A stretch of DNA of 32,000 nucleotides from Akkermansia muciniphila ATCC BAA-835. GTDB taxonomy: Bacteria > Verrucomicrobiota > Verrucomicrobiia > Verrucomicrobiales > Akkermansiaceae. The stretch spans positions 750,001 to 782,000 of the forward strand of contig NC_010655.1 in the NCBI RefSeq assembly GCF_000020225.1, written 5' to 3'. The notes below the pieces were generated by a model that saw only the letters and a list, made by a program, of their open reading frames with translations, ran no database searches and was not told the origin of the DNA. The translations under genes were made by a program, and so were the position numbers. Below, piece after piece: positions 1-32,000 of the stretch. Within the stretch, counting starts at the first letter, position 1. Each line of letters opens with the position of its first letter.

Positions 1-15
1 TCTACATTACCGCCC

Positions 16-1239
16 GTGAGCAAGGGCAGGGTTCTCATCGTTACATATGTTTTTCCTCCGGAGGAAGGAGGCGTAGGCATGGCTGCCTATGAAATGGCCT
101 GCAGCCTGAGCTCCCTGGACTGGGATATCCACGTCCTCACCCGCCCGCTGGATTCACCGGATGAGTCCTTCCGCTCCCACCAATACAGCCCTCTCACAAC
201 CCTGCCGGACACCCTGACGAAGGACAGTGCCCGTTTAAGGGAATACCTGGACGGGTTTCTGAAAGATTTCCGGCCGGATGTTATTATCTACCACTCCTGG
301 GCGGACTGGTGCCGGGAAGAATTGCTGGACGCGGCACGGGATTCAGGCATTCCGTTTTTCCTCCGCTCCCATGGTGCAGCTACCAATTTCCGCTCTTTTT
401 TCCGCTTCAATTACCCTCCTTTCTTCGGCCTGAAAAAATGGCTCTGCTCCTTTTTTCAAGTACGCAGGGATATCCTCAACGTATGCCGGAAATCACCGTT
501 AAACCGTCTCGTTTTTCTCGATCCTTACGGGACACTGTTCAAGAGCTTTGATTATTACTGCGCATCCAGAAGCAAACTTGCCCATTACTCCTGCATTCCC
601 AACACATTCCCGGCTCTGAAAAGAACCGCTCCTTTTTTCCGGGAAAAATACGGACTTTCCTCCGCCCCCGTTTTTACCTGCCCTGCCGGCGCCAGCATGA
701 GGAAACGGCAGCTTCTCTTCATCCGCCATGTGAAACGCTCCCGTCTGCGGCATATCATTTTTCTTTTTCTGATTCCCCAGCACAATGCCTACGCGGAACA
801 AATGGAACAAGCCATCGGGGATGACCCCAGATTCAGGATTCTCTACAGGCTCCCCCGTTTGGAAGTAGAAGCCGCCATTATGGAAAGCGATGCCGTTTTC
901 CTTTACTCTTATCAGGAACAGCAGCCCCTCTCCATTCTGGAGGCGATGTCATGCGGCGTTCCCTGGTTCGCTCCGGACGCAGGAGCTCTTTCCACCCTGG
1001 AGGGGGGAATCGTCCTGAAAAACACTTCCCCCTCCGTGCTGGAAAAAGCCGTGGAATCGTTGACGGACGAAAAAACACGCAAACTACTGGGGAGTAAAGG
1101 CCGCCGGCAATGGGAAGCCTGTTTCGCCCCCGACGCAGTAAACCAGGAATGGGAGCAACTGCTTTTTTCCTCCATCCGCCCGGAAGGAAAGCCTCCGTTC
1201 GCGTCTTCCATCGTCCGGGAGCATTTACCCACCTGCTAA
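16..1239 (+). CDS. Glycosyltransferase, GT-B fold (family 4/1-like)
   Basis: 407-aa ORF with a GTG start. The N-terminus RVLIVTYVFPPEEGGVGMAAYEMA is a typical GT4 N-domain opening. The C-terminal QQPLSILEAMSCGVPWFAPDAGALSTLEGG matches the conserved EAM-x-G-x-P nucleotide-sugar binding region. Confidence 0.75.
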   Translation: MSKGRVLIVTYVFPPEEGGVGMAAYEMACSLSSLDWDIHVLTRPLDSPDESFRSHQYSPLTTLPDTLTKDSARLREYLDGFLKDFRPDVIIYHSWADWCREELLDAARDSGIPFFLRSHGAATNFRSFFRFNYPPFFGLKKWLCSFFQVRRDILNVCRKSPLNRLVFLDPYGTLFKSFDYYCASRSKLAHYSCIPNTFPALKRTAPFFREKYGLSSAPVFTCPAGASMRKRQLLFIRHVKRSRLRHIIFLFLIPQHNAYAEQMEQAIGDDPRFRILYRLPRLEVEAAIMESDAVFLYSYQEQQPLSILEAMSCGVPWFAPDAGALSTLEGGIVLKNTSPSVLEKAVESLTDEKTRKLLGSKGRRQWEACFAPDAVNQEWEQLLFSSIRPEGKPPFASSIVREHLPTC

Positions 1240-1261
1240 CCTTGCCTCCTCTTTCCAATCC

Positions 1262-2407
1262 ATGCCGATCAAACGCCTCCGTCCCGTATTAGCCATAGCA
1301 GCGGACCTCCCTCTGGGCCGGCTGCTGACGTCTTTCCGTAATAAGGACCGGCGTACGATTCCCTGGATTTTTTCCCTTTTTCATGCTCTGGAATCTCAGG
1401 AAGATTTTGACATCCACTGGATCACCCTCAGCAAAGCCGTTTCTGCCCCGGAAACCATCCGGATGCGCAACCAGACCATCCACATTCTTCCCCTGGGCAG
1501 CATGGGCAGGAATATCCTGACGGCCCATTTCCTGACCGTCCGGAGAATACGCAAGACCCTGAACGATATCCAGCCGGACCTCCTGCACGTATGGGGCGTG
1601 GAGCAGGCTTACGCTCTGGCGGGGATTGCCTTCCGGGGAAAGAAGCTCCTTTCCTACCAGGGAGCCCTCACCGCCTACTGCCAGCGCGCTCCGCAGGCCT
1701 TCCTCCTCCATATGCAGGCCCTCTGGGAACGGATGGCCGTCAAACATTATGATCTTATCACGTGCGAATCCCCCTGGGCGTGCGGCCGCGTTGCGGAAAT
1801 TGCCCCCCATGCCCGTCTATCCTGCATGGAATACGGCGTGGAACCTTCCTTTTACCATCTTGCCAGAAAACCTTCCCCGGAACCTTCCTGCCTCTTTGCC
1901 GGAACCATTTACGAGTTGAAGGGCATTTCCTACCTGGTGGAGGCCTTTACGCATCCGTCCCTTTCCCATGTCCAGCTGTTCATTGCGGGCAACGGAGCCC
2001 TCAGGGAAAGGCTGGAAGCCCTGTCCACTCCCAATATCCACTGGCTGGGCAGCATTTCCCGCGCAGAACTTCAGCAGCACCTTTCCACGGCGTGGTTCCT
2101 GGTGCATCCCACCCTGGGGGATTGCTGCCCCAACATCGTGAAGGAGGCAAGAGTCATGGGCCTTCCGGTAATCACCACGGAAGAAGGCGGACAGACTCAA
2201 TATGTTCAGGACGGCGTATCCGGCTATATTGTCCCTGTCCGCAACAGCGCCGCCGTCAGGGAAGCCGCGCAGAAACTTTCCGTCAGCCTGGATAAAGCCA
2301 TGTCCATGGGAATGGAGCGGCATCAGGAATGCCGCCGCCTGCTGGACGTAAAGCAGACAGTAACCGGGTGCCTGTCACGTTATCATACCATGCTGTATCC
2401 ACGCTGA
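1262..2407 (+). CDS. Glycosyltransferase, GT-B fold (family 4/1-like)
   Basis: 381-aa ORF lying 22 nt after the previous gene. The C-terminal domain motifs are PNIVKEARVMGLPVITTEEGGQTQYVQDGVSGYIVP, the typical GT1/GT4 pattern (E-A-x-x-G-x-P-V-I ... G-x-x-E-x-V-x-D-G-x-x-G). Confidence 0.8.
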   Translation: MPIKRLRPVLAIAADLPLGRLLTSFRNKDRRTIPWIFSLFHALESQEDFDIHWITLSKAVSAPETIRMRNQTIHILPLGSMGRNILTAHFLTVRRIRKTLNDIQPDLLHVWGVEQAYALAGIAFRGKKLLSYQGALTAYCQRAPQAFLLHMQALWERMAVKHYDLITCESPWACGRVAEIAPHARLSCMEYGVEPSFYHLARKPSPEPSCLFAGTIYELKGISYLVEAFTHPSLSHVQLFIAGNGALRERLEALSTPNIHWLGSISRAELQQHLSTAWFLVHPTLGDCCPNIVKEARVMGLPVITTEEGGQTQYVQDGVSGYIVPVRNSAAVREAAQKLSVSLDKAMSMGMERHQECRRLLDVKQTVTGCLSRYHTMLYPR

Positions 2408-3024
2408 TGAAATTATTCCTTATCCATCTGCTTTCCGGGATAGGCCGCCTGCTGCTCAGGCTCAGGGGGGTGCGCACCGGAACAGGCATCATTCTTTCCG
2501 GATTTCCCCTCATTAAAAAATTCCCGGGAGCGTCCATCACCATCGGCAACGGAGTCACCATCCACTCCCTGACCCGGATGAATCCGGTACTTTCCCATCA
2601 CACCTGCCTGGCCGCCCTTTCCAATCAGGCAAGCATCATTCTGGAGGACGGCTGCGGCATCAGCGGAGCCACCCTGGTCTGCGTCAACGGCATCCGCATC
2701 GGCCGCCACACGCTGATAGGAGCAGACGCGCTGATTCTGGACAACGACATGCACTATCCCCGGAGCGGCGCCAGGTGGGGATCAACCCTGGGACAGCCCG
2801 AACAGGGACAACCCATTTCCATCGGGGAAGGATGCTTCATCGGCGCCAGGGCCACCATCTTGAAAGGAGTCACCATCGGCTCCGGTTCCGTAGTCGCCGC
2901 AGGAGCCGTCGTCACCCGGGATGTGCCTCCCGGCTGCCTGGCCATCGGAAATCCCGCAGTAAATAAACCGCTCCCCGAACGTCTCAAACATCCCCGGGAA
3001 ACACAAAAAGCCATCTGCCCTTGA
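2407..3024 (+). CDS. Hexapeptide-repeat (left-handed beta-helix) O-acetyltransferase, WbbJ/WcaF/Maa-like
   Basis: The ORF track opens at 2329. ATG 2407 overlaps the upstream TGA by 1 nt (TGATG) and gives MKLFLIHLL..., which I take as the start. Imperfect hexapeptide repeats are present: ITIGNGVTIHS, GCGISGATLVCVNGIRIGRHTLIGADALIL, ISIGEGCFIGARATILKGVTIGSGSVVAAGAVVTRDVPPGCLAIGNPA. Confidence 0.8.
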   Translation: MKLFLIHLLSGIGRLLLRLRGVRTGTGIILSGFPLIKKFPGASITIGNGVTIHSLTRMNPVLSHHTCLAALSNQASIILEDGCGISGATLVCVNGIRIGRHTLIGADALILDNDMHYPRSGARWGSTLGQPEQGQPISIGEGCFIGARATILKGVTIGSGSVVAAGAVVTRDVPPGCLAIGNPAVNKPLPERLKHPRETQKAICP

Positions 3025-3070
3025 GCATTTCCCCTGCCTGCCTCAGGGGGCTCCAAAGGCAGACTCTTTC

Positions 3071-4174
3071 ATGACACCGCAAAATCCTACAATTTTATTA
3101 CCCTCATCCCGGGAACATTGGATTGACATATCCCGATTCCTCGCGGCATGCCTGATTGTATGCGTCCACGCGCCGGCCTTCTCTTTCGCCAGCCTGTTCC
3201 AGCTTCCGGTTTTCAACGGCCGCGTGGCATTTTTCCTGATTCTGGCAGGCTATTTCATGGGCCGGAATAATTCCTGGAACAAAGCGTTCAAACGGGGTTA
3301 TACGCTTCTCATTCCCTTTCTGTTCTGGAATATAGTCATCTCTTTCCTCCATCCGGGAATCATGAATATGGGACTGCCGGAATACTTATGCAACCTTGCA
3401 GGCTTCCGCTCCCTTTTCACTCCCGATTTTATTCCTCTTTCCATCAATGGATTGACGGGAGAACCCTTTTCCCCTCCCACATGGTTTTTGAGGGATATCA
3501 TTCTCTGTTCCCTCATTTCCCCCATCCTGCTGAAATTGAAATATCCGGTTTTTGTCCTGATCCTGATCTGCTTCAGCACGGACTGGCTCCAATACCCCGT
3601 GCCGGCCAACAAGATTACCCTTGCTCCATCCACCGTCTCCCTGTTCAGTCTGGGCCTTTTCCTGTCTTCCATCAAACTGGCTGAAGTAAAACACGTTTAC
3701 AAAAATTCCTTTACTCCCCTCGTTCTGCTCGCCGTAGGAACCGGGTTTCTGCTCAGCATCACCAATTACTTGAGCGTTTGCCAGAATAACCCGGAATGGA
3801 ACATGCACAAAATACTGGCATCCTATGGAGTATGGAATATCTCCTGGCCGGCTGTCCGTTTGAATTCCCTCTGCCCAGTCTTCGGGGCGCTTCTTCTCAT
3901 GACCCTTGGAATCTGGCTGGAAAAGAAAATTCCCGTTGCCAGAAAGCTGTCCAACTATGCTCCCGCCTGTTTCCTGATATTCGTTCTTCATTATCCTTTG
4001 ATCATGCTGATCCCCTCCCACATCTGGAAACAATCCTTTTTCGCTCCCTTTGTATTAATACCGGCCATCATTTTCCTGATCGTCGCATTCTATCTTTTCC
4101 TGAGAAAATTCTTCCCGGCCTGCCTGCCCTACGTCGCCAACGACCGCATCACCCATGTTCCCAAAAAAAATTAA
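3071..4174 (+). CDS. Integral-membrane acyltransferase family 3 (AT3; OafA/OatA/Oac-type acyltransferase domain)
   Basis: 367-aa ORF that is hydrophobic throughout, with about 10 predicted TM segments. The N-terminal HWIDISRFLAACLIVCVHA resembles the conserved AT3 opening (R/H-x-x-x-ID-x-x-R ... V-x-x-x-H). Confidence 0.8.
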   Translation: MTPQNPTILLPSSREHWIDISRFLAACLIVCVHAPAFSFASLFQLPVFNGRVAFFLILAGYFMGRNNSWNKAFKRGYTLLIPFLFWNIVISFLHPGIMNMGLPEYLCNLAGFRSLFTPDFIPLSINGLTGEPFSPPTWFLRDIILCSLISPILLKLKYPVFVLILICFSTDWLQYPVPANKITLAPSTVSLFSLGLFLSSIKLAEVKHVYKNSFTPLVLLAVGTGFLLSITNYLSVCQNNPEWNMHKILASYGVWNISWPAVRLNSLCPVFGALLLMTLGIWLEKKIPVARKLSNYAPACFLIFVLHYPLIMLIPSHIWKQSFFAPFVLIPAIIFLIVAFYLFLRKFFPACLPYVANDRITHVPKKN

Positions 4175-4895
4175 GGCCTGTATCCTCTTTCTTCTTTTAA
4201 CCGTTCCGGCCGCATTAGGCGCCGTCTGGTGCGCCAAACACGCCTACCGCTACCATTTGGCTGTCCATCCCCTTCCCTATTCCCCGGAACAGGGCGCCCT
4301 GCTGGAAAAACACCGGCAGGACAAACGCAATGCCCGGCTGAATCCCCATGCCCCCGTGTTGTTCCTGGGTTCCTCCACCATGGAATTCTGGCTGAAAGAA
4401 GGGAAACATTCCTGGGAAACCTGGTTTTCCCCTCTGGGATGCCTCAACCTGGGAACCAGGAGCGAGACCACGGGCAACCTGCTCTGGCGCCTCAATGACG
4501 GCCTGACAAGCCCGCTGGCGCCCAGAATCATCGTCCTGTATTCGGGAGTCAACAATCTGGGAGTACAAAAAAGCCTGGGATGGACGGCTTTTCAGGGAAA
4601 CGTGGCCATCGTCAAAAAAATCAGGGAGATTTACAGCCCGGAAACGACCGCCATCATTGTCATTCCCCCGCTCATCGCACAAAAAGGGTCGCGCATGGAA
4701 ACCTTCAGGAATTGTCTGCTGCAACACGACTTTGGAGAAAATGTCCATGTCCTCCCCCTCCATTTCTTCCTTCCGGGAAAAGACGCCAGCCTTTATACTT
4801 GGGACGGCCTCCATCTCAACGCCCTGGGATATGAAGCCATTTCGCCTCCGCTTTTCCGCTTCCTCCAACAGCTTTTAAGCAGGAGCAGCTTTTAG
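4155..4895 (+). CDS. Exported SGNH/GDSL-family hydrolase or acyl-esterase
   Basis: 246-aa ORF with an N-terminal signal-anchor, ACILFLLLTVPAALGAVWCA. All four SGNH blocks are readable. Block I is LFLGSSTMEFW, block II is LNLGTRSETTGN, block III is YSGVNNL, and block V is DGLHLNALGY (D-x-x-H). Confidence 0.75.
   Translation: MFPKKIKACILFLLLTVPAALGAVWCAKHAYRYHLAVHPLPYSPEQGALLEKHRQDKRNARLNPHAPVLFLGSSTMEFWLKEGKHSWETWFSPLGCLNLGTRSETTGNLLWRLNDGLTSPLAPRIIVLYSGVNNLGVQKSLGWTAFQGNVAIVKKIREIYSPETTAIIVIPPLIAQKGSRMETFRNCLLQHDFGENVHVLPLHFFLPGKDASLYTWDGLHLNALGYEAISPPLFRFLQQLLSRSSF
4163..4170. repeat. A8 homopolymer inside the AT3/SGNH ORF overlap
   Basis: The sequence reads catgttccc-aaaaaaaa-ttaagg. The tract lies between the SGNH start codon (4155) and the AT3 stop codon (4172-4174). 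Confidence 0.95.
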
Positions 4896-4936
4896 GGCTT
4901 CACAGGAACAACAAACTTTATCCGCCATTACTCCAC

Positions 4937-5863
4937 GTGATGATTGAATCTTCTCCACCCCATCAGGCAACACTTCCCATGACCCTGTTTCTGGCAGGTC
5001 CCACCGGATCGGGCAAATCCGCGGTAGCCGTGGAACTGGCGGAGATGCTGGACGCAGAAATCGTCAGTTCCGACGCTTACCAGGTGTACCGGGAGCTGCC
5101 CATCCTGACGGCGGCGCCTTCCCCGGCAGACCGGGAACGGGTCCCCCACCACATGGTTTCCATCATTCCGGTCCAAAAGAACTGGAATGCCACGGAACAC
5201 TACCACCGCGCCATGCGCTGCATGGAAGAAATTCACGCACGCGGAAAAATCGCCATCGTCACGGGCGGTTCCGGCCTGTACTTCAAATTCCTCTCCCACG
5301 GCCTGTCGGAAGCGCCGCCGGGGGACGCTGCTCTCCGCGCCGCTTTCGCGAACTGTTCCACGGAAGCGCTATACGCCAGACTCTCTTCCCTGGATCCGGA
5401 AGGAGCGGCCTCGACGGATGCCTCCAACCGGCGTTATGTGGAACGCAATCTGGAAATCGTCCTTGCCGGAGGAAAACCTCTTTCCTTCTGGAAGAGGAAC
5501 TGGTTGACCCCGCCGCGCGGGCCCGGCTGGGTCATCAGCAGGGATGTTCCTGAACTGGACGAAAGAATAGCCCACCGTGCCGCACGCATGATGCAGGAGG
5601 GGGCCGTGGAGGAAACGGCTTCCCTCGGCCCATGCTCCGCCACAGCGGAACGCACCCTGGGCCTGGCGTTGATACGAAGCATGCTGCGCGGGGAAATCTC
5701 CCGTGAAAACTGCCAGGGCCAGCTGGCCCTCGCCACCCGGCAATACGCCAAACGGCAGCGCACCTGGCTGAAACGCGAACAATGGCTCCGGAAACTTCCG
5801 GCTTCCCCTTCCGACTCTCCCCGGGCTCTTGCAGAACGCATCATGGAAGAACTGGGGCATTAA
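4937..5863 (+). CDS. miaA: tRNA dimethylallyltransferase (i6A37)
   Basis: LAGPTGSGKSAVAVELAEMLDAEIVSSDAYQVYRELPILTAAPS is the canonical MiaA P-loop plus SxDxxQxY motif. The start could be GTG 4937, ATG 4940 or ATG 4979. Confidence 0.9.
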   Translation: MMIESSPPHQATLPMTLFLAGPTGSGKSAVAVELAEMLDAEIVSSDAYQVYRELPILTAAPSPADRERVPHHMVSIIPVQKNWNATEHYHRAMRCMEEIHARGKIAIVTGGSGLYFKFLSHGLSEAPPGDAALRAAFANCSTEALYARLSSLDPEGAASTDASNRRYVERNLEIVLAGGKPLSFWKRNWLTPPRGPGWVISRDVPELDERIAHRAARMMQEGAVEETASLGPCSATAERTLGLALIRSMLRGEISRENCQGQLALATRQYAKRQRTWLKREQWLRKLPASPSDSPRALAERIMEELGH

Positions 5864-7449
5864 TCCCTCTTCACACGGCGGTAAATATCCAAGTTCGTCA
5901 CTTCTCTGAAAAAGGATCGTTCCCGGCAATATTCCGTACTTAGCAAATCCCGCATAGCCCTCAGGGAGGGAGATTCCGTGTTGTCCGGCTTGAAGTATTC
6001 TCCCGCTATCACCACATAGTCTATCTTTCCGCGGCGGATTTCCTGATACTGACGCATCCTTTCCCGTTCTGCACCCTGTTTGTCGGAAGCGCAAATCGTA
6101 AACGTGCGTATGGGCGGCACCAAACCATTGACACAGTAAAACCATACGGCATGCCGCCCAAGGACTGCACAAGCATTCTCCCCCTCCGGTTCATCACTGG
6201 TATCTGGAAGAGCAAAAGCGGACATCCATTCGCGGGCGCGGCTTCTGCATGAAAAATCCACGCAATTCAGGAAGGTGCAAGCCATCACTCCCGCAACAAC
6301 CAGAGGAAAAAGCCATCGGCGCCACTTTCGGGAAACAACCTCTTCCACATGGATCATCCTGGCCACCACCAGGTATCCCACAGCAGCGAAGGGAATAAGT
6401 GTCTGGGCGTAATGGTTGAAATGCGTCTTTCCATTTCCCTGGACGCCCATGCAGGTAATCAGAAAAGCGGCTGTATAATAAATCTTTTCCCTGGCGGGCA
6501 TCCGGCTTAAAATCACCCCCGCTCCTCCCACGATGTACATCAACATGCTAGGATACATGATATCCCTTTTCACCCATTGGGAATAATTCCGGCACATCTC
6601 CTTGAACGATACCGCATCGGCGCCGTAACCGGCATTAAAAACAATGTATCCTTCATATAAATCCAGCAACGCGCCGCGGCTGTAAAAATACCAGAGGCAG
6701 GGCGTCAGCATCAACAGGAGCGTTCCTCCCACGCTTCCTGTAAAAATCCATGCCTTCCCGGTCATCCGCGCACGATACAGGACATACAGGAAGGGAACGA
6801 ACCAAAAAGCGGCCAAGTTGAATTTCAACAGAAGCGCCATCCCGATGCCCGCGCCAAACACCACGCCCGTTCTTACGAAGCGATCGGGATCCCGATACAG
6901 GCGGCACACTCCATAAATCGCGGCAAACTGGAAAGGCAGAATAAATTCGGAGGGATGACCTCCTCCTGCATAATAGTGGAAACTGCACATGGAATAAAGG
7001 ATGAGCAGCGAAACGATAAACGCTTTTTTTCCAGATACGAAGAGAAGTGCCGCCTTGTAACAAAAGATCATGGAGGCCGTCACTGCGAATACCTCAAGAA
7101 CGAATACAAGCCAGTAAGAACCACACAAGGCGTAGGAAAAGCCATATATCAAAAAAATGAAGGGCCCCTTTTGATCAAACAAATCCCGATAAGGCATCAA
7201 CCCTTCCATCATTCCGCGTCCCATGAGATGATAAATAATGGGATCACAACTTACGGGAATTTCATAATAGGGAGACACATAACTGGAATAATAACAAATC
7301 AGAAATGAGAAAATAGACCACCATGCAATACAACATCCATTTACCCTATTACAACGAAACATTTTTATATGGGTACGGATTTGGAATCCGTAGCTTTTTT
7401 CCAGGTGGCCTCCGTTCTCCGGCAGACTGAAATCATCAGACCACCGCAT
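5860..7449 (-). CDS. Polytopic membrane glycosyltransferase, GT-C fold (ArnT/PMT-like, GT39/GT83-type) with a soluble C-terminal domain
   Basis: 529-aa ORF with more than 10 hydrophobic segments. The first-loop motif PYRDLFDQKGPFIFLIY resembles the D-x-KPP/GP loop of ArnT/PMT_2 proteins. The start is uncertain. ATG 7362 (MFRCNRV..., 500 aa) is an alternative, and the first 29 codons overlap a palindrome and an SD-preceded small ORF. The gene is visibly more A/T-rich than its neighbours. Confidence 0.6.
   Translation of the reverse strand: MRWSDDFSLPENGGHLEKSYGFQIRTHIKMFRCNRVNGCCIAWWSIFSFLICYYSSYVSPYYEIPVSCDPIIYHLMGRGMMEGLMPYRDLFDQKGPFIFLIYGFSYALCGSYWLVFVLEVFAVTASMIFCYKAALLFVSGKKAFIVSLLILYSMCSFHYYAGGGHPSEFILPFQFAAIYGVCRLYRDPDRFVRTGVVFGAGIGMALLLKFNLAAFWFVPFLYVLYRARMTGKAWIFTGSVGGTLLLMLTPCLWYFYSRGALLDLYEGYIVFNAGYGADAVSFKEMCRNYSQWVKRDIMYPSMLMYIVGGAGVILSRMPAREKIYYTAAFLITCMGVQGNGKTHFNHYAQTLIPFAAVGYLVVARMIHVEEVVSRKWRRWLFPLVVAGVMACTFLNCVDFSCRSRAREWMSAFALPDTSDEPEGENACAVLGRHAVWFYCVNGLVPPIRTFTICASDKQGAERERMRQYQEIRRGKIDYVVIAGEYFKPDNTESPSLRAMRDLLSTEYCRERSFFREVTNLDIYRRVKRD
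7374..7392. promoter_or_regulatory. Perfect 8-3-8 palindrome TACGGATT-TGG-AATCCGTA (operator-like or 5' hairpin)
   Basis: Read directly from the sequence. It lies 12 nt upstream of the alternative ATG (7362) of the GT-C gene on the minus strand. Confidence 0.6.
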
Positions 7450-7491
7450 TCTGAAAAACTGAATATGCCATTGAACAACAATTTTTTAGTT

Positions 7492-7530
7492 AATACCTCC
7501 TCATCTTTCCTCATCACGGAAATACCTCCT
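7492..7530 (-). repeat. Two exact copies of AGGAGGTATT (minus strand) spaced 29 nt apart
   Basis: On the plus strand AATACCTCCT occurs at 7492-7501 and 7521-7530. The distal copy places a perfect AGGAGG 7 nt before a GTG and 10 nt before an ATG on the minus strand. Confidence 0.8.
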
Positions 7531-7628
7531 GAAAAAAAATGAAGGGCCTTACCTCTCCATATTCCAGCTTCCTGTTTAAAGAGGTGGTAAATTAATTATA
7601 ATACTTTTTTCTAATTTATTATATTGAC

Positions 7629-7647
7629 TACGGATTCCAAATTCGAT
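7629..7647. promoter_or_regulatory. Second, half-degenerate copy of the same motif: TACGGATT-CCA-AATTCGAT
   Basis: 14 consecutive nt (TACGGATTCCAAAT) equal the reverse complement of the 7374-7392 copy, and 16 of 19 positions match overall. It sits in the AT-rich divergent intergenic region. Confidence 0.5.
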
Positions 7648-7835
7648 TTCAGGGAATGTGATTAAAAATCAAAAGCCTCCCGGATCGACCGAATCATATT
7701 CCGCATCAGGGACCGGATGCCCCATTTCCACGCTTTTTGTCTTGGCTTACGGAAACATCTTTGGTTTACAGGGTCAGGCGGCAAAGCCTTTCTCAAAGCG
7801 GTCCGCCTTATCACCCCCATATCTTTTCCAGCATC

Positions 7836-14951: not shown

Positions 14952-15296
14952 ATGAAAAGATTCAAACAGCGTTTCACCGGCCACCAGATCAGCGTGAGCA
15001 TGATCATGTGGCTCATTGCCTTCGCCGCCCTCACCTGCGGAGCGGGCATCACTTATGCCGTGCTGAAAAACGACCAGATCCAGGTCGCGCGCGACATCAA
15101 GCAAATGAACGAAGAGATCGCCTCCTGCGAACTCACAAAGGAATATTACCGTTCCAAGACTTCCTCCCTGACCAGCCGCTGGGCCATCCGCGACAGGCTG
15201 GCCCAGGACAAGTCCAACCTGCAGCCTATCGAGCCCTCAGCCGTAGAATACATTTCTTCCGAAAACGCCTCCCGCATCGCTGCGGCAGGCCATTAA
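14952..15296 (+). CDS. ftsL: Small bitopic cell-division protein, FtsL-like
   Basis: 114-aa ORF in the conserved position between rsmH and ftsI. It has one TM segment (ISVSMIMWLIAFAALTCGAGITYAVL) followed by a heptad-like region (IQVARDIKQMNEEIASCELTKEYYRSK). The call rests on position and architecture, not sequence identity. Confidence 0.6.
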   Translation: MKRFKQRFTGHQISVSMIMWLIAFAALTCGAGITYAVLKNDQIQVARDIKQMNEEIASCELTKEYYRSKTSSLTSRWAIRDRLAQDKSNLQPIEPSAVEYISSENASRIAAAGH

Positions 15297-15312
15297 CTGC
15301 GTTGAGCCGTTC

Positions 15313-17412
15313 ATGATCACGATCACGAAGTCCAGATTTGCCAGAAGAAGCCTCGTCCTGTGCGGCCTGGCGGGCGCGGCGGTCATCTGGCTGATGTTGT
15401 CGCTGGTCAATCTCCAGCTGGTTTCCCCCCGGAAAACGAGCGGCGTTTCCAGCGGCGGCATTATTGAACGGGAGGTTCTTTTGCCCCAGCGCGGCCGCAT
15501 CATGGACGCCAATGAGGAAATCCTCACCAGCAACATGCAGAGCTCCGAGCTGATTGCGGACGGCTATCATCTGAACGACCCCAAGACCATCAGCTGGGCT
15601 CTGGCCTATTCCAAGGCCGTCCATTCCCCGTTCTGGGAGAAAGCCGCAACGGATAAGGAAAAGGAAAAGCTCGTTTCCGGCTTCCGTAGCAAGATTCTGG
15701 GCCAGGCCGCCAGCAAAAAGGACGGCAGCAAGGAACATAATCTGGCGAAAATCCTGCTGGAAGAGCCTGAAGACGGACCGGAAGGGGTAGATATGGCCAG
15801 AAAAAAGCTGGAAGAGCTTTATGAGCCGGAGATGGTGAAAGAATACGTGCAGGCGCACCTGGAATACGCCGCCAAAGTGATTGCCCCTTTCCTGCCGGAC
15901 ATGAGCGTGCAGGACATCATCAACACGGTGGAAAAAGACGGGGCGATTCCCAAGAAGCGCATCGTCATTGCCAAAAACCTGTCCGAGGAAAAAGCGGAAC
16001 TGCTGCGGCAGGCTATCCAGAACGCCCGCGTCCAGGGGTTCCGTTTTGAGACCTCCTCCAAACGCGTCTATTCCGTGCCGGAATGCATGGTGCATATTCT
16101 GGGCTACATCGCCCAGACGAAGGACAGCGGCCCCCGGCCCATAGCCCTTTCCGGCCTTGAAAAGCAGCTGGACGACCAGCTGCTGGGCCACAACGGCATC
16201 AGGGAATACCGGAAAGACAGCCGCGGGCGCATCATTCCCTCCGCGGATTCCCGCTTCAAGGATGCCGTGGACGGGCTGAACGTGCGCCTGACGGTAAACA
16301 TGGAATACCAGACGATCGTGGAGGAGGAGCTGGACGCCGCCATCTCTTTTTACACGGACCAGACCCACAAACCCCGCGGCTGCATTATTGTGGTGGAACC
16401 CAAGACCGGCAGCATTCTGGCGATGGCCAGCCGGCCCCACTATAATTTAAATACGCGCGAGGGCCTTCAGGAAGGCGCCTACCATTTCGCCGTGCAGTCC
16501 CTGTACGAACCCGGTTCCACCTTTAAAATAGTTTCCGTCACATCCGCCGTGGACAGCGGAAAGGCCACGTTCGACACCATGATCAACTGCACCCCTTATC
16601 CGGTGCCCGGTTCCCGCCCCGTCACGGACGCCCCCCGTTCCTATGGCGGCCTGACCGTAGCGGGCGTGCTGAAAAAATCCAGCAACCCGGGCGCCTTCCG
16701 CATTGCACTGAAATCGGGTTGGCCCACGTATAAAAAATACTTTGACCTGTACGGATTTTCCTCCAAAACGGGTATCGACCTGCCGGGGGAAACCAACAGC
16801 CAGTGCCAGGACGGCAGCAATTTTGTCAACTTTTCCCGCATCAGCTTCGGCTACTCCCTGATGGTGTCCCCCCTGCAGGTCGCCATGGCTTATGCCGCCA
16901 TAGCCAATGACGGCGTGCGCATGCGCCCCCGGCTGGTTGACGGCATTTATGTGGATGACAGAAACTTCCAGCCTTCCCCCCCCGTGGAGGTATGCCGGGT
17001 CATGAGCGTCAAGACGGCCCGGGACCTTCGGAACGCCCTGTTCCACGTTACGGATCTGGACGGGACCGCCAAAAGAGCGCGGGTTGAAGGCTATAACGTG
17101 GGAGGCAAAACCGGAACCGCCCACAAGGTGAAGCCTACAGGCGGCTATTTTGAAAACCGCTACACCGTCTCCTTTGTAGGAATGCTCCCGGTGGAGGACC
17201 CGGCCTTCGTCTGCCTTGTCGTCATTGACGACCCCACTTCCAAGCATTGCCATCCCGGAGGCGGAACCGTATGCGCCCCGGTCTTCCAGAAACTGGCCAC
17301 CCGCCTGGCGGCCGCCATGAACATTCCTAAGAACGTCCCTTCCGCAGAGGCAAATAAAAAAGCCTCCCGTGCCCAGGCCTCTTCCACCCCATCCAAACCG
17401 CCGCGCAGATAA
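15313..17412 (+). CDS. ftsI: Peptidoglycan D,D-transpeptidase (class B PBP, FtsI/PBP3-type)
   Basis: It has an N-terminal TM segment and the three transpeptidase motifs: SxxK (EPGSTFKIV), SxN (KKSSNPG) and KTG (GGKTGTAH). Its position in the dcw cluster fits. Confidence 0.9.
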   Translation: MITITKSRFARRSLVLCGLAGAAVIWLMLSLVNLQLVSPRKTSGVSSGGIIEREVLLPQRGRIMDANEEILTSNMQSSELIADGYHLNDPKTISWALAYSKAVHSPFWEKAATDKEKEKLVSGFRSKILGQAASKKDGSKEHNLAKILLEEPEDGPEGVDMARKKLEELYEPEMVKEYVQAHLEYAAKVIAPFLPDMSVQDIINTVEKDGAIPKKRIVIAKNLSEEKAELLRQAIQNARVQGFRFETSSKRVYSVPECMVHILGYIAQTKDSGPRPIALSGLEKQLDDQLLGHNGIREYRKDSRGRIIPSADSRFKDAVDGLNVRLTVNMEYQTIVEEELDAAISFYTDQTHKPRGCIIVVEPKTGSILAMASRPHYNLNTREGLQEGAYHFAVQSLYEPGSTFKIVSVTSAVDSGKATFDTMINCTPYPVPGSRPVTDAPRSYGGLTVAGVLKKSSNPGAFRIALKSGWPTYKKYFDLYGFSSKTGIDLPGETNSQCQDGSNFVNFSRISFGYSLMVSPLQVAMAYAAIANDGVRMRPRLVDGIYVDDRNFQPSPPVEVCRVMSVKTARDLRNALFHVTDLDGTAKRARVEGYNVGGKTGTAHKVKPTGGYFENRYTVSFVGMLPVEDPAFVCLVVIDDPTSKHCHPGGGTVCAPVFQKLATRLAAAMNIPKNVPSAEANKKASRAQASSTPSKPPRR

Positions 17413-17419
17413 TCCCGTC

Positions 17420-18925
17420 ATGAAGCTACTTACCTTACTCAAAGACCTTCCCTCCCATACGCTCACCGGCTCCCCCCAGGTGAAAATCTCCCATCTGGAA
17501 TGCGACAGCCGGCGCATTCTGCCCGGTTCCTGCTACATTGCCCTGAAGGGAACCCGGGCGGACGGCCATGAATTCATCCCGGAGGCCATTCGCCGCGGAG
17601 CCTGCGCCGTCGTCGCGGAAATGCCCTGCACGCAGGAAGCCAGGGAAGCCGGAGTCAGCTGGGTGGAGGTGAACGACTCCCGCCTGGCCGTCAGCCTGAT
17701 GGGCGCGGCCTGGAACGGACGCCCTTCCCGCCACATGACCATGATCGGCGTGACGGGGACGAACGGAAAAACCACAACGGCCTACATCGCCCATTCCCTG
17801 CTCAAGCAGTCCTGGCTGCGCGCTGGATTGATCGGCACCATCGCCTATGACAACGGGGAGGAAATCACTCCTTCCACCCATACCACGCCCGGACCGCTGG
17901 AACTGGAACACCTGCTGAAGGAAATGTATGAAAACGGCTGCCGCGGCGTCTCCATGGAGGTCTCTTCCCACGCGCTGGACCAGGAACGCGTGGCCGGCAT
18001 CAATTTCAACGTGGGCATTTTCACCAATCTGACCCAGGACCACCTGGACTACCATCACACCATGGAGAATTATTTCCAGGCCAAGGCGAAATTGTTCGAA
18101 CAGATGGCACAGGACACCAAATCCCGGCGAAAACCCGTGGCCGTCATCAACATCGACGACGCTTACGGCCGCCGACTGGCGGAAATGTTTTCCGGCCGCA
18201 TGACCGTAAAGACCTACGGGTCCGCCCTGGGGGCGGATTTCCGCATGCTGGTGCACCACGCCACCGCCAAAGGCAGCGAGTACGAATTGGAATACAAGGG
18301 GAAAAGCTACCTGGTCCGTGTCCCCCTGATCGGCAAGTTCAACATGTACAACAGCCTGGCCGCGCTGGCCGCCGTCATTTGCGCCGGCATCCCCGTGCGG
18401 GACGCCATTGCGAACCTTCAGAATATTCCGCAGGTCCCCGGCAGGCTGGAACTGTTCACCCACCCCGGAGGCGCCCAGATTTTCATTGACTACGCCCACA
18501 CGCCGGACGCCCTGGAAAACGTCTGCAAGACGCTCAAGGAACTGTGCTCCCGCCGCCTGATTACCGTGTTCGGCTGCGGCGGGGACCGGGACAGGGGAAA
18601 ACGCCCCCTGATGGGAGCCGCTGCCGCGCGCCTGTCAGACGCCTGCATCGTCACCTCCGACAATCCCAGAAGCGAGGAACCCCTCTCCATCATCAGCCAG
18701 ATTGCGGCGGGCATGCCGGAAGGCAGATACGCCATCATCCCGGACCGGGCCAGAGCCATTGCCACGGCCATCGAGCAGGCCCGTCTGGGGGACATCGTCC
18801 TCATTGCGGGCAAGGGCCATGAAAATTACCAGGAACTTTCCACCGGCCGCATTGATTTCAGCGATGCCAAGGAAGTGCGCCGCAACATGTTCATCAAGGA
18901 ACGGGAAGAATTCCCCCAGGCATAA
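17420..18925 (+). CDS. murE: UDP-MurNAc-L-Ala-D-Glu:meso-diaminopimelate ligase
   Basis: The P-loop is GVTGTNGKTTT, with a Mur ligase central domain. The DNPR motif (TSDNPRSE) is diagnostic of meso-DAP-adding MurE. The start is trimmed to ATG 17420 (MKLLTLLKDL), 8 nt after the ftsI stop. Confidence 0.9.
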   Translation: MKLLTLLKDLPSHTLTGSPQVKISHLECDSRRILPGSCYIALKGTRADGHEFIPEAIRRGACAVVAEMPCTQEAREAGVSWVEVNDSRLAVSLMGAAWNGRPSRHMTMIGVTGTNGKTTTAYIAHSLLKQSWLRAGLIGTIAYDNGEEITPSTHTTPGPLELEHLLKEMYENGCRGVSMEVSSHALDQERVAGINFNVGIFTNLTQDHLDYHHTMENYFQAKAKLFEQMAQDTKSRRKPVAVINIDDAYGRRLAEMFSGRMTVKTYGSALGADFRMLVHHATAKGSEYELEYKGKSYLVRVPLIGKFNMYNSLAALAAVICAGIPVRDAIANLQNIPQVPGRLELFTHPGGAQIFIDYAHTPDALENVCKTLKELCSRRLITVFGCGGDRDRGKRPLMGAAAARLSDACIVTSDNPRSEEPLSIISQIAAGMPEGRYAIIPDRARAIATAIEQARLGDIVLIAGKGHENYQELSTGRIDFSDAKEVRRNMFIKEREEFPQA

Positions 18926-18947
18926 CACGTTATTCCGTCTTTCTTTC

Positions 18948-20321
18948 ATGATTTCCCTCACGGCACACGGCATCAGCAACGTCATCGGCGGAAAACTGGT
19001 CAGCGGCCCCTTCGACAGGGTCGCTTCCGGCGGCGTGTGCACGGACAGCCGCCATTTGCCGCCCCATGCCGTTTTCTTCGCGCTGGGGGGAGAAAAATTT
19101 GACGGAAACCTGTTTGCCCCGGAGGCATCCCGTACTGCGGCCGCCGTCGTCGTCAGCCGTGTGGAGGAAGGCATGGACCCCTCCTGCGCCGTCATTCTGG
19201 TGGAAGACACGCTGGAAGCCCTTCAGAAGCTGGCCTCCTGGTGGCGTTCAGAGCTTACCCTCACCGTCATCGGCCTGACCGGCTCCAACGGAAAAACCTC
19301 TACCAAGGATCTGACGGCCTCCGTTCTTTCACAGGGGTTCCGCACCATCGCCACGCAGGGCAACCTGAACAACCACATCGGCGTCCCCCTCAGCATCCTC
19401 CGGGCCACCCCGTCCGACGAAGCCGCCGTATGGGAAATGGGCATGAACCACTCCGGGGAACTGGCTCCCCTGTGTGAAATGACGCGCCCGAAAATCGGCA
19501 TCATCACCAGCATCGGCACCTCCCACATGGAATATCTGGGTTCGCGGGAAAACATCGCCCGGGAAAAATGCACGTTGGCACGCTGCCTGCCGGAAGACGG
19601 CTTCATGATTTTTCCGGCGGACTGCGATTATGCGGATATGATCCGTCAATCCACCCGCGCCGCCTGTATTGACTGCGGCATTGGCGCCGGAACCGTTCGC
19701 GCGGAAAATCCCGTCTCTACCGAGAACGGGACACGCTTCATCCTTTCCATCCCGGATTTCTGCCGGGAAGAGGTGGAATTGCCCGTCCACGGCCGGCACA
19801 TGGTAACCAATGCGCTTCTGGCCGCCGCCGCCGGCTGGGCGGCAGGTCTTGCGAAAGAGCAAATCGCCTCCGGCCTCAATCAGGCGCGGCTCACGGGCGG
19901 CAGGCTTCACTGCACCCGGATCAACGGCATTCTGGTAGTGGATGACACCTACAATGCCAACCCGGATTCCATGCAGGCCGCCCTGCATACCGTAGCGGGG
20001 CTTTCCTGCACCGGCAGACGCTTTGCGGTGCTGGGCAGAATGGGGGAACTGGGCGCGTTTTCCGAGGAAGGGCACGTTCTGGTGGGCCGCACGGCGGAAG
20101 AGCTCCGTCTTGACTGCGTCGTCAGCGTGGGAACGGATGCCGCCCGGATTACGGACGCTATTTCTCCGAACGCCTTCACTCAAAGCCTGCATTTCGGCTC
20201 TGCGGAGGAAGCGGCAGAATGGCTCCGCAGCCATACGGCGCCGGGAGACATCGTCCTCTTCAAAGGCAGCCGCCTCGCCCGGATGGAGCAAGTCATGAAC
20301 CTCACCTTTCCGCCACAGTAA
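18948..20321 (+). CDS. murF: UDP-MurNAc-tripeptide:D-Ala-D-Ala ligase
   Basis: Motifs read are VCTDSRHLPPHAVFFALGGEKFDGN, the P-loop GLTGSNGKTSTK, and DDTYNANPDSM. The start is trimmed to ATG 18948 (MISLTAHGI...). The upstream 82 codons of the track ORF overlap murE. Confidence 0.9.
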   Translation: MISLTAHGISNVIGGKLVSGPFDRVASGGVCTDSRHLPPHAVFFALGGEKFDGNLFAPEASRTAAAVVVSRVEEGMDPSCAVILVEDTLEALQKLASWWRSELTLTVIGLTGSNGKTSTKDLTASVLSQGFRTIATQGNLNNHIGVPLSILRATPSDEAAVWEMGMNHSGELAPLCEMTRPKIGIITSIGTSHMEYLGSRENIAREKCTLARCLPEDGFMIFPADCDYADMIRQSTRAACIDCGIGAGTVRAENPVSTENGTRFILSIPDFCREEVELPVHGRHMVTNALLAAAAGWAAGLAKEQIASGLNQARLTGGRLHCTRINGILVVDDTYNANPDSMQAALHTVAGLSCTGRRFAVLGRMGELGAFSEEGHVLVGRTAEELRLDCVVSVGTDAARITDAISPNAFTQSLHFGSAEEAAEWLRSHTAPGDIVLFKGSRLARMEQVMNLTFPPQ

Positions 20322-20326
20322 ATTTT

Positions 20327-21430
20327 ATGCATTCCGTTATTGAACAGTTCAGCCCCTCGGGGGCATTTGCAGAACCGGCAGGGAGGGCCCTCCTGGCCTG
20401 CCTGGTTTCCTTTGCCCTGACCATGATATTCGCCCCGCGGGTCATCCGGGCGCTGATTTCCCTGAAAATCGGCCAGCCCATCAGGACGGCAGAAGAGGTG
20501 CACAAGCTGGCGGAACTCCACGGGGCCAAGGCGGGAACGCCCACCATGGGCGGCGTGCTGATCGTAGGGTCCATGACGGCGGCTACCCTGTTGTGCGCCA
20601 GAATGGGCAATCCCTTTATCATTGCCTGCCTGATCGTCACCCTGGCGCTGGGCCTGCTGGGATTCCGGGACGATTACCTGAAGGTGGCGAAAAAAACCTC
20701 GGACGGCATTTCCGCACGTAAAAAACTCCTCGTCCAGTTCCTGGCCGGCCTGGCCGGCGTCACCTTCCTGTACCTGTACCCGGAAGGCAATCCCCGCGTG
20801 GAACTTCACGACTACATATCCTCCCTGTTCATTCCGTTCTATGGCCAGGTGAACCTGCCATGGTTCGTTTATATTCCTTTCGGCGTCGTGGTGGTCATGT
20901 CCGCCTCCAATGCGGTGAACCTGACAGACGGCCTGGACGGCCTCGCCTCCGGCTGCTCCGTCGCCACGGGCATTACTTACGCCATCATTGCCGTCCTCTG
21001 CGGAAGCTGGCTGACGGCTGATTCCCTGGATATTCCCTTCCACCCCGGCGCGGGAGAAATCAGCGTCTTCATGATGGCCCTGGTAGGGGCCTGTCTGGGC
21101 TTCCTCTGGCACAATTGCTACCCGGCCAGGGTATTTATGGGAGACACCGGCTCCCTGGCCCTGGGCGGAGCGTTCGGCATGGCTGCCGTCTGCACGGCGC
21201 AGGAGCTTCTCTTTATCGTCATCGGGGGCGTCTTCGTCATGGAGGCCGCGTCCGTCGTGCTGCAGGTAGGCAGCTACAAGCTGCGCCACGGCAAACGCAT
21301 CTTCGCCATGGCTCCCATCCACCACCATTTTGAACTCAAAGGCTGGAAGGAAACGCAGGTGATTGCCCGCTTCTGGATGATCAGCCTCCTGCTGGCTTTC
21401 CTGGGCCTTTTCCTGATTACCACCGCCTGA
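20327..21430 (+). CDS. mraY: Phospho-MurNAc-pentapeptide translocase
   Basis: Motifs read are KAGTPTMGGVLI, NAVNLTDGLDGLA, VFMGDTGSLALGG and APIHHHFELKGW. The start is trimmed to ATG 20327. Confidence 0.92.
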   Translation: MHSVIEQFSPSGAFAEPAGRALLACLVSFALTMIFAPRVIRALISLKIGQPIRTAEEVHKLAELHGAKAGTPTMGGVLIVGSMTAATLLCARMGNPFIIACLIVTLALGLLGFRDDYLKVAKKTSDGISARKKLLVQFLAGLAGVTFLYLYPEGNPRVELHDYISSLFIPFYGQVNLPWFVYIPFGVVVVMSASNAVNLTDGLDGLASGCSVATGITYAIIAVLCGSWLTADSLDIPFHPGAGEISVFMMALVGACLGFLWHNCYPARVFMGDTGSLALGGAFGMAAVCTAQELLFIVIGGVFVMEAASVVLQVGSYKLRHGKRIFAMAPIHHHFELKGWKETQVIARFWMISLLLAFLGLFLITTA

Positions 21431-21442
21431 CAAACCACGAAC

Positions 21443-22753
21443 ATGCAGCTCAATAACCTCAACATCGCCGTTCTGGGAGCGGGAAGAAGCGGACGCGCCG
21501 CGGCGCGCCTCGCCATAAAGCATGGCGCACGGGTATGCGTGTTTGACGCTTCCTCCTCCATTGACGGATGGCCGGAAGACATTCCCCTGCATACCGCTGC
21601 CACGGAGGAAGACGGACGCGCCTTTCATGCGGATATGGTGGTCATCTCCCCCGGCATTGAGACGGATAGCCCCTTTGTCAAATCCTTTGGACGGGAAGGC
21701 GTGGAAACCATCGGTGAAATGGAGCTGGCATGCCGCTTTTACCATGGCCGCATCATCGCCATCACCGGAACCAACGGCAAAACCACCACCACATCCCTGG
21801 TGGAAAAGATTTTGCTGCGCGCCGGAAAGACCGCCGTTGCCTGCGGCAATTACGGCGTGCCGGTAGCGGAAATCCTGCTCCGGGATTCCGTGCCGGACGT
21901 GCTGGCACTGGAGGTCAGCTCCTTCCAGTTGGAAACCATCCGCGATTTTCACCCGGATGTGGCCGTATGGCTCAATTTTGCGCCGGACCACATGGACCGC
22001 TACAAATCCGTGGAGGATTACCACCGCGCCAAACTCCATATCTTCGACAACCAGACGGAAAAAGACCTGGCCGTCGTTCGCTCTGGGGAACGGCTTCCGC
22101 ACCTGAAAGCCTCCGTGCTCACCTTCAGCCCGGAAGATCCGGCGGCTGATCTTTATTACCGCGGACCGTTGATCCTGGAGGGCGGCGCTCCCCTGCTGAA
22201 CCTGGAAGGGACCACCCTGAACCAGCGCCATAATGCGGAAAACGCCATGGCCGCCGTCCTGGCATGCCGCCACCTGGGCATTCCCGCAGAAACAGCCGCA
22301 GAAGTATTGAAGGAGTTCGCGCCCCCCGGCCACCGCTGCGAAACCGTCCGCACACTGGACGGCGTGCTGTGGCTGAACGATTCCAAAGCCACGAATCTGC
22401 ATGCGCTGGAAGCGGCTCTGAAATCACAACATTCCCCCGTCATCCTGATTGCCGGAGGCAAGGATAAAGGGCTGGATTACGTACCCCTGCGGCCCATGCT
22501 GAAAGAAAAAGTGCGCGCCTGCGTGGTATTCGGCCAGATTGCGGACCAGCTCCAGCACGCTTTTTCCCCTGCGGTCCCCACGGAAAAAGCCGCAGATGTA
22601 GAGGCCTGCGTGGCGAAAGCACGCTCTCTCGCCCGGCCGGGAGACACCGTCCTGTTCTCTCCCGGCACTTCTTCCTTTGACATGTTCACCGGTTATGTTC
22701 AGCGCGGCCAGGCCTTCAGGGACGCGGTGAACGCCCTTCCCCCCCTTTCCTGA
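21443..22753 (+). CDS. murD: UDP-MurNAc-L-Ala:D-Glu ligase
   Basis: It has the Rossmann opening IAVLGAGRSGRAAARL, the P-loop ITGTNGKTTTT, and DSKATN followed by LIAGGKDKG. Confidence 0.9.
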   Translation: MQLNNLNIAVLGAGRSGRAAARLAIKHGARVCVFDASSSIDGWPEDIPLHTAATEEDGRAFHADMVVISPGIETDSPFVKSFGREGVETIGEMELACRFYHGRIIAITGTNGKTTTTSLVEKILLRAGKTAVACGNYGVPVAEILLRDSVPDVLALEVSSFQLETIRDFHPDVAVWLNFAPDHMDRYKSVEDYHRAKLHIFDNQTEKDLAVVRSGERLPHLKASVLTFSPEDPAADLYYRGPLILEGGAPLLNLEGTTLNQRHNAENAMAAVLACRHLGIPAETAAEVLKEFAPPGHRCETVRTLDGVLWLNDSKATNLHALEAALKSQHSPVILIAGGKDKGLDYVPLRPMLKEKVRACVVFGQIADQLQHAFSPAVPTEKAADVEACVAKARSLARPGDTVLFSPGTSSFDMFTGYVQRGQAFRDAVNALPPLS

Positions 22754-22776
22754 CAATTCACCAGAAAACGACCATC

Positions 22777-23577
22777 ATGAAAACGACCAAGACACCTGAT
22801 CACAATCCGACCGGACGCACCCGTCCGAAACGCAAAATGGGCACCGTACTCCGCGCCAAACTCAGCAAATACCGCGCCCGCGTCTCCGAATTTGAAGATG
22901 ACGCGCCCAGCAGCACCGTCGTGCGCTGGCTCGTCGTCCTTCTTCTTCTTCACCTTCTCGTCATCGGCGGCGTTTACGTCCGCAGCACCTGGTTCAGAAA
23001 CACGGCGGAAACCGTAGAAATGGCAGCCGCCCTGCCCGCGCCGCCCACCGTCCCGCAACGCCCCGCTCCCGCAGCGCCCCCGGCCGCTCTGCCCCAGGTT
23101 CCCCAGGCCCCCCCCGCAGCCCCGGTCACCATCACGCAGCCGGAACAGGTAGTGGACGCTCGCCCCAACAGGCAGCCGGCCCCTGCGGTGGAGGAACACA
23201 TTCCGGATGCAGCCCCGGTGGCAGGTCCTGCGCGCCACATCGTGCGCACGGGAGATACCTGGGAACGCGTCGCGCGTGACAACCAGGTGGCCGTCAATGA
23301 CCTGAAAGCCGTCAATCCCAAAGTGCAGCGCCTTGTCAGCGGAAGCACGCTCGTCATTCCGGCCCGGCCAGGAGACAAATTTGAACCGGAAAAGTCCGCC
23401 GCGGAGGAATTGGAGCCGGAAGGCGTGCCCCACATTGTGAAGAAAGGGGAAACCCTCTCCGTAATCGCCCGCAAATACAAAATGAACTGGCGCACCCTTC
23501 AGAAATTCAACAAGATGAATGACCGGGACGTAGCGCGTCTCAAAATCGGGCAAAAAATCATGATCCCCAAAAAGTAG
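22777..23577 (+). CDS. Bitopic membrane protein with a Pro-rich linker and two C-terminal LysM domains
   Basis: 266-aa ORF. It has a basic N-terminus and a TM segment (VVRWLVVLLLLHLLVIGGVYV). A linker of about 65 aa is rich in P, A and Q (ALPAPPTVPQRPAPAAPPAALPQVPQAPPAAP...). LysM1 is HIVRTGDTWERVARDNQVAVNDLKAVNP...STLVIP. LysM2 is HIVKKGETLSVIARKYKMNWRTLQKFN...IGQKIMIP. Confidence 0.75.
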   Translation: MKTTKTPDHNPTGRTRPKRKMGTVLRAKLSKYRARVSEFEDDAPSSTVVRWLVVLLLLHLLVIGGVYVRSTWFRNTAETVEMAAALPAPPTVPQRPAPAAPPAALPQVPQAPPAAPVTITQPEQVVDARPNRQPAPAVEEHIPDAAPVAGPARHIVRTGDTWERVARDNQVAVNDLKAVNPKVQRLVSGSTLVIPARPGDKFEPEKSAAEELEPEGVPHIVKKGETLSVIARKYKMNWRTLQKFNKMNDRDVARLKIGQKIMIPKK

Positions 23578-23601
23578 GCCTCTTCCTGCCCTTCCGCCGC
23601 C

Positions 23602-32000: not shown

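Follow-up and report, generated by a model that had tools for sequence, protein, structure and literature searches.

Two genes of Akkermansia muciniphila, one for an AT3 (acyltransferase-3) membrane protein and one for an SGNH/GDSL protein, overlap at a run of eight adenines (A8). We found that they probably constitute a genuine two-gene system, consisting of a putative 10-TM AT3 acyl-transporter and a separately translated, anchored periplasmic SGNH protein, in which the A8 run does not act as a switch; we put this reading at about 80%. Because neither an assembly error nor a contingency switch accounts for the A8, the two genes should keep their separate annotation. The outcome is mostly deflationary for the A8 question, but the architecture remains useful.

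Layout and domains of the overlapping AT3 and SGNH genes

The window that we analyzed, a 32-kb stretch of A. muciniphila DNA, encodes both proteins in forms identical to the type-strain entries ACD04477.1 (annotated 'acyltransferase') and ACD04478.1 (annotated 'GDSL-type esterase/lipase family protein'), and several complete genomes match it with 100% identity over the 7 kb around the pair. The features of the locus are as follows.

16..3024, + strand: same-strand upstream genes, comprising GT4 glycosyltransferases (16-1239 and 1262-2407) and a hexapeptide-repeat acetyltransferase (2329 or 2407 to 3024), assigned by Pfam
3071..4174, + strand: AT3 membrane protein gene, 367 aa, ACD04477.1; from ORF, translation and PF01757
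4155..4895, + strand: SGNH/GDSL protein gene with an N-terminal membrane anchor, 246 aa, ACD04478.1; from ORF, translation and PF13472
4155..4174, + strand: overlap of the AT3 and SGNH ORFs, 20 nt; relative to AT3, SGNH is read in +1
4163..4170, + strand: A8 run, read as K-K-(N) in the AT3 tail and as (P)-K-K-(I) in the SGNH n-region
4176..4235, + strand: hydrophobic anchor codons ACILFLLLTVPAALGAVWCA, the SGNH signal anchor and counterpart of TMH11 in fused AT3-SGNH proteins
4374..4376, + strand: predicted catalytic Ser74 codon (block I, LFLGSS), from a phmmer alignment to Ser47 of PAF-AH Ib alpha
4803..4814, + strand: Asp217-x-x-His220 codons (block V, DGLH), the remainder of the predicted triad, aligned to D-Y-L-H of PAF-AH Ib alpha and invariant in alignment A3

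Upstream, the order GT4/GT4/hexapeptide acetyltransferase recurs in other genomes, and NCBIfam gave partial WcaF/WbbJ-like matches in this upstream stretch. The gene downstream of the pair is miaA (Pfam). Positions 4150-4179 of the window read ...cac cCA TGT TCC CAA AAA AAA TTA Agg cct..., so that the AT3 ORF ends in cat gtt ccc aaa aaa aat TAA (HVPKKN; stop at 4172-4174) and the SGNH ORF begins with ATG TTC CCA AAA AAA ATT AAG (MFPKKIKAC). A preliminary description of this DNA had reported the end of the AT3 ORF and the start of the SGNH ORF, their 20-nt overlap, the position of the A8 and the effect of losing one A, and all of these were correct on recheck. Removal of one A gives a continuous 607-aa AT3-TM-SGNH ORF (...THVPKKIKACILFLLLT...), with the junction peptide ..ITHVPKKIKACILF.. 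in place of the separate AT3 C-terminus ..ITHVPKKN.

From the upstream stop (4101) to the membrane anchor, the ATG at 4155 is the sole start in frame. No Shine-Dalgarno-like sequence was found at this ATG, and a promoter/terminator scan between the AT3 and SGNH genes gave no signal above chance. Since this only start has no Shine-Dalgarno-like sequence, and since overlaps recur in the split relatives, all of which have an overlapping stop/start arrangement, we infer that synthesis of the SGNH protein is coupled to termination of AT3. AT3 and SGNH would lie on one transcript with the glycosyltransferase genes, and ribosomes ending AT3 at its TAA would re-initiate 17-20 nt upstream at ATG 4155.

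The AT3 protein matched Acyl_transf_3 (PF01757) with an E-value of 3.9e-21 over residues 16-340 (profile positions 2-320 of 326) and, at 75.9 bits against a gathering cut-off of 31, belongs to the AT3 family. A hydropathy scan placed about 9-10 hydrophobic segments before residue 345. The protein carries the motifs R22-X10-H33, F55..G60 and K71-x-x-K74-R75, and R22/H33 and F55/G60 are invariant in alignments A2 and A3. In OafA, H25, F41 and G46 are invariant, and an R/K-X10-H in TMH1 and the F and G of an FFXISG motif are signatures of carbohydrate AT3 acetyltransferases (PMC7448272). The corresponding FFLILAG occupies AT3 residues 54-60, and the five-residue spacing of F55 and G60 is that of OafA, a comparison made by motif.

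For the SGNH protein, Lipase_GDSL_2 (PF13472; E 3.3e-11, residues 70-228) was the sole Pfam match. Its N-terminus consists of a basic n-region and a 20-residue hydrophobic anchor, which gives a Kyte-Doolittle peak of 2.28 at residues 369-387 of the fused form and is matched in the alignment by IVILCCIVIVCIGVGSVA, a TM segment of P0005, a naturally fused relative. A lipoprotein signal was considered for this N-terminus (..GAVWC|A..), but no canonical lipobox was found. Mapped onto fused OafA/OatA-type enzymes, the cut between the AT3 and SGNH proteins coincides exactly with the cytoplasmic loop that leads into TMH11. Blocks I, II, III and V are intact, with Ser74, Gly100 (LNLGTRS), Asn134 (GVNN) and Asp217/His220 aligning to catalytic residues of PAF-AH Ib alpha, and the segment from the anchor to block I is only ~40 residues long.

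The nearest solved relatives of the SGNH protein were PAF-AH Ib alpha subunits, both by sequence (E 1e-11) and by fold (Foldseek, TM 0.75-0.80), and sialate O-acetylesterases ranked after them. PatB was a weak structural match to the SGNH half (7tjb, E 0.024, TM 0.53), and OatA/OafB chains were absent by sequence at E<=1 and by fold among the top 50 Foldseek matches. In the AF2 model of the fused form, the AT3 half is a helical bundle, but with a pLDDT of ~40 (11-sequence alignment); the SGNH half alone is reliable and was the sole part used for Foldseek. The SGNH type associated with AT3 domains (PF19040/PF14606, with an OafB-like extension and an extra helix) was not detected, PF13472 alone matching, and an NCBIfam search returned no family for the AT3 or the SGNH protein. 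The OafA/OatA-type architecture suggested in the preliminary description holds in outline, with a putative 10-TM AT3, an extra TM helix and an external SGNH domain, but not for the SGNH type, which is PAF-AH-Ib-like and not that of OatA/OafB.

Junctions in related lineages and the origin of the A8 run

Probing GTDB species genomes with alignment A2 yielded 6 loci, 2 of them informative, and exact-protein look-ups were then used. Akkermansia lineages with an AT3 of 82-85% aa identity keep the 20-nt overlap (L028/L029, L030, L031). The tracts of the sister lineages read ATGTTCCCCAAAAAAATTAA (C4A7; L030), ATGTTCCCCCCAAAAATTAA (C6A5; L028/L029) and ATGTTCCCCAAAAAAAATAG (C4A8 plus TAG; L027), and total length and frame relation of these junctions are constant despite the differing tract. 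A relative of 51% identity (P0011/P0077, L033) is also split, with a 17-nt overlap that holds no long run. When the SGNH protein was used as query for exhaustive HMMER searching, a small subfamily of 10 clusters at E<=1e-30 emerged. At 38% SGNH identity, P0083 (L097) is split with a 4-nt ATGA overlap behind the AT3 C-terminus and a different frame relation, and its own A8 lies wholly within the SGNH codons ATA AAA AAA ATT (IKKI). In the relative P0012 (L034), the AT3 gene has no SGNH gene next to it.

The P0005/P0078 lineage (605-614 aa, ~50% identity) is truly fused. An alignment to a fused homologue, suggested in the preliminary description as a check, runs continuously across the junction with a 4-residue insertion only. 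The fused form is clearly viable in the family, an observation that we counted against the two-gene reading.

On the comparative evidence from sister lineages and deeper relatives, the split is the commoner and deeply conserved state, and the A run follows the Lys-Lys n-region of the signal anchor and not the gene boundary. Together with the fixity of the A8, the conserved split supports the last of the four explanations given in the preliminary description, a genuinely split overlapping pair, which is probably coupled. By base composition alone (iid), 0.14 A runs of at least 8 are expected in the window, compared to 2 present. We attribute this excess to coding, as Lys codons of the local genes are AAA 75 times and AAG 34 times, and AAAAAA stands at 6 of 9 Lys-Lys pairs. 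The A8 is a stable by-product of Lys-Lys in an AAA-preferring genome and not a genetic switch. It lies where the same bases, read in two frames, supply both the basic cytoplasmic AT3 tail (..PKKN) and the basic SGNH n-region (MFPKKIK..).

We considered whether the A8 could support recoding, in which a +1 ribosome shift on the run, or an RNA polymerase dropping one A, would produce some fused protein alongside the separate ones. The sequence CCC AAA AAA AAT TAA permits tRNA-Lys re-pairing in +1, the product would equal the A7 protein, and a related lineage, P0005, has a one-piece form that we take to be functional. Some transcriptional slippage is known at runs of about 8-9 A, with human apoB (A8) and bacterial genes (A9) as examples, and selection against slippage in most bacteria is evident at 9 nt, not at 8 (PMC1088944). 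However, the site is not conserved, being replaced by A5-A7 interrupted by C in the sisters and by an overlap free of long runs in the 51% relative, and the frame relation differs in the 38% relative. The SGNH ORF also owns a conserved ATG and a complete signal anchor. Stimulators of frameshifting were likewise not found at the junction, where we detected no upstream Shine-Dalgarno-like sequence and no significant RNA structure (z = -0.28); conserved site, constant frame relation and stimulators, the marks of programmed frameshifting or slippage, are thus all missing. Ribosomal frameshifting, the third explanation offered earlier, finds no supporting feature here, and we regard recoding as improbable. 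A little fused product may nonetheless arise from the A8 template, given that runs of about 8-9 A's are able to slip (PMC1088944), and a low level of frameshifting in A. muciniphila is possible as well.

Length of the A8 run across A. muciniphila assemblies

To return to A. muciniphila itself, the exact split AT3 protein is present in 9,754 blocks of a public assembly collection, complete genomes included. Two separate genes occur in all ten places listed among these matches, with SGNH called as a 246-aa gene in 10/10, and the exact SGNH protein is present in at least 1000 contigs. The exact A7 fusion protein occurs in 12 Logan contigs only, or ~0.1% relative to the exact-AT3 blocks, and the exact A9 variant in 2 contigs. 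These assemblies are consensus sequences, and minority slippage in a population or in mRNA lies outside their reach.

Metagenome contigs (JGI/ENA) were scanned with a search pattern in which the two flanks could be 5-11 bases apart. Among the 59 matching contigs, 58 carry A8 and one carries a C4A7 substitution (CAAAAAAA), with no length variants. Adding L021, L022 and L094-L096 gives a length-unbiased set of 64, in which A8 is found 62 times, C4A7 once and A7 once, so that length differs in 1/64. The sole A7 of this set (L095) stems from the ERR4562xxx run series, which yields other broken genes as well. Every complete genome examined has A8.

The A7 contigs differ from the A8 contigs in their surroundings. 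Further private single-base indels within 5-8 kb were found in 9/11 A7 contigs, compared to 17/72 A8 contigs (Fisher p = 3e-4). The typical event is a deletion in a T6, G6, A5 or T7 run that disrupts a gene for a glycosyltransferase or for tRNA modification, and housekeeping genes are often broken. As an alternative to sequencing error, we considered a mismatch-repair-deficient strain as the source of the A7 contigs, because three of them (L011, L018, L019) also have C9-C11 at a poly-C tract nearby. A few A7 alleles may be genuine sporadic mutants, since the A7 contigs L012 and L020 are otherwise indel-free and the adjacent runs ERR3857517 and ERR3857518 are both A7.

This poly-C tract lies ~2 kb downstream, inside a minus-strand gene (5860-7449), and reads CCCCCTCC in the window. 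Other strains have C5, C7, C8, C9, C10 or C11, and where the allele is C7 the gene call is frameshifted. Its length differs in 5 of 34 contigs that were not selected for any tract. Because the poly-C varies in the same contig set in which the A8 does not, assemblies evidently capture real homopolymer polymorphism in A. muciniphila.

These data bear directly on slipped-strand phase variation, the first explanation of the preliminary description, by which a change in A8 length would toggle between the split and the fused state (A7) or alter the AT3 tail (A9). Exact A7 and A9 alleles do exist in public assemblies, other loss-of-function alleles occur at the locus, and the species uses homopolymer slippage elsewhere. 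During 1000 generations of evolution of the type strain, slippage recurred at G9 of Amuc_1413, a tract whose length changes in evolved clones and in about 4/100 genomes (PMC13055324), and C10 in the acyltransferase Amuc_2098 is a proposed phase-variation site (PMC3048395, PMC13343947). Like these two tracts, the A8 is a single-nucleotide repeat at one end of a surface-glycan gene of A. muciniphila. In contrast, those runs are G/C and 9-10 nt long, whereas the AT3/SGNH run is an A8 essentially without length variation, and a length change at the A8 would fuse the genes instead of silencing them. As the split and fused states are both plausibly functional, there is no ON/OFF logic.

The evolution experiment reported no change at the AT3/SGNH locus (PMC13055324), and the genome paper listed only tracts of at least 9 nt as phase-variation candidates (PMC3048395). 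A contingency locus should show a repeat that is conserved as a repeat in relatives and a tract that is polymorphic among strains and within populations. Instead, C4A7, C6A5 and non-homopolymer junctions take the place of the homopolymer in relatives, with the split kept, and variation among assemblies amounts to a single length-unbiased contig from an error-prone run series, while the truly variable poly-C is readily visible in the same data. Given also the rarity of A7 and the enrichment of its contigs in other indels, we regard phase variation at the A8 as very improbable. Comparing tract length and ORF status across related strains, as had been proposed earlier, gave no support to the switch and spoke against the error reading.

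The remaining explanation, a sequencing or assembly error hiding a true A7 and a single fused gene, draws on homopolymers being a classic source of indel errors and on the fully open fused frame, but is refuted by thousands of independent assemblies, differing in source and technology, that show A8 and by the preserved split in lineages with a non-homopolymer junction.

Proposed working of the pair and comparison with known systems

In the two-gene reading, AT3 would relay acetyl outward from cytoplasmic acetyl-CoA, the SGNH anchor would take the role of TMH11 of fused OafA/OatA-type enzymes, and the predicted triad Ser74/Asp217/His220 would transfer the acetyl group to, or trim it from, a surface glycan. 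By analogy to these fused enzymes, the AT3 and SGNH proteins may act jointly. The LOS of the type strain carries 2-O-acetyl fucose (PMC11436972), and surface glycans of A. muciniphila, this modification included, are of current interest. The GT4/GT4/hexapeptide context and the 2-O-acetyl fucose are only suggestive of a glycan target.

The locus decays in some strains, which suggests that the modification is dispensable in some backgrounds. A cluster with 27 members (P0008/P0009) has an AT3 frameshift near window position 3910. In two further alleles (P0068, P0071), an in-frame deletion bounded by short repeats joins the N-terminal part of AT3 directly to the SGNH core, and 171-aa SGNH fragments were seen on dozens of contigs. 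None of these alleles involves the A8.

Reviews describe bacterial transmembrane acylation as carried out either by an MBOAT protein with a separate SGNH protein or by an AT3 fused to an SGNH domain (PMC12148441). The partner of standalone AT3 proteins has been called 'as yet unknown' (PMC9833829), a question also raised in PMC9558356. The literature searched gave no account of a split AT3/SGNH pair, which is not proof of absence. A modest residual novelty lies in a conserved, natural two-polypeptide AT3 + SGNH system that is one base from the fused form, an arrangement present in the AT3 literature only as a hypothesis. Because it includes conserved split pairs, a sister lineage (~50% identity) with the fused form and a species in which the two forms are one base apart, the subfamily could be used to test the AT3-to-SGNH acetyl relay in trans. 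We also entertain, tentatively and at rather long odds, a further reading in which the pair is a working two-polypeptide O-acetyltransferase and the clean A7 alleles (L012, L020, ERR3857517/8) are real, viable fusions, the two forms interconverting by single-base slippage. If true, the 'unknown partner protein' arrangement hypothesized for standalone AT3 would have an actual case in nature, with the A8 as a one-step evolutionary hinge.

The pair shares several features with OafA/OafB of the Salmonella O-antigen and OatA of Staphylococcus peptidoglycan, namely an AT3 with R/K-X10-H and F..G and a putative 10-TM topology, an extra TM helix, a predicted extracytoplasmic SGNH domain with a Ser-Asp-His triad, a glycan-biosynthesis gene context and a fused homologue of ~600 aa within its own subfamily. 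The equivalent of the 11th helix of the fused class is the N-terminal anchor of the Akkermansia SGNH protein. Unlike in those enzymes, AT3 and SGNH are made as two polypeptides, the break falling in the cytoplasmic loop ahead of that helix, and the SGNH protein is of the PF13472, PAF-AH-Ib-like kind by sequence and fold. In addition, the Akkermansia AT3 has Asp (ANDR) at the place of a Glu reported as invariant after TMH10, where the fused relative has ANER, according to an inferred alignment. Membership of the pair in the fused AT3-SGNH class was considered and rejected, given two ORFs in different frames, A8 in 62/64 contigs and a split conserved in relatives.

Compared to standalone AT3 proteins (Oac, WecH, IcaC, Lag-1), the Akkermansia protein is likewise an AT3-only polypeptide of 340-370 aa with cytoplasmic termini, but it always has an overlapping SGNH gene behind it. 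[quoted passage not shown] The Akkermansia pair similarly combines a membrane acyl-translocating protein with a separately encoded, anchored or periplasmic SGNH protein, but its membrane partner is an AT3 and not an MBOAT, and no Ape-like esterase gene is adjacent. In conclusion, the architecture can be viewed, by analogy, as an OafA/OatA-like enzyme in two pieces, or as a PatA/PatB-like pair in which AT3 replaces the MBOAT protein.

A length-variable poly-C tract in the Ccs4_N-like gene

We observed that a poly-C tract within the Ccs4_N-like gene is a better candidate for phase variation than the A8 run at 4163-4170, in the overlap of the acyltransferase-3 (AT3) and SGNH genes.

5860..7449, minus strand: ORF of the Ccs4_N-like gene (PF27757)
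6180-6187: length-variable poly-C tract inside this ORF; it reads as poly-G in the coding direction

The window carries an interrupted form of the tract, CCCCCTCC. In other Akkermansia contigs we found C8 in 15 and C7 in four, as well as C5, C9, C10 and C11, and in the four contigs with C7 the gene is called in two pieces of 65 and 446 aa. Three of the contigs that have A7 in place of the A8 (L011, L018 and L019) reach the poly-C tract, and all three are expanded there, to C9, C11 and C10, respectively. These expansions reflect either sequencing runs prone to homopolymer error or a slippage-prone (mutator) background.

The entire segment with the Ccs4_N-like gene, at ~5890-7715, is missing from several strains and contigs (L005, L009, L013, L016 and L020), in which the tRNA-methyltransferase gene directly follows miaA, the gene downstream of SGNH. 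This segment is an insertion or deletion that varies between strains.

The A run and decayed alleles of the AT3/SGNH pair

A contig from a distant relative, L097, carries a split AT3/SGNH pair with an ATGA stop/start overlap and an SGNH identity of 38%. It has an A8 of its own just within the SGNH gene, and both features fall in contig positions 355-385. Since this run lies in SGNH codons for IKKI (ATA AAA AAA ATT), the A run tracks a Lys-Lys motif rather than the point where the two genes meet.

Other strains carry loss-of-function alleles, with sites at ~3910 and 3960-4370 of the window, in the 3' part of AT3 and the 5' part of SGNH. The homologues P0008/P0009 have a frameshift in AT3 near 3910, and P0068 (477 aa) and P0071 (471 aa) have in-frame deletions, bounded by short repeats (YAP..HAP and AVH..AVH), that join the N-terminal part of AT3 to the SGNH core. 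SGNH fragments of 171 aa were found in 43 + 22 contigs.

Other homopolymers in the window

Further runs are as follows.

7532-7539: second A8
16976-16983: C8, inside a long ORF
23108-23115: C8, inside a long ORF
24302-24309: G8, inside a long ORF
14692, 22739, 23827 and 24800: G7/C7 runs, inside long ORFs

The second A8 is apparently intergenic, since no ORF of at least 150 aa spans it; it is A8 in nine of ten covering contigs and A7 in the other. G/C runs are the homopolymer type shown to slip in A. muciniphila (PMC13055324).
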